The translations under genes were made by a program, and so were the position numbers. Below the pieces are notes generated by a model. It saw only the letters and a program-made list of their open reading frames with translations. It searched no databases and was not told where the DNA came from. Positions 1 to 44,672 of a stretch of DNA of 44,672 nt are shown in pieces. Source of the stretch: Candidatus Fraserbacteria bacterium (GTDB lineage Bacteria; Bipolaricaulota; Bipolaricaulia; RBG-16-55-9); NCBI GenBank assembly GCA_037442925.1, contig JBBIPG010000014.1, forward strand, positions 1 to 44,672, in the 5' to 3' direction. Every line of letters begins with the position of its first letter. Within the stretch, counting starts at the first letter, position 1.

Positions 1-202
1 AAAGGATAGGGAACTCGGGGTCCAACGCTATGATGTGTCCGTAGTTGAGGGACGGATGGAAGGATGACTTGAGTTTTCTAACCGCTAGAGTACCTAGCGG
101 ACTTGACAACCATTTTCATGGAAGGAGAAATCATCGCGACCCTCTGCACTCAACTTGGCTGTTAAGAATAGCCTGTCCTGATATGAGCGTTCCTCAGCTC
201 GC

Positions 203-3200
203 TCAAGAAGCGGAATCGGCTTTGCCATAGACCCACGCCTTGAAACGCGCGTCTTGACGAAGGAGGTCAAAGGCAGGGGTGTAGGCTGGACCGGATTTAA
301 GGTATTCAATGTGCCGTTCCTTGAGGTAGGGGAGCCCCCGCTCCAACCAACGGATGGCTTTATCGACCTCATTCAGACAAAGGTAGGATAAGATAATAGT
401 CTGATACATAGAGCCGTCCTCATGAGCCAAATCCAACGCTTGAGAGAAGAATTGTTCAGCTTGTTTACGTGAACTCTTGTAGTCATATATGCACCCTAGC
501 ATACCGTAGGAATTGGCGATGTAATGTGAGTCTGCAATAAGTGTACTGCTCTCAAGCTGCTTATCCGCATAGTGGAGGGCTTGGTCAAGCTCCCCCTTTC
601 TCATATAAGCATAAGTCAATCGGTTGTAAATCACGGTGATATGGGTGAGATTGGCTAATCGCTCATTGGCCTGGAGTGATCTATTCCAGGCTTCAATAGC
701 CCGATCTACTTGTCCCCCGTTATAGTAAGCAACTCCCAAGCTGAAGAAAGTGCTGCCAATCGAATGAGAATCGTTCGTCGTTTCCGTCAAACTCGCAGCT
801 TTAGCAAGATGCTCAACGGCCTTGTCGTAGTCTCCTTTGCCGGTATGGGCGTGCCCCAAAGTTGAAAGTATGAGCGCTTTCAGCGCATCATTAGGGGTTC
901 TCTCCAAGATCACTAGCGCGTGATTGCAATACCGAATCGCCTCATCGTATCGAAGGAGCCAATTGAGGCAACTACCGGCAGCGTCATAGATCTTCACTGC
1001 CGCTAGCGATTCTCTCTTCGGGCCCAGTTCCTCTAATGCTTTATTACAGTATGAGAGTGCCGTCTCAAACTCACGCTTGTAGTGATAGACGTTGGCAATC
1101 GCGCAATAAATGTCCGCCCGTTCCTCAGGGTCTTTGCAAAGCTCTAGCGCTTTCATGCTGTACTGCAAGCCCTCATCATGTTTATCCGTGAAACAACAGA
1201 CTTCCCCAAGGCCCTTGTAGACTTTCATCCGTCTCTGCTCGTCATCCAGGCGCTCGGCCAGCTCCAAAGCCCGACGATAGAAATGCAACGCTTCCTCTTT
1301 GGCATAGCTCTTAGACCAGACTCGTCTGCCAGCAAGCAGCGAGTAATCGAGTGCCTTGGACCACTCGCCTGCTTCGTAGAAGTGGTGAGCCATCTCCCCG
1401 AGGAAGGCCTCCATGTCCGAGGAGTGCAAGAGCAAGCGCTCTAGGGCATTGCCCACCTTGAGATGCAGCTGGCGTCGGCGCTCCGGGAGCAAGCCTTCAT
1501 AGATCACCTCTCGTATCAAGTCGTGCCGGAACTCGTAATGGCTTTCTTTCTCCACCATGAAATGGGTCTTGAGTAACTCTTCTAGACTTGCGATCAGATC
1601 CTCTTTTCGCCGCCCCACAGCCTCCTCGAGGAAGCCCGTATCGAAGGCGCGAGTCCGGGTTGAAACCAGATCCAGCAAGTCCCGGCTTGACCGTCGGAGG
1701 CGGCGAAGCCGCGTGAGCACCACAGCCTTCACCGTCTGCGGCACATGCTCCGCCCCAAGTTTCTCCGGCTCAATCTGCCATGCCCCCTCTTGGTCCAAAT
1801 ACAGCGTGCCGGATTCAATGAGAGATTTCATGAGTTCCAGAGCAAAAAACGCATTACCTTGAGATCTCTTATGGAGTTGTTGAGCCAGCTCTCGAGGTCC
1901 TGCGTCCACTTTGAGCATCCCGCTCACCAGTTGGCCCACTTCCTCATCACTGAAGGTCTTTAGCTCTAGTGTCCCGACCGATTCCTCCTGGAGCGGCCCA
2001 TGAATCAGCTCCCAGAGTAGATGCCCCTCATCCACCTCTTCCGCTCGGTATAGACCTAACAAGAGAATCTTCTCTTTACTCAGTTTGCGCATGAAGTAAT
2101 GGACGTACTGGAGTGTCGCGTCAGCGGCCCACTGCAAGTCATCTAAGACGAGTACGAGTGGTTTCTCTTGTGAGATGGCAACAAAGACTTGGCTAAGTGC
2201 CTCAAATAGGCGATTTCGCTCCTGCTCCGGCGACAGGAGCGGAGCCGAGGGTTTTACGTCGGGAAATCTCGCCATCAGCTCCGGGATCAGCTTCATCGCT
2301 TCGCTCAGCCATACGGGGGAGATGCTGTTCACAACGTCCAGCGGAGCTTGAGAGAAAGCTTGCCGTAGGATCTCAATCCAGGGTTGATAAGGCAATCGAC
2401 CCTCGACTTCGTAACAGCGCCCCGCCAGAGATAGGCTTCCTTGGCCGGTCACATATTGGATAAACTCTTGGGCCAGCCGCGTCTTGCCCACTCCCGCTTC
2501 GCCTCCCATAAAGAATGCCTGCCCCTCTCCCCGAACGGCAGCCTCCCAGGCAAGTGTAAGGTGCTCACATTCGCTCTCTCGCCCTACAAACGGCGCTCCC
2601 AGTTCCGGATAACGCTGGATCAATTCGCGCCTTCGCCTGGCCAACTCCCTGAACCGTGCCGCACTGGCCTGCTCTTCGATCTCGCGGAAGAGATCCTGCG
2701 TCTCCGGCAGAGGTTCTACGCCTAGCTCGTCTTTGAGGACTCGCTCACACGTGCGATACTGCTGGAGGGCAGCGTTGCGGTCCCCTATGGCATGGTACAG
2801 GTACATCAGCTGGCGGTGGATCTCTTCTTGCAAGGGGTTCTCAGACAGAATGAGCTTGGCATGGGAGATCGCCTGTTCATACTCCTTGAGCTCGGCATGG
2901 TGCACAACCAACTCTTGCAGGGCTTTTAGATACAGATTCTTGAGGTAATCTCGTTCTTCCAGGCACCAGTCGTCGTAGCAGCCTTCGAGAAAATCACCGC
3001 GATAGAGTGCGACAGCTTCTCTCAACAGTCGAATACGCTCGTCGCCTTTACAGTCTTCCGCTCCATTGATTCGCTGCTCGAACTCGTGAGCATCCACCCA
3101 ACAGGGAGCTTTGGGATTGAACTGAGCTGAAGTGCGGTTGAGCAGCAGAATCTCTCCCTTACAGCTTTCAAATGACCCCAGGGCTTTGTGCAAATCATGA

Positions 3201-3403
3201 AGAGCGTGTCGCAGGCTGAGGCGGGACTTCTCTTCGCTCGACTCGGACCAGAAGAGCCCGGCCAATCTCTCGCGAGCTTGCGGCTGGTCGCGGTGGAGCC
3301 ACAGATAAGCCAATAACTGCTCCACCTTGCGGGTGGCCAAGGCCACCGGCCGACCCTGTGGGTCAAAGATCTCGGGCTTGCCGAAGAGATGTATGCGTAA
3401 CAT
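203..3403 (-). CDS. SARP/BTAD-family transcriptional regulator with AAA ATPase and C-terminal TPR repeats
   Basis: N-terminal MLRIHLFG...LLAYLWL winged helix, BTAD domain (YRGDFLEG...NPLQEEIHRQLM), Walker A GEAGVGKT, Walker B LVLDDLQWAD, TPR-like C-terminus. Confidence 0.9.
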   Translation of the reverse strand: MLRIHLFGKPEIFDPQGRPVALATRKVEQLLAYLWLHRDQPQARERLAGLFWSESSEEKSRLSLRHALHDLHKALGSFESCKGEILLLNRTSAQFNPKAPCWVDAHEFEQRINGAEDCKGDERIRLLREAVALYRGDFLEGCYDDWCLEERDYLKNLYLKALQELVVHHAELKEYEQAISHAKLILSENPLQEEIHRQLMYLYHAIGDRNAALQQYRTCERVLKDELGVEPLPETQDLFREIEEQASAARFRELARRRRELIQRYPELGAPFVGRESECEHLTLAWEAAVRGEGQAFFMGGEAGVGKTRLAQEFIQYVTGQGSLSLAGRCYEVEGRLPYQPWIEILRQAFSQAPLDVVNSISPVWLSEAMKLIPELMARFPDVKPSAPLLSPEQERNRLFEALSQVFVAISQEKPLVLVLDDLQWAADATLQYVHYFMRKLSKEKILLLGLYRAEEVDEGHLLWELIHGPLQEESVGTLELKTFSDEEVGQLVSGMLKVDAGPRELAQQLHKRSQGNAFFALELMKSLIESGTLYLDQEGAWQIEPEKLGAEHVPQTVKAVVLTRLRRLRRSSRDLLDLVSTRTRAFDTGFLEEAVGRRKEDLIASLEELLKTHFMVEKESHYEFRHDLIREVIYEGLLPERRRQLHLKVGNALERLLLHSSDMEAFLGEMAHHFYEAGEWSKALDYSLLAGRRVWSKSYAKEEALHFYRRALELAERLDDEQRRMKVYKGLGEVCCFTDKHDEGLQYSMKALELCKDPEERADIYCAIANVYHYKREFETALSYCNKALEELGPKRESLAAVKIYDAAGSCLNWLLRYDEAIRYCNHALVILERTPNDALKALILSTLGHAHTGKGDYDKAVEHLAKAASLTETTNDSHSIGSTFFSLGVAYYNGGQVDRAIEAWNRSLQANERLANLTHITVIYNRLTYAYMRKGELDQALHYADKQLESSTLIADSHYIANSYGMLGCIYDYKSSRKQAEQFFSQALDLAHEDGSMYQTIILSYLCLNEVDKAIRWLERGLPYLKERHIEYLKSGPAYTPAFDLLRQDARFKAWVYGKADSAS

Positions 3404-3471
3404 GCGCCTGCCCTTTTCCGTCGATTTTTATTATAGCACGCGCGTCGATCAGCGGATAGGAAGCAAAGCTG

Positions 3472-3500
3472 TTGGCGGACTCAGCCAAATATGGTAGTTT
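3472..3500 (+). promoter_or_regulatory. sigma70 promoter for priA, probably leaderless
   Basis: TTGGCG-17 nt-TAGTTT with extended TG; GTG start 6 nt after the -10 box, no SD. Confidence 0.55.
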
Positions 3501-3506
3501 GAAGGC

Positions 3507-5699
3507 GTGGAGAAGCGCATCGCCGAAGTGGCCGTCCCTCGCGATATTGATCGGGTCTTCGATTATCTCATTCCTGAAAACTTGCAAGAGCAAGCGGACA
3601 TTGGGATGCGGGTTCGGGTTCCCTTTCGCGCCGAAACGCTCACCGGGTTTATAACAACTATCAAGCCCGAGACTTCTTACGCAGGGAAACTGCAAGAGCT
3701 AAGCGCCCTTCTCGATCCCTATCCCGTTGTGGATGAGATCCATATGCGCCTCGCGCATTGGATCAGCGAACGCTATCTATGCCCTCTGGGACTGGTCTTG
3801 CAAGCGATGGTCCCTTCGCTCTTGAGGGCTCGAACTCCGCGCGTCCGCGCCTACGTGCACCTTAAGACCAGCTTGGCAGAGACGCTTCGCTGGATTGACA
3901 TGCTATCCACGACAGCTCCTCAACAAGCGGCGCTCCTCCAAGCACTCCTCGCTCAGGGCCCCGAACCCGCTATGAATGAATTACTCGAACGCGTGGGTTG
4001 CTCCACGGCTCCGCTGCAGTCCCTGGTGGAACGGGAGTTGATCGCCATCGAGAGACGCCCTGTAGCTCCAGCGCGCATCTCTTCGGAGTTTCATGAGGAC
4101 GCTATGGAGATCTCCCTCACCGCGGCGCAGCAGATCTGTCTCGAAGAGATCCGTGTGGGTCTTAGGCGTGGGAGCGGAAGATACTTGCTCCACGGGGTCA
4201 ACGCCAGCGGGAAGACAGAGATCTATCTCCAAAGCGTTCAACAAGCGCTGGAGCTGGGCAAGCAGGCTATTGTGATCGTGCCAGAGATCTCACTGACCCC
4301 ACAGCTGATTGCACGCTTTCGCTCGCGATTTCAAGAGAAGATCGCCGTCTATCATAGCCAACTCACGGAATCCCAACGGGCACGCGAGTGGCAACGACTC
4401 AAAGAGGGAGAAGCCCAAGTCGCCATCGGCGTGCGCTCTGCCATCTTCGCCCCGCTGGATCGCCTGGGGCTCATTGTCGTCGATGAGGAACACGAACCCA
4501 CATTCAAGCAGGACGATCCGGCACCACGCTATCACGCTCGAGATGTGGCCTTTAGACGGGCAGAGTTGTCTTCGGCCGTCGTAGTGTTGGGGAGTGCTAC
4601 TCCATCCATAGAGAGCTACTGGCGGGCCCGGCGAGGGGGGCTTCAGCTGTTGGAGCTTACGGAACGCGTGGTGAGTGGAGCGGCTCCGGAGACGACTGTT
4701 GTGGATCTACGGGGTGAGGATGTCTTGCTAAGCCCCGTACTCAAACAGAGAATCGCACGGCGTTTGAGGTCTGGTGAACAGGCTCTATTGCTACTCAATC
4801 TGCGCGGTTTCGCGCGTTGTGCGCTCTGCCGGGCTTGTCGTGCCACTCAGAAGTGCCCGCGATGCCAGATCGCTCTTGTGTATCATCTCAAAGAACAACG
4901 GTTGCGATGCCATTATTGCGGTCATACGTATCCCGTCAGTCGGTGTCGTTCTTGTGGTTCCGCAGATCTACGATTCATCGGCGCTGGAACGGAGCAAGCG
5001 GAGCTCGTGCTGCGTGAGACGTTTCCGGGGGCGACAATCGCCCGCATGGATTCGGACGTCGTGCATCGTGGTGAACATGGAGCCATACTCGAGCAGTTTC
5101 GTCGTGAGAAGATTCATATTCTTCTGGGCACACAAATGATTGGTTTGGGACTCGATTTCCCCAACGTGACGCTCGTGGGAGTTCTGTCGGCGGACACGCT
5201 GCTGGATCTGCCAGATTTTCGGGCGGGGGAGCGGACGTTTCAACTCATCAGTCAAGCTGTAGGCCGGGCCGGGCGTGGAGAGAAGCCAGGCGAAGTCATC
5301 ATCCAGACGAACCATCCAGAACACTACGCCATCGCCCAAGCCGCTCAGCAAGACTATCAGGCTTTTTATGACGAAGAACTGATCTTCCGCAAGACGCTCA
5401 ATTACCCACCCTTCTCGCATCTGATCAAACTCACCTGTGAAGATCGAAAGGAGGAACAGGCTCAGCAGAATGCCGGGTCGCTCGGCCAAGCCTTGCTGGC
5501 CTCTCCTGTGAAGGGTCTCGAAGTGCTCGGACCTTTTAAGGCCTTCCCGTATCGCGTGCGGGGGAGTTTCCGTTGGCAATTGGTTCTCAAAACGAAAGAT
5601 GTGCTAGCTGCCAACGCTTTAGTGCGCGAGATGGTGCAAAGCACAAGGCTCTCAGGACAAATCAAAGCCGATGTGGACCCACAGAGTTTACTGGTATAA
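3507..5699 (+). CDS. priA: Primosomal protein N' (replication restart helicase)
   Basis: N-terminal FDYLIP...GMRVRVPF, GVNASGKTE, VPEISLTPQ, DEEH, four CxxC Zn knuckles, QAVGRAGR, C-terminal DVDP. Confidence 0.97.
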   Translation: MEKRIAEVAVPRDIDRVFDYLIPENLQEQADIGMRVRVPFRAETLTGFITTIKPETSYAGKLQELSALLDPYPVVDEIHMRLAHWISERYLCPLGLVLQAMVPSLLRARTPRVRAYVHLKTSLAETLRWIDMLSTTAPQQAALLQALLAQGPEPAMNELLERVGCSTAPLQSLVERELIAIERRPVAPARISSEFHEDAMEISLTAAQQICLEEIRVGLRRGSGRYLLHGVNASGKTEIYLQSVQQALELGKQAIVIVPEISLTPQLIARFRSRFQEKIAVYHSQLTESQRAREWQRLKEGEAQVAIGVRSAIFAPLDRLGLIVVDEEHEPTFKQDDPAPRYHARDVAFRRAELSSAVVVLGSATPSIESYWRARRGGLQLLELTERVVSGAAPETTVVDLRGEDVLLSPVLKQRIARRLRSGEQALLLLNLRGFARCALCRACRATQKCPRCQIALVYHLKEQRLRCHYCGHTYPVSRCRSCGSADLRFIGAGTEQAELVLRETFPGATIARMDSDVVHRGEHGAILEQFRREKIHILLGTQMIGLGLDFPNVTLVGVLSADTLLDLPDFRAGERTFQLISQAVGRAGRGEKPGEVIIQTNHPEHYAIAQAAQQDYQAFYDEELIFRKTLNYPPFSHLIKLTCEDRKEEQAQQNAGSLGQALLASPVKGLEVLGPFKAFPYRVRGSFRWQLVLKTKDVLAANALVREMVQSTRLSGQIKADVDPQSLLV

Positions 5700-5758
5700 G
5701 TCCACTCATCCTCACCACACATTCATCTGAGCCTCAAGGATTCGAGCACAACTCGTTA

Positions 5759-5788
5759 TTGAACCTTCCGGCAGATGTCGTCATTCAC
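5759..5788 (+). promoter_or_regulatory. ECF sigma-type promoter, copy 1
   Basis: TTGAACC-N14-GTCATTCAC; the same motif with the same spacing lies at 6137-6166. Confidence 0.7.
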
Positions 5789-5814
5789 TAGGGCGAAGCG
5801 AGGAGGGTCCTACA

Positions 5815-6030
5815 GTGGCACACAGGGCACAGATGACTATTGAGGAACGGTTACAGCTGAGGAGAGATCAGGCGCTCAGCCGGTGGCTTGCAGGTCAGGC
5901 CGGTGGTGTGATGCGACCTGCACCGGCTCGACTCGCAAGAGAGCGGACCTCCAAAGTGCGGGTGTTTATGATGATGGTCCTCGCGATGGTGCTGGCGGCG
6001 ATGACAGGTCATTCTGCAGCGAAACCCTAG
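5815..6030 (+). CDS. Small protein with a C-terminal hydrophobic helix
   Basis: AGGAGG RBS before GTG, ECF-type promoter upstream, strong hairpin downstream, hydrophobic tail VFMMMVLAMVLAAM. Confidence 0.6.
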   Translation: MAHRAQMTIEERLQLRRDQALSRWLAGQAGGVMRPAPARLARERTSKVRVFMMMVLAMVLAAMTGHSAAKP

Positions 6031-6042
6031 AGCTGGCCTCCA

Positions 6043-6088
6043 AGGAGGGAGAGGGCACCACCCCCTAGAGGTAAGCCCTCTCTCTCCT
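6043..6088 (+). terminator. Stem-loop downstream of the small ORF
   Basis: AGGAGGGAGAGGGC ... GCCCTCTCTCTCCT 14-bp stem with one G-U pair; no clear U tract. Confidence 0.5.
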
Positions 6089-6136
6089 TACCCAGTCCAC
6101 CAACGGCTAAAATATGAATTGAGCAAGTTGAACCCA

Positions 6137-6166
6137 TTGAACCCATTGTCACATTCAGTCATTCAC
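6137..6166 (+). promoter_or_regulatory. ECF sigma-type promoter, copy 2 (autoregulatory)
   Basis: TTGAACC-N14-GTCATTCAC just upstream of the ECF sigma gene; the -35 element is tandemly duplicated (TTGAACCCA x2 at 6128-6145). Confidence 0.7.
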
Positions 6167-6189
6167 CAAAGTGAGGAGGCCCGGAGGGG

Positions 6190-6780
6190 ATGGACCCGGA
6201 GGTCCGGCTGATGGAAGGAGTGGCCGAGCGAAATGAAAGGGATTTTGCGGAGCTCTTCCGTCGCTATCAAGCTCGATTGGGCTCGTTCTTCTTGCAGCGG
6301 ACAAGAGACCCTCATGCGGCGGAGGAGTTGGTGCAGGAGACCATGATGGTCGTCTGGGAGCGCGCAACCAGTTTCGATCAGACATGCCGCCCGTCGAGCT
6401 GGATCTTCGGAATCGGCTATCGCAAGTATCTGGAATGGCAGCGAAAGAACTCGAAAGCGAGCCAACTCTACGAGAGCGAGACAGAACATGATCCCGAAGA
6501 ATTGCCACGCAGCTTGCACGATGAAGTCGGCGAGCAGATTGGGCGTGAGAGACTGAGCGAGATCGTGCGTCAAGCCCTAAGAGAACTCTCGGAAGAGCAT
6601 CGAGCCGTGATTGATCTCACGTTTCAGCAAGGGCTCTCGTATGGGGAAATCGCCCAGATTCTGGGAATCCAGCCGGGCACAGTGAAGAGCCGCATGTTCT
6701 ACGCCAAAGAACAACTGAAAGAGATTCTCATCCGTCAAGGGATGAAAGGAGATGAGTTATGGCAGATCTCCAAGATGTAA
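6190..6780 (+). CDS. ECF RNA polymerase sigma-70 factor
   Basis: Region 2 AEELVQET...SSWIFGI; region 4 GLSYGEIAQILGIQPGTVKSRMFYAK. Confidence 0.95.
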   Translation: MDPEVRLMEGVAERNERDFAELFRRYQARLGSFFLQRTRDPHAAEELVQETMMVVWERATSFDQTCRPSSWIFGIGYRKYLEWQRKNSKASQLYESETEHDPEELPRSLHDEVGEQIGRERLSEIVRQALRELSEEHRAVIDLTFQQGLSYGEIAQILGIQPGTVKSRMFYAKEQLKEILIRQGMKGDELWQISKM

Positions 6781-7919
6781 AGCATCGTGAGATCCTTGAG
6801 CTTTTGCCGTGGTATGTGAATAAGACTTTGCATCCCGAAGAGAGCCAGCAAGTTGAGAGACATCTTCGGAGCTGTTCAGAATGCCAGCGGCAGCTAGAGG
6901 AACTCATGGGCCTACAGAAGGCGGTCGCTGTAGCGACGCCGCAGTTCTCATCGGAAACGCTCCTCAGAGGGACGCTACGAAAGATCCGCGCGTCTCGTGA
7001 ACAGCTAGTCCAAGAGCAGGATCGTTGGTGGAAACCGTGGAGAGGAACACTGCGACCGCGCTGGGCGCTTGGGCTGGCCGTCTTTGCCTTCGCGTTTCTG
7101 GGATTGGGAGCGTTCGTGGGCTTCCAGTTTGGCGTGAACCGTGTGATCGGAGGAGCACCCGCAGCCGGACAGAAAGCAGCTCATACGACTGAGCAATACT
7201 TTGCATTCCCGCGACAGATCGAACTCCAGGGAACGTTCACCATGCAGATCGGGAGCCGCCAGCTGGAGCAAGAATCGTTCACACTAGAGATATTGGAAGA
7301 CGGAAGACGGCTTTTCACTTCCAACATTCAAGCAAATGAGCTGGCTGCCACACAACGACTCCAGCTGGCATCGGATCTGCGCCCCATCTCGTATAGTCTT
7401 CAGGGGCCGTTGGTCTATCGTGGCATTCGGGCGGAAGCCAGTTTTTCAGACGCGCAAGCGACTCTCTCGGTGTGCTGCACGGTTGGGGCTTCCGGCCAAG
7501 AGATCGCGCGCAGAATCGTACAACTGGAAGACTTCCCTGTGCTCTACGACTTCAGCGTGATGAGCCACTTCGCGCTGCTCCATCGCGTCATCACCGAGCA
7601 GCTCACGCAAGGCGTATCGACGCAAGCTTTGAGATTCTCAGCTCTGACACCGCAGGCGCTGCGGGTGGAGCCCCTCTGGGTGGAAGGCATCCAGCCTGCC
7701 ACACTCACAAGCCAGGGGAAGACACTTCACGTGACAAAGTACACACTGGCCATTGGCGAGAAGGCAAACCCACTGAGGATTGAGCTTTATGCTCCTGAGA
7801 ACGAAGAGCTTCTGGCTATCTACATCCCCACGCAGCCTAGACTCGCTTCTTCTTCCGCCATCTTCGCCTATAGGAGTGATCTCTACCCTCAAGGGCTCGA
7901 TATGCCTCAGGCGCCATAA
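6759..7919 (+). CDS. Zinc-finger (ZAS/zf-HC2) membrane anti-sigma factor with extracytoplasmic domain
   Basis: ELLPWYV...HLRSCSEC (HxxxCxxC), one TM helix, overlaps the sigma gene. Confidence 0.9.
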   Translation: MADLQDVKHREILELLPWYVNKTLHPEESQQVERHLRSCSECQRQLEELMGLQKAVAVATPQFSSETLLRGTLRKIRASREQLVQEQDRWWKPWRGTLRPRWALGLAVFAFAFLGLGAFVGFQFGVNRVIGGAPAAGQKAAHTTEQYFAFPRQIELQGTFTMQIGSRQLEQESFTLEILEDGRRLFTSNIQANELAATQRLQLASDLRPISYSLQGPLVYRGIRAEASFSDAQATLSVCCTVGASGQEIARRIVQLEDFPVLYDFSVMSHFALLHRVITEQLTQGVSTQALRFSALTPQALRVEPLWVEGIQPATLTSQGKTLHVTKYTLAIGEKANPLRIELYAPENEELLAIYIPTQPRLASSSAIFAYRSDLYPQGLDMPQAP

Positions 7920-7934
7920 GCAAGAGGGAGAACT

Positions 7935-9032
7935 ATGCCATTTCGACTTTCATGCGTGAATCACTTTGGGCGCTGGCTCGGGATTCTGAGCGGCAGCGTA
8001 CTCGTACTCATGATCTCCGCCGGCTGTGGTCTGACAAACATCTCTTTCGGCTTAAAAATAGACCTGGAGCACTATGACGCCAGCGAAACGATCACGCAAG
8101 AGATCCCGTATTCCGGTCAGCGCATCGTTCTAGAAAATTTGCTGGGGAAGATCTCGGTGGAAGGAATAGAGACGGCTGTGCGCCCCTTCATCCGCGTGGA
8201 AGCCGTCAAGAAGGCTCGAGGTCTTAAGCTAGAAGAAGTGCAGATCCACGTTGTGCAAGATTCAGGAGGGATTCACATTCAGTCGGACCTACCCAGCCAA
8301 GTGCGCCGAAACCTGAAGCTCTTTCCGCCGCGCATCGAAGAGGAGGTCGGCTGGGTGGAGTTCACACTGAAGGTCCCTCAAGATGCGCGTCTCAGCTTGG
8401 ATGAGCGAGCAGGCACGATCCAGATCTCCGGGTTCCGAGGGGAGCTGGAAGCCTCTACACAATACGGAGATGTCTCCGTAGAGGATTCCACGGCCACCGT
8501 TCTTTCGCTCCTCTCTCAAATGGGCGGCGTCCGCGTGAGTAGCACTTCGGCCAACGAGCTTGTGGTGAACACGCAGTTTGGCGATCTTGAACTGGACAAC
8601 GTGACGTTTACTTCCGCTCGCCTCTCGGTAGAAGCTGGGAGTGTGACAGTTACCGCAAGCCAAGGCGAGGGACTGACAGCTTCTGCGCAGGCCGGGTCCA
8701 TTTCCATCTCGAAATCGCAGCTACAGAGCGTGGATCTAGAGACTCAAGCCGGGTCCATTGAGCTGGCCCTCACAGGGCTTCAGGAAGGCCGAGTCGACAC
8801 GCAACTGGGGGGGATCACCGTGGAGCTTCCCCGCTTGGCTTCTCTCAGCATTGAGGCCGAGACGCAGCTGGGTGGGATCAAGCTCCGGGGCTTGGAGCTG
8901 GATAGCGGCGTGCAAGCGCAGTGGGGTGGCTCCTGGCCAGGCGAGACCCTTACGATCCGCCTAGGCAACGCCCAGAGCAAGTTGGAGCTCAGCACTCAGT
9001 TGGGGGGAATCGAGGTTACGTTTGTAAAGTAG
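7935..9032 (+). CDS. DUF4097/adhesin-like beta-repeat lipoprotein
   Basis: Lipobox ISAG-C; repeated T-Q-x-G-x-I/V beta motifs. Confidence 0.8.
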   Translation: MPFRLSCVNHFGRWLGILSGSVLVLMISAGCGLTNISFGLKIDLEHYDASETITQEIPYSGQRIVLENLLGKISVEGIETAVRPFIRVEAVKKARGLKLEEVQIHVVQDSGGIHIQSDLPSQVRRNLKLFPPRIEEEVGWVEFTLKVPQDARLSLDERAGTIQISGFRGELEASTQYGDVSVEDSTATVLSLLSQMGGVRVSSTSANELVVNTQFGDLELDNVTFTSARLSVEAGSVTVTASQGEGLTASAQAGSISISKSQLQSVDLETQAGSIELALTGLQEGRVDTQLGGITVELPRLASLSIEAETQLGGIKLRGLELDSGVQAQWGGSWPGETLTIRLGNAQSKLELSTQLGGIEVTFVK

Positions 9033-9068
9033 AGACATATAACATAACATAAGGAGAGTGGTCTCATC

Positions 9069-9764
9069 ATGAAGCGGGCGCTAGGGGTAGTGACAATGCT
9101 ATGTCTTACATTTCTTGGTGTAGCTCCGTGGGCTGTGGCGGGCGACGGAGCCTTCTCCGGGGGTGGTGGGCCCCTTGTGGTGGGGGCATTGTTGGATTTA
9201 CGTGAGCTGGAGCGGAGTCTCCAAGGCATCGTCGAGATTCAAGGGGATTTTGATCTGGGCGATCAGTCGCTCTTTTTGCTGCGAGGAGGTGGCGGGTTCG
9301 GAGGTCCAGAGTTGCGATTGGGGGGATTGGGCCTGGAAGGCGAGTGGAGTTTTGCGGTGATGGGGAACTCGGAATTTAGCCGACTGACGCTGAAACTGGG
9401 TGGAGGCGGGTTTCTCATGGATCGGCTCATCGTGGACACCGATCAAGGGGGTGTTTCGCTGGGCGCGGTGATCGGGGGTGGGGAGTGGACAGTGCGACTG
9501 AGTAAGAACGCTCAAGGGAGTTTCAGCGAGATCGTTCGCCAACCGGTGAGCTTGGAGATGCATCGCTCCTTCTGGTTTGCCTCTCCCTATGTCAGTGCGG
9601 AGTTTCGCATCTTTGATTTCGTGGGTCTACGAGCCTCAGCCGGGTATTGGGTGACACTCAGCTTTGAGGATTGGAAAGTGCAAGATGGTCCGGTGGCGGT
9701 TGGAGGCCCATTGCGGAATGTGGGGTTTCCCTTCCTCCAATTGATGCTTGTCTTTGGAGGATAG
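9069..9764 (+). CDS. Exported protein, probable outer-membrane beta-barrel
   Basis: Signal peptide, Gly/aromatic alternating beta strands, C-terminal LQLMLVFGG. Confidence 0.6.
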   Translation: MKRALGVVTMLCLTFLGVAPWAVAGDGAFSGGGGPLVVGALLDLRELERSLQGIVEIQGDFDLGDQSLFLLRGGGGFGGPELRLGGLGLEGEWSFAVMGNSEFSRLTLKLGGGGFLMDRLIVDTDQGGVSLGAVIGGGEWTVRLSKNAQGSFSEIVRQPVSLEMHRSFWFASPYVSAEFRIFDFVGLRASAGYWVTLSFEDWKVQDGPVAVGGPLRNVGFPFLQLMLVFGG

Positions 9765-9836
9765 CCTCCGCTCGGCAATCGTTCACTGGCTTCGCGAACG
9801 GTTTCCTGCTACCATGCGAAGTGAAAGGGGGTTGGG

Positions 9837-10040
9837 TTGGAAGGAATACCTCTGGTGTATGCGTTGATGGGGATTCTAGAACTCCTGCTGATCGTCGCTA
9901 TCGTCTTCTTATTCTTCGGCGGCAGTAAGCTTCCAGGGCTCGCTCGCGCTTTGGGCGGCGCGGTCCGAGCGTTCCGAAGCGGGTCTAAGGAGATGCCGGA
10001 AGGGCAGAAGGAGAAGGTGGGGGAAAAAGGCAGCGGGTGA
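9837..10040 (+). CDS. tatA: Twin-arginine translocase TatA/E subunit (start may be the ATG at 9867)
   Basis: ELLLIVAIVFLFFGGSKLPGLARALG TatA signature. Confidence 0.88.
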   Translation: MEGIPLVYALMGILELLLIVAIVFLFFGGSKLPGLARALGGAVRAFRSGSKEMPEGQKEKVGEKGSG

Positions 10041-10131
10041 AGCGTTCACTTCTTCGTTCTTTCACCCAGAAAACCCCTCTACGCCCGCGAGCTACATCAT
10101 CTCTGACTCTTGTTTTCAAGGAGGGATCGGT

Positions 10132-10884
10132 ATGCTCAAGGATCAGATCGTCTTTGTGACCGGAGCCTCCAGCGGCATTGGGGCGGCCTGCTGTGAAGTC
10201 TTCGCAACCCAAGGCGCAAGAATTCTTATGGCTGCTCGGCGAGTCGAACGTCTCCGAACATTAGCCAAACGCCTTCCTACCGAAAGCCATTGCCTGCAGC
10301 TTGATGTTACGAAGTATGAGCTGGTCGAACAAGCGATCCGTTCGCTGCCACCGCAGTGGCAGGAGATTGATATCTTGCTGAACAATGCGGGTCTTAGTCG
10401 TGGGCTCGACAAGCTCTATGAGGGCAAGCGCCAAGACTGGGAGGAGATGATTGACACGAACATCAAAGGGCTCCTCCATGTCACTCGTGCCGTAGTCCCC
10501 GGGATGCTCTCGCGTGGACGGGGGCATATTATCAACATTGGGTCCACAGCGGGTCACGAGGTCTATCCTGGTGGCAATGTCTATTGCGCCACGAAGCATG
10601 CGGTAAAAGCTCTTACGCAGGGGCTCAAGATGGATCTTTTAGGGACACCGCTGCGCGTATCTTCCGTCGATCCAGGGCTTGTTGAGACGGAGTTCAGTTT
10701 GGTGCGTTTTCGAGGCGACGCGGAGCGGGCGAAGGCTGTTTATGCCGGACTGCAGCCGCTCACGCCGCGGGACGTTGCAGAGGTGGTTCTCTTTTGTGCG
10801 ACACGCCCGCCACATGTCAATATCAACGATGTGATTCTGATGCCGGTCGCGCAGGCGTCTGCGATGCTGGTATCGCGTAAGTAA
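10132..10884 (+). CDS. Short-chain dehydrogenase, YdfG-like (NADP-dependent 3-hydroxy acid dehydrogenase)
   Basis: TGASSGIG, NNAG, YPGGNVYCATK, VETEFSLVRF, PPHVNI. Confidence 0.9.
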   Translation: MLKDQIVFVTGASSGIGAACCEVFATQGARILMAARRVERLRTLAKRLPTESHCLQLDVTKYELVEQAIRSLPPQWQEIDILLNNAGLSRGLDKLYEGKRQDWEEMIDTNIKGLLHVTRAVVPGMLSRGRGHIINIGSTAGHEVYPGGNVYCATKHAVKALTQGLKMDLLGTPLRVSSVDPGLVETEFSLVRFRGDAERAKAVYAGLQPLTPRDVAEVVLFCATRPPHVNINDVILMPVAQASAMLVSRK

Positions 10885-10918
10885 GGGCTGCAAAAGCGAT
10901 AGCCTCTGCACGTTTTGA

Positions 10919-11125
10919 CTGCCCCGCCTCTTCTCCGTAAAGGAGCCTATCTTGATCACTCGCCGGGGAAAGTTGGTGGGCTTCTTCGTGCCGGTGGACG
11001 ATCCGGCTTCCTTGCCCTGGGGCCTGCGCTGCGAGCTCTTGTTAGCCCTCACTGAGAGGCTGAGAGGGAAGGCCATTGCCCGCTTTGAAGAATTTCGCCA
11101 GATTCTGTACGGAAAACTCCAGTCG
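10919..11125 (+). pseudogene. Relic of a Phd/YefM-like antitoxin gene
   Basis: Frame reads KEPILITRRGKLVGFFVP (Phd-type PxxITRxG motif); in-frame stop at 10916-10918 removes the N-terminus; the frame then runs antisense into the DinB gene. Confidence 0.45.
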
Positions 11126-11602
11126 TTACATGTGGATCTCCAGATCGCCCCAGATGGTTTGCAGATAATCAATCTGCGCCGCGCAGTATTCCATGTGCGA
11201 ACTCGGGAAGTTCATCCAGAACATCATGGGGAATGTGCCGAAAGGTGACGCGACACTGGTCGCCATTTTCTGTTCCGTCAAGCCGTCTAAAGCCGCAAGC
11301 ACAGTCTTGCACGAATCCTCTATCAACTTCACGGCTTGGTCGCGGGATGTGACTTTCTTCTCCTCAGCGTACACAAATGCCATCATCTCGCTCGGGGAGG
11401 TGGTCTTCAACTTCTCTCCACGGATCAATGAGGCATTTGCGTAGTTGCCGACAGCAGCGTGGGCAGCAATGCGTAGCGCATTCTTAGCCGTTGGGCTGGG
11501 CGACCAGTTCAGCTTGTCGTTGGGCACGAATGAAAACGTCTTAAGCAATCGGTCCTTCGCCGTGTTCACCGCTTGTTTGGCCTGCTCTATAGCCTTGTTC
11601 AT
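11126..11602 (-). CDS. DinB/YfiT-family protein
   Basis: AAGGAG RBS before MNKAIEQ; W.PSPTAKNALRIAAH and HMEYCAAQIDYLQTIWGD DinB-like motifs. Confidence 0.8.
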   Translation of the reverse strand: MNKAIEQAKQAVNTAKDRLLKTFSFVPNDKLNWSPSPTAKNALRIAAHAAVGNYANASLIRGEKLKTTSPSEMMAFVYAEEKKVTSRDQAVKLIEDSCKTVLAALDGLTEQKMATSVASPFGTFPMMFWMNFPSSHMEYCAAQIDYLQTIWGDLEIHM

Positions 11603-11618
11603 GGTACTGCTCCTTTCT

Positions 11619-11878
11619 TTAGGTGTCGTATCTATCGTGATGACGTACCCTCTCCATCGGGTAAGATAAAATCGCCTCATCGCGCCCCTTGGGGACCAAG
11701 TCAAGGTAATGGTAGGCGACATTCAACATGTCCAGCCCACGCGCATAGCAAGAAGTTGACTCAATTGGTCGCGTAAGCGGGTAAATTCCTTCTCCTTGGC
11801 TAAGAGTCGTTTGCGGACAACCATCCACTCTTCTCTCGAAACGACCTTATGGTTTTGCATTGCGCGCTTCTTTCTCAA
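11619..11878 (-). pseudogene. DUF899 (thioredoxin-like) gene with a large internal deletion and frameshift
   Basis: One frame gives the N-terminus MQNHKVVSREEWMVVRKRLLAKEKEFTRLRDQLS; another gives the C-terminus SCYARGLDMLNVAYHYLDLVPKGRDE...RHHDRY; the two join near 11757. Confidence 0.8.
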
Positions 11879-11884
11879 CGCCTT

Positions 11885-12526
11885 CTACCTCCTCTTACTC
11901 ACATTTGAAGAATAGATCTTAAATACTTGCTTGACGTACTTTCGGAAATGCTTGAGATTTCTCTCACCGATAGCAATGTCTTGCGTTGCTTTGATGAGGA
12001 TGAGCGATCCTTGAAGGACAGTGAGGAAATAGTCAGCCAATCCCTGGGTGTCTATGGAACTTCTCTTGCTCGGGGGAAGATGTTTCTCCACTGCAGCATC
12101 AAGCTCACGTTTGAGAAATTCAGACCACCACGAAAAATTCTTAGCACAAGCAGAACGGATGCGAGTATTTGTCTCTGCAAGCTCTTGGGTCATATTCCCA
12201 ACGACACAGCTTTTCGGGATATGCGGATTGTTCATCACCTCGATGAAGAAATCAATCAGACCCAAGACTCGTTCTAGGGGGTCTTTCTTCCTCTTGAAAG
12301 GTGCCATTTCTATCATGCGTTTCTGCCCTTCACAGAAAAAATCAATAACTGCCTCTCCCAAATCCTCTTTGCTCTGGAAGTAATGGAAGAAGCTTCCCTT
12401 GGTCAACCCTGCCTCTTCGCAAATCTCATCTACGGTCGTAGCCACAAAGCCCTTTTTCAGAACCAGTTTTTGTGCAGCCGCAAGAAGTTTCTCTTGTGTA
12501 GAAAATTCGCGTCCAGTCATTTCCAT
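11885..12526 (-). CDS. TetR-family transcriptional regulator (NemR-like)
   Basis: HTH TTVDEICEEAGLTKGSFFHYFQSKEDL; SCVVGNMTQE C-terminal domain. Confidence 0.93.
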   Translation of the reverse strand: MEMTGREFSTQEKLLAAAQKLVLKKGFVATTVDEICEEAGLTKGSFFHYFQSKEDLGEAVIDFFCEGQKRMIEMAPFKRKKDPLERVLGLIDFFIEVMNNPHIPKSCVVGNMTQELAETNTRIRSACAKNFSWWSEFLKRELDAAVEKHLPPSKRSSIDTQGLADYFLTVLQGSLILIKATQDIAIGERNLKHFRKYVKQVFKIYSSNVSKRR

Positions 12527-12569
12527 ACCAACTAGTTGGCATGTTAGCAGATTCGCTGGAAGATGTCAA
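12524..12569 (-). promoter_or_regulatory. TetR promoter with palindromic operator
   Basis: Minus strand TTGACA-17 nt-TAACAT; perfect palindrome CCAACTAGTTGG (12528-12539) inside CATACCAACTAGTTGGCATG, between the -10 box and the start codon. Confidence 0.75.
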
Positions 12570-12614
12570 GTGCCCCTGAATCTGAGAATTAACTGAAGGT
12601 CGCTACCCACAAGA

Positions 12615-12869
12615 TCATGGCTGCCATTGCCCATATTGCTTCATCGCAGCTCGAAGCTCCTCTTCCCGTAAGCCTCCCCGAAAGCGTTCCACACCATTGA
12701 GCACGACCACGGGAATATCGAAGCAATAGCGCTCAAAGAGAGCTTCATCTTGAGTAATATCGATCACTTCGACCTCGTAACCAAACTTTCGTTGCAGCTT
12801 ACGCAGCACTTTCTCAGCTTTGTCACACAACGGGCAGTCCGGTTTGCTATAGAGTGTGATTTTGTTCAT
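12615..12869 (-). CDS. Glutaredoxin-like protein (DUF836)
   Basis: LYSKPDCPLCD, ERYCFDIPVV. Confidence 0.88.
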   Translation of the reverse strand: MNKITLYSKPDCPLCDKAEKVLRKLQRKFGYEVEVIDITQDEALFERYCFDIPVVVLNGVERFRGGLREEELRAAMKQYGQWQP

Positions 12870-12933
12870 GCGAACCCGTAAAGATTATAATCATGCATAG
12901 AACACTGCGCGAGCGAAAGCGCCGGGAGGCAGA

Positions 12934-13476
12934 ATGAACACGAAACGCCTGGATGTCAAGCCTGCCAAGGGGACCGATCCACAGATTGGAATGCTGATCT
13001 CCATGCTCCAAGACGGCACCTATGCATGGCGAGAAGAACTGGGCCATGTGCCAGACGAGGCCGTCATCTGTCAGCCCTACCCCAACGGACATAGCATCGG
13101 AGCGATCATTCTACACATCGCTGATGCCGAAGCCTACTGGATAGAGCAAGTAATAGCCCGCAGAGAACGCTCTCCCGAAGAGCTAAAACTACTCCTCTCG
13201 GAGGAGACGGATCAATATGTTCCCCAGTGGCCCACGCTACCCGCGCGACCGCTGTCGCATTATTATGAGATCCATGATCGAATCCGAGAGCGCACACTGA
13301 AAACCCTTAAACAGTATGATGACCCCGAGCAGATCAACACCCGGCGACGCAGAGATGGGTCACAGTGGGAATACACTCTACGCTACGTTCTGCATCACGT
13401 GATCACCCACGAAGCCTACCACGGCGGGCAGGCCGTTCTGATCAGTTTACAGTATGCAGGGCGGAAACATGTGTAG
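12934..13476 (+). CDS. DinB-family protein
   Basis: SIGAIILHIADAE; HVITHEAYHGGQ His triad. Confidence 0.88.
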   Translation: MNTKRLDVKPAKGTDPQIGMLISMLQDGTYAWREELGHVPDEAVICQPYPNGHSIGAIILHIADAEAYWIEQVIARRERSPEELKLLLSEETDQYVPQWPTLPARPLSHYYEIHDRIRERTLKTLKQYDDPEQINTRRRRDGSQWEYTLRYVLHHVITHEAYHGGQAVLISLQYAGRKHV

Positions 13477-13485
13477 AGAAGCTTC

Positions 13486-14460
13486 ATGAACACAGATTGG
13501 CTGACTCTAGTTGCCATTCCGGTGATTGCTGCCGTCATCGGGTATTTCACAAACCGGGTCGCCATCTGGATGCTCTTCCGCCCCCATACGGAAAAGCGCA
13601 TCATGGGGCTCAAGATCCCATTTACTCCCGGCTTGATCCCCGCTCGGCGTCTGGAGATTGCGGAGCGCTTGGGTGTGGCCATCGCGAAGCATCTCCTCAC
13701 GGAGGAGGCCATCTCGGCCCGCCTCGATACACCCGAGATCCACGCGAAGATCGAAGAGATCGTCTCCAGCTATCTCGATGAATGGCTCACCAAGGAACTG
13801 GGCCCTCTGGAGACGCTCATTCCCTCTGAGCTCAAAGAGATGGTCTATCAGAGGATGGGGGAACTCATGCCTCTCCTGCTCGATGAATTGGCGCTGGTGC
13901 TCGAAGACGAAAGACTGAAAAAGCTCCTTAAGATCGAGATCTATGAGTACATGGATCAGCTGATCACAGACACATTCAGGGCAGATTCGCTCTGGGATCA
14001 ACTGAAATTCCGATTGATGGAGACGTTCGTGATCAGTACTGACGAGATCAAACAGAAGATCGATCGCAGTGTAGAGGAGGCGGCTCCGCGGCTGGCGACG
14101 TTGCTCGAGCGCGATGAGATCAGGTCAAGCATCTACCGCTCTCTCACAGGCGCCGTCGATGAGTTCTTGGCGAGGCCTATGGGACGGCTGCGGGATCACA
14201 TCCCGGAGGAGCGCCTCAAGCAGGGGCGAGTCTGGATCACGGAACAGGTGCTTGAAATCTTAAAGCGTGAGACCCCGAAGATCGTCCAGGCAATTAATGT
14301 AGAAAGACTGGTACGCGAGAAAGTGAACGAGATGCCGATTGCCGAAGTCGAACGTTTAATTCTGGCTATCACCAGCAGGCAACTTAAGGCCATCACGTGG
14401 TTTGGCGCTCTTTTGGGTTTCTTGATCGGCTTGATTCAAGTTGTGCTCACACGTCTGTAG
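13486..14460 (+). CDS. DUF445 (YheB-like) membrane protein
   Basis: IGYFTNRVAIWMLFRP...PGLIP; C-terminal GALLGFLIGLIQ. Confidence 0.9.
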   Translation: MNTDWLTLVAIPVIAAVIGYFTNRVAIWMLFRPHTEKRIMGLKIPFTPGLIPARRLEIAERLGVAIAKHLLTEEAISARLDTPEIHAKIEEIVSSYLDEWLTKELGPLETLIPSELKEMVYQRMGELMPLLLDELALVLEDERLKKLLKIEIYEYMDQLITDTFRADSLWDQLKFRLMETFVISTDEIKQKIDRSVEEAAPRLATLLERDEIRSSIYRSLTGAVDEFLARPMGRLRDHIPEERLKQGRVWITEQVLEILKRETPKIVQAINVERLVREKVNEMPIAEVERLILAITSRQLKAITWFGALLGFLIGLIQVVLTRL

Positions 14461-15380
14461 TAGCGATGATCTTCCAGCTCCTCGACTTGCCCTTGCTGCT
14501 CGAGCACCTCCAGATGGGCTTGGACCTCTCCCGAGCCCAATAACGCGTGATGCTCTCTCATGGGGCCGAAGAGCGCCAGAGCAATCTCATAGACGGTCTT
14601 GGGTTGACTGTCTGTCAAGATGTGCAAGATGCGCTCCTCGCGCTCTTTGTGGTGAGAGAGGATCGTATCAATGCGCCCGCTGAGATCTCCAATCTCTACG
14701 CCGTGACCGGGCAAGACTCTCAAACCAGAAAACCCTCGAATCTTGCGAAGTGAATGCAAGTATTTCGGGAGCATGCCCTCTCCGGTGACATCGGTGGCGC
14801 CGATGTTGGGGGTATAGTCAGGTAGAAGATGATCGCCGGTGAAGAGCGCGTCTGCGATGAGAAAACAGGCGGAGCCTTGCGTGTGTCCAGGGGTGTGAAT
14901 CACACGAAGCTGTGACGCACCGATGGGAACCGTCTGATCGTCGGTGAGCGCTTCAGCAGGAACGGAACGTCCCAATTGCGCCATCTGCGAGCGGATGGCG
15001 ATCAGATGGATGAGTTGCTGAGGGATGCCCCACAGTTGCATCTTTTGGAGATAGAGACGATTGATGTAGTCATAGCGTTCATCGAAGTGGATGACATCTT
15101 CGCGGTCGTCTTGGTGAACGTAGACGCGCGCACCGGAGAGTTCTTGAATGCGACGAGCGAGTCCGAAGTGATCCATGTGTTTATGAGTGAGAAAGATCTT
15201 GTGGATCTCTTCCACTCTGTAGCCCTGCAACGAGAGTGTGCCTTGCAAAGTTGAAAAAGCTTCGGACATGTCGATGCCGGTGTCGATGAGCGCAAGCTCT
15301 CCGGAGTCAATGAGGTAGGCGTTATTGTCCTTCTCAAAGTACGGGTTGGGCAGTTGGATTCTTACGATCTTCGTCGTCAC
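14436..15380 (-). CDS. MBL-fold metallo-hydrolase
   Basis: THKHMDHFG, HTPGHT, GDH, LPGHG. Confidence 0.92.
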   Translation of the reverse strand: MTTKIVRIQLPNPYFEKDNNAYLIDSGELALIDTGIDMSEAFSTLQGTLSLQGYRVEEIHKIFLTHKHMDHFGLARRIQELSGARVYVHQDDREDVIHFDERYDYINRLYLQKMQLWGIPQQLIHLIAIRSQMAQLGRSVPAEALTDDQTVPIGASQLRVIHTPGHTQGSACFLIADALFTGDHLLPDYTPNIGATDVTGEGMLPKYLHSLRKIRGFSGLRVLPGHGVEIGDLSGRIDTILSHHKEREERILHILTDSQPKTVYEIALALFGPMREHHALLGSGEVQAHLEVLEQQGQVEELEDHRYYRRVSTT

Positions 15381-15390
15381 ATTTCTCTTT

Positions 15391-15855
15391 CTAACTCTTT
15401 TTCTTGAAGAACAGCCAGTTTTTCGGGTCTTTGTCAGGTTGAAAGCGGATCAGGCAATAGCGGCCTTGAAGTTTCTCGCCGTGAATGTCTATGATGATCT
15501 CATTCTCATCCCACTGGATGGGCGTAAAGTGTCCATGATCCCAGATCTCGACGGTCCCAGCTCCATATTGACCTTCCGCAATGATTCCTTCAAAGTTCCC
15601 ATATTCAATGGGATGATCCTCGACCTCCACGGCCAATCTTCGCTCACCCACCTTCGTAGGCGGCTCTTTGGGGACAGCCCAGCTCTTGAGCACCCCCTCT
15701 CGTTCGAGGCGTAAATCCCAGTGCAAGTGCCGCGCTTGGTGTTTCTGAATGACGTACCGGAATCTTGCTGGAGTAGTAGGTTGCGGTGCATCGGAACCGG
15801 AAGGCTCGCTCGTCTTCGCAAAATCCCGCTTCTTACGGTACTCTTCGAGCGTCAT
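15391..15855 (-). CDS. Stand-alone LigD 3'-phosphoesterase domain protein
   Basis: [54 protein letters not shown]. Confidence 0.92.
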
Positions 15856-16772
15856 GAGGAGGAGAAATCGAGGAATCGTGCGAGTCGCTGTCGGATCTTC
15901 GGTGCTCTAAGTTTCTCCAGGGCTTCTTCCTGTATTTGGCGCACACGCTCGCGGCTGATGCCTAAGATTTCTCCTGTCTGCTCCAGGGTTCGGGGCTGAT
16001 CGTCCTCCAGGCCGTAGCGCAGGCTAAGCACCTGGCGTTCCCGCTCGCTGAGAGATTCGAGAGCCTTACGAAGTTCTTCCCTTCGTAATTCTTTGAGAGC
16101 GCTGCGCAACGGCGAGGGGAGGCTACCATTACTGATCAGCTGCTCGAGCTCATCGGCTTCTTCCTCCTCGCGTGGCTGATCCAAAGAGGGCGTGAATTGA
16201 GGGGCTTGGCGAGCCTCTTGAACTTGCTCGATGGGGATCTTGAGAAACTCTGCGAGTTCCTCATCGGTAGGCGGTTCGCCGTTCTCCTCGACCCAAAACG
16301 CTTCGGCCTCATGAATGCGCCGAATTCGTTGGATGAGAGATTCCGGCAGACGGATGGAGCGCGCCGTCTGGGTCAGCGCGCGCGTGATCGCCTGGCGAAT
16401 CCACCACGTGGCATAGGTGGAAAACCGGTAGCCCCTCTCTGGATCGAACTTCTCAACGGCGCGCATCAAACCGAGATTGCCTTCTTGAATGAGGTCGAGT
16501 AAGGGCAGCCCCAGACCGGCATAGCGTTTGGCAATCGAGACGACGAGGCGCAGATTGGCCACGGCCAGCTGGGCCTTGGCGTCCCGACTCCCTCGTTGCG
16601 CCTTTCTGGCTAGATCGCGTTCTTCTTCTGGTGATAGAAGTGGGATCCTCCCGATCTCCTGGAGGTATGTCTGAATCGGGTCCTCTCGTGAACCTTCCTT
16701 GCCGGAAGGATCAGCGGCCACTCCCTCTTCCCAATCGGGTTCCAACCCGCCTCGTTCACGTTTGTCTGGCAT
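15852..16772 (-). CDS. RpoD/RpoS-family sigma-70 factor lacking region 1.1
   Basis: [55 protein letters not shown]; start chosen at MPDKR after a GGGAG RBS. Confidence 0.92.
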
Positions 16773-16841
16773 GGGCTCTCTCCCTAAACACCTCAGCATA
16801 CCCCAGACTGTAGGCGGGAGCAAGGGAACAAGCCAATCTGA

Positions 16842-18680
16842 CTATCCCGCACGCCGGGCGCGTATGGGACGCCCTTGCTCATGCGCGTCATAGACACGCT
16901 CAGCCGGTTCACTGCCCCGACGCAACTTGATGCTGCCGGATCTCGATACCGACCCGATGAAGACAGGCTCACCATTCACCGTGAGCTCGATCGTCTTGCC
17001 GCGTAGGCTCGGGTCCAGATCTAAGATCACAAACTGGTCGTTGACGGTGACATCGAGATCCTGCCCCGCTGTAAGATCCATCTCATCAAAGGAGCGCACG
17101 TCCAAGCCAATGCCCAGCTGGTCCTCGATTTCACGAATATGGCTTCCCCCCTTGCCGAGTATGTACGGGATGCGCTCTTCCTCAGCGTAGATCACGGCAC
17201 GACTATCGGACTTCACCTCCACGGAGACGCTTCCCTTAAGCAGACGCCCCAGCTCATATTGCAGCGTCCGCTCCGCCAGCTTCCAGATGGGTTTTTCGGC
17301 TACGATCTCCCCTACGGGCATCACAACAACCTGCTCGCCGAAGCTGTAAATTTCAAAGGCCAGCTGCTTCGATTCGAAGTCGCGCACCTCGATGACCGGC
17401 CGCGCCAAGTCTTCATCTCCCATGCCTGTAGGGGCTTTGACGGTGAACTCGACTTCATAGATCTGTCGCACATCCCCGGCATCTATGAAGACCACCGTAT
17501 CGACCACTTGAGGGATCATGCCCAACTCCACACGGCCGATGAGCCGCTGAAGCGCATCGATGCCCCTGGTGGCATGCACGACTCCCACCATGCCTACGCC
17601 GGCCAATCGCATGTCCGCAAAGACTTGAAAATCCTCAGTGCGGCGCATCTCGTCAAAAATCGTGTAGTCCGGCCGTACCAGCAGCAGCACATCGGCCGTG
17701 TTGGCCATGTTGCCTTCGAGAGCCGTATATTGCGTGATCTCATCGCTCACTTCCAGATCCCTAGGCTTTTCCATGGTCTTAATCACCCAGCCCGCCTCCT
17801 CGAGATAATCGGCAATCGCCTGCACGAAGGTCGACTTGCCTGCACCGGGTGCTCCCGAAACCAACACGCCGCGGTGGCGTTGATGGAGTCTCTCTTTCAA
17901 GAGATCCGCATAGGCATAATCGCTGAGATGCGTGCGCGTCACCGGGCGAACTACAGTGATTTCTAGTGCATCGGAAAAGGGCGGTCGGGCGATGGCAATG
18001 CGTAGGTTTTTTAATTGCACGACGGTTGAGCCGCCGGAGTCCATTTCAATAAACCCTTCGGGATGTTGTTCGGCCGCCTCGACGATCTCGCGTGCCATGC
18101 TTTCGATCTCCTTCTCCGTCAAAGGCTCTGTGCTCAAGGGGACGATCTTCATGTCACCGGGTGAGCCCTTTTTGGCTTTGGGGCGGGTGCGGGCGCGCAG
18201 ATGGACGGACATCGTCGTCTCATCGAAGTAGCGCATGATCTTCAAGGATTCCAGACGATGGGCGGCCGGGCTTTCGAAGTAGAGCACAGGCATGCCGCGC
18301 GCCTCGCAGACGAGTGCCTGCACCCGATCGCTCGTGAGCAGCGTCGCGTCGTCCTCCTCGGCCAGGCGTCGGATGAGGGAATCGAGTTCACCGGACTCGT
18401 GGAGTCGGAGCACATCGCCCCGCGGGCGCTCACCCTTGTACTCGAGCTTGATGATCCCCTCCCAGCTCAGGCTCTGTAGTTGCTTGAGTTCATTGAGGCC
18501 GGCAAAGCCCGTTTCTTGTCCGTTCTCGGCTTGGGCTTCCAGTTCTGCGAGAGTCATCTCGGGCACGATGAATGTGGCTCCCTGGAAGCGGCCCTGGCGG
18601 ACTTCCTCTGTGATGCGCCCATCGACGATGACGCTCGTATCCAGCACGTAGAGGGTGGAGTTCGCTTTGCGCTTGCTCAT
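16842..18680 (-). CDS. PIN-domain/VirB11-like ATPase/KH-domain protein (PINA-type)
   Basis: PIN VLDTSVIVDG, Walker A GAPGAGKS, DEMR, ADMRLAGVGMVGVVHA, KH loop ILGKGG. Confidence 0.9.
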   Translation of the reverse strand: MSKRKANSTLYVLDTSVIVDGRITEEVRQGRFQGATFIVPEMTLAELEAQAENGQETGFAGLNELKQLQSLSWEGIIKLEYKGERPRGDVLRLHESGELDSLIRRLAEEDDATLLTSDRVQALVCEARGMPVLYFESPAAHRLESLKIMRYFDETTMSVHLRARTRPKAKKGSPGDMKIVPLSTEPLTEKEIESMAREIVEAAEQHPEGFIEMDSGGSTVVQLKNLRIAIARPPFSDALEITVVRPVTRTHLSDYAYADLLKERLHQRHRGVLVSGAPGAGKSTFVQAIADYLEEAGWVIKTMEKPRDLEVSDEITQYTALEGNMANTADVLLLVRPDYTIFDEMRRTEDFQVFADMRLAGVGMVGVVHATRGIDALQRLIGRVELGMIPQVVDTVVFIDAGDVRQIYEVEFTVKAPTGMGDEDLARPVIEVRDFESKQLAFEIYSFGEQVVVMPVGEIVAEKPIWKLAERTLQYELGRLLKGSVSVEVKSDSRAVIYAEEERIPYILGKGGSHIREIEDQLGIGLDVRSFDEMDLTAGQDLDVTVNDQFVILDLDPSLRGKTIELTVNGEPVFIGSVSRSGSIKLRRGSEPAERVYDAHEQGRPIRARRAG

Positions 18681-19117
18681 GGATGCCGCTCCGCGAGGAG
18701 TTCCGCCACTTCTGCCAAGAATCGTTCGTCTTGGGCACTGAAGGCTGCGTGCGTGTCACTGTCGATGTCAATTTCTCCCAACACTTTCCCAGCTTTCATG
18801 ATGGGTACAACCATCTCAGAGCGCGTATAGGAAAAGCACGCCAAATAGCGTGGATCTTCGTTGACATCGTCGACGATGACTGTGTGTTTCTCTCGTGCAG
18901 CTAGGCCACAGATCCCTTGGCCAATGGGGATGCGCGTGTGCTGAGTAGGCTCGGGCCCATCCCAGGCTGTCAAGATCAGTTCGTTCTCCTTCACAAGATA
19001 GATGCCGACCCAGTTGTAGTGGGGTACGGAGCGGTGGAGCGTTTTGACAACCAGCTCGCAAGCCTTTTGAAAACTTATCGGCTTTAACTCGGCTCTCAGG
19101 CGCTGGAGGAGTTCCAT
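18677..19117 (-). CDS. GAF-domain protein, MsrC/fRMsr-like
   Basis: NWVGIY, GQGICG, YLACFSYTRSE, EIDIDS; start set at MELLQ because the longer ORF overlaps the tRNA. Confidence 0.88.
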   Translation of the reverse strand: MELLQRLRAELKPISFQKACELVVKTLHRSVPHYNWVGIYLVKENELILTAWDGPEPTQHTRIPIGQGICGLAAREKHTVIVDDVNEDPRYLACFSYTRSEMVVPIMKAGKVLGEIDIDSDTHAAFSAQDERFLAEVAELLAERHP

Positions 19118-19163
19118 TCGCTTCCCTTTCGCTCGCTTGTGTTGGGCAATTGCATCACGGAGC

Positions 19164-19192
19164 ATCATAGCTGGGAGGCCGATCCGTCGCAA
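19164..19192 (-). promoter_or_regulatory. sigma70 promoter of the GAF-PINA-sigma operon
   Basis: Minus strand TTGCGA-17 nt-TATGAT. Confidence 0.55.
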
Positions 19193-19217
19193 GTAGAAGC
19201 TGTTGTTGAGGAAAACC

Positions 19218-19246
19218 TTGACAAGCCTTGCGCAACGCGTTATGAT
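19218..19246 (+). promoter_or_regulatory. sigma70 promoter of the tRNA-Leu/plsX-fab operon
   Basis: TTGACA-17 nt-TATGAT. Confidence 0.8.
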
Positions 19247-19288
19247 CGCCTCGATACCACTCAAGTTGTGTGGTAGCTTGCTGGATTT

Positions 19289-19373
19289 GCCGAGGTGGCG
19301 GAATTGGCAGACGCGCACGTTTGAGGGGCGTGTGGGGTAACCCGTGGGGGTTCGAGTCCCCCCCTCGGCACCA
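19289..19373 (+). tRNA. tRNA-Leu (anticodon GAG)
   Basis: Acceptor stem GCCGAGG/CCTCGGC plus ACCA, D loop GGAATTGGCAGAC, anticodon arm CACGT-TTGAGGG-GCGTG, long variable arm, T loop GGTTCGAGTCC. Confidence 0.97.
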
Positions 19374-19390
19374 CAGCGAGGAGGCGCAGC

Positions 19391-20416
19391 ATGGATCGGC
19401 CCAAAGTGATCTTGGATACCCAAGGAGGCGACCGTGGTCCAGCGGAGATCATCTACGGGGGCCTCAAGGCAGCGAATGCCTTCGATGCCGATGTGATCTT
19501 CGCCGGCGATCAGAGCACGATCGAGGGTGAGATGAGCCGGCGCGCCAAGAGGCGCTTCACCATCCTTCACGCTCCCGAAATCGTCACCATGGAGGACGTG
19601 CCTACGGATGCCGTGCGCCACAAGAGAGAAAGCTCTCTGGTCAAGGGCATTGAATTCGTGCGTCAGGGGCTGGCCGACGCCTTCGTCAGTCCGGCGAACA
19701 CCGGTGCCGTTATGGCCGCTTCGCTGCTCACTCTGGGACGCATCCGCAGGATAGATCGTCCGGGCATCGCTGCCGTCATCCCCACGGTCTATGGTCGCAA
19801 CGTGCTCATCATCGACGTGGGAGCCAATGTCGATTGCGATGCCGAGAATCTAAAAGAGTTCGCCATCATGGGAACGGTCTACGCGCAGGAGATTCTGGGT
19901 GTGGCAGAGCCCAAAGTCGGACTGCTCAATATCGGCAGCGAGCGGCGCAAAGGCAACGAATTGGCTCTTAAGACCTTCTTCCTGCTCGAGCGTCTGGGTA
20001 ACTTCGCGGGCAACGTCGAGGGTCACCAGATTCTCGAAGGTCAAGTCGATGTGGTGGTCTGTGATGGTTTTGCGGGGAATGTGCTGCTCAAGGCGTATGA
20101 AGGAGGAACAGCCGCAACGGTTGAGTTTTTGACCCGGGCGATTCAAAAAGACTTCTATGCGCGGCTTGGCGCGTTTATCTTGCTACCCGCCTTAAGGAAC
20201 TTCAAACGCAGCATCAGTGCCGCTCGTTACGGAGGGGCACCGCTCTTAGGCGTCAAGGGAGTTGTGATCATCGCACACGGCAATTCCGATGCGGAAGCCA
20301 TCAAGAACGCCGTTCGTGTGGCTGTCGAATCCGTGCGGCACCAGCTCGTCGCCAAGATCGAGCGAGGTCTGGCAGAGCATCTGCCTCATTCGACGGCGAG
20401 GGAAGTGACTACGTGA
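19391..20416 (+). CDS. plsX: Phosphate acyltransferase
   Basis: [42 protein letters not shown]. Confidence 0.96.
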
Positions 20417-21399
20417 AGGGGCTGCCCGGGATCGCTGGCATTGGGGCTGCGGTGCCCGACTTGGTTCTCACCAATGCCGATCTGGAGAAGATGGTCGATA
20501 CCTCTGACCACTGGATCACAACTCGCACGGGGATCAAAGAGCGGCGCATCCTCAAAGAGAGTGAAGATCCAGCTGATCTGGGTGTGCTGGCGGCCAAGAG
20601 AGCGCTCGAGCAAGCCGGGCTTCCCCCAAAAGATCTTGATTTTCTCATCACGGCGACGAATCTTCCCGAGATGCCCGTCCCTGGGTCCTCGCCCTTCATT
20701 TGTGAGGGGCTCAAGATCGGGAAAGATGTTCCATTCTTCGATTTGATCGCAGGCTGTACGGGATTCGTCTATGCACTTAAGGTAGCGGGGGATCTCGTGC
20801 AGTCTGGGAGCTATCAGAATATTCTCGTCGTGGGGCTGGAGGCGCTCTCTCGGTTTACCGATTGGGAGGACCGCTCGACGTGTGTGCTCTTTGGAGATGG
20901 AGCCGGGGCTGCCGTGGTGCGTGCCATGCCGGATGGTCGGGGCATCTTGGCCTCGTGTCTATCGGCTGATAGCTCCAAATGGGGGCTCTTATATATGGAT
21001 GGTGGGGGGATCAAATACCCGGCAAGCGCCAAGACCATCGAGCGGCGGATGCACTATCTCAAGATGGAGGGTGGAGGCGTCTTCAAGAGTGCCGTCACCA
21101 TGATGGAGATGACGACACAAAAAGCGTTAGAGGACGCGGGTCTTGCGAAAGAAGACGTCGATTGGGTGGTCCCACATCAAGCCAACATGAGAATCATCAA
21201 GGCGTTTGCAGAGCGCTACGAGGTCCCTATGGAGAAGATCATCGTCAACATCGAGCGTTATGGGAATACCTCGACGGCCTCCATCCCCATTGCACTTACA
21301 GAGGCTGTGGCAGATGGCCGGATCAAACCGGGCCAGATTGTAGTATTAAACGCCTTTGGAGCAGGCGTCACCTACGGCGCTGTCGTGCTGCGGTGGTAA
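20413..21399 (+). CDS. fabH: Beta-ketoacyl-ACP synthase III
   Basis: AGCTGF (catalytic Cys), LFGDGAGA, PHQAN, YGNTS. Confidence 0.96.
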   Translation: MKGLPGIAGIGAAVPDLVLTNADLEKMVDTSDHWITTRTGIKERRILKESEDPADLGVLAAKRALEQAGLPPKDLDFLITATNLPEMPVPGSSPFICEGLKIGKDVPFFDLIAGCTGFVYALKVAGDLVQSGSYQNILVVGLEALSRFTDWEDRSTCVLFGDGAGAAVVRAMPDGRGILASCLSADSSKWGLLYMDGGGIKYPASAKTIERRMHYLKMEGGGVFKSAVTMMEMTTQKALEDAGLAKEDVDWVVPHQANMRIIKAFAERYEVPMEKIIVNIERYGNTSTASIPIALTEAVADGRIKPGQIVVLNAFGAGVTYGAVVLRW

Positions 21400-21412
21400 G
21401 CCTCCAGAAAGC

Positions 21413-22300
21413 ATGAAGATCGCCTTCGTCTACCCCGGCCAAGGTTCTCAATCTGTGGGCATGGGCAAGAACCTCTATGAGCGTTTTCCACAGCGAACTG
21501 AGCCGTTCTATCAATGTGCTCAGAAAACCCTTGGGTTCGATGTGAAACAACTCATCTTCGAAGGACCCGCTGAAAGGCTCACGCTTACAGAGAACGCTCA
21601 GCCCGCCATTCTCTTAGATAGCGTCATCAAGTTTGAGCTTCTTAAAGATCGCATCCAGCCCGATGTGGCGGCGGGCCACAGTCTGGGTGAGTATTCGGCT
21701 CTCGTCAGCGCCGGAGTGATTTCACTCGAAGACGCTCTGCAGCTGGTACATAAGCGCGGGCAGTATATGCAGGAGGCGGTGCCCGTGGGTCAAGGCGCAA
21801 TGGTCGCGATTCTGAAAGTTGAGTCAGAAAGAGTCGAAGAGATTTGCCAAGCAACAGGTGCAGAAATTGCTAACTTCAATGCTCCGGGACAGATCGTGAT
21901 CTCCGGCGAGCGGGAGAGGGTACTGCAAGCTAAGAAACAAGCAGAAGAGGCGGGAGGCCGAGGCATCGAACTGGAAGTCTCAGCTCCCTTCCACTCTTCC
22001 CTCATGGCTCCGGCCGAGGAACGTCTCCAGCGGGACATCGAGCGCGTGGTCTTTCAGAGCCCAGCTTTCCCCGTGATCTCCACGGTCAGCGGCCAGCCGG
22101 AGAGCGATCCCGAGCGGCTGAAAGCGCTCTTGATGAGGCAGATCACCAGTCAAGTCCGTTGGGTGGAGTACATAAAAACAATGAAAGCTCTGGGGATAAG
22201 GCAGCTTATCGAAGTGGGTGCAGGGGAAGTGCTCACCCGCCTCAACCGCCGGATCGACTCCGAGATGGAATCGCTTGCCTTCACGGCCGTCTTCCCATAG
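21413..22300 (+). CDS. fabD: Malonyl-CoA:ACP transacylase
   Basis: PGQGSQ, GHSLGEY, VSAPFHS; start at MKIAFV. Confidence 0.96.
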   Translation: MKIAFVYPGQGSQSVGMGKNLYERFPQRTEPFYQCAQKTLGFDVKQLIFEGPAERLTLTENAQPAILLDSVIKFELLKDRIQPDVAAGHSLGEYSALVSAGVISLEDALQLVHKRGQYMQEAVPVGQGAMVAILKVESERVEEICQATGAEIANFNAPGQIVISGERERVLQAKKQAEEAGGRGIELEVSAPFHSSLMAPAEERLQRDIERVVFQSPAFPVISTVSGQPESDPERLKALLMRQITSQVRWVEYIKTMKALGIRQLIEVGAGEVLTRLNRRIDSEMESLAFTAVFP

Positions 22301-22344
22301 GGATTGCCTTTCGATCAGAGACCTGCTACAAAGGATTCCAACAT

Positions 22345-23082
22345 ATGAGAGACTTCGAGCATCGAGTGGCCATTGTGACCGGTGGGACAGGAGCCATTGG
22401 CCAAGCCATCACGAAAGAATTGATCGCCGGAGGCGCCTGGGTGGCGCTCGTCGCCCGCGACGTAGAGAAGGGTCGAGCGGTCGAGCGCGAGTTCAAGGGG
22501 AGCGCCCGTTTCTATCCCGTGGATGTGACCCAGGGGCTTGAGATCGAGAGGCTCTTTAAAGAGATCTACGAAGAGCGCAGCCGTATTGATTATTTGGTCA
22601 ACAATGCCGGAGCCATGCGGGATAATCTGCTCGTGCGCATGAAGGACGAGGAATGGGATCTGGTCATCGAGACGAACTTGAAAGGAGCGTTCTATTGCAC
22701 CAAGACTGCGGTGCGCTATATGCTCAAGGCTCGCGCAGGGAGCATCGTGAATGTAAGCTCTGTCTCCGGACAGCTCGGTGTGCCCGGCCAAGCGAATTAT
22801 TCTACGGCTAAGGCGGGACTCGCTGGGTTTACGCGCAGCGTAGCACGGGAATTGGCCTCCCGTGGAATTCGAGCCAATGCGGTTGCCCCTGGTTTCATCG
22901 ACGCCGGGATGACTCGCGGCTTGGATCCGACGGTGAAGGAAGGTTATTTGCAGCAGATCCCGCTGGGCCGCTTTGGTCAGGCGGAGGAAGTGGCCCACCT
23001 GGTCTGCTTCTTGCTTTCGGATCGGGCTTCGTATATAACGGGACAGATCTTCAATGTGGATGGAGGCTTGGCTATGGGCTAA
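22345..23082 (+). CDS. fabG: 3-oxoacyl-ACP reductase
   Basis: TGGTGAIG, NNAG, GQANYSTAK, YITGQ; position within the fab operon. Confidence 0.93.
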   Translation: MRDFEHRVAIVTGGTGAIGQAITKELIAGGAWVALVARDVEKGRAVEREFKGSARFYPVDVTQGLEIERLFKEIYEERSRIDYLVNNAGAMRDNLLVRMKDEEWDLVIETNLKGAFYCTKTAVRYMLKARAGSIVNVSSVSGQLGVPGQANYSTAKAGLAGFTRSVARELASRGIRANAVAPGFIDAGMTRGLDPTVKEGYLQQIPLGRFGQAEEVAHLVCFLLSDRASYITGQIFNVDGGLAMG

Positions 23083-23145
23083 GGCGGTTTCGCCTAGCCC
23101 CAGGCAGGCCACACAACTCAACACGGGAAGAGGGAGGTGTCGTAG

Positions 23146-23412
23146 ATGGCCGACATCGAGGAACGATTGAAGAAAATCATCGCTGAGCAGCTCATGGTGG
23201 AGGAGGATGAGATCACCCGCGATGCCTCGTTTGTGGATTCGCTGGGCGCGGACTCACTCGATACGGTCGAAATGATCATGGAGATCGAGGACGAGTTCGG
23301 CATCGAGATCCCGGATGAGGACGCGGAAAAACTCGTCACCGTGGGCGAAGCGATTGACTACGTCAAGCACAAGGTCGAGGAGAAGGAAGGCCAGACGGAA
23401 GCGGCCGACTGA
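23146..23412 (+). CDS. acpP: Acyl carrier protein
   Basis: [10 protein letters not shown] phosphopantetheine site; GGAGGT RBS. Confidence 0.97.
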
Positions 23413-23419
23413 GACCTCT

Positions 23420-25570
23420 CTAGTTGCCCTCCACGTTGAGTTGAGTGAGGATCGGCTCCGCAAGTCTGCACTGGCTTGTTAAGAGGTTCACGGTGGGCTG
23501 CGGGGGCACAGCAGTGGGTTGCTGGATGTTGGAGAGCATCAGATTCAGGGGATCTTGAGCCACTTCGGGAATGCCTTGCTGATCGGTGTGCTGTAGCCCG
23601 AAATTGTGGCCGAACTCATGGGCAATCGCTGTAATCAGGCGCTTGGGTGGCAGGATCTCGCTGGTCTCGTCATTCACTACGAAAATGTCGTCCCACCGCA
23701 CGAGCGAGACTCGGCCGCTAATGGTAGTCACTCCGCCGAAGTTTCTCTCATCTCCTGGCTGAAGGACGAGTCGAGCACCCGTGATGAAGACGCTCAGTGC
23801 CCGTGGATCCAAGCGCCCCCCTTGAGCTTCGAGCTCGCGCTCAAGAGGCCCAAGCGCTTCGGTGAGCAGATCGAGCGGACGCTGGCGAGTAGGATCAGAG
23901 ATCGCAATCTCGGGAAACTCTCGCTCTCTTACAAAGAGAAGTCTATCGAGGTTCCCCCCACTGAGCTGGATCTTCTCGGGTGGGACGACGGCTACGTTCT
24001 GCAATCGATATGCGACTCCGCACTGATCCCAGATGCCCGTAACGGCTGGAATGATCTGTCTCTCGATGGCCTTCTGCAGTTCGGCGCGAGGTCGACCCAG
24101 CAAAGCTCCCTCTGAAGAGAAGATGGCTCCTTCCACCAGCGCTGTAGCGCCATCCTGCAAGAGGAACAGATTGACTCCTAAAGTGTACTCAGTCGGGCGG
24201 ACCACGGCCTGCTCTTCGTCGTAGTTGCCTTGGGGGGGGTCACCACACGTAAACGAGACGGCTCTGGGTTCGCTGCGGTTGCCCGTTTGATCGAGGAGAA
24301 CGAGTTTCAAAGTGATCTGTTGCGAGATGGTGCACGAGACAGAGAAGGAGAAGCTGCCTTCGCTCTTGCCCAGCTGATCATCCAGCTTGACCGTAAAGGG
24401 ATCGTATTTGCCATCGATGACGCGAAAACGGGCTTCCTTCAAGTCTCCGTTGGGGTCTCGAAAGCGGACCATCCCGGGAACAGAGAGACCATTGGGCGCA
24501 ATCTGTTGCGGCAACTCTACAGCTAACACGGCGGGAGCCGAGTCGGCAGCTGAAGTCACTTGAGGAAAAGAGAACTTCTGAATGCGATTGTTGTTGAGAT
24601 CTGCCACGTAGACGTTACCACGGCTGTCGAGCGCGACGCCTACAGGGTTATCAAACTCTCCAGGCCCCTTACCCAAGCGGCCCCATTTGAGCAGATATTC
24701 TCCTGTAGGTGTGAAGACCTGAATCCGCTTGTTAGCGGAATCAGCCAGGTAGACTCTTCCGGCGGCGTCGAAGGCAATTCCCCAAGAGGAGGAGAGCTGG
24801 CCATCTCCGCTCTCCAAGGGACCAGCCCCATCAGGGTCTTTGCACCCTTGGCCGGGATGAATGTATAGATCGCAGAACGTGCCCCATTTGCGAACGAATG
24901 TCCCATCCGGAGTAAAAACCTGCACACGATAGCCCAGCGAGTCGACCACGTAAAGCTCGCCGTTCGGAGCAACTCCCACTCCCGTGGGGCCGGTGAACTG
25001 TCCGTCTCCGATGCCCAGTCCTCCCCAACTGCTGATCAGTTGTCCTTCCTTGGAAAACTTGTAAACCATGTTCGCGTTGAGGTCCGTGACATAGACTTGG
25101 CTTTGAGAGTCGACGGCGATTCCCCAGGGAGTGAAGGGAGTGGTGCTATCTCTTAAGGGGCCGCGCCACGAGCGCAGGAATTCTCCCGTAGCACTGAAGA
25201 CCTGAACGCGATAGTTGAAGGCATCGGCCACGTAGACGGCGCCTTCCGGTCCGATGGCAATGCCGACAGGGCCTCGGAATTGACCTGCAGCGAAACCAAG
25301 GCCGCCCCAACCTATCAGAAACTCTCCTTCAGCGGAGAAGACCTGAATACGATTGTTCCCGTAGTCGGCCACGTAGATGCGGTCTCCGGAGCCTACGGCA
25401 ATGCCCCAGGGCATGAAGAGTTGGCCTGGACCCAGACCTCGGCCACCCCATTCGCGCACAAAATCCGGAGGAGCAGTGAGAGGAGCGGCGTCTTCGGCCG
25501 AAAGGGGACCGCTACTAAGTGACAACAAGACAAGAGCGCTGAAGAGCTTGACCCAGTGATGGAATCGCAT
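23420..25570 (-). CDS. Secreted NHL-repeat beta-propeller protein with C-terminal metzincin-type zinc protease domain
   Basis: Signal peptide after GGAGGA RBS, about six NHL repeats (P.GIAV...YVAD..N.RIQ.F), HEFGHNFGLQH with downstream NLM Met-turn. Confidence 0.85.
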   Translation of the reverse strand: MRFHHWVKLFSALVLLSLSSGPLSAEDAAPLTAPPDFVREWGGRGLGPGQLFMPWGIAVGSGDRIYVADYGNNRIQVFSAEGEFLIGWGGLGFAAGQFRGPVGIAIGPEGAVYVADAFNYRVQVFSATGEFLRSWRGPLRDSTTPFTPWGIAVDSQSQVYVTDLNANMVYKFSKEGQLISSWGGLGIGDGQFTGPTGVGVAPNGELYVVDSLGYRVQVFTPDGTFVRKWGTFCDLYIHPGQGCKDPDGAGPLESGDGQLSSSWGIAFDAAGRVYLADSANKRIQVFTPTGEYLLKWGRLGKGPGEFDNPVGVALDSRGNVYVADLNNNRIQKFSFPQVTSAADSAPAVLAVELPQQIAPNGLSVPGMVRFRDPNGDLKEARFRVIDGKYDPFTVKLDDQLGKSEGSFSFSVSCTISQQITLKLVLLDQTGNRSEPRAVSFTCGDPPQGNYDEEQAVVRPTEYTLGVNLFLLQDGATALVEGAIFSSEGALLGRPRAELQKAIERQIIPAVTGIWDQCGVAYRLQNVAVVPPEKIQLSGGNLDRLLFVREREFPEIAISDPTRQRPLDLLTEALGPLERELEAQGGRLDPRALSVFITGARLVLQPGDERNFGGVTTISGRVSLVRWDDIFVVNDETSEILPPKRLITAIAHEFGHNFGLQHTDQQGIPEVAQDPLNLMLSNIQQPTAVPPQPTVNLLTSQCRLAEPILTQLNVEGN

Positions 25571-25607
25571 CGTTTCCTCCATGCCGGTTATTTCTGTTCC
25601 CGTGCCC

Positions 25608-25670
25608 ATGCTAGAGAGAGGGAGCAGAGTTGTCAAGGGGTTTGCAACACATTTCCCGACCATCTAAGCT
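25608..25670. promoter_or_regulatory. Back-to-back sigma70 promoters for the NHL gene and hisS
   Basis: Minus strand TTGACA-17-TAGCAT (25636-25608); plus strand TTGCAA-17-TAAGCT (25642-25670). Confidence 0.65.
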
Positions 25671-25680
25671 AGAGAGCATC

Positions 25681-26985
25681 ATGGAACTTAAGCTGCCACG
25701 GGGGATGCGGGATCTTCCTCCTGAAGAGAAGATCCTGCGAGAGGAAGTGCTCGCGCTGCTCAAGGGAGTGTTCGAGCGATACGGTTTCAGCCCTCTGGAG
25801 ACGCCCATTGTGGAGCGATGGGAAGTTCTGGCTGCTAAATACGCAGGCGGTGAAGAAATCCTCAAAGAGACGTTCCGGCTGCGCGACCAGGGGGGACGAG
25901 AACTGGGGCTACGCTACGATCACACAGTGCCCTTAGCCCGCTTTGTGGGAATGAACCCTACCATCAAGCGCCCGTTCAAGCGCTATGCCATTGGGCAGAT
26001 CTATCGGGACGGGCCGATCAAGCAGGGGCGCACACGCGAGTTTTATCAGTGTGATGTGGATACGGTGGGCGCACACTCTCCCTTGGCGGATGCAGAGTTT
26101 ATTTTGATGACACTGGAGATCTTCCATCGTCTGGGTATTCAGATTGAGATCTGGGTGAACCACCGCCAGTTGCTTAACGATCTGGCTGTTGCCGCGGGTG
26201 TGCCAGCAGGGTTGAGGAATTCAGCCATTCTTGTGCTGGACAAGCTGGAGAAGATCGGGCGTGAGGCTGTACTCAAGGAACTGCAAGAGAAAGGTCTCGA
26301 TCTACAGCCAGCGGGTCGGTGGTTGGAGATGCTGCGTGTTGTGGGCAACAACGAGAAGATTCTCGCAGCCCTTCGCCAAGAAATTCCAGAGAGTGAAGGC
26401 CTAAGAGAACTCCAACAGTTGTTTGAATACTTGCCGAACTGTCAAGAGATCCGTGTCGTACCCTCGCTGGCTCGTGGGCTTGGCTACTACACGGGCGTGC
26501 TCTTCGAAGTGAAGAGTCTCGATCCGCCTTTGGATGGTTCTGTGGCAGGTGGAGGCCGTTGGGACGACATGATCGGCGATTTCTTGGGGAGCAATGAAAA
26601 ATATCCCGCGGTCGGGATTTCATTTGGGCTGGAACCGATTCTAGCACTTCTCAAGACCCTTCGAGCCGCACCGAGAAAGACCGTCACGCAAGTCTATGTC
26701 ATCCCCATTGGCCTCAAGAAAGAGGGGCTTGAGATCGCACAGCAGCTACGTCAAGCTGGAATCAAAGTTGACCTCGATTTGGCAGGCAAGGGGATCAGTG
26801 ACAACTTGCGCTACGCCAATTCGTACGGGATTCCTTATGCCCTGCTCGTCGGTGTGGAAGAGATGAAACAACAGAAAGTCAAGCTACGGGATATGAGATC
26901 CGGAGAGGAAGAGATGCTACCACTCGAACAAGCCATCGAGCGGCTTAAGACAACAGATGCTAGATCTGAGGTGGGAGAGGAGTAA
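25681..26985 (+). CDS. hisS: Histidine--tRNA ligase
   Basis: PRGMRD, LRYDHTVP, GRTREFYQCDVD, LARGLGYYTG, GGGRWD, anticodon-binding domain. Confidence 0.96.
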   Translation: MELKLPRGMRDLPPEEKILREEVLALLKGVFERYGFSPLETPIVERWEVLAAKYAGGEEILKETFRLRDQGGRELGLRYDHTVPLARFVGMNPTIKRPFKRYAIGQIYRDGPIKQGRTREFYQCDVDTVGAHSPLADAEFILMTLEIFHRLGIQIEIWVNHRQLLNDLAVAAGVPAGLRNSAILVLDKLEKIGREAVLKELQEKGLDLQPAGRWLEMLRVVGNNEKILAALRQEIPESEGLRELQQLFEYLPNCQEIRVVPSLARGLGYYTGVLFEVKSLDPPLDGSVAGGGRWDDMIGDFLGSNEKYPAVGISFGLEPILALLKTLRAAPRKTVTQVYVIPIGLKKEGLEIAQQLRQAGIKVDLDLAGKGISDNLRYANSYGIPYALLVGVEEMKQQKVKLRDMRSGEEEMLPLEQAIERLKTTDARSEVGEE

Positions 26986-27006
26986 TTTTAAGAAGGAGAT
27001 GCCCTT

Positions 27007-27471
27007 ATGAACAAGAACTTCACTCGCAGAGAGTTTCTAAGAGTCAGTAGCTTCTTGGGTGTAAGTGGGCTCTTTGGGCTGGAGAGCTGTGATCAGCTCT
27101 TCCAGCCGGCTGCGACGCAACCACAACTCGCGTTTCGGCAGCTAGAGTCCAGCTGCGCATCGGCCGATGAGATGGTTCAGCTGCAGGGGGACTTCGGGCG
27201 GATCGAGTTCGTAGGCCTGATGAATACGCCTACTCCTTGCTACAATCTGCACGCGGAGCTTCGTGCGATGCGGTGTGGGCCCACATCTCGGTGCCCCAAT
27301 ACGTATGAGATCGCCATCACAGCCATAGCTCAGGATGTCAACTGCATTGAGTGTGTGGGGACAGTTCCCTATGAGGGAGAGATTCGTGGTCTTGCCCCTG
27401 GGATGTACACGATCGTTGTCAGTCATGATGATCGCCGGGTTGCCGATGAGCTAGTGGATGTGGGGAAATGA
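27007..27471 (+). CDS. Tat-exported Cys-rich protein, possibly a lipoprotein
   Basis: TRREFL twin-arginine signal, GLES-C, TPTPCY and CIEC motifs; AAGGAG RBS. Confidence 0.7.
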   Translation: MNKNFTRREFLRVSSFLGVSGLFGLESCDQLFQPAATQPQLAFRQLESSCASADEMVQLQGDFGRIEFVGLMNTPTPCYNLHAELRAMRCGPTSRCPNTYEIAITAIAQDVNCIECVGTVPYEGEIRGLAPGMYTIVVSHDDRRVADELVDVGK

Positions 27472-27507
27472 CAACCTCGGAACGAGAGGATTTGGCCCGT
27501 CAGACCG

Positions 27508-27807
27508 CTATCTCCTAATGACGTGTCTCAGCAGTTCATAGAAGTTCTGGCGCGGATGAACGAGCACAATCTCAATTAGCTCTTCCCGTTCCTTGATACG
27601 GTAGGCTATGCGATAAGCTGTTCCCTTGAAAGAGAACTTGTATGAACGCAGCCCCTTAAGCGCACCTTTCAGTTCCTCGTGCTTGTAGGGATCCTCGGCT
27701 AGTTTGATCGCTTCTCCTTTGACTTTCTCCTGCAAGAGTGGGGCGAACTTCTTGAAGCGGCGGTGGGCCGCCGGGGCCATAACGACCCGATAGGTCTTAC
27801 CATTCAT
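27508..27807 (-). CDS. RelE/ParE-family toxin
   Basis: LKGALKGLRSYKF...YRIAYRI...VHPRQNFY; basic ~99 aa, overlaps the antitoxin stop. Confidence 0.88.
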   Translation of the reverse strand: MNGKTYRVVMAPAAHRRFKKFAPLLQEKVKGEAIKLAEDPYKHEELKGALKGLRSYKFSFKGTAYRIAYRIKEREELIEIVLVHPRQNFYELLRHVIRR

Positions 27808-27991
27808 CCAAGGGGATGCTTTGTCCTTCATCAAGCTCTTTCACGGAAGTCTTGATGATCCTCATAGCCTCTTCGTCAAGCAGAAGCTCAAGAGTCTCAA
27901 CTTCGGTAGGGCTGAGGCTTTTCAAGAGATGAGCCAGTCGTTGTAGATTGATCAACTCTACCTTATCCAGCTGCTGTAAAGCTCCTTTCAT
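27797..27991 (-). CDS. Putative antitoxin
   Basis: 64 aa with acidic C-terminus ETLELLLDEEAM...ELDEGQSIPLDEW, directly upstream of the toxin. Confidence 0.8.
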   Translation of the reverse strand: MKGALQQLDKVELINLQRLAHLLKSLSPTEVETLELLLDEEAMRIIKTSVKELDEGQSIPLDEW

Positions 27992-28053
27992 GTGGGAGCC
28001 ACCTTTCTTCGCCTTGAAATTCGCCAGTTCATTCTAACAACAGTTTCATCGGT

Positions 28054-28957
28054 TTGTCCAGCACCCAAACAGCCCACACGCAGCCTGTAGGGCTCGTTGG
28101 TTGGTGGAAATTCGATGAGGGCACCGGAACTGCTGCCTTGGATTCATCCGGCAATGGCAATCATGGCACGATCTACAACGGAGCAGCTTATGTTCCCGGC
28201 GTCTCCGGCACGGCCCTCGAGTTCGATGGCACAGACGATTATGTGGAAGTGCCGCACAGCTCCAGCCTGAACGCTGGTAATCAAATCACCGTCGAGTTCT
28301 GGATGAAGACAACACAAGTAGGACCACCTGAAGGCAATGTGCCTATCACTAAAACGGATGGAACAGCCGCGACGGGACGGCAAGCCCAAGTCCGTTACGA
28401 TACCGGCGTAGGTTTGGTAGGCTTCGGTGTAGGCAATGGGAATAGCTGGGAGTTGTCAGGACCGCACTCTCAGACGGCTGTCAATGATGGCATATGGCAT
28501 CAGGTGGTTGGCACCTATGATAGGGTTCTTGGGCAGCTGAACATATACGTTGATGGCAGACTAGAGGGCACGGTAAGCGGAAGCACTTTCCAGAACCGGA
28601 TGCTGGATAACTCCGAAACCCCTCTGGTTTGGTCAACCCAAGTGGGCTAGCTGGGCGGGGCAGAGGTATCAAGGGGTACTCGATGAGATTCGCATCTACA
28701 ACCGCGTGCTATCAGAAAGCGAGGTCTTGACGCGATGCCAGCAGAGCGCACCGCCGGGCGTGGTATGTGGCACCTCATTGCTTATGAAAGGCGACGTCAA
28801 TGGCGATGGCAAAGTCAACGTGATCGACGCCCGCATGTGTCTTCAATTCTCCTTAGGTCTGATCCCACTCACCTCTGAACAACAACAAGTTGGCGATGTA
28901 GACAATGATCATAATCGAGGTTCCTTTGACGTTCTGGCCAACTACATAGTATTCTGA
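28054..28957 (+). pseudogene. Frameshifted, truncated LamG (concanavalin-like) plus dockerin-type gene
   Basis: LVGWWKFDEGTG...WHQVVGTYD...YVDG; the LamG end YQGVLDEIRIYNRVLSESEV lies in the +1 frame from ~28631 and continues into GDVNGDGKVNVIDA; no clear start or signal peptide. Confidence 0.75.
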
Positions 28958-28993
28958 GTCTCAATCACAACTCGTTTCAGCAAAGGAGTTTCG

Positions 28994-30370
28994 ATGGTCC
29001 AAGCAGCGCTTCGTTATGTGAAAGAACACCGTCAAGATGCCCTCGATCAGCTCGTCCAACTCATCAAGATTCCCAGCATCAGTACCCTCCCCAATCACGC
29101 TCCGGATATCCGCAAGGCAGCCGATTGGCTGGCACAACGTCTGAAGCATATTGGCCTGGAGCACGTGCAGATCCTTGAGACTCCGCGACATCCCGTGGTC
29201 TACGCCGATTGGCTGCACGCTACGGGCAAATCCACCCTGCTCATCTATGGCCACTACGACGTCCAACCGGTGGACCCGCTTCACGAGTGGGAGACGCCAC
29301 CCTTTGAGCCCACCGTGCGTGGGGATAATCTTTACGCGAGAGGTGCATCGGATGATAAGGGCCAACTCTTCACGCACATGGAAGCGATCGAGGCATTTCT
29401 GAAAACTGAGGGCCGATTGCCCGTCAATGTGAAGTTTCTCATCGAAGGGGAAGAAGAGATTGGCAGCGGAAGCCTTAAGGAGGTTCTCCCCGCCCATAGG
29501 GATCTGTTTCAATCCGATGTGTGCGTGATCTCCGACTCGCACATCCTTGCGCCGAACCAGCCCTCGATTGTCTATGGGCTCAGGGGCTTGGTGTATGGGG
29601 AAGTCGAAGTTCATGGTCCCAGCCATGATCTCCACTCCGGCTCATACGGGGGCGCGGTTCACAATCCGCTCACGGCCCTTTGCGAGTTGATCGCCAAGCT
29701 GCATGACGAAGACGGAAGAGTCACGATTCCCGGCTTTTATGATCGTGTGCGTGCCGTAAGTGAGGCAGAGAGAAGAGAACTGGCTCAGTTGCCCACGACG
29801 GACAAGAGATTTCTTGAAGAGACAGGGGCTCCCGCGACATGGGGAGAATCCGGTTTCACCACCCTGGAACGGCTCAGCGCTCGCCCGACGTTAGAGGTTC
29901 ACGGCATCCGCGGCGGCTTCACGGGAGAGGGTGCCAAGACAGTCATTCCGGCGAAGGCGCTGGCCAAGATCAGCATGCGCCTGGCGCCTCATCAGTCGAG
30001 CGATGAAATCGCACAACTATTCAGGAAACACGTCGAATCGCTGGCTCCCAAGACCGTCAAGGTCACGGTGAGGATCTTGCAAAGCGGTGATCCGGTGCTC
30101 CTTGACAGAAAGCATCCCGCATTCCTGGCCGCGTCGAAAGCGTATGAGGCGAGTTTTGGAGCCAAGCCCGTCTACACTCTGGAGGGCGGCAGCATCCCCG
30201 TTGTAGTGCTGCTGCAAAGACTGTTCAATTTGCCTGTAGTGCTGATGGGGTTTGGTCTTCCTGATGATCGCTTACACTCACCCAATGAGAAATTCTATCT
30301 GCCGAACTTCTATCGCGGGATGGAGTGCTCTGTTCTCTTTCTTACTGAGTTAGGCAGAGCAGCCCGATGA
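28994..30370 (+). CDS. M20/M25/M40 family dipeptidase
   Basis: YGHYDVQP, RGASDDKG, EGEEEIGS, DLHSG, HSPNEK. Confidence 0.93.
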   Translation: MVQAALRYVKEHRQDALDQLVQLIKIPSISTLPNHAPDIRKAADWLAQRLKHIGLEHVQILETPRHPVVYADWLHATGKSTLLIYGHYDVQPVDPLHEWETPPFEPTVRGDNLYARGASDDKGQLFTHMEAIEAFLKTEGRLPVNVKFLIEGEEEIGSGSLKEVLPAHRDLFQSDVCVISDSHILAPNQPSIVYGLRGLVYGEVEVHGPSHDLHSGSYGGAVHNPLTALCELIAKLHDEDGRVTIPGFYDRVRAVSEAERRELAQLPTTDKRFLEETGAPATWGESGFTTLERLSARPTLEVHGIRGGFTGEGAKTVIPAKALAKISMRLAPHQSSDEIAQLFRKHVESLAPKTVKVTVRILQSGDPVLLDRKHPAFLAASKAYEASFGAKPVYTLEGGSIPVVVLLQRLFNLPVVLMGFGLPDDRLHSPNEKFYLPNFYRGMECSVLFLTELGRAAR

Positions 30371-30397
30371 GCATGCGCCTTCTCTACACCTCATACA

Positions 30398-30892
30398 TCA
30401 CAGTGAAAAGAGCACTCCAGCTGAAAAACGGGCAGTAAAGCCTTGCGCTGGGCCTTCGGCAAGAGCCATCGGAAAGAGCAAGACCGCTTCGATGGCGACC
30501 GTCCCAGGCCCTATCGGTCGCGTCTTGAGTCCTACAAGCCCCAGGATCGGGATCTGCATGCGACCGGGATGTGCCGCCTCCGCTACCCATGCCACTCCCA
30601 CCCCACCTCCGAAATAGATTCGCGCTCCCAGCCGCGTGTTGAACAAGACCAGAGTCTCCAGCTGCGTGAGTGATGCCCCTCCTAGAACGCCCAGCTCCGC
30701 TCCCAAACGCACCTGAAGCCCGTCCGAGGGGCCGACTTCTGCGATGGGGCCGAAGATCCAGACACGTTGTCCATCAACGCCTTGCATTCCGGCTTGCACC
30801 CCCAGCGTCAGCAGCAGCGGCTCGCTTGCTGCGTCCATGGCAAAGCATGACAAGGCAAGTGCCGTGATCATCCCAAGCCCGATTCGCTTCAT
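30398..30892 (-). CDS. Exported protein, probable small beta-barrel
   Basis: AAGGAGG RBS, signal peptide, amphipathic strands (YFGGGVG, RFSAGVLFSL). Confidence 0.6.
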   Translation of the reverse strand: MKRIGLGMITALALSCFAMDAASEPLLLTLGVQAGMQGVDGQRVWIFGPIAEVGPSDGLQVRLGAELGVLGGASLTQLETLVLFNTRLGARIYFGGGVGVAWVAEAAHPGRMQIPILGLVGLKTRPIGPGTVAIEAVLLFPMALAEGPAQGFTARFSAGVLFSL

Positions 30893-31022
30893 CGCCCTTG
30901 AACGCCTCCTTATGCCTGGGGTATGCTAAATGCGATCCTCCCTGCAAGTCAAGAAGAGCGACTGGCTCGTGCCCTGCAGGCTATCCCGTGAAGAGTAGAG
31001 TACAACTCCGTATAATCTTTTG

Positions 31023-32174
31023 ATGAAGAACGTTTTTATCTTATCATTGACGGTATTCGCGGTTCTGGTGGCACTCTTCTCCTGGTTCTATCTCTTTCCA
31101 CTCCAGTTGAAACGCTTGGGAGCCTCCGATGCAGATATCGGGTTATCCTACACGCTCTTCACTTTGGGGTTGACGGTCTTCCAAGGGGTTGGAGGCTACT
31201 TGGCCGATCGATTCGGAAGAAAAGCGCTCATCGTCTGGCCCACATTCGTCGCTCCCCTAGCGTTTGGAGTGCTGGCTCTCACCGACCACTGGATGCTGGC
31301 AGCAGGCATGTACTTGCTCGTGAATATTATGACGGCTTTGCAGATACCCGCGTTCGCGGCGCTGTTGGCGGAGTCCAGCACTCAGCGCGAACGAGCGTTC
31401 ATCTGGTACGAGGCGGCTGCGTCCTTCGGGGCAGCTCTGGGTCCCTTGTTGGGTGCAGCCTTAGTCGGCGTGGGCGATCTTCAGGCTCTTATGGGACTGA
31501 CAGCCATTGTGACCCTGATTGCAGCCGTGGTGCGTCTGGTGTACTTGGAAGAGACGAAGAACAGCACACGAATTGCACAACAGAGGAAGCAGCAATGGCC
31601 CGCCATGTTGACTCGTGATCTTCGCTGGTTCTTTGTGGGAGGAAGTCTCTTGTTCTTGGCGACCTCGATCACGCTGGGGCCCTTTCCTACGCTCCATTTC
31701 AAGGAAGTCCTCCTCAAGCCGGAGAGCGAGATCAATCTGCTATTCGGGCTGGCATGGGGGATCGCAGCACTGCTCAGTTTATTCGGTGAACGGCTTACGG
31801 CCCAGCTTCGCGCGAAACGCATTCTGGCACTCAGCGCGTTGCTGCATCCGGTCTTCCTTCTAATCTGGGTGTTTGTGGGCCCAGCAGACTGGCAAATAGG
31901 GCCCTTCTTGGCTTCGTTCCTCTTTATTCAGTTCATCTTCGTGGGTTGGCAGCTCTTGCTCGCTGAGCTTACAACCCTGGAGAATCGAGGCCAAATCATG
32001 GGGCTCTTTGGTACAGTCAGTGGGCTGGTCAGTTCTTTAGGCCCAACTCTGGCCATGCAGGCCAAGCTGGCTTGGGGGAGCTGGCTTCCGTTTGGATTGG
32101 CCAGCCTCTTTGGGGCGTTGGCGCTACTTGCGCTCTTGCCTTGTCAACCCAACGGACGCTCCAAGCTGGATTAA
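31023..32174 (+). CDS. MFS transporter
   Basis: GGYLADRFGRK motif A, about 12 TM segments; TATAAT 6 nt upstream of the ATG. Confidence 0.92.
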   Translation: MKNVFILSLTVFAVLVALFSWFYLFPLQLKRLGASDADIGLSYTLFTLGLTVFQGVGGYLADRFGRKALIVWPTFVAPLAFGVLALTDHWMLAAGMYLLVNIMTALQIPAFAALLAESSTQRERAFIWYEAAASFGAALGPLLGAALVGVGDLQALMGLTAIVTLIAAVVRLVYLEETKNSTRIAQQRKQQWPAMLTRDLRWFFVGGSLLFLATSITLGPFPTLHFKEVLLKPESEINLLFGLAWGIAALLSLFGERLTAQLRAKRILALSALLHPVFLLIWVFVGPADWQIGPFLASFLFIQFIFVGWQLLLAELTTLENRGQIMGLFGTVSGLVSSLGPTLAMQAKLAWGSWLPFGLASLFGALALLALLPCQPNGRSKLD

Positions 32175-32184
32175 TGCGTATTCA

Positions 32185-32382
32185 GTGAGAATGAGTGCGC
32201 CTGGCCCGCGGTGCCTCCGCCTTTGGGGAAGAGCTACTGGGGAAAAATCCCGCGCGTAAGGAGGCGAACTGCGCAGGCAAAACCCTGGTAGCTGGTGGCC
32301 ATAATCCCACCCACAGAGGGCACCGCGGACAACCAGGCAAGGAGGTGAGTAGGGGGTAAATATTGTCTCAACTTGCCCTCAC
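32185..32382 (-). ncRNA. Structured ~200-nt ncRNA candidate (possibly 6S-like)
   Basis: Minus-strand promoter upstream; nested pairings GTGAG/CTCAC, GCCTGG/CCAGGC, CCGCGGTGCC/GGCACCGCGG, AGCTAC/GTAGCT; G-U wobbles favour the minus strand; no credible ORF. Confidence 0.55.
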
Positions 32383-32388
32383 GCTCCG

Positions 32389-32417
32389 ATTCTACACCAA
32401 CGAGTTCATAAATGCAA
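32389..32417 (-). promoter_or_regulatory. sigma70 promoter for the ncRNA candidate
   Basis: Minus strand TTGCAT-17 nt-TAGAAT. Confidence 0.6.
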
Positions 32418-32535
32418 ATGATTCTCATCAGCAGTAAGGCTGATCTCCCGTCAGTCCCAAACCCATATAGATACAACTCTCGCTTGACGGCGTCGGACTT
32501 ACGTGGTAAGTATACCAGTATTTTGGAGGTTTCCG

Positions 32536-33624
32536 ATGATCAAGCGCATGCGTAACTTCAATCCAGGGCCTGCTGCATTGCCCTTGCCCGTCTTGGAGCA
32601 GGTACAAGAGGAGCTTCTGGATTTCGAGGGCTCCGGCATGTCCATTCTGGAGATGAGCCATAGAGGAGGCACCTATGAACGGGTCCACAACGAAGCCGTT
32701 GCCAATCTCCGCAAGCTGCTAGATTGCGATGAAGACTACGCGATTCTCTTCATGGGTGGCGGTGCTTCCACGCAATTTGCGCTGGTGCCCATGAATTTAC
32801 TCGCCCCCGGATCGCAGGCAGCATACATAACTACGGGCTATTGGGGAGAGGCGGCCCTACGCGAAGCCCGCAAGCTGGGAGACGCGCGCGAAATCTGGTC
32901 GAGCGCCTCGACCAAACACGACCGCACGCCCGTTCCCGATGAGTTCCGCGTGGACCCGAAAGCCGCGTATCTTCATTACACCAGCAATAACACCATCGAG
33001 GGCACGCAATTCCACTATGTGCCGAATTCGGGCAACGTACCTCTCATTTGTGATATGTCCTCAGATATTCTCAGTCGCCCTCTAGACGTATCGCGCTTTG
33101 GACTCATCTACGCTGGCGCTCAGAAGAACATGGGACCGGCGGGAGTGACGGTCGTGATCATCCGCCGAGATCTATTGGAACGCTCCCGACCCGACTTACC
33201 ATCAATGCTCAGCTATGCGCGCATCGCCAAAGAGAATTCTCTACTGAATACACCCCCCGTCTTCGCCATTTACATGGTGAAACTGGTCACTCACTATCTG
33301 CTCGATCAAGGGGGACTAAAATCGATCCAGGCCTGCAACGCCAGGAAGGCAAAGCTGCTCTACGATATCATAGACGGCTCTAATGGGTTTTATCGAGGCT
33401 GTGCACAACCCGACAGTCGATCCCAGATGAACGTCACCTTCCGCCTGCCAACGGAAGAACTCGAGAAGCGTTTTGTCACCGAAAGCAGTGAGGCCGGGCT
33501 GATCGGGCTGAAAGGGCATCGTTCCGTCGGAGGGATTCGCGCTTCACTATATAACGCCGTGAGCTTAGAGGACGTGCGCACGCTGGTCGATTTCATGGAG
33601 GACTTTCAGGAACGACACGGTTGA
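32536..33624 (+). CDS. serC: Phosphoserine aminotransferase
   Basis: NFNPGPAALP, EMSHR, GGASTQF, CDMSSD, AGAQKNMGPAG, NTPP, GHRSVGG. Confidence 0.97.
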   Translation: MIKRMRNFNPGPAALPLPVLEQVQEELLDFEGSGMSILEMSHRGGTYERVHNEAVANLRKLLDCDEDYAILFMGGGASTQFALVPMNLLAPGSQAAYITTGYWGEAALREARKLGDAREIWSSASTKHDRTPVPDEFRVDPKAAYLHYTSNNTIEGTQFHYVPNSGNVPLICDMSSDILSRPLDVSRFGLIYAGAQKNMGPAGVTVVIIRRDLLERSRPDLPSMLSYARIAKENSLLNTPPVFAIYMVKLVTHYLLDQGGLKSIQACNARKAKLLYDIIDGSNGFYRGCAQPDSRSQMNVTFRLPTEELEKRFVTESSEAGLIGLKGHRSVGGIRASLYNAVSLEDVRTLVDFMEDFQERHG

Positions 33625-33668
33625 CCAGTCTTAACTTGAATCTCGGGTAGTAACCTGGTCATAAATGC

Positions 33669-34679
33669 TTACCGCCAAAAGTAAGCGAGCAGGCCGATGA
33701 CCACAAAGAGGGCCGAGATTCCCCAGAAGAGCAGCGTGATGGCCCATTCCGGCCACTCGACGCTGGGAAGAAGATATTCGTAATCGACCCCTTCCGCCCG
33801 CTCAAAATGGTGATGCAACGGGCTCACCTTAAAGATTCGTTTCTTGAAGAACCGGAAGCTGATTACTTGTACGATGACAGAGAGAGCCTCCACCACAGGC
33901 ACAAAAGCCAAGACGATGAGAATAAGCTCCGTTCGCGTAAGCACACTCAGCGCAGCCACGAACCCTCCGAGCGCCAGCGAGCCCGTATCCCCTAAGAAGA
34001 TCCTGGCCGGATACACGTTGAACCACAGAAATCCTAGAAGAATAGCTCCAAAGATCGCAACGAGCCCAAAGAGATCTCCTTTTGCAGGCGCTCCGTATGT
34101 GATGGCTCCATAAGCTGCCAACAGCACGAGTACGACACCCACAGCTAAGCCGTCTAAACCGTCCGTCAGGTTCACCGCGTTCACAGCGCCGATGAAGACG
34201 AGCGCGATCAGGACCAAGAGAACCGGTTGACCGACCTGCCACTCCACAGCGGAGAAGGGGACTCGAATCGTCGCATCCAAAGAGCCTGATAGGTCGAGGG
34301 CAACGATGAACCCTGCGGTGACAAGAAACTGTAAGAAGAGTTTATAGCGTGCCGCAAGCCCTTGCGAGTGCTGCTGGAGAAACTTGATCATATCATCGAG
34401 AAAACCGATGAGCCCGAAAGCAAGAGCAGCTGCCACCAAGAGGTTCCCCTGAACGGTGAGAGTCCCCTGAACGAATTGATAGACCATCACGATGATCAGA
34501 AAGACGAGGAGGATGATGGCACCGCCCATCGTGGGCGTACCGCGCTTGTGTTCGTGAATCTTCGGTCCGTATTCGCGAATGGGTTGGCCGGAACCGCCTC
34601 GCCGCATGGCCAGAATGAATAGATACGTAAAGAGCAACGTGCCCAGAAATCCCACCACTGCGAAGGGGACCCACTTCAT
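33669..34679 (-). CDS. mraY: Phospho-N-acetylmuramoyl-pentapeptide transferase
   Basis: KRGTPTMGG, GFLDD, NAVNLTDGLDGL, FLGDTGS, PLHHHFE. Confidence 0.96.
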   Translation of the reverse strand: MKWVPFAVVGFLGTLLFTYLFILAMRRGGSGQPIREYGPKIHEHKRGTPTMGGAIILLVFLIIVMVYQFVQGTLTVQGNLLVAAALAFGLIGFLDDMIKFLQQHSQGLAARYKLFLQFLVTAGFIVALDLSGSLDATIRVPFSAVEWQVGQPVLLVLIALVFIGAVNAVNLTDGLDGLAVGVVLVLLAAYGAITYGAPAKGDLFGLVAIFGAILLGFLWFNVYPARIFLGDTGSLALGGFVAALSVLTRTELILIVLAFVPVVEALSVIVQVISFRFFKKRIFKVSPLHHHFERAEGVDYEYLLPSVEWPEWAITLLFWGISALFVVIGLLAYFWR

Positions 34680-34773
34680 ATCCTCCACATATAGTGCGTT
34701 TCGCAAGTGGAAAGCAAGTCACGAGTTTACCGCTTCCTTTGCGAAGAGAAGCGCCTTCGCTCTATAATGCGGC

Positions 34774-35241
34774 ATGCGCGTCGGAATTGGACTCGACTTT
34801 CATCGCTTTGCGAGTGGACGCAAGCTCAGGCTGGGTGGCGTAGAGATCCCCCATGAGAAGGGCCTACTTGGTCACTCGGACGCCGATGTGCTGCTCCACG
34901 CGATCTGTGATGCTCTCTTAGGAGCCGCCGGTCTGGGCGACATTGGCTTGCACTTTCCGGCGGGTGATCCCCAGTACGAGAACATTTCTAGTTTGATCTT
35001 GCTGAAGAGGGTGAAGGAGATGCTCGATGCGAAGAGCTATAAAATTGAGCACATCGATGCCGTAGTGGTGGCGGAGGAGCCTCCGCTCGCTTCGTATTTC
35101 GAGCAGATGAAAGAGAGAATAGCTCACGTCTTGAGCGTGAGAGAAGATCAGATCAATCTCAAAGCGACTCGACCTGAGGGCTTAGGGGCCTTGGGGCGAG
35201 GCGAGGGAATCTTGGCTCAGGCCGTTGCAAGCTTGAAATGA
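34774..35241 (+). CDS. ispF: 2-C-methyl-D-erythritol 2,4-cyclodiphosphate synthase
   Basis: MRVGIGLDFH, GHSDADVLLHAICDALLGA, GDIG.HF. Confidence 0.97.
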   Translation: MRVGIGLDFHRFASGRKLRLGGVEIPHEKGLLGHSDADVLLHAICDALLGAAGLGDIGLHFPAGDPQYENISSLILLKRVKEMLDAKSYKIEHIDAVVVAEEPPLASYFEQMKERIAHVLSVREDQINLKATRPEGLGALGRGEGILAQAVASLK

Positions 35242-35247
35242 TCCCAC

Positions 35248-35715
35248 TTAGAAGCGATCCTCCTTATCTCCCCACAGCGTCTGTAGATAACAGATCTGTC
35301 CCCAGTGGTAGGCAATATGCGCTCCAGGCGCTGTGATCAGGCGGGTCATCTGCCAGGTCTGTCCCCAGGGCATCGTGCGCGTCTGGTCCAATTGTTCGTC
35401 CGCGACAGAGGCAATCGTCTCTGACAACGCTTGCCCGCTTGACCTCAGGGTTTCCAGCGCTTGCTTGTAGCTATCTGCTGATTCCTTGATGGATTGGCGC
35501 TCCATTTTCTTTGCAGACGTTGTGAACCCCTCCCCGCAGATCAAGCCAGCAAAGCCATAATTGGCTCCTGCCAGGTGCTCCAGGATCTCGTGAACAGATT
35601 TACCCAGGCCTTCGGGCTTCCAGCGAGCCTTATCCTTGGGAACTTGCTGTACGGCGTTTAGACATAGCCCCATCAATGTCTGCACGCGACGGCTTTCCAG
35701 TTGCTGTAGTTTCAT
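35248..35715 (-). CDS. DinB-family protein
   Basis: AAGGAGGAG RBS; SVHEILEHL; HIAYHWGQICYLQTLWGD. Confidence 0.85.
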   Translation of the reverse strand: MKLQQLESRRVQTLMGLCLNAVQQVPKDKARWKPEGLGKSVHEILEHLAGANYGFAGLICGEGFTTSAKKMERQSIKESADSYKQALETLRSSGQALSETIASVADEQLDQTRTMPWGQTWQMTRLITAPGAHIAYHWGQICYLQTLWGDKEDRF

Positions 35716-35752
35716 GGCTCCTCCTTTTTGTTCGTGTTCATCAACCGGAGAA

Positions 35753-36565
35753 TCAACCCACATCCAAGATGGCGAGCGTAGGTCGGATGCCAATGCGGAA
35801 GGGCACGTGGTTATTCCCCAGCCCTGGCGAGACATACAGCTGGCTCTGGCCCACTTCATACCAACCCTTGACGAACGGTCCGCTGCCTGGGGGTACATAC
35901 GGCGTAATCCCAAAGGGAGCGATCTGACCTCCGTGCGTATGGCCTGAGAGGATCAATGCTCGCCTTTGCATCCGAGGTGCGATGTCCACGGCCAAAGCCG
36001 GGCAGTGGCTGAGAACCAGTGTAGGCAATTCCACTTCTTCTTCGAGCAACTCGAGGTTCGGCTCACCTTCGAGCCAGTCGTCCAGGCCGACAATGCGTAG
36101 CTCTGTCTCTTCGTGTTTGATCTTCACATCTTCGTTCACGAGCAACTGGACTCCTGATTCCCTGTATGCCTTTCTCAGCAATCGGCGGTTGACCCCCCGC
36201 TCGTACTCCCAGTTGCCCAGGACGGCGTACTTGCCCAGCGAGCCTTCCATTGGGCTAAAGAGATCTTTGACGAGTGGCTCATTCCCCCCGCGATCGATAG
36301 AGTCGCCTACGATGAGCAAGAGATCGCATTGAGCACGTTTCACTTCGTCGATGAGTTGAGCAACCGGGAAACGATAGTTGGGCGCATGAAAATCGGTCAT
36401 GACGCCCAGTCTCAGCGGCTTCGTAAATGCCCACACAGATCGAGAGTAGGTCTCGATCTTGAGGGTATTAGACTGCCAACCGTAGGCGCTCCCGCCCGCG
36501 AGCGTCGCGGCCAGAGCCGCTCCGCCGATCTGAAGAAACCGTCTTCTCGACATCTTGAGTTGCAT
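35753..36565 (-). CDS. Tat-exported metallophosphoesterase (YkuE-like)
   Basis: SRRRFL signal; TDFH, GDSID, GNWE, SHCP, GHTHGGQ. Confidence 0.9.
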   Translation of the reverse strand: MQLKMSRRRFLQIGGAALAATLAGGSAYGWQSNTLKIETYSRSVWAFTKPLRLGVMTDFHAPNYRFPVAQLIDEVKRAQCDLLLIVGDSIDRGGNEPLVKDLFSPMEGSLGKYAVLGNWEYERGVNRRLLRKAYRESGVQLLVNEDVKIKHEETELRIVGLDDWLEGEPNLELLEEEVELPTLVLSHCPALAVDIAPRMQRRALILSGHTHGGQIAPFGITPYVPPGSGPFVKGWYEVGQSQLYVSPGLGNNHVPFRIGIRPTLAILDVG

Positions 36566-36575
36566 AGCGTTCTTC

Positions 36576-37271
36576 TTACACAATGGGGACCAGGAGCTTC
36601 AGGAGCAGCATAAAGCCTAGCCCCAAGAGCAATGAGAAGATCACTTTGAAGTTGAAGCGCCGATGAGCATCGGGCAGAAGATCGCTGGCGCCGATGTACA
36701 AGAAATCTCCCGCAATGAAGGCCAGGGCAATATGCAAGAGATCTTCCGGGATCAACCCTGCCAGGAGTGCTCCTATGGGATAGAGTGCTCCGGCAAGACC
36801 CAAGGTGAATAAGATCTTGCCCCGACTCCAGAGAGCTTGCCTCATGATGAAGGTGGACGTGATTCCCTGAGGGATCTCATGGAGCACGACGGCCAGGGTG
36901 ATCGCCAATCCCAGGAAGGGTTCGATGAGATATCCTGCGGCGATCCCGATGCCGTCGATCACGTTGTCAAGCGCCATGCCGAACACGGCCACGGGTCCGA
37001 CCTGATGAGCCTCACACTCGCTCTCTCCGCAGGCGTGGATCATCATGACCTTTTCCAACAGGTAGAACGTGAGAAACCCAATAGCAACGTACATATAGTC
37101 GGTTTCCATGCGAACTTCTGGAAGGACATCGAAGAAGGTCACAGCAAGCAGAACACCTGCCGCGAAGGCGATGACGTAGCGAGGTTCCAGTCGCTCCGAT
37201 TTCCAGCCCAGGGCGAGCCAACCTGAAACGAGGTCGGAGAGACCCGCGATGAGGGCGTAAAGGAATTGCAT
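36576..37271 (-). CDS. ZIP-family metal transporter
   Basis: AFAAGVLL, LDNVIDG, LHEIPQG, YIGASDLLP. Confidence 0.9.
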   Translation of the reverse strand: MQFLYALIAGLSDLVSGWLALGWKSERLEPRYVIAFAAGVLLAVTFFDVLPEVRMETDYMYVAIGFLTFYLLEKVMMIHACGESECEAHQVGPVAVFGMALDNVIDGIGIAAGYLIEPFLGLAITLAVVLHEIPQGITSTFIMRQALWSRGKILFTLGLAGALYPIGALLAGLIPEDLLHIALAFIAGDFLYIGASDLLPDAHRRFNFKVIFSLLLGLGFMLLLKLLVPIV

Positions 37272-37277
37272 ACGGCA

Positions 37278-37306
37278 AGCTTAGAGAGGGTAGGGCAAGC
37301 TGTCAA
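37278..37306 (-). promoter_or_regulatory. sigma70 promoter for a leaderless ZIP gene
   Basis: Minus strand TTGACA-17 nt-TAAGCT, ATG 6 nt downstream, no SD. Confidence 0.7.
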
Positions 37307-37317
37307 GCCAGCGGATC

Positions 37318-37542
37318 TTAGATCTCGAAGTCATCCAGGCGGAAACCCTCCGTACTCTGCAGCACCTTCTTGACGCGGAGTTCGCCCTCTTCCAGTCGTT
37401 TCTTGAGTCGATCGGCCACGCGGACGCCCTCCTCGAAGAGTTTCAAAGACTCCTCCAGTGAGACGTCCTCTCCTTCCAGTGATTTCACGATCTGTTCGAG
37501 TCGGGTTAGGGCTTCTTCGACGCTCAGTTCTTTCTCCGGCAT
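37318..37542 (-). CDS. xseB: Exodeoxyribonuclease VII small subunit (start uncertain)
   Basis: EEALTRLEQIVKSLE...SLEESLKLFEEG. Confidence 0.9.
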   Translation of the reverse strand: MPEKELSVEEALTRLEQIVKSLEGEDVSLEESLKLFEEGVRVADRLKKRLEEGELRVKKVLQSTEGFRLDDFEI

Positions 37543-37761
37543 CACGCTGGCTCCTGTGGGATCATGCTTCTTCATAGCATGCTTGGGCTTCTTTGGCAAA
37601 TGCGCTTCTCTGTGTGTAATGATCGTGGTTGTATGAACGTGTTAATGACCGATTCCATCAGGGCTTGACTTCTTGGGCAAGATGTGTTATACGTTAATTG
37701 CTTTACGGATCTTATGTAGCTAAAGCATAAGAGACTACAATCTCTAAGGAGGTCATAAACA

Positions 37762-37917
37762 ATGTTGAAGTGGGGTACAGTAGCGGAGTCCAATCAGGCG
37801 GCGGAGCGGATGAACGGCTTTCTCGCGAAGATCGTAGGGAGCAAGGCGCTTTACCTACTGGTCGTGCTGGCGTCGTTCGTGTTGCTCAGTGGGGCTGGCG
37901 ACAAATTTGGTGGCTGA
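37762..37917 (+). CDS. Unannotated 51-aa peptide, putative signalling-peptide precursor
   Basis: TAAGGAGGT RBS 8 nt before ATG; MLKWGTVAESNQAAERMNGFLAKIVGSKALYLLVVLASFVLLSGAGDKFGG-stop; not in the supplied ORF track. Confidence 0.8.
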   Translation: MLKWGTVAESNQAAERMNGFLAKIVGSKALYLLVVLASFVLLSGAGDKFGG

Positions 37918-37933
37918 AGGGATAAGATGTAAG

Positions 37934-37972
37934 AGAAGAGGGAGAAGTCAGACATTGATTTTTCCCTCTTCT
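37934..37972 (+). terminator. Stem-loop between the peptide ORF and HD-GYP gene 1
   Basis: AGAAGAGGGAGAAGTCA-gacat-TGATTTTTCCCTCTTCT, 17-bp stem including two G-U pairs. Confidence 0.65.
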
Positions 37973-37988
37973 GTCTTCTAAATTTTAT

Positions 37989-39338
37989 ATGAAACTCTCG
38001 CTGAGTGCGAAACTCTATGTGTGGCTAGTAACCTTCGCTACACTCTCTGTACTTGCCTACTTTGTATCCGAGATCACCCAACTACGACAAGGTCTATCTA
38101 TACCAACGGATGATTTCCTGTGGACTTTGCTTATCTTCTCAGTTCTCGCCTTCTTCGCTCAAATCTACGAGGTTGAGCTCGTTTATAAGAGGATGACATC
38201 AACAGCTATATCTATTTGCTTGGCAACTGTCCTTCTCGGTGGATTGCCTCTCGCTATTGCAGTAACCCTTATTAGTACGCTTCTTGCAGAGCTTATTCTA
38301 CGATGGAGTAGACTGTCGGAAGGATTCATCGACCTCATTTGGCGTGTCGCCTTCAACACAGGTCAGTTTGTTCTTTCTGCTTTCGCAGCTGTTCTGGCAT
38401 TCAAACTATTAGGTGGACATCCATTGCTGCTCCGTGCTGAAAGGACATCAGAGTCATTAGTCTTCTATAACCAGTTGATTCCGGCCTTAGGAGCTTTCGT
38501 GACTTTCGCGCTCGTTAATACGTCATTTGTTTCCGGTATGCTGACTTTGTTTGAAAAGACCGCTTTCACGTACCACCTGCGCTTTAACTTGAAGCACCTT
38601 ATGGTGCAAATTCTCTCCTTAGGTGTGTTGGGCATCCTTATGGCAGTAGTTTACGCTCAGTCGCCCTGGAATCTCTTGCTCGTATTGGTCCCGTTAGGTC
38701 TTGTGCACGTCTCGCTCCGCAATTACATGAAGTTACGCCATGAAGCCCAAAAGACCTTTGAACACATAGCTGACTTGCTAAACGAACGGGATTCCTACAC
38801 TGCTAGACATTCCAACGAAACCGCGGAGCTGGCTGAGAAGATTGCAAGGAAACTTAAACTTCACCAAGATGAGATTGAAAAGGTCAAATCAGCTGCTATC
38901 ATCCATGACATCGGAAAGGTGATGGTCCCAGATCACATCCTTCAGAAGCCCGACTCTCTCACAGAAGAAGAATGGCGAATCATGCGGATGCACCCCGATA
39001 TAGGAGCCGATCTCCTCAAGGAGCTAGAGATGTACAGGGATATTGTCGACGTTATCCGCCATGAACATGAGCATTGGGATGGCGGCGGGTATCCAAAGGG
39101 CCTTAAAGGTAATGAGATTCCCATCGGCTCCCGTATTGTTGCTGCTGCTGACATATACAATGCATTGACAACTGATCGACCATATAGGCGGGCGTATTCT
39201 CACGAGGAGGCTCTCAAGAGAATGTGTGAGATGAGCGGCGTAGAGCTAGACCCTCAAGTTGTAGACGCCCTCCTAAGCGCATTGGAGGACACTCAAGCTC
39301 AGTCGAGTTCTCCACCCAAGAAGACTGCCACCGCCTAG
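37989..39338 (+). CDS. Membrane-anchored HD-GYP cyclic-dinucleotide phosphodiesterase 1
   Basis: N-terminal multi-TM sensor; RDSYT..HS, HDIGK, HPDIG, WDGGGYP, RIVAAAD, DRPYR. Confidence 0.92.
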   Translation: MKLSLSAKLYVWLVTFATLSVLAYFVSEITQLRQGLSIPTDDFLWTLLIFSVLAFFAQIYEVELVYKRMTSTAISICLATVLLGGLPLAIAVTLISTLLAELILRWSRLSEGFIDLIWRVAFNTGQFVLSAFAAVLAFKLLGGHPLLLRAERTSESLVFYNQLIPALGAFVTFALVNTSFVSGMLTLFEKTAFTYHLRFNLKHLMVQILSLGVLGILMAVVYAQSPWNLLLVLVPLGLVHVSLRNYMKLRHEAQKTFEHIADLLNERDSYTARHSNETAELAEKIARKLKLHQDEIEKVKSAAIIHDIGKVMVPDHILQKPDSLTEEEWRIMRMHPDIGADLLKELEMYRDIVDVIRHEHEHWDGGGYPKGLKGNEIPIGSRIVAAADIYNALTTDRPYRRAYSHEEALKRMCEMSGVELDPQVVDALLSALEDTQAQSSSPPKKTATA

Positions 39339-39386
39339 AAAAGCCTCACAAACTTGCCAAATGAAGCTTACACCAGCGTGAAACAG

Positions 39387-39414
39387 TTGACTTTCCCATT
39401 TGTACTCCTATAAT
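39387..39414 (+). promoter_or_regulatory. Internal sigma70 promoter for HD-GYP gene 2
   Basis: TTGACT-16 nt-TATAAT, ATG 9 nt downstream, no SD. Confidence 0.55.
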
Positions 39415-39423
39415 AAGCTTCAA

Positions 39424-40761
39424 ATGCAACTTTCGCTTAGTGCAAAGATATATATAGGTTTAATCTCAGTACTTACGCTCTTTGCCGTCGCATACTTTAC
39501 TCCTCGGATTCTCTGGCTGTCGCAAGATCTGACTATCGCACAAGCTATCAGCATCTTCGCTGTACTCGGATTCTTGACTCAAATCTACGAGGTCGAACTG
39601 ATCTACGGCAGACGTACTTCAACGATGGCTGCGATTAACATGGCAGTTATCCTGCTGGGTGGAATACCGCTTGCAATAGCAGTCACCCTTCTGGCTACTC
39701 TGATGGCAGAAATCATACTACGTTGGGGCAAACTTGCAACAGGTTTCATGAACTTTGCCTACCGAGTCTGTTTCAATACGGGTCAACTTGTTCTTTCCAC
39801 GCTGATCGGCGCTTTAACTTTCGACTTGCTTGGTGGAAGACCGTTCCTACTCAATAACGACCTTATCCAAGATGATCTTGTATTCCTTAATCAAATGACC
39901 TCAGCTGGCGGTGCCTTTGCGGCACATATAATCACAAATACATCATTGGTTTCTGGAATTCTCACGCTCTTCGAAAAGACGGCCTTCACCTATCACTTAT
40001 GGTTTAGTTTAAGGCACTTCTTGCTGCAAGTTCTGTCATTAGGCATCTTAGGTATTCTTCTGGCTCGGATTTATGCACTTTCGCCTTGGAACCTCTTGGT
40101 AATCTTGATTCCTTTAGGTTTAGTGCACATCTCACTTCGCAACTACATGAAGCTGCGTCACCAAGCCCAAAAGACCTTCGAGCGCGTGGCCCAACTGCTC
40201 AGCGACCGCGATCCCTATACCTACGAACATTCCAGCGAAGTCGCTGACCTCGCCGAGAAGATCGCCCGTAAACTCAAGCTTCCTCAAGAACAGATCGAGC
40301 ACGTCAGATCCGCCGCCGCCATCCACGATATAGGTAAACTGGGTGTTCCTGACCGAATCTTGCACAAGCCCGGCCCCCTTACCGACGAAGAATGGGTCAT
40401 CATGAAAAAACACCCTGACATCGGCGCTAATCTACTCAAAGACCTCGAAATCGATGCCTACATCATCGACATCGTCCGCCATGAACACGAACGCTGGGAT
40501 GGCTCCGGCTATCCAGGCGGCCTTAAGGGCGAGCGAATTCCCATGGGAGCCCGGATCGTCGCTGTGGCCGATGTCTATAACGCCCTCACTACCGATCGGC
40601 CCTACCGCCCCGCCTACTCCCACGAAGAAGCCCTCAGGATACTCCAAAAGATGCGCGGCACCGAACTCGATCCCCAGGTTGTGGATGCGCTCTTCAGCGT
40701 GCTCGAAGACACCTCCACATTATTAGCAACTCATACTCTGATAAGGGCGGAGGCTCACTGA
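39424..40761 (+). CDS. Membrane-anchored HD-GYP cyclic-dinucleotide phosphodiesterase 2 (paralog of 1)
   Basis: Start MQLSLSAKIY parallels MKLSLSAKLY; HDIGK, WDGSGYP, DRPYR. Confidence 0.92.
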   Translation: MQLSLSAKIYIGLISVLTLFAVAYFTPRILWLSQDLTIAQAISIFAVLGFLTQIYEVELIYGRRTSTMAAINMAVILLGGIPLAIAVTLLATLMAEIILRWGKLATGFMNFAYRVCFNTGQLVLSTLIGALTFDLLGGRPFLLNNDLIQDDLVFLNQMTSAGGAFAAHIITNTSLVSGILTLFEKTAFTYHLWFSLRHFLLQVLSLGILGILLARIYALSPWNLLVILIPLGLVHISLRNYMKLRHQAQKTFERVAQLLSDRDPYTYEHSSEVADLAEKIARKLKLPQEQIEHVRSAAAIHDIGKLGVPDRILHKPGPLTDEEWVIMKKHPDIGANLLKDLEIDAYIIDIVRHEHERWDGSGYPGGLKGERIPMGARIVAVADVYNALTTDRPYRPAYSHEEALRILQKMRGTELDPQVVDALFSVLEDTSTLLATHTLIRAEAH

Positions 40762-40763
40762 AC

Positions 40764-41312
40764 ATGTTGCTGCTCTGGGCCTTGCCAATTGGCATCTTGA
40801 TCGGCTACATCCGCGGCGGACGCCTTTCCCACCTGGCAAAACTTGAACTGCGCGGCGCTTGGCTGGTTCTCCTCGCTCTTGCGATCCAGTTGCTCATCTT
40901 CCCGCTGGGATCATCCAGGAAACCCATCATTTCGTTCGCAACAGAGTACTTCCATCTCGCTTCCTACGCTCTTCTTGTGATCTTTGTGGTTCTTAACTGG
41001 CGGGAATGGGGGATTCTCGCGATGGGCGTGGGCATGGCACTTAATCTGATCGTGATCACAGCCAACGGGGGGTATATGCCCACACAGCCAGAGCTGCTAG
41101 AAGCCGCAGGCCGCTGGGAAGCAGCTGCCAAACTTCGTGAAACCTGCACCTACGCTAACAACACCTGTATGGGCCCCGAAACTCCTCTCTGGTTCTTGGC
41201 AGATATCTTCTACGTGCCGGCTGGGGTGCCGTTTGCGAACGTCTTTAGCGTGGGGGATCTCCTGCTTGCTTTGGGATTGATCGTCTTCCTTCAAGCCAGA
41301 ATGCGGCCCTGA
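40764..41312 (+). CDS. DUF5317-family membrane protein
   Basis: GYIRGGRLSHL, NLIVITANGGYMP, LADIF, NVFSVGD; family recognised from motifs. Confidence 0.8.
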   Translation: MLLLWALPIGILIGYIRGGRLSHLAKLELRGAWLVLLALAIQLLIFPLGSSRKPIISFATEYFHLASYALLVIFVVLNWREWGILAMGVGMALNLIVITANGGYMPTQPELLEAAGRWEAAAKLRETCTYANNTCMGPETPLWFLADIFYVPAGVPFANVFSVGDLLLALGLIVFLQARMRP

Positions 41313-41361
41313 GCAGGATATGCACGCCAGGGCCGCTCAAAACTCTATATTCAGCAGGCTC

Positions 41362-41682
41362 TTACGTGTGGTGATTCTGCTGCTGGACGGCCAGGGCCCG
41401 CTGAACGTCCTTCTCTTCCGCCAGGCCTTCTTGGACTAGGATCTCCCCAATGCGCCGCTTGTTGCCTCCCTTCTTCTGCTGCTCGAGGGCCTTCTCCAGG
41501 TCTTTGAAAGAGACCCTCCCCATGTCGGCCAGAATCTCGCCCAGTTTCTTCCGCCCCTCGAAGTATTGCTCCAAAACCGTGAGGATCACGGCGCTACGAC
41601 TCTTGCGATCCCGATACGCCTTCTCATCGATCTTGTCAATGAGATACTGGTCCGCCTTGGTGTAGTAGATTGTCATCTGCAC
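41362..41682 (-). CDS. Ribbon-helix-helix protein fused to a tandem MshEN c-di-GMP-binding motif
   Basis: GGAGGAGGAG RBS before GTG; N-terminal MQMTIYYT strand and RKSRSAVILTVLEQYF helix; two 24-aa motifs KLGEILADMGRVSFKDLEKALEQQ and RIGEILVQEGLAEEKDVQRALAVQ. Confidence 0.8.
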   Translation of the reverse strand: MQMTIYYTKADQYLIDKIDEKAYRDRKSRSAVILTVLEQYFEGRKKLGEILADMGRVSFKDLEKALEQQKKGGNKRRIGEILVQEGLAEEKDVQRALAVQQQNHHT

Positions 41683-41709
41683 GGTCTATCTCCTCCTCCC
41701 GATTCCCTC

Positions 41710-41770
41710 GACTCACATGAGCGATTCTATGAGTCTACCCCAAGGTAGCACACTTTAGATAAAAATTCAA
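41710..41770 (-). promoter_or_regulatory. Promoter and inverted repeat upstream of the RHH-MshEN gene
   Basis: Minus strand TTGAAT-17-TACCTT with extended TG; GACTCA-N14-TGAGTC (41710-41735) directly after the predicted start site. Confidence 0.5.
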
Positions 41771-41906
41771 GGTGAACCCACATGCAAACTAAGAGCTATC
41801 GTGCATGAAACAGACAAGCGCGCCCTAACCCGCAGACAAAGTTCCTATGGACAAGGTTCTTGCAGGCCTATAGTAATACACGTCATATGGGAGGGGAGTG
41901 AGCCCG

Positions 41907-42479
41907 ATGCGGCTAAAGAATATGCGTCTCATCGTTGCATTGATTGGATTGTCTATTCTTCTGGTTTCCACAGCGCCTGCAACGGCCCAAGCACAGCTCG
42001 TCAACCCACAGCGGGGTATAGGTCTGTCGGTCACGTTTCCATTTGGCTTCCTGCCAACCGTGCCTTTGACGAATACGGCCACCTTCTTCTTGAACTTGCT
42101 GGCCCAAGGACAGATCAGTGGAGAACTCGTGTATCAAACGGAACTGCGCTTCTTCATCGACGCTCTTGGCTTCCAGACGGCTTTGACCTCGATACGGGAA
42201 TCCGTGCTCATCTTGTTCACTCCCTCTCCGGCGTCCTTCTACATTGGAGCCGGGCTGGGGGCCTTCCCCATCCGCGTCCCGGCCGTGCCATCGGATGGCT
42301 TCTTGCTCTCGTTCCTCATCCGAACCGGAGTGGAAGTGCAGGTCTTCCCCTTGGGGCTCTTCCTCGATATCACGTATGAGACGATGCCTCAGCCGTTTGC
42401 CGATATCGCTGGTGGCACGTTCACACCGGCGACGATCTCAGCCCTGCAGCTCAGTTTTGGAGCTCTGATCCACTTCTAA
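41907..42479 (+). CDS. Exported protein, probable outer-membrane beta-barrel
   Basis: Signal peptide ending A-x-A, alternating hydrophobic strands, C-terminal LQLSFGALIHF with terminal Phe. Confidence 0.65.
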   Translation: MRLKNMRLIVALIGLSILLVSTAPATAQAQLVNPQRGIGLSVTFPFGFLPTVPLTNTATFFLNLLAQGQISGELVYQTELRFFIDALGFQTALTSIRESVLILFTPSPASFYIGAGLGAFPIRVPAVPSDGFLLSFLIRTGVEVQVFPLGLFLDITYETMPQPFADIAGGTFTPATISALQLSFGALIHF

Positions 42480-42531
42480 ATTCATAGCGCCGAGCGAATA
42501 GCTATCCGTAGATATATCCCTTTTATCCCCC

Positions 42532-42560
42532 TTGACATATTAACAATCTTATGCTAGTAT
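42532..42560 (+). promoter_or_regulatory. sigma70 promoter of the lipoprotein gene
   Basis: TTGACA-17 nt-TAGTAT with extended TG. Confidence 0.75.
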
Positions 42561-42588
42561 ATCCCTGCGATCAAAAGGGGGATAGACC

Positions 42589-44592
42589 ATGAAAAAACTT
42601 CACAGGCTCGGTTTCGGCGGACTCCTCCTGCTCCTCGGAATTCTCACCGGATGTTCCCAGCTCTTTCCCAACGATCCACTGAAAGACTCCTCAGACACGC
42701 TAGAACTCTCAGGCACATCCGCTTGGCTCATCGCTGCTCAAGGTCAGGGTGGATCTCCCAACTGTGTGAGGGATCTCGCTCCTGGCCAGGCCAAGAAACT
42801 GGCAGAGAAGGCCCTCAAGGACAAACGAGAGATCCAATTACTCCAGCAGGCTCTCGAACGCCGGGGCAAGAAGCTCGTACTCAGCAAGGCCCACGGCTGC
42901 CAGGTGAAGGGCAAGCTTGGCGGCCAAGGACTCAGCACTCAACAGGAAGCCGCTACAGAAGCCACCCTGGTGGAAGTGCCTGCGGGCTCGGATGCGGCTC
43001 TGTATTTGTTGGAGAACGAGACGGTGGACGAAGGCAACTACTGGGCCGCGCTCAGGGAATCCGCAGAAGGTGGCGAGACGCTGGTCCATATTGAAGTCGG
43101 CCTAGCAAGCGATACCGGGGTGCAAGGGTTGAGCACGGAGCCTGGGGAGGCGAAGCTCTTCCTCCCCGATGAGCTGGGCACGCAAGAGGTGGCTTCAGAT
43201 CTTGAACAGCTCTTGGCAGAATCGGCCACCATGAGTGCGGGTGTAAGAGCCCTGCAGACGGAAGCGCTAGACTGGGCGAATGCGGAAGTAGTCTTGGATA
43301 AGACTTCTGTGACAGTCAACGCCGATGGGTCGGAGGAGATGGAGGCATTAGTGGTTGTGCCCCAGATGGAGTCGACAACTCAACAGCTGTGGAGCAGGAG
43401 CCGGCCTTCTATCGATGTGGAGCGGGCCACACATGTGAAGGTGACGGTGAGGAGAACACCGCCGTCGCCGAGCAACCCGCGACCCCAGCTGCAGGTGGTC
43501 AGACCCACTCCAGAGCAGCCAGTGGTGCTGCCCATAGTGAAGAAGGGAGTTGAGCTGAAGCCAGCGTTCCAGTATTGTCCGTATCGGCATTACGGACGGT
43601 TGAGCTCGTTCAGCAGGGTGATGTGCCAGGATTCTTGGAAGCAGTGGTATGGAAAGCAGTGGGCTAGTAACGCTGTTCAGAGCAAGGTACTTCAAGCATC
43701 GGGAGCTGCCGCGAGTTCGGATACGTATAACATCACCTATGCGAGGGATGGTAAACGTGGGATCGATCTTCTTGCTGCAGGCTTCGACAACTTGAACCCG
43801 TCAGACCTGCAAAGGATGTTCGATTATGTTGCTACTACCAACCAAGCGAGCATTCTAGTACAACTGCCGTCTGAGGTCCTGCAGCGTTGGGAGCAAGCCC
43901 AACCTCTGTTTAACGGGATCTCAGACGAGCAGTTCACGACCTGGTTAAGAGCCTTGGCCGAAGCCATGCAGCAAGGGACATTTGACCAAGTATATGACCA
44001 GCTGCTCACTCAGGGTATAACTCAGCTAGAAGAGGCCATTATGGTTCTAAATGGCACAAATGATCGGAACATCGCAAAGAGCATCATTAGGGAGATGGCA
44101 CAGAAGCTACCAAAACCCCGAACTTCTCTCACGGCCACACTGTTTCCATCGAACGTGGAGCAGGCGATCATCGACTATATGAACTTGGCAAGGGACCACC
44201 TGGAACGTGTATTCTTGAATCTCCAAGCGAGTCGTGAGATAAGTGAGTTACTGTTAACAGGATTCGGCTTAGGCAAGATCGTGGAGAAGATCTGCGGAAC
44301 AGTTTCTCCAGTCTGTAGCAAATTCGTAGAGGATACTCTCTCCGCAATACTACCGAAACAACCGTATGCAGTCATAAATGAACTCATGAATCTATGGGAT
44401 AGAGTAATCTCGAATCTCGAACTTGTTGACCCCACGGGGAATGTGGCCTTAAAGTTCTCCGATGCAATGAATACGATCATTCAATGGTTTAAGTTCGGAA
44501 ACTTGACTTTCTGGAGACTTGGGCCAGAGCAACCGGGTCACCAGCCAGCCGAGCCAGGCCTGACAGAGGACAAACTAGAAGCGGTCTCATAA
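42589..44592 (+). CDS. Large lipoprotein of unknown function, probably truncated at the 3' end by an IS insertion
   Basis: MKK plus hydrophobic segment and LTG-C lipobox; the stop codon lies within the putative IS end. Confidence 0.8.
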   Translation: MKKLHRLGFGGLLLLLGILTGCSQLFPNDPLKDSSDTLELSGTSAWLIAAQGQGGSPNCVRDLAPGQAKKLAEKALKDKREIQLLQQALERRGKKLVLSKAHGCQVKGKLGGQGLSTQQEAATEATLVEVPAGSDAALYLLENETVDEGNYWAALRESAEGGETLVHIEVGLASDTGVQGLSTEPGEAKLFLPDELGTQEVASDLEQLLAESATMSAGVRALQTEALDWANAEVVLDKTSVTVNADGSEEMEALVVVPQMESTTQQLWSRSRPSIDVERATHVKVTVRRTPPSPSNPRPQLQVVRPTPEQPVVLPIVKKGVELKPAFQYCPYRHYGRLSSFSRVMCQDSWKQWYGKQWASNAVQSKVLQASGAAASSDTYNITYARDGKRGIDLLAAGFDNLNPSDLQRMFDYVATTNQASILVQLPSEVLQRWEQAQPLFNGISDEQFTTWLRALAEAMQQGTFDQVYDQLLTQGITQLEEAIMVLNGTNDRNIAKSIIREMAQKLPKPRTSLTATLFPSNVEQAIIDYMNLARDHLERVFLNLQASREISELLLTGFGLGKIVEKICGTVSPVCSKFVEDTLSAILPKQPYAVINELMNLWDRVISNLELVDPTGNVALKFSDAMNTIIQWFKFGNLTFWRLGPEQPGHQPAEPGLTEDKLEAVS

Positions 44593-44672
44593 ATAGCGAG
44601 GGATTTGCTATGATGGGGCATGGCTCGCAGAGAAGAGTTAACCGACGAACAGTGGAAGATCATCCAGCCGCT
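44578..44672 (+). mobile_element. Left end of an IS5-family element; transposase starts at 44620 and runs off the window
   Basis: MARREELTDEQWKIIQP is the typical IS5/DUF4096 transposase N-terminus (LTDEQW..I.P); CTAG at 44575-44578 followed by IR-like GAAGCGGTCTCATAA. Confidence 0.75.

Follow-up and report, generated by a model that had tools for sequence, protein, structure and literature searches.

A conserved 51-codon peptide gene and its co-varying MASE9 sensor point to a possible strain-specific peptide signalling system in Bipolaricaulota

In a stretch of 44,672 nucleotides from a Candidatus Fraserbacteria bacterium, in the following called the window, a 51-codon gene encoding a signal-peptide-like peptide precedes two genes for membrane receptors of the MASE9-HD-GYP type and one for a DUF5317 protein. 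Together with its co-varying MASE9 sensor, the peptide gene suggests a strain-specific system of peptide signalling that has so far gone undescribed. Within the literature searched, which included few subscription papers, neither a paper on DUF5317 nor a description of a peptide-MASE9-DUF5317 module was found. The elements of the locus are, in window positions:

37745..37753, + strand: ribosome-binding site TAAGGAGGT, 8 nt upstream of the ATG, as read from the sequence
37762..37917, + strand: peptide gene of 51 codons, comprising an N-region (residues 1-27, beginning M-L-K-W-G), K28, hydrophobic residues A29-L42, S43-G44 and the tail A45-G51
37894..37914, + strand: codons of the predicted released peptide AGDKFGG (family pattern A/E-x-x-K-W/F-x1-3; inferred cut site)
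37934..37972, + strand: 17-bp hairpin between the peptide gene and receptor 1 (-28.4 kcal/mol, z -3.46)
37989..39338, + strand: receptor 1, a MASE9-type membrane domain (about residues 1-250) followed by HD-GYP (HD_5), candidate cognate receptor
39387..39414, + strand: sigma70-like promoter match TTGACT-16-TATAAT (11/12), 9 nt before the receptor 2 ATG
39424..40761, + strand: receptor 2, a paralogous MASE9-HD-GYP protein, 63% identical to receptor 1
40764..41312, + strand: DUF5317 (PF17248), a five-helix membrane protein, candidate LspA-like peptidase
41362..41682, - strand: convergent small regulator of 106 codons with an RHH-like N-terminus and an MshEN-type c-di-GMP-binding tandem motif

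Judged by its conservation and codon pattern, the 51-codon peptide gene is real and under purifying selection. An earlier note on this DNA had described a 51-residue reading frame behind a ribosome-binding site, and both are borne out: TAAGGAGGT at 37745-37753 lies 8 nt from the ATG, and translation of 37762-37917 yields K28, the hydrophobic stretch A29-L42 and a tail S43-G51. A Shine-Dalgarno sequence precedes the start in relatives of the gene, too. Conservation in relatives, set beforehand as a test, is observed, as matches with E<=0.001 occur in 20 of 41 genomes, its own genome counted, and the family profile matches in 94 of the 121 genomes of the phylum (Bipolaricaulota). The differences from the closest relative are distributed 12/2/21 over codon positions 1/2/3 with a pN/pS of 0.25, while the values against the second and third closest relatives amount to 0.53 and 0.34. 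Within 80 DUF5317 loci the peptide profile has 67 matches, every one of them on the strand of the DUF5317 gene. As a control of specificity, the same rule was applied to the 58,345 open segments of the own genome and yields a single match, namely the peptide gene itself. Since the conserved frame, the Shine-Dalgarno sequence and the codon pattern all belong to 37762-37917, the overlapping frames at 37770-37925 (+) and 37572-37793 (-) were rejected. The description of the peptide as unannotated stands in so far as no Pfam or NCBIfam family fits it, any weak match being common to at most two of 54 members; the exact protein, however, is already present in a public protein collection. Named relatives carry the label "hypothetical protein" (3 of the 15 members listed), and matches to the family also occur in records labelled Spirochaetales/Alkalispirochaeta, Actinomycetota, Bacillota and Ca. 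Sysuimicrobium. As a side observation, most Bipolaricaulota precursors begin with M-(L)-K-W-G (37762-37776 in the window), an echo of the C-terminal K-W-x, and some of those from Bacillota with M-K/R-W-R.

The anatomy of the precursor was derived from 72 unique peptides of 26 to 53 residues, a set whose construction favours K and W. The N-region is mostly positively charged, the run of uncharged residues behind K or R is exactly 16 long in 69 of the 72 peptides, and the C-terminus reads G-A-x-x-K-W-x(0-7, mostly 1-3) with as many as 61 different tails. These features support the earlier view of a signal-peptide-like precursor carrying a short, variable cargo. Among the 87 modules compared, a tryptophan near the C-terminus is present in 85, the window peptide being one of the two with Phe instead; the codons which specify AGDKFGG in the window encode AGEKWGG in the near-identical relative P0298. 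The lysine of the tail is kept in 87 of 87 modules, in part owing to the way the set was built. At the two x positions of the tail pN/pS reaches 0.58-0.92 as against 0.13-0.24 in the hydrophobic segment, although tail residues of no importance would give a value near 1 as well. The proposed resemblance to a lipobox with Ala in place of Cys is supported: positions -3 to -1, [LV][ASTVI][GAS], read L-S-G in the window, the strict pattern is found in 31 and a loose one in 62 of the 72 peptides, and Cys at +1 occurs in none of them. As it is the invariant Cys at +1 which defines the lipobox of lipoproteins (PMC8048626), the peptides are not lipoproteins, and a lipoprotein precursor serving as LspA substrate is ruled out. 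Of the two products that had been proposed, AGDKFGG and GDKFGG, the family favours the former; a single conserved cut, if there is one, would fall between G and A. In some modules (L193, L203-L206 and others), which occur as arrays of 3-5 copies, Glu or Gln stands first in the tail, and the longer tails end in Pro, Gly or Arg.

The link of the peptide to the downstream membrane HD-GYP gene, likewise part of the earlier note, is supported by the order peptide, receptor, DUF5317, which is found in 85 of 87 unique modules; in the window the receptor is present in two copies. Left out of that note were the third conserved gene, DUF5317, and the convergent RHH-MshEN-type regulator. A peptide gene lies near 40 of the 48 DUF5317 loci having at least 2 kb of upstream sequence, a count which is partly circular since the profile was iterated once on the 80 DUF5317 loci taken from GTDB. 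Five of the eight loci devoid of a peptide match belong to Chloroflexota, one of these five having a variant just below the threshold. The hairpin at 37934..37972 is possibly a terminator or an mRNA stabiliser; the terminator scan did not call it, and a marked hairpin (z<-2) is present in 33 of 81 modules and thus not universal. The sigma70-like match before receptor 2, which may give rise to a leaderless transcript, is a match to the consensus only, with four such sites found and 3.8 expected in shuffled sequence. As a further observation, 19 of 78 receptor starts, whose placement is rough, have a -10-like hexamer 5-12 nt upstream compared with 24 of 936 control windows, a hint that transcripts of the receptors lack a leader. 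Apart from a single chance miRNA match, Rfam gave no noteworthy family at 36500-42000, and a c-di-GMP-II riboswitch was not found in the genome, which is 94% complete.

The protein encoded at 41362..41682 matches the c-di-GMP-binding domains of PilF and MshE (PDB sequences), while its match to RHH_1 is weak (E 0.051); Pfam MshEN (PF05157) is without a match in the genome. Its family is found in 104 of the 121 genomes of the phylum, and its gene adjoins that of DUF5317 in six loci of the own family. The protein is a candidate c-di-GMP-responsive transcription factor, which would act as a reader of the c-di-GMP output.

By family membership, the N-terminal domain of the receptors is MASE9. The respective model (PF20972) matches 35 of 74 aligned receptor homologues, whereas the two window proteins alone remain below it; the score of the receptor to MASE9 clusters in the Atlas is 0.90. 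Receptors 1 and 2 are the sole matches of the HD-GYP profile in the genome, which also has one GGDEF match. Compared with the reference motifs (HD, HHExh[DN]GxGYP, RxxK), both keep HD, GYP and RPYR, yet HHE reads EHE in either of them (e.g. 39062-39085). Glu replaces the first His of this motif in 59 of the 63 modules matched by the pattern, 24 of the 87 having given no match. Because HHE mostly reads EHE, HD-GYP activity of the receptors is likely but not certain, and the metal site and activity of these domains may differ from those of typical enzymes. Asn often stands for the second Asp of D-x-x-D in the HD-GYP domains of the modules. The architecture of the window receptors is that of Thermotoga maritima TM1467 and Streptomyces venezuelae HdgA (10.1101/2021.11.05.467447, PMC6205966), from which they differ in the Glu that mostly takes the place of the first His. 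The preprint defining MASE9 proposes ligand binding within the membrane, and its main text names no ligand and does not contain the word "peptide" (10.1101/2021.11.05.467447). The passages describing TM1467 and HdgA mention no ligand, peptide or DUF5317 partner; mutants of hdgA showed no phenotype in development, for which the authors propose a lack of activating signals as the reason (PMC6205966).

The central observation is that the tail of the peptide varies together with the MASE9 domain. When the window is compared with its near-identical relative, 228 of 231 residues of a ZIP transporter, 48 of 51 of the peptide, 414 of 445 of receptor 2 and 168 of 182 of DUF5317 are identical. In receptor 1, by contrast, the identity drops to 303 of 444 residues (68%) and to 39-65% over residues 1-200, and the tail reads GEKW in the relative versus GDKF in the window, with two of the three changes in the peptide falling into the tail. 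Receptor 2, being of the same domain type and situated in the same locus, serves as the control for this swap. The relative is known from its proteins, which are placed on one contig solely by their common contig size of 24,774 bases, and its DNA was not found in metagenome contigs. Elsewhere a mosaic pattern is visible at synonymous sites. In the pair L115/L137 fourfold sites differ at 37 of 57 positions in MASE9 versus 15 of 182 in HD-GYP and DUF5317, and in L092/L107 at 53 of 78 versus 57 of 202, while the same-tail pair L110/L130 shows no synonymous excess in MASE9; the excess survives a correction for base composition. Mapped onto trees of the 87 modules, which are non-independent kin mostly taken from metagenome assemblies, the tails require 134.1+/-2.4 changes on MASE9 trees versus 143.0 on the HD-GYP and 144.3 on the DUF5317 tree, with the fewest changes on MASE9 trees in 51 of 52 bootstraps. 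The leaders need 348.8, 346.6 and 344.3 changes on the MASE9, HD-GYP and DUF5317 trees, respectively, the last being slightly best, and hence do not follow the sensor. In addition, 26 of 87 modules contain 2-6 intact peptide copies, and the tandem arrays (e.g. L192, L193, L194, L204; up to 6-7 copies) mostly keep one core tail on diverged leaders. This co-variation supports the view that tail and sensor are matched alleles exchanged between lineages in the manner of pherotypes.

Several results speak against too firm a reading of this pattern. Because the peptide gene abuts the MASE9 half of the receptor gene, linkage alone makes both co-vary, and in a partial Mantel test leader and tail correlate equally with MASE9 (r 0.28 and 0.29). 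Among 15 disjoint close pairs the synonymous excess of same-tail pairs (-0.02 to 0.21) does not differ significantly from that of changed-tail pairs (-0.21 to 0.75; p 0.27), and four of the ten changed-tail pairs are free of such an excess. In these 15 pairs the amino-acid excess correlates with the distance between tails (rho 0.53, p 0.04), yet its correlation with the distance between leaders is almost as strong (rho 0.50, p 0.06). Over 44 non-independent pairs the synonymous excess showed no significant correlation with tail distance (rho 0.21, p 0.18), and column-wise mutual information between the tail and the receptor columns gave no signal. A partial counter-example is provided by L115/L253, which share six tail residues and differ only in the seventh, while their sensors differ by 61%.

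DUF5317 is the constant partner in the module. It is present in 107 of the 121 genomes of the phylum, its family comprises 6,578 clusters at 50% identity, and Thermus thermophilus and Thermotoga maritima carry it as well; no relative was confirmed in viral contigs. All 147 representatives examined share N78, N94, D147, S162 and D165 without exception. The two aspartates are located on the side of the protein with few K/R residues, which by this distribution is presumably its outer face, and the predicted fold is confident (pLDDT 92). LspA (A8) uses D124/D143 as catalytic pair (PMC8048626), and DUF5317 resembles it in possessing two invariant, presumably outward aspartates 18 positions apart; its series G-x-x-x-N / D / F-x-x-x-D parallels the motifs of fetched LspA sequences. 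Likewise, the peptide shares the L-S-G before the inferred cut with lipobox substrates of LspA, though not their Cys. DUF5317 differs from LspA by about 40 additional residues before the first aspartate and by its N-terminal half, and the genome keeps a separate canonical LspA. A fold search with residues 56-182 placed LspA (5DIR) at rank 2 of 48,161 chains (Z 4.7, rmsd 3.5, 84 aligned), a weak match that unrelated helical proteins equal (top row Z 5.0) and that counts only because LspA had been the prior guess. Full-length fold searches listed no LspA, Foldseek with residues 56-182 returned nothing, a sequence search of the PDB gave noise only, and the Atlas held no usable match outside PF17248. 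PF17248 alone matches the protein, PF01252 does not, and profile-profile comparison with LspA by hhalign gave E 0.028 and 0.067, confined to the last helix. Fusions among the 12 long proteins scanned, namely to MFS transporters (7), GAF/PAS-GGDEF (2, with DUF5317 N-terminal) and TPR (2), point both ways with respect to a role as peptidase or as sensor. On a plasmid of Euzebya pacifica (L190:1730-6397), a 29-codon peptide gene, absent from the listed features, is followed by a GGDEF-EAL gene and a DUF5317-EAL fusion, so that the output domain appears exchangeable.

Taken together, we consider it rather likely that DUF5317 cuts the precursor between G44 and A45 and that the freed AGDKFGG is read by the adjacent MASE9 sensor, which tunes c-di-GMP. 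The precursor would insert N-in/C-out, its hydrophobic segment of fixed length putting the G44/A45 bond at the outer membrane surface, where DUF5317, as an LspA-like two-aspartate membrane peptidase which needs no lipidated Cys, would release the heptapeptide. The freed tail would then bind, as the co-variation suggests, to the MASE9 domain of receptor 1 as its candidate ligand. Binding would alter HD-GYP activity and hence the c-di-GMP level, in either direction, and the neighbouring RHH-MshEN-type protein is the candidate reader of this change.

Alternatively, the peptide might stay uncleaved as a single-pass membrane microprotein which, through its helix and its outward K-W/F tail, would bind the cognate MASE9 domain within the same membrane and thereby set HD-GYP activity, with DUF5317 acting as a scaffold or cutting the peptide merely as an off-switch. 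We regard this, the main rival, as rather unlikely. In its favour, about 19 residues separate K28 and K48, an aromatic residue follows K48, and such a K...K-W frame is the look of an ordinary transmembrane helix, too. The helix contains conserved Y, L and L/F positions, while signal peptides are usually less conserved in sequence than the hydrophobic segment seen here. MgrB, which acts on PhoQ, exemplifies a small membrane regulator of this kind. The correlation of the leader with MASE9 in the partial Mantel test and the ligand binding within the membrane that is proposed for MASE9 (10.1101/2021.11.05.467447) agree with this explanation, and matched peptide-sensor alleles are expected from it as well. 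A private regulator, however, gives no clear reason why deeply diverged sensor alleles should be swapped together with the tail while the leader and the neighbours at the swapped locus remain near-identical. Nor does it account for arrays in which up to 6-7 copies combine a single tail with diverged leaders, or for the constant partner with its two invariant outward aspartates.

That housekeeping signal peptidase I cuts after S-G-A to yield GDKFGG, leaving uptake, trimming or a co-receptor function to DUF5317, appears very improbable. S43-G44-A45 of the window does fit A-x-A, and 50 of the 72 peptides, the window peptide included, pass a small/small test at the S43 and A45 positions. Yet Glu or Gln occupies the A45 position in 20 of 87 modules, a poor fit to a signal peptidase I cut after this residue, while the residue at the G44 position remains a small one (G/A/S/C) in 84 of 87, and the fixed 16-residue segment suggests a dedicated ruler. 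Hardly any probability attaches to DUF5317 being itself the peptide sensor or co-receptor, binding the invariant Lys through its aspartates and relaying to c-di-GMP enzymes without any cutting. Its N-terminal fusions to GAF/PAS-GGDEF in two of the 12 long representatives, the EAL fusion on the Euzebya plasmid bearing an upstream peptide gene and the lysine kept in every tail (again partly by construction) are what one would expect of such a sensor. Against it, the variable tail follows the MASE9 tree and not that of DUF5317, DUF5317 is still 92% identical where tail and receptor 1 switch, and its motif series parallels that of LspA.

Among known systems, staphylococcal agr and ComQXPA of Bacillus come closest. 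In agr the precursor AgrD bears a Cys that forms a thiolactone, is processed by the peptidase AgrB and is sensed by the histidine kinase AgrC; in ComQXPA, ComX carries a Trp near its C-terminus that is prenylated, ComQ is the isoprenyl transferase and ComP the histidine kinase. As in both systems, adjacent co-oriented genes encode a precursor, a candidate processing factor and a membrane receptor, and the Trp near the C-terminus recalls ComX. The pherotypes of ComQXPA are polymorphic peptide-sensor alleles (PMC4008528), a property which here is suggested by the co-variation of the sequences. In contrast to both, the receptor is a MASE9-HD-GYP protein instead of a histidine kinase, the precursor consists of a signal-peptide-like helix with a tail of 5-8 residues, and no homologous part was found. 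Unlike agr precursors, the window peptide has no Cys for a thiolactone, and agr families are absent from the 11 window proteins scanned as well as from the 54 peptides. An assignment to ComQXPA is contradicted by the Phe of the window peptide and by its neighbours, HD-GYP and DUF5317; this Phe in place of Trp also means that prenylation of Trp is not obligatory here. With the MgrB-PhoQ type the module shares a single-pass protein of 30-50 residues encoded beside a membrane sensor, yet it differs from it in the hypervariable tail matched to exchanged sensor alleles, the tandem amplification and the constant protease-like partner.

We judge it evenly balanced whether the module represents a new class of quorum or kin sensing by peptides. 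In such a class a Cys-free "pseudo-lipoprotein" precursor would be cut by DUF5317, and the resulting 5-8-mer would be read allele-specifically by MASE9 and translated directly into a change of c-di-GMP. The class would be near-core in Bipolaricaulota and occur in at least four other phyla, its cassettes being swapped by recombination. If true, this would assign a ligand to the orphan sensor family MASE9 and a function to the large unknown family DUF5317; it would also extend the membrane aspartic peptidases by a new branch and connect a secreted peptide directly with c-di-GMP. It would further suggest that strains communicate in an uncultured phylum in which 107 of the 121 genomes searched have DUF5317 and 94 have the peptide.

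Some minor observations may be added. In L191 (G005:C11) four tandem peptide genes are present, three of which share their tail while the first has a divergent helix and another tail; the DUF5317 gene of this genome is located on another contig. Within the window, the reading frames 30398-30892 (-), 41898-42479 (+) and 42589-44592 (+) have hydrophobic signal-like N-termini and no Pfam family above cut-off. In the receptor region (37989-40761) the G+C content of fourfold sites is 0.37 and 0.41 in the two MASE9 halves and 0.43 in the HD-GYP half of receptor 1, and is higher in the HD-GYP half of receptor 2 (0.76) and in DUF5317 (0.63). The MASE9 DNA is AT-richer across the relatives as well.

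Follow-up and report, generated by a model that had tools for sequence, protein, structure and literature searches.

A DUF5317 membrane protein with an LspA-like aspartate pair in a conserved gene unit with a micro-protein and membrane-bound HD-GYP proteins

Genes and features of the locus

The window (the whole stretch of 44,672 nucleotides of contig JBBIPG010000014.1, from Candidatus Fraserbacteria bacterium) carries a micro-protein gene, two HD-GYP genes, and a DUF5317 gene in this order, all on the + strand. The micro-protein gene (37762..37917, + strand) encodes 51 aa, has AAGGAGG 7 nt before its ATG, and has homologues in other loci. It sits upstream of the two HD-GYP genes and not directly upstream of the DUF5317 gene. 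RNA folding placed a hairpin of 17 bp (37934..37972, + strand) after the stop codon of the micro-protein gene and ahead of the first HD-GYP gene. The fold of 37910-37995 had an energy of -28.4 kcal/mol (z -4.1), and none of 200 shuffled sequences was as stable. The sole Rfam match of the hairpin was a miRNA model, below threshold (E 0.23), and no Rfam riboswitch was found in 37200-42700 at E<=1. The hairpin is a possible attenuator or terminator.

The two HD-GYP genes encode membrane proteins of 449 aa (paralogue 1, 37989..39338, + strand; PF13487 HD_5, E 1.8e-42) and 453 aa (paralogue 2, 39400..40761, + strand; PF13487, E 2.4e-46), which are 62% identical and are the only HD_5 genes of the genome. 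The second length is counted from TTG 39400; the alignment with paralogue 1 points to ATG 39424 as the likely start. The HD (H309, D310) and GYP (G370, Y371, P372) residues were invariant in 53 HD-GYP partner proteins. Pfam MASE9 gave no match at E<=10 on the N-domains of the two window proteins, while six HD-GYP partner proteins of related loci had MASE9 matches. Although it fell below the Pfam MASE9 model, the N-domain of paralogue 2 aligned with the MASE9-positive partner of locus L077 (E 1e-12, 33% over 138 aa), and by this alignment the N-terminal membrane domain of paralogue 2 is MASE9-related.

The DUF5317 gene (40764..41312, + strand) is the last gene of the unit, an intact ORF of 182 aa whose ATG lies 3 nt past the stop codon of the upstream HD-GYP gene. 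It is single-copy in its own genome. Pfam PF17248 (DUF5317) matched residues 26-177 over profile positions 1-151 of 151 (E 1.9e-36, 125.8 bits against a cut-off of 25). The earlier note on this DNA had described a multi-TM protein with three motifs, and these were confirmed as N94...N101-G102-G103 (NLIVITANGG), LADIF at 145-149, and NVFSVGD at 159-165. The codons for N101-G-G-Y-M-P106, a motif at the outer end of helix 4, lie at 41064..41081 (+ strand). The protein contains only two Asp residues, D147 of LADIF (codon 41202..41204, + strand) and D165 of FSVGD, in the first turn of the last helix (codon 41256..41258, + strand), which are 18 residues apart. Downstream of the unit, a convergent gene (41362..41682, - strand) encodes a protein of 105 aa whose residues 45-99 match NCBIfam NF053729, an MshE-N-related c-di-GMP-binding motif, with 58 bits (cut-off 38).

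The whole DUF5317 protein was modelled with AlphaFold2 using 61 homologues (pLDDT 93.9, pTM 0.85). The model has five helices (2-16, 32-45, 60-77, 82-100, and 163-179) and a 60-residue loop at 101-162 with short helices and strands. FSVGD is thus placed where the last TM helix starts. In 143 sequences, loops 17-31 and 78-81 and the C-tail were rich in K/R, and loops 46-59 and 101-162 were sparse in K/R. The positive-inside rule predicts an outward position for the N-terminus and for the large loop, which carries both Asp residues.

Conservation of the unit, of DUF5317, and of the micro-protein

The gene unit was examined in 80 loci, comprising 79 genome loci from many phyla and the window, which were collected with NGGYMP as the search pattern. 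In 66 of the 80 loci, the gene directly upstream of DUF5317 was an HD-GYP gene on the DUF5317 strand, and all 66 were among the 76 loci whose upstream sequence was 600 nt or longer. The gaps between the two genes were mostly -4 to +60 nt. A cruder count based on the nearest long ORF gave HD-GYP partners in 55 of 75. Of the other loci, two had the HD-GYP gene downstream and eight had none. Homologues of the micro-protein were found in 49 of the 80 loci by tblastn and three HMM rounds over small ORFs. All were on the DUF5317 strand and just upstream of an HD-GYP gene, save in loci L059, L061, and L065, and the order micro-protein, HD-GYP, DUF5317 held in most of the 49. The order in L065 was DUF5317, micro-protein, HD-GYP; L061 had two micro-proteins, then DUF5317, with an HD-GYP homologue further downstream; and L059 had the micro-protein and DUF5317 with no HD-GYP within 5 kb. 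Tandem micro-protein copies (2-6) were present in 14 of the 49 loci, and the genome of the window has one copy only (E 3.8e-15). Genes downstream of DUF5317 varied (ADP-forming acetyl-CoA synthetase, MutS2, TsaD, LysRS, and others) and were not counted in the unit for this reason. These data showed that the micro-protein, the MASE9-related HD-GYP protein, and DUF5317 form a conserved gene unit.

We analyzed the conservation of DUF5317 in three sets of sequences. Residues Q42, N78, G90, N94, N101, G103, M105, P106, D147, S162, G164, and D165 were invariant in all 61 homologues, down to 37% identity. In the 80 loci, D147, S162, G164, D165, Q42, N78, G90, and N94 were kept in every one; the invariance of NGGYMP in this set is circular, because NGGYMP served as the search pattern. 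An unbiased search with HMMER through 1.84 billion cluster representatives gave 3197 DUF5317 clusters (50% identity) at E<=1e-3, which makes DUF5317 a large family, and matches were also present in T. maritima and T. thermophilus. The third set, a 143-sequence alignment, consisted of 142 of the best 150 of the 3197 representatives and the window; four representatives shorter than 150 aa and four further ones listed by id were left out, and fusion proteins were trimmed to their first 230 residues. Among these 50%-identity representatives and the window, N78, G90, N94, N101, P106, and D147 were conserved in 143/143, and D165, S162, G164, M105, and G103 in 142/143. The two Asp residues were thus conserved in all three sets. 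Conservation of the DUF5317 motifs is far beyond chance, and an invariant polar set of this kind is what catalytic or ion sites typically show.

Next to the single-domain proteins, 30 long DUF5317 representatives were scanned for fusions. Eight were fused to MFS, two to TPR, two to DUF2510, one to SPOR, one to a TrkH fragment, and one to PAS-GAF-GGDEF (P0242, the gene of locus L015), and 15 had no added Pfam domain. The DUF5317-MFS fusions resemble the peptidase-exporter fusions of peptide-signal systems, and would be compatible with a process-and-export role for DUF5317. The GGDEF fusion would likewise be compatible with a role as input domain; it looks like a sensor input and not like a protease, which speaks against a peptidase.

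The joint occurrence of DUF5317 and the micro-protein was also determined in 61 phylum-sample genomes. In this count, which was tabulated by hand from incomplete assemblies and includes related, non-independent genomes, both were present in 44 genomes, DUF5317 only in 8, the micro-protein only in 2, and neither in 7. In about 34 of these 44 genomes, the best micro-protein match shared contig and strand with DUF5317 and lay 1.4-3.1 kb upstream of it. In the 80-locus set, no micro-protein was found at E<=0.01 in at least 13 loci with enough room for it (L002, L004, L005, L020, L057, L063, L069, L071, L073, L075, L076, L078, L079, and L080), and most other loci without a match had upstream DNA that was too short.

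These counts bear on an alternative in which DUF5317 uses its Asn/Asp cluster to sense or conduct something other than the micro-protein, for example a cation, proton, or lipid head group, and reports to the HD-GYP protein, while the micro-protein acts separately on MASE9. We regard this as quite improbable. The invariant N, D, S, and Q residues at or near the outer leaflet resemble those of ion- or head-group-binding sites, and the fusions to MFS and to the TrkH fragment would suit such a role, as would the 8 genomes and the 13 or more roomy loci in which DUF5317 had no detected micro-protein. However, these 'absent' cases are weak because micro-proteins of 26-32 aa are easily missed, and a separate action of the two proteins fits poorly with their co-occurrence in 44 of the 61 genomes and with their staying together in L059, where the HD-GYP gene is missing. 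The last two observations favour instead a peptidase and its substrate.

The micro-protein of the window has an M(L)KW N-terminus, a basic flank, one hydrophobic helix, and the C-terminal sequence L42-S43-G44-A45-G-D-K48-F49-G-G. In 52 aligned micro-proteins the MKW N-terminus was present in at least 90%, and the basic flank had a net charge of +2.7. The C-terminal motif was [LVIA]-[LSMAV]-[GASC]-[AEQ]-x-x-K-W in the 52 sequences and would lie at the outer end of the helix, since the positive-inside rule predicts that the [small]-A-x-x-K-W end faces outward. K48 was present in 52/52 and W49 in 49/52 (F49 in the window), and 1-3 residues followed K-W in 50/52. No Pfam or NCBIfam family matched the micro-protein; the best result was a match of one member to DUF6112 (E 0.0057).

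The earlier note had proposed that DUF5317 matures an upstream peptide at a lipobox-like LSGA site. The peptide proved to be real and conserved, with LSGA at 42-45, and the motif mimics positions -3 to -1 of a lipobox, position -1 being G/A/S/C in 52/52. The likeness ended at position +1, which was A (43), E (7), or Q (2), and Cys in none of the 52. The micro-proteins are therefore not lipoproteins.

The same features of the micro-protein bear on a second alternative, the main and a serious rival of the peptidase reading although we consider it somewhat unlikely: DUF5317 may be a non-catalytic receptor or scaffold whose Asp pair forms salt bridges with the micro-protein Lys, without cleavage, so that the signal passes sideways to the MASE9-related domain or to a fused GGDEF or MFS domain. 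It would place the invariant K48, and the nearly invariant W49, opposite the two invariant Asp residues of DUF5317. Both ends of the micro-protein are conserved, and each has a K-W motif close by; the micro-protein looks like a stably anchored helix, as a permanent subunit would, and this counts against a peptidase. The DUF5317 part of the PAS-GAF-GGDEF fusion would be read as an input domain, and the overlapping or nearly touching junctions with the HD-GYP gene in many loci (gaps of -4, -1, and 0) fit a stoichiometric complex. On the other hand, when six to eight polar residues are strictly invariant over more than 3000 clusters, this more typically reflects chemistry than a surface for docking a peptide, and up to six tandem micro-protein genes would be odd for a 1:1 subunit.

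The complex of the MASE9-related domain (residues 1-260), the micro-protein, and DUF5317 was predicted with scores of 0.60, 0.65, and 0.66. The scores fell to 0.00 and 0.02 when the DUF5317 partner was swapped in the controls, and an unrelated chain 1 still gave 0.50; the prediction missed its mark for this reason and is taken neither for nor against binding.

Comparison of DUF5317 with LspA

LspA (signal peptidase II; MEROPS A8, PF01252) folds into four helices, with a beta-cradle and a further helix on the periplasmic side. Solved structures are 6ryo/6ryp (S. aureus) and 5dir/6fms/9emz (P. aeruginosa). The genome of the window has a canonical lspA gene on another contig (PF01252, E 7.5e-38). 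In 53 LspA sequences, V125, D127, F142, N143, A145, and D146 were invariant, which bears out the motifs V-x-D-F and F-N-x-A-D as quoted in the earlier note. Further invariant residues, in the numbering of the genome's own LspA, were D30, K34, N61, F66, G111, A112, N115, and R119.

The Asp pair of DUF5317 was compared with that of LspA. The motif Asp residues of S. aureus LspA (6ryo/6ryp; D118 and D136 in S. aureus numbering) are at SEQRES 142 and 160, a spacing of 18 that is identical to that in DUF5317, whereas the spacing in the LspA of the genome itself is 19. Around the second Asp, DUF5317 has F-S-V-G-D-x-x-[LI]-x-x-G and LspA has F-N-x-A-D-x-x-I-x-x-G. DUF5317 thus carries the Asp-pair motif of LspA as an analogue, with S for N and G for A. 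Common to both proteins is a G-x-x-x-N in the helix before the Asp pair (G90...N94 in DUF5317). The two invariant Asp residues of LspA are at the outer membrane boundary, and the predicted topology would put those of DUF5317 there as well. In contrast, DUF5317 has no invariant Arg or Lys, whereas LspA has both (the Arg of G-N-x-x-D-R, and an Asp and a Lys in helix 1). The N-x-G-x-A-F strand and beta-cradle that follow the first helix of LspA have no counterpart in DUF5317, which has five helices against four and an insert of about 45 residues (101-146) before the first Asp.

Sequence searches gave no match between the two families. Pfam showed no PF01252 match in the DUF5317 protein at E<=0.01, and a search of PDB sequences with the DUF5317 profile returned no LspA, the only match being gentisate dioxygenase with E 1.2. 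When DUF5317 and LspA were aligned with hhalign, the probability was 10% and the score 26.2, and vFSVGDvLialG was paired with vFNvADsAItiG; controls with one partner reversed scored 25.3 and 24.2. The 143-row DUF5317 profile gave 26.7 against LspA, with 24.4 and 25.9 for the reversed controls, and LspA against an unrelated MASE9-type membrane profile gave 26.9, above the real DUF5317-LspA scores. The hhalign score is therefore without significance, because the reversed and unrelated controls scored alike.

The fold was examined next to the sequence. Foldseek of the whole DUF5317 model against the PDB, a check suggested in the earlier note, had no LspA among the matches listed (best E 1.1). Likewise, LspA was not in the best 50 of a VIA fold search with the whole model, in which the top matches (Z up to 6.1) were helical hairpins covering residues 29-80 only, and a VIA comparison of the whole model with 217 PDB chains gave none at Z>=5 and no LspA among the matches listed. 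A search of the ESM Atlas with DUF5317 gave no usable match.

A core model of DUF5317 residues 56-182 alone was also built, from 79 sequences (pLDDT 93.0). It matched S. aureus LspA 6ryp_A with Z 4.9 (2.7 A, 82 of 127 residues, 18% identity), a Z within the range that the tool deems common for helical models and reached or exceeded by 17 unrelated chains. The match spanned model residues 5-127 and chain residues 63-153. This chain, a target named in advance, ranked 18 of 48,161 representative chains, and among the best 50 it had the longest alignment and the highest identity; the other chains aligned over 37-76 residues, mostly in the last two helices only. A second LspA entry was not present in the best 50, and Foldseek on the core model gave a best E of 1.4. 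For a target named beforehand, luck would be an unlikely explanation of this rank. In the models, the whole DUF5317 fold differs from LspA, and the three-helix core appears to resemble LspA helices 2-4 locally.

The proposal that DUF5317 is LspA-like was thus upheld in the Asp pair, its spacing, and the core-model match, and failed in the PF01252, profile-profile, and whole-model fold searches. If DUF5317 were the non-catalytic receptor considered above, the LspA-like spacing and the core match would be a coincidence. They could also be read as signs that DUF5317 is a genuine but strongly diverged paralogue of signal peptidase II with lipoproteins as its substrates, a reading with the motif, the spacing, and the 6ryp_A match in its favour. 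We rejected this reading as extremely improbable: canonical lspA is already in the genome, DUF5317 has no PF01252 match and an hhalign score not above controls, the helix count and extramembrane parts differ, and the lipobox Cys is missing from all 52 partner peptides. DUF5317 is not an LspA and not a member of family A8; it would be either related to the LspA catalytic core or a convergent version of it.

Intramembrane aspartyl proteases of the GxGD type (presenilin, SPP, and prepilin peptidase A24) share the motif G-x-G-D. DUF5317 was rejected as a member of this group; its motif is S-V-G-D, with the invariant S162 in the place of the Gly, and no such Pfam family matched at E<=0.01.

Proposed mechanism and comparison with known systems

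DUF5317 is likely a new peptide-handling part of the signalling unit, and possibly a peptide-cutting one. The reading that we favour, tentatively and with rather less than even confidence, is that DUF5317 is an LspA-like aspartyl peptidase that acts at the outer face of the membrane and clips the micro-protein at the small-residue motif. The Asp pair of DUF5317 would be the docking site for the outward-facing [small]-A-x-x-K-W end of the micro-protein, and DUF5317 would cut after the small residue (G44 in the window), as LspA cuts a signal peptide. The cut would free a K-W tail of 6-8 residues, and the membrane helix would stay behind in trimmed form. One of the two products might then be the in-membrane ligand of the MASE9-related domain or might remove that ligand. 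The altered state of the MASE9-related domain would set the activity of the HD-GYP protein and hence the level of c-di-GMP. The fuller claim, that DUF5317 founds a new LspA-like peptidase family that cuts MKW...KW micro-proteins at a Cys-less 'lipobox' on the outer membrane face and that the freed K-W peptide or the trimmed helix is the MASE9 ligand, is in our estimate unlikely.

The literature was searched for descriptions of the unit. A full-text search found no paper on DUF5317 or PF17248, and in the literature on MASE9, on HdgA/HdgB, and on HD-GYP with small membrane proteins nothing was found on DUF5317 or the micro-protein. The main text of the MASE9 preprint (Galperin and Chou, bioRxiv 10.1101/2021.11.05.467447) has no mention of DUF5317, and its single use of the word 'operon' is in a D. 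vulgaris passage that does not concern the unit. The unit of micro-protein, MASE9-HD-GYP, and DUF5317 is undescribed in print. According to the same main text, the input signal or ligand of MASE9-type HD-GYP enzymes was still unidentified, and a ligand was proposed to bind MASE9 within the membrane (10.1101/2021.11.05.467447), which would also suit DUF5317 as a receptor that signals sideways to this domain.

The micro-protein, together with a membrane protein that carries an LspA-like Asp pair, is a concrete candidate for the input of MASE9 HD-GYP proteins. If cleavage by DUF5317 can be shown, Asp-dyad membrane peptidases would gain a third lineage next to A8 and GxGD, and there would be a new peptide-to-c-di-GMP signalling route. 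If the new-family reading is true as well, peptide signalling with c-di-GMP output would extend over many bacterial phyla.

With respect to LspA, the candidate substrate of DUF5317 is a hydrophobic helix that ends in L-x-[small], as LspA substrates do. The +1 residue is Ala, Glu, or Gln in the DUF5317 partner peptides, in contrast to the lipidated Cys of lipoproteins, and the context of DUF5317 is c-di-GMP signalling, whereas the role of LspA is lipoprotein maturation. On the HD-GYP side, the window pair is membrane-bound with intact HD and GYP residues, like the MASE9-HD-GYP phosphodiesterases (T. maritima TM1467, HdgA/HdgB). As described in the text of Al-Bassam et al. (2018, PMC6205966), hdgA-hdgB of S. 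venezuelae is an operon pair of membrane-bound HD-GYP genes, a tandem arrangement shared with the window; HdgA/HdgB mutants had no developmental phenotype there, and the authors suggest that activating signals were missing (PMC6205966).

As a whole, the unit can be compared with Agr by a works-like analogy only. It combines in one operon a gene for a small peptide, a polytopic protein of the membrane as its putative processor, and a membrane receptor. The corresponding parts of Agr signalling are the AgrD precursor, the membrane endopeptidase AgrB, which is a cysteine peptidase, and the membrane receptor AgrC. The two systems have no relation in sequence or fold, and where the output of Agr runs through a histidine kinase, that of the DUF5317 unit would run through a c-di-GMP phosphodiesterase.

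Fused, rearranged and repeated forms of the unit

The arrangement of the unit was compared among the 80 related DUF5317 loci, which include the window. In locus L015, a 927-aa DUF5317-PAS-GAF-GGDEF fusion (L015:1277-4060, the same gene as DUF5317 cluster representative P0242) was found directly 3' of a membrane HD-GYP gene, and thus a maker and a breaker of c-di-GMP are each tied to one of two membrane modules. Rearranged units were seen in loci including L059 and L065. The unit at L059:4027-5522 comprised the micro-protein and DUF5317 genes, with a PMT-like glycosyltransferase gene downstream and no HD-GYP gene within 5 kb, and that at L065:5001-7078 had the gene order DUF5317, micro-protein, HD-GYP. 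At L056:2113-3269, L043:2815-3594 and L046:3131-3595, the HD-GYP gene is preceded by a tandem array in which the micro-protein gene occurs in 3 to 6 near-identical copies; the same 45 residues were encoded by three of the copies in L046.

Hairpin and promoter-like site within the unit

In the window, a strong 17-bp hairpin (37934-37972, + strand; -28.4 kcal/mol, z -4.1) follows the stop codon of the micro-protein and precedes the first HD-GYP gene, and might bring about a surplus of micro-protein over the HD-GYP enzymes. An Rfam search of 37200-42700 found no riboswitch at this unit. The second HD-GYP gene is immediately preceded by a promoter-like site (39387-39414, + strand; TTGACT and TATAAT spaced by 16 nt, 11/12). 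Alignment to the first paralogue indicated that this gene likely starts at ATG 39424 and not at TTG 39400.

Genes downstream of DUF5317

A 105-aa gene (41362-41682, - strand) adjoins DUF5317 in convergent orientation. An MshE-N-related c-di-GMP-binding motif was identified in its product (NF053729; 58 bits, cut-off 38), and a similarly placed neighbour in locus L017 matches RHH_1; taken together, the two matches suggest a small, putative c-di-GMP-responsive DNA-binding protein adjoining the phosphodiesterase unit. Further downstream, a 667-aa protein with no family assigned (42589-44592, + strand) has a classical N-terminal lipoprotein signal ending in L-T-G-C, and the organism therefore supplies its true LspA, the canonical lspA product encoded on another contig, with ordinary lipoproteins of the Cys-lipobox type.
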